Assembly (NCBI GenBank): GCA_964199315.1
Contig: OZ116710.1
Span: forward strand, 2,108,001 to 2,172,000
Length of the DNA: 64,000 nt
Direction of reading: 5' to 3'
From: Orbicella franksi
Lineage: Eukaryota
Part shown: positions 1-64,000 of the stretch, one piece after another
How positions within the stretch are numbered: the first letter of the stretch is position 1
How the letters are laid out: each line of letters begins with the position of its first letter
The notes under the pieces: model-generated
Told to the model about the DNA's origin: nothing
The model's database searches: none
Seen by the model: the letters and a program-made list of their open reading frames with translations, nothing else
Made by a program: the position numbers and the translations under genes

Positions 1-23955: not shown

Positions 23956-25332
23956 TCTTCTGTTTGTGGAGAGAAGTGTGCGAAGTGAACGCTCCTGAGT
24001 TTCAGCCTCCACGGTCTTTTTTTTTTTTCACTTTTGAGGACAAGAAGTTAAAACAGAGCAGGAGCTCCTGACGGTTTTGGCGAATTTAATAGAATGCATG
24101 TTTATATCTCAGATATGAAACGATAATTTAATTTTGATTTAATCATTTTTCGGAAGAAACCTCTCCATCCCTTTTTCAGTGTAAATATAACAATACAGGT
24201 AAATTGTATAGAAATAACTGGTACATACTAACGAGTGCGTATACAAAATTTAAAAATGCGTGCGGATTACAGAGATGGCTTAAATTAAAGTGTAAAGTTG
24301 CTGATTAAGGGAAGAGTTCACTATTCTATTCAATTTGCATCTTCTGTAACATTTGCACTGATGAAGGCAGAAGTTTCTGCCAAAACATGTTTGTAAAATT
24401 TATTGTCGTTTATATCTGAAATTGGTTGTGACTTTCCTGCGGTCCAGACCTTTTGGTAAAGTTTATATTGGTTTAATGGATTGCCTGATATATTGTTTTA
24501 TTTATATAACTGAGACAATTACTTCATTTTGATTGGCTGAGAGTAGGCAAATCTATCGTTAATTTTTAATTTGCACTGCAGTGCAAATACGCGCGCGCTT
24601 TCGTGATTTTCCCACTCATATAATAAATGCGTAATCGCATAAAGGCTCGCCGAGCAATTAAGGATCTAAACTACTTGTTAGTGTTTGAAAATTCTTTCCA
24701 ATTGCACTCGCCTAAAGGTTCGTGCAATTTTGAAGGAATTTTCAAATATCGCTAGTAGTGTAAATCCCTTAATTGCACACGCATTCATACGACTACCTAT
24801 ACAAATTTTCACTTTCATGGATAATTACGCTATGGCAACCCAGGACATATGGCGGTGTTCCGTACGTAATAGTTGCTGTGTGTTCTCAGTATAATTATGA
24901 GTCTCCCAACATAATTATGAGCCGCTCGGCATAATTATTTCCGCTCGTGTTAAAAGCAACCACGCAGGATAGAATAGTTTCCACCTCGTTGTAATCGGAC
25001 AGTGTAATCGGACGGTTGGCTGTCATCGGACAGTTACACGAGTCAATCATTCTAAGTCCTCTCCACTAAATCCATCAATAACAACATTGATTACAGTCAC
25101 TATAGTAACCAATTCAAGAGACTGACTTTGTAACTTTGTGAAGGTTTAGTTTACAGTGATTGTTTTGAAAGAAACTTAACAGCCATTTTGCGAGCTATTC
25201 CCCTATTCTTAATTATGATATTTAAAAATGACTATTAAAAGCTATTTTTCAAATAGTGTGAGATTGTAATGGTTATAATTAATTGGTAACAGGACATCGG
25301 GTCGTCCAATTCAGTCTGTAATCATATTCATG

Positions 25333-28300
25333 CAGTGCCGTAGCACGGCGAGCGCCCCCCCCCCCCCCAAAAAAAAAAAAAAACTTTGACTAGCACGTAA
25401 TAAAAATATTCGAAAGCAGAAAAGTAATAATGTTGGGATACTGTTGGATTCTTTTAGCGTAATTAACACTCTGGTTAACCCTAATTTTTCTTTGTAACGT
25501 TTTACAACAAATGTCAGGCAAATTTTTTTTTCAAACTCTTACAAAGTTTAAAGCAGCGAAACCCGAAAGTGGTGTTGGATTTTTGTGTTTGACCGCTGTA
25601 AACTGAGCCAATAATCTTGGTAGGCACCTTCGGTCAGCGGCCACGTTCTTCCTGCTTGTTTCCAGAACCATTCAACATTCGGTTCGATAAAGCATGAAAT
25701 TTTATGGCTTCGACAGGGAAAAATCAAGAGTCTTTTAAGCAAAACACAATCCTCAAATGGGTGGGACCTGATCGTGAGCCATCGAAGCCATCAAAGAATG
25801 AAAACCGTGAAGAACAGGCTCGTTTAGAAGAAAAATCCCAAGCTGGAACATCTGGCCCACAGGCAGCAGGAACTTCAAGAACTTTGAATTCAAGCATAAT
25901 CCCCACAAGCCAAGAACCTGATTTACTGGCACCAGGTCTGGTATCAGTGTTACAAAGCCCCAATCAACCCAAGAGCTGAACAGCGGCCATGGTTACATTA
26001 CGACAAGAAAACTGATATTGTGTTTTGTTTGATTTGTATGAAAGCCATCCGAAATAATATGCTTTCCTCGGCAAAGGCTGATCCGAAATTTACGCGGATT
26101 GGCTATGGGAACTGGAAAAATGCAATGGATAAAAAGAAAGGGTTTCAAAAACACAAGTCATCTGAATCTCACAGGGAAGCAGTAGCCAGATATGTTACAG
26201 CCTCAGCAACAACAGTCGGCGATGTCGGAGAGTTGTTTTCTGACAAGCATGCAAAGGAAAAAACAATAAAGAGAAGAATTCTACTCCCGATCCTTTCAAA
26301 CGTCCGTTATTTAACTCGACAGGCTTAGCCACTTCGAGGAAATTGGGACACCCACGTGCACAGTGCAAATGAATATAACTGAAACTTCTATCAACTGCTG
26401 AAACTGCGATCTGAAGAAAACCCAAGAATAATTGAGTGGTTAGATCGCAGAACTGAAAAATACGCATCCCCGATTATACAGAACGAGATGCTCGATGTTC
26501 TTGCTCTAGGTAAGAAATTTAGTAGAGGTGCATGAAGAAGAAAAGGGGAAGTGCGAATCACAAACAAAAAACAATGAAAAAAGGTAGTCTGGAAAGATGG
26601 GATTTGAGCAAAATTTGGACTGGGAAATGGGATTTGTAGCCCCCATTGACAACCCTCTTAATAATATCCATTATTGTGCGAAAATATATATTAAAAACGT
26701 AAAAATCCATACGTTTCGAGGCTGCTGGCTCTTCATCAGTGGTGAAAATGCAAATGAAACTATCTTCTTGCTCTAGGTATGCTGCGGGAAATATCAGAGA
26801 ATATTCAGAATGCTAAGATCTTTACAATAATGGCCGATGAGACAGCTGATGTGTCTCTCAAGGAGCAACTAGTTGTGTGCATTCGTTGGGTTGACGACTT
26901 GTTCGTTATTCATGAAGACTTCACGGGGATGTTGCCATTGCCGAGAACCACTGCTGATCAGATCGTAGAAACACTAAGGGACGCACTGCAGCAAATGAAT
27001 CTCAATATTCAGAATGCTCGTGGTCAGTGCTATGATGGTGCTGCAACAATGGCCGGTGAGAAAACTGGAGTGGCAACAAAGATTAAATCTGTCAATGCAA
27101 AGTGTTTGTATACACACTTTTATGGCCGTGCCTGGAACTTGACTGTTGCTGATGCCATAAAATCAGTGAAATATATGAGTGATGCACTTGATACAGTCAG
27201 AGAAACTGGAAAGGTGGTGAAAAAGTCCCCGCAAAGAAACACACAATTAGATAAAATTAGGGAGGAAACCACAAATGAATCTCGCGGAGCTCATGCTCTT
27301 TGCCCGACGCGATGGACTGTTTCGTGGCGAAGCATTAGCATCGGCGCTAAACGACCATGGTGAACTCGATCATGGAGCTTTGGGATTGGTCACTTGAGGT
27401 ATCGAAAGACACAGAAATGAAATCGAAAATACTGGTGTGAAAAGTGTAATGACGCAGTTTAGTTTTTTCTTTGGTTGTTGCTTAGGCGAGAAAATTTTGC
27501 GACAAACCGACTACTTGAGCCGTGCTTTGCGGAGTTCTTCAATTTCAGAAGCTTAAGAAAATATACTGGCTCGGGATGTGGTTAAAACCTTGTTAACAGA
27601 TCGAAGCGATGAGTCATTTGATCTCTTTTGCGCTCGCATCTTAAAGAAAAAAGACAAGGAAATCAAGTCTATTGAAGACCCAGTGCCTCCGAGAAGGATG
27701 AAAACACCGGAAAGGTTCGAGCTTGGAAACCACCAAATTCATCATTTTCCTCAAACCGCCAAGGAACACTAAGAACGAGTTTATTTTGAAGCCATTGATT
27801 TTGCAACTACCGCCGTCACATCAAGATTTGACCAGAAGGACTTTAAAGTGTACGTAAACCTCCAGGAGCTCCTTTTGAAGGCTACTGCCAAAGAAGTGTA
27901 TGATGCTGAACTGGCCGAAGTTTTGAAAGTTTATGGTGAAGATTTAGATGCCTACCATCTTGCATTGAAGGCCAGCTGTTACTCCTCCCACAAGTCGCTG
28001 CCTCAATGGGGTTTGACACGTCAAGATTCAACATTGATGACCTAATATCATTTTTTCAGTCAATTGATGGTTCCCACAAATTGCTTCTGTCTGAGATTTG
28101 CACACTGGGCAAGTTATTGTTGGTAATGCAGCGATGAATGCCGCAAGTGAGCGGTCATTTTACGCTTTAAAGCGCGTAAAGACATATCTCCGTTCAACAA
28201 CTGGAGACGCAAGGTTGAACCATCTCATGATGCTTCACATCCACAGGGACAAGACTGACACGACTGACCTGGTAGCTGCAGCCAACCAGTTTGTTGGCAA

Positions 28301-28702
28301 ACAGGAGAACAGAAAACAGTTGTTCGGGACATTTACCCCAAATGATTTGCCACGAAAACTGTCTTTGGTCTCGCATGCAACCCAAGCATCCGAATGAAAT
28401 GAAATGGTTCGTGGGGTCTATGTAATAGTTAAGTATTTATTACACAACACTGTCAATTTGTATAATAAACCTGTTCAATTAGGAGAGTACAACGTTCATG
28501 TAACATGTCCGATCAATGACTTTAGTCAGTTAAACATTGTTGTAAACTGCTCTCAGAAGGCTGGAAAGGCTATTTTAGAGAGCCCAGATTTCAAAACCTT
28601 CTGGGGGTGGGAGGGGGGGCATGCCCCCGGACCCCCCTAGAAGCTCGCGCCTTCGGCACTCAGTCGGGTGCCCCCAATAGATTTTACCCTGCTACGACAC
28701 TG
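25333..28702 (+). mobile_element. Decayed hAT transposon (ZMYM1/THAP12-like transposase) with 5-bp TSD
   Basis: TCATG|CAGTGCCGTAGCA ... TGCTACGACACTG|TCATG. Transposase fragments 25704-28397: WLHYD..VFCLIC (TTF-type zinc finger), IMADETADVSLKEQL, QCYDGAATM, ASERSF.ALKRVKTYLRST...RLNHLMMLHIH (hAT dimerisation domain). Several stops and frameshifts. Confidence 0.9.
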
Positions 28703-29109
28703 TCATGATTAACAATGGGACTCCCGCTTCGCGGTCGTCCGATCTTGCTAATCAGTCGTATGATATCCCTGCCTCTAGGATATTTTCACTTTGCAACATT
28801 TTTTTTACAGTTTTATTTATTTGCAGTACAAATTACAATTTACCATGAAAACTTACACTACCCGCGTATTAAGCGTAGGCTAATCGAGACGGGCAGCTTA
28901 ACACATGATAATATCATAAAACTATAGTAAGTTTTGATTATTGCATAGAGAGATCTTAACAATAAAAGTTTTTTACATGTTGTTTATTATAGACTTTCCT
29001 CTTTCGTTTGCCTTTTACGGCATTAAGCGAAACAGTTTCTCCCTAGATTAAACTCCATGTTTGCCTGAGCATGCGCGTACTCGTCGTTGAATTGCAATTT
29101 TCATGATCT

Positions 29110-29262
29110 GTATATATCTATGTTTATGTCTATGTCTGTCTGTGTGTGTCTGTGTCTGTCTGTGTCTGTCTGTGTGTCTGTCTATGTCTGTGTCTGTGTC
29201 TGTGTCTACGTCTATATCTGTGTCTGTGTCTATTTCTACTGCTATTTCTATGTCTATTCTGC
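29110..29262. repeat. (GTCTGT/GTCTAT)n compound microsatellite in the B2 3' flank
   Basis: Directly visible; a short homologue lies at about 1400-1430. Confidence 0.95.
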
Positions 29263-29290
29263 GTAAGATTGTTGCATGTCTTTACAAAGC

Positions 29291-32200
29291 TTAGAAATCC
29301 TCTGGTCTTGTTTTCATCTCGGTCTTCTTCAGGGAGTATTCATGTCCCTTCCAATTCTTCCAGTTCACACCAACACCAAAGGGCGAGGGATTTGTATGAT
29401 GGTACTTGCCATTCAGGTTGGATCGGTGACACGGGGAACTGTACCACCAGGCCCCGTGAAACCTGCTCGCACAGTGTACCTCTTCTTGCCCGTTCTTATG
29501 CTGATCATTATCTTGATCTTTAGTGGAAAATGGTTGATCGCCATGATGAGAAAGAGAGTCGCTAGCATTACCTGAATATCAAATTAAAAAATGAATAACT
29601 GTCATGCGAGACCGAGGTATTCTATATTCCGTTTAATTGTTCAATATTTTTCGAAAATTAGCCTGTTCTAAATGCCCCATATCCCATTATTCATGTTTCC
29701 CCTAAATATCTCATATCCCGATTTATTTTTACTAATATCCCATATCCCAGAAACGCCTAATAGGGCCACCTTTTGGTTGGTTTACGATACGCCTGGGGTG
29801 GGGAGGAGGGGGGTACGTCGGTAAATTTCGGATGTGTCCCAGGGGTCTTCAACTTTGACCCTATTTAAGGATGAAGCAAACGCCACCCTATCACGGGGAA
29901 AAACAAAAACCAAGAATAGCGTGAACGGTTCAACTAAATTTCGTTTCACTGGAAATTTCCAAATAGTTAAGTCTTAACAGATTTGTTTAGCTGGGCTACC
30001 CTACAGTAAAGAATCACACCGGGAATACAATGCCAACAGGGGCAAAAATAACACGCTATTTAAGGATCGACAACGTTAAAAACCATACCCTATCCCGCGG
30101 CATATATGCATAGCTATATAGCCCATATATGGGACTACCCCTCCCGGGACGATACGATTACATTGTAGAACGTTGGACCGTTGAAAGTTAATCCTTTTGA
30201 TATTCCCTGACGTCACTTTCGAATTCCTTATAAGGAAAAGTTAACAAGTACAATATTTGCGTGTTATACAGTAGATTGTCGTGTTTCCATGGTTTCACTT
30301 CAGTGGTCCGTATTGAATACTGGAATACCATTCGAAAGGCAAATTGCTTACTCTGGGTTTAATCGGTGATAAGTATGGACAGTTTATTTGTAGATAGCTG
30401 GGTCATATCCCATCCCATCCTGTCCCGGATTGTTTTTTCAGCCCTTATGGTGATTAAATCCCCCTTTCACCCTTGTAAGTGACTCATCGCTAACTCTTAG
30501 CTTCCATTTACAACATGTTATGTACAACATTTTGACCACTGATTGTTAAATTTTAGGCTGTTTGAGAGTTGAAGCCGATTAACCTTCGCAACTCTCGGTG
30601 AGAGTTGACAAATTTATTTTTCAATCTTTCAGAAGTCCTCGCTGTTGCTTTTACCCACTGGATAAAGGACAAAATTATAAGTCTGATAGGCCGAGAGAAC
30701 TGATCTTTTTTTCTTAGATTAAATCATCTGAGTATGAACCGAGTATCAAATTTATTTTTCAATCTTTCAGAAGTCCTCGCTGTTGCTTTTACCTACAGGA
30801 TTTCGTATCTACAGCTGTGTACACGAAAAAAGGACAAAATTATAAGTTTAAAGGCCAAGAGAACTGATCTTTTTTTCCTTAGATTAAATCACCTGAGTAA
30901 TTGCCGAGTTTCAGCTTGTACTTGTCATTCTCACTCATAACACCAAACTTGTTATACTCGGCATAAGTGGTATTCCCTTCAAAGTCTTCCAAGTCCACGC
31001 GCAGCATGCTGTTATTATCTGATGTCAGGCGGTGAATTTTGTCCAGTCCAAGCCAAAATTCATCATTCAGGTCACCAAAACCAACTTTGTAATCGTTCCA
31101 GTTAAGGAAAAAATCAACAGAACCGTTCAGTCTCTTCTGGAACACTGTCCACCCCCCACCGTCTGTTGTTTGGTCACAAAACACATCAAAGGCAGGCAGA
31201 TTATCAGGTTTGATGGTGTACACACCGTCTGTTGTTTCACCAGATTTGTAGATCTCGGCACAGTTTTTGTGCACTGCAGGAGAAACGCAAAATCAGGCCC
31301 AGAACTTGAGCTTGGGAGAATTTGTTTATAACGTTTTAGAAGTATGTATTTTCAGAAAATGTCAGAGTATACAGTCTCTATACCGATACCTTGATTGCAG
31401 GCTGTTTCAGTGCATTTAGTGGGACAAATACAACGAAAACCTTTATTGGTGAATCCAGCTTGACATATGCTATAGTTCAAACACGGGCTGCTGCTACAGG
31501 GATTCTGCTCAGAAGAAAATTATAGAGAAAAAAGAAAATTAAGTCCCATTCTATTGCAAAATCGTATTTGCTACTGCTGAAATTTTCCAGAAATAAGAAT
31601 AATTAACATCTAGGTAGTTATAAATATCTTTACACTATTGGTACATAGTATTGAAACGATTAATATTAAGGCGAAGACAACGAGCTTACTTAACAGCGAG
31701 TTTGATGATAGAAACACTAATTGCAATAGGGGGCTTATTGACCAAAACACATGTAACGAGATGCTTATCAGAAAGGGAGCTGTTATTGGAAGAAGGGCGG
31801 TAAATTGAATCACAAAGGTACCTACTCTTAAAACGTTTATTAAGACTGTTACCTCAATGGCCAGATAGGTGTAACTTGGTTCATTTTTAAGAAAGGTGAA
31901 AAACTGGTTTTCATCCGTAACGTTGTTCAACTCGCATTTGTGTGTTCCTCCCCTTAAAGGTCCCAAATTGATGGAGACACAGTTGGGCTCCATATAACAC
32001 AACACTCGACAAGTCCCTTCATTAGGGACTTCCTCACTCCTGATCACGTGATTCTTCATTGCTCTGTTTGCCACTGGTTCCTTGAATATGATGTTGCGAC
32101 CATCGTCGTCTTTGAAAAACAAAACAAAGCATAAAATTTATTAACTTTATGCTTATACAAAAGCTGATTTTTTTTTATAGGCCTGGAAGCGGAGTTTAAA

Positions 32201-33230
32201 AGTTTATATATAGCGTGTCATTAAGCGCTGCTAAAAGAGGAGGCAAAAACAAAGCCGAAAATGATTACGGACGTTTTAGAGAGCAGGTGGTGAAAAATAT
32301 AGTGTATATCTCTTTTACTGGTGGCAGATCATTCCATTAGCAGCAATACCGAATTCAAAGTACATACACTAAATATTGAAACAAACTTTTGTTTGAATCA
32401 CCAACATAAAAGTTATTCGAAACGCAGCAAAAATGTGTGTCAGGGAAACTTTTCGGAGTTACAGTCTCCGAGGTAAATAACAAGTCAATACGCACGGTTG
32501 ATATCAGTTGAATCTCGCTATTTCTAATCGAACTCTCAGGGGAAACGGAAAATAGTTCGGAATAGCCGATGGTAAATGACTGAAGAGCAACTCCAAGGTA
32601 AATGGTTTTAAGTTCGAAATAACGGGATATTCGAAATAACCGAGTTCAAATTATGGGGTCCGACTTTATCTGACATGTCAGAGCAGGCGATAATGCAGAG
32701 AATTCAACTAGAGTAGATCTAACAATTTGCATGCAAAATCAAGAGATGTGGAAAACCTACTAAAACTAACAAAAAATAGGGTAGGTGTAGAGTTAATTTC
32801 ACGCTGGTGGAAAAGTGGAACAGTACACGGCACCGCAGAGGGTCCATGTGTTTGGAGGATGTAGTTCATGATATGAGTGTTGATAGTGCCTTACGATGAA
32901 GTGCATTAACCTAGCATTTTATCAGGTTCCTTTAGTACTTCTCCAATCGCTGGGGCTGAGGCAGTTAAGAGAGTAGAGTGGCTTCCCACGAAAAGCAACA
33001 CAGGCCAGAGCTAAAACCCCAAATTGTTCGATCCGGACCTGAGACAACCTCACTAGCATTGGGTTTACCGCACCTTCTTTGGAGAATATTCTTGTGATTC
33101 TACACGTTACACATTAAGATATGTACTTACCGGAGCAACCAAAACATAGTGGGTATATGACTCTAAGCGAAATAGTCAGGATACACACAATAGTTACGAT
33201 TTTACACTCGGAAATCTGAAAAGAAGCCAT
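29291..33230 (-). CDS. FReD gene B2: secreted signal / PAN-like / EGF / fibrinogen C-terminal domain protein, 377 aa
   Basis: Exons 33230-33131 (MASFQISECKIVTIVCILTISLRVIYPLCFGCS), 32109-31853, 31504-31390, 31273-30893, 29571-29291; phases 1,0,1,1; 1134 nt in frame; ends YSLKKTEMKTRPEDF*. Confidence 0.88.
29790..30150. mobile_element. Probable MITE in B2 intron 4
   Basis: G-rich left end (gggaggagggggg tac) and complementary right end (gactacccctcccggg); non-coding. Confidence 0.4.
30609..30909. repeat. Tandem duplication of the B2 exon 4 / intron 4 junction
   Basis: 30609-30746 and 30747-30909 share aaatttatttttcaatctttcagaagtcctcgctgttgctttt ... gagaactgatctttttt..ttagattaaatca.ctgagta. 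Confidence 0.85.
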
Positions 33231-34331
33231 CCTTTTGGATGTTTGTGGCGAGTCGTACGAAAAGTGATTGCTCGTGAGTTTAAGTAAGTAAATATCACTC
33301 ACTTTTGACAGGAAGGCAAACCTAAACAGATTGTCATTTGTCACGAACTTGAACTTAATGCCATAGTCATAAATTTTTTATATCAGTCCAACATTGTTGA
33401 GTCGTGGGTTTGTTTTAATTAATTTATCATACAAGACGAGAGCATCTATGATAAGAATTTACTTCTCCTCTCCAAGCTAATTACCTAGCACAGATATAGC
33501 TGATAGCTGGATAAAATTTTTACTGTGAGCTGAGAAATGACTGACGCGTTTTGCCACTGACAGCTGAGGACTGATGCTTGCAAAACTTTATTGGTAGTTG
33601 AGAAATGGGTTGAAATTTTTACCTTAGAGTCGAGAAATCGTCGAAAATTCAACCGACAATTGAGATTCTGAGCTCCCGGCCCCATGCATCTCCTCCTATC
33701 AGTCAGTGGCAAAACGATGATAAGACATAATGGACCAAAGAAGTTTGGCTTGATTAAGGCAAAATAGTCAAAATAGGCGCCTCTATTCTTAAAGACATCT
33801 ACGCTGCTTTTAAAACTTCAAAGTTTTTTTTTTGAAGTCTATTTGTACACCTGTCCAACAACTCAAACACCCACGAGTTTTAGCATTTTTTTTTAGATCA
33901 AACTGAGCTTCGCCGAAAATGTGATCTTCCATATCTTGAATTTCTTTCCAAGCTGGCGATATAATATAACAGCTTCTTAACCCCGGCCGAGATTTAACGT
34001 CCTTCAGTTTAGTAGAAAAGGAGTTATATCTTCTAAGAAATACTTATTATCCCTGTTTGCTGATAGAATAAACTGAATGGACATAATTAGCAAAACTTCA
34101 CCCAATTATCCACCCGCATGAGCGGATGAGCGGATATTGTGTCAAAGCGATTAATTGTCATTTGCAAAGCCTTCAACTGCTCTTGAACGGAAATAGGCAA
34201 GCAGAAATGCCGATTTCCAAATTGCAATCACTTGCATTAGCGAAGATTCAGTCGATTATTATAGCTCATGGTCTAACGCAGTGTCTGTAGGTGATCTAGC
34301 TAAAAAGGAAGGAAAATAGAAGATATATTAA

Positions 34332-35906
34332 GGTATCAGTAAGGGGAAAATTTGCAATTTTGCATAATTTTACTTTTTTAAGCGGTTGGATAAATCTTAA
34401 AGTAATCTTTTAGATAAAAAAACTCCACGAAAAAATCTTATATCTGCCGCTAGTTATTGCGCGAGAAAGATTGTTTTGCATATTAATTACTTAATTGAGA
34501 GTTGACAAGTTCTGTCAAATAAATTAATTATCGAGGCAAGAAGTCACATGACATCAAGATCATGCTGAGTTGACACGCGATTCGCGCGCCATAATCAGTG
34601 CCGGATGTTTTCGAAGAAGACAGAGCGATCTTGCCTGTTTTCATCGGCTAAAGGAAAGCCGAAGAAGGCGAAAAACACTTTCAACAAAGAGTGGGCCGCT
34701 AAATTAGCGGAAAGCGGCAAAGGGTTCGTTTTACAATCAAGAAAAATTGCTGGATGAACGCGACAACGATCGCGATCACGAAGCCAGCGAGCAAGCCGAA
34801 ATGAGCGCAAGCCGCGCTAAAATACTGTTGCAAGAAACTGTCGAAGCAGAGGAGATTGACGAAGAGAAGTGGACGAAATTGAAAGGCAGATCGATTGTAC
34901 AAAATTAGAATCAGCAGTGCAACATTTTTTTTCTTACCCAGCTATTGTCATTTCTTCCAGTATCTTTGCCTTTGCATCAACATCAGTCGATGTAGTCCCG
35001 TTTATGGCGTCCTCTCCAGCGTTTCCCTTTGTGCGCTTGCATTTTCTCGGGAACCTTCTACGGGCCTTCGGCATGTTAACAGTGACATGGTCATAATTTT
35101 GAAGATTAGTCAACCGATACGTAAAATTTCGAACGCTAATATAGTAAATCAAAAGATAATTTCACGTTTACTAACTTTGGAATTCTGACTTCACACATGA
35201 AAAAGCGGTTTATTCACTGGTGAATAATTTACCGCGCACCGTCGCGGAAATTTGTACCTGTTCCATGTTAACTGTCACAGTCCTATTGTTATACAGAAAG
35301 TTGATTCCTCTGCGGTGTCTCCCTTGGTGTGATAATCTCGTAACACTTGCCGCCGAATTTTATTTTTTCTCTGTTTCTCGAAAGTGAAAAATAGGCGAGT
35401 TGTACGTGCATTTCGAGTTCCAGGTCGGCAGCCCCTGGACCAAATTGGCTGAAATTCGGAGAGAATGTTGTCAGAACGAACGCCGACAAAACCGTGTCTG
35501 CGAATTCTGATTACTCTTTTCATTAAAAAGTTATGCCTTTTTTTCGCGGGCAGTCCTATTTTTTTGCTTTTTCTAACTTTATCCTCTTGTAAAATAATAA
35601 CAAACGCATGTGCCAAAAATCTGAGACACGGTTTTTGAGGTCAATGCGTGAAGAAACGGATGCCATGTTAATCGTTTTCTCCGACCTAAATTTAGCGGGC
35701 GTATACCTCGATTTATGGGTTCGTGAAGCTTTGTAAATATATTCACATTTTCGAAACACGGCAAATTTTTACCGTTTTAAACAGGTCAGGTCATAATCTG
35801 CAGTTATTAAGCTTCCAGTAAATATACGGTTTATATGGGTTTTTGTTAAAGCCACGAACGCTAGAGCGGACCGCGCGCGGATGGTCAAATGGGTTATACT
35901 GATACC
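34332..35906. mobile_element. Kolobok-like element, internally deleted, TTAA TSD
   Basis: TTAA|GGTATCAGTA ... TACTGATACC|TTAA; two convergent degenerate ORF starts inside (from 34605 on +, from about 35090 on -). Confidence 0.6.

Positions 35907-64000: not shown

Follow-up and report, generated by a model that had tools for sequence, protein, structure and literature searches.

A Penelope-like insertion with intron-shaped edges in a broken hAT transposase of Orbicella franksi

An insertion that duplicates AG|GT at its target can create intron-like edges, which raises the question of whether a locus with such edges has in fact gained one. The locus considered here lies in a 64,000-nt stretch of Orbicella franksi DNA (contig OZ116710.1, positions 2,108,001 to 2,172,000; hereafter the window), where a first-pass annotation described an apparent intron gain caught in the act inside a hAT transposase. 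The plus strand carries the 15-nt sequence TTCTTGCTCTAGGTA at 26498-26512 and again at 26765-26779; the window has no third copy on either strand. Base composition puts the probability of such a 15-nt match at any one position at about 1e-9, or at 3e-7 if the AG and GT are given free; a chance origin of the repeat is excluded. The putative intron, a 267-nt insert at 26510-26776 (plus strand), starts with GTAAG and ends with CTCTAG. The left copy of the repeat contributes 12 nt through AG, plus the GTA that makes a donor-like site, while the right copy supplies the pyrimidine run and AG of an acceptor-like site. Judged by eye, the window copy has good splice signals, with an AG|GTAAGA donor and pyrimidines at 11 of the 12 positions before the acceptor AG, and no other AG occurs in the preceding 35 nt. 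In silico removal of the 267 nt yields ...IQNEMLDVLALGMLREISENIQN, which is in register with ...IQNEMLEVLALGVLREISENIQN of the intact family protein P0003, so that the transposase frame is restored exactly, as had been proposed. The insert and its AG|GT-containing repeat are likewise real in the window copy, and the perfect repeat is confined to it: sister copies match at 14 (L002 and L091) or 13 (L003 and L004) of the 15 positions, and the core common to all copies is 12 nt ending in AG.

The host element and its duplicated copies

The insert lies in a full-length hAT element of 3370 nt (25333-28702, plus strand), with 13-nt terminal inverted repeats CAGTGYCGTAGCA at 25333-25345 and 28690-28702 and an apparent 5-nt target duplication, TCATG, in the flanking sequence (25328-25332 on the left, 28703-28707 on the right). 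The element sits between tandem fibrinogen-domain genes of opposite strand and, with its hAT5-like 5-nt duplication (25328-25345 and 28690-28707), is inserted in another dispersed repeat. The neighboring genes, which encode PAN and fibrinogen-C domains, form a tandem array on the minus strand (21858-24005 and 29291-33284 in the window; G000:C13, ~2.03-2.14 Mb). This array has been duplicated in blocks, and the blocks bear the dead hAT four times.

The DUF4371/hAT-dimerisation transposase of the element (25704-28397, plus strand) is a pseudogene. Its frame was compared with that of P0003, an 821-aa protein with DUF4371 and hAT dimerisation domains (Pfam) that is 88% identical to the window transposase across the downstream 184 aa; an NleF Pfam match beside these domains was below the cut-off and was taken as chance. 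A 65-nt frameshifting deletion at ~25977, ~530 nt upstream of the insert, is found in all five insert-bearing copies (L001-L004 and L091) and in none of the four insert-free loci measured. Relative to P0003, the window copy also has five stops, among them those at 26326 and 26380, and several frame breaks, including some near P0003 residues 466, 675 and 730. The dN/dS ratio is 1.06-1.24 in the four deeper (between-pair) comparisons among genomic copies, 2.42 and 0.55 within pairs, where changes are few, 0.89 to L091, and 0.26 to the insert-free relative L089. Because the upstream frameshift is common to the insert-bearing copies, stops are present and dN/dS is close to 1, the host gene is dead. 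A new intron calls for a functional gene, and on these same three counts the transposase is not one. Two further observations concern the family at large. The annotations of Pocillopora, Montipora and Acropora include transposases that cluster with P0003 within 90% identity, a likeness across coral families that might reflect horizontal transfer. A 430-nt contig from RNA run X18 joins both hAT ends, skipping 2598 nt (25733-28332), and is likely an internally deleted non-autonomous derivative.

A genome search with a 901-nt query returned at least four copies spanning the whole query, on one contig and all insert-bearing. Since the other three copies carry both flanks of the window copy, the four arose by segmental duplication and not by transposition. 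The copies fall into two pairs, ~1% apart within a pair and 4-6% between pairs. The own-genome relatives L052 and L053 were set aside as comparisons, the site being outside their coverage.

Identity of the insert

The first 15 nt and last ~100 nt of the insert are collinear with a single dispersed repeat that has at least 25 matches. On the opposite strand, this repeat directly follows the stop codon of a 274-aa frame in L065/L119 that ends in a zinc-finger-like linker and a GIY-YIG domain, the Pfam match to the latter (E 1.4e-4, score 22.5) being just below the cut-off of 22.6. A C-terminal GIY-YIG domain with such a linker is described as the layout of EN+ Penelope-like elements (PLEs) in PMC8557442. 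No reverse transcriptase was found among minus-strand frames of at least 90 aa in 8 kb of sequence surrounding the longest copy. The motif that the first-pass annotation had taken for a retroelement end (acgtttcg...cttcatcag, at ~26711-26739) falls in a stretch that resembles a minimal type I hammerhead ribozyme. Using the criteria described in PMC4209133, which lists minimal hammerhead traits for PLEs, and reading the motif by hand, we found the core intact in family copy L064, with a 5-pair helix I, a 5-pair helix II with G10.1-C11.1, an extra base past the core, and a palindromic ACGT. In the window the motif has decayed (26707-26742, minus strand), with a mismatch in helix II and helix I down to 3 pairs; an Rfam scan of 25300-28800 gave no hammerhead and three sub-threshold matches. 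Thousands of such motifs are described for a coral genome (PMC7229834), and passages of a preprint link hammerhead repeats to PLE ends, with intron creation unmentioned in those passages (bioRxiv 10.64898/2026.07.22.740005).

Judged by these alignments, the insert derives from the 3′ end of a GIY-YIG PLE in antisense orientation, of which ~130 nt are present, including a minimal hammerhead that has decayed. The suggested retroelement origin is therefore borne out, with the GIY-YIG-linked repeat and the hammerhead pointing to a Penelope-like element. The extreme 3′ end, which matches the family terminus, is at 26508-26524 (minus strand), and the remainder of the 3′ region is at 26664-26761 (minus strand). 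Between them lies a nested 132-nt piece (26525-26656) with a right half that resembles a dispersed repeat of MITE type. The piece is bordered by a 7-nt duplication (26518-26524 and 26657-26663), which is a perfect CTTAGTA in L003, L004 and L091. Since the MITE-like piece split the Penelope parts later, the first insertion was ~128 nt including its duplication. Copies of the Penelope-like family have one end in common and the other variable, and 4 of 13 terminus matches are flagged as tail-like, in keeping with the 5′ truncation and 30-40-nt tail of EN+ PLEs. Several Penelope-end copies (L070, L071/L073, L075, L078, L083 and L085) form short inverted structures that fold back on themselves, an arrangement already described for PLE insertions. 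L130 was rejected as a family copy, with a 17-nt match and nothing more of the family. Elsewhere in the window, another hammerhead-like motif (CTGATGA...AAAC), recognized by eye, belongs to a different repeat family (24359-24393, plus strand), and nested inverted repeats of 31-33 nt form a palindromic block at 20207-20302.

Splicing, mode of insertion and empty sites

No 26509-26777 joint is listed in the four RNA runs X15, X18, X22 and X24, although this is a weak test. An X15 contig covers 25600-26596 and 26670-27133, crossing both donor and acceptor unspliced, with a 73-nt gap that has AT..CC ends, and X18 contigs are unspliced across the donor (26218-26658) and the acceptor (26690-27074). 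Such contigs drop rare forms, are strandless and may derive from DNA, and are compatible with low-level splicing; moreover, the runs bear an organism label different from that of the best DNA match. X22 gave 0 matched reads with 12% of the run read and provides no test, while the 19 reads from X24 come from Penelope repeat copies elsewhere, so that the raw reads of these two runs have no junction coverage. The search for spliced reads thus returned read-through contigs in two runs and a splice joint in none.

The donor varies among copies. The window copy reads GTAAG and L002 GTGAG, whereas L003, L004 and L091 read ATAAG; canonical GT-AG edges that restore the frame are therefore present in the window copy and L002, and two of the four genomic copies (L003 and L004) lack a GT donor. 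Evidence on the donor base in other individuals comes from L091 and, indirectly, from X15. Taking these data together, we consider it probable that the insert is an unspliced, neutral Penelope-like insertion, antisense in a broken hAT transposase, to which the AG|GT duplication is incidental. The locus is likely a nested transposon fossil with intron-shaped edges. The proposal of intron gain caught in the act is unsupported because the frame is broken upstream in every insert-bearing copy, the insert predates duplications that are ~5% old, the donor is AT in two of four copies, and the RNA examined reads through with no splice joint. Of the wider claim, intron creation by insertion with a target site duplication, the derived insert, the duplicated AG|GT and the retroelement end stand, while the status of intron is unsupported; a merely disruptive insertion, the outcome named in advance as refuting that claim, fits best.

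The exact restoration of the frame and the good-looking splice signals of the window copy would also suit an insertion into an intact gene that was spliced via the duplicated AG|GT and decayed later, or low-level splicing today in the copies with GT. The X15 contig hints that GT is the older state, in that it has indels as in L003 and L004 and no difference at 26510-26511 among those listed. We nevertheless regard such a fossil gain as unlikely, given that the upstream frameshift is common to all insert-bearing copies, that no dispersed insert-bearing copies were found, and that the X15 and X18 contigs read through both sites. In addition, an insertion of the same family into an AG|GT target, L136, left AG|AT, which by analogy may favor AT as the first junction state here too. 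Copies that differ by 4-6% elsewhere are identical in a 169-nt tract that spans the acceptor (26678-26846; simulated p 0.02-0.03 in comparisons with no longer tract), which would otherwise count against the reading favored here. We read it as putative gene conversion because a 193-nt tract occurs elsewhere and the copies that have the 169-nt tract in common lack the donor.

How the insertion arose is suggested by its relatives. The first-pass annotation had proposed a search for other copies of the insert with duplications of about 15 bp, and family copies do have duplications of similar size: 13 nt, ending in AG, in L128 and L136, and 10-13 nt in L069 and L074. In L128, L136 and the window, the AG of the duplication abuts the element end (AG-ATAAAG), the target being AG|GT in L136 and the window and AG|AA in L128. 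Thus, all three tail-less insertion events with a clear duplication end in AG, and two (the window and L136) hit AG|GT. The search pattern for the terminus demands AG and so cannot show a preference for it, leaving the right-hand duplication copies as the ones that count; 1 of the 13 terminus matches starts with GT, and L002 does not fit the pattern. We infer priming by short pairing between element end and target, which would give AG at the far end each time, with the first bases normally being the AT of the element. A remaining lead is that the family terminus may pair with AG(A/G)T targets. The hAT would have inserted between the fibrinogen-domain genes, after which a 5′-truncated Penelope copy (~128 nt with its duplication) may have entered through target-primed reverse transcription. 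The element end, which reads AGATA on this strand, would probably have paired with the target AGGTA, and 12-15 nt would have been duplicated. The MITE-like piece would next have landed 15 nt inside the Penelope copy. The whole block would then have been duplicated along with the gene array, and its copies appear now to be decaying neutrally.

A bolder extension holds that the Penelope-like family primes on AG(A/G)T, so that its antisense insertions keep duplicating proto-splice sites and act as a coral intron maker, of which this locus would be a once-spliced fossil. This reading rests on three insertion events, and we think it very unlikely. For introners, many similar introns are expected in unrelated genes; we found four copies at one site, and the single GT among the terminus matches.

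An origin in double-strand break repair, with Penelope cDNA captured as filler at a staggered break and no element endonuclease involved, is consistent with the short, truncated insert, with the few unassigned bases at its 5′ junction, and with the filler that adjoins the duplication in L074. It is nonetheless hard to credit, since the insert end coincides exactly with the family terminus and other family copies repeatedly show duplications of similar length. Break-repair and endonuclease origins have the same consequence for splicing.

The absence of the insert from related elements bears on its age. Insert sites were compared in 7 of 11 metagenome loci (L088-L094, with L095-L098 left out). 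L091 is a sister copy that bears the insert. The site is uninterrupted, with a single copy of the target, in L089 and L090 (86% DNA identity, probably the same locus sampled twice), in L092 and in L094, and because of these empty targets the insert is derived, not an old common intron. Of 176 proteins, 144 could be aligned and 123 of these cross the site ungapped, a count that was not used as evidence, some being annotated spliced products. L088 and L093 are more distant relatives (49-74% per segment) with two canonical GT-AG introns (860-1130 and 1347-1465 in L088), and their comparison with the closer relatives, which have no intron near the studied site, indicates intron turnover inside the hAT lineage. 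One of their introns, 271 nt long and in phase 0, sits 13 nt upstream of where the insert lies, a distance that brings it within 1 nt of the repeat's left edge. The idea that such an old intron shifted and was later filled by repeats, also named in advance as a refutation, is largely refuted and barely credible: this intron differs from the insert in phase and has no sequence likeness to it (a score of 21, matched by 67 of 300 shuffles), L089/L090, L092 and L094 have an intron at neither place, and two repeats explain the insert almost end to end.

Comparison with known systems

The locus cleanly illustrates how the insertion of a retroelement can give rise to a sequence shaped like an intron. 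It also cautions that a perfect AG|GT repeat should not be called an intron before both the host gene and the RNA have been examined. If the AG(A/G)T preference were true and spliced insertions occurred in working genes, PLEs would become a further source of introns. The word “penelope” occurs 0 times in the main texts of PMC9860276 and PMC12130899, and no report of Penelope-made introns was found in open-access main text, as judged by title and the start of the abstract.

The host resembles hAT5 elements, which are described as making 5-nt target duplications (PMC12730594), in its DUF4371 and hAT dimerisation transposase, short terminal inverted repeats and apparent 5-nt duplication; the TCATG duplication is seen at one insertion site only. 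The family of the insert resembles EN+ PLEs of the Neptune/Nematis type, as described in PMC4209133, PMC8557442 and PMC7229834, in its C-terminal GIY-YIG domain, zinc-finger-like linker, 5′ truncation, minimal hammerhead, and ~40-nt tail on some copies. It differs in that only the last ~130 nt are found here, the ribozyme is decayed, and no full-length parent was recovered.

A standard model of intron creation has a transposon inserting into AGGT (PMC3443670), and the likeness lies in the duplication of AG|GT, such that precise splicing would restore the coding sequence. In contrast to that model, the host here is a pseudogene, splicing is unseen, and the donor is missing from half of the genomic copies. 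Some reported introners draw both of their splice sites from the target, and non-LTR introners make up ~5% of classified cases (PMC9860276, PMC12130899, PMC11282704). The recruitment of splice sites from a duplication, together with the existence of non-LTR introners (PMC9860276, PMC12130899), parallels what is seen here, but the present locus records one insertion event, not an intron family, and the end of its element reads AT, not GT.
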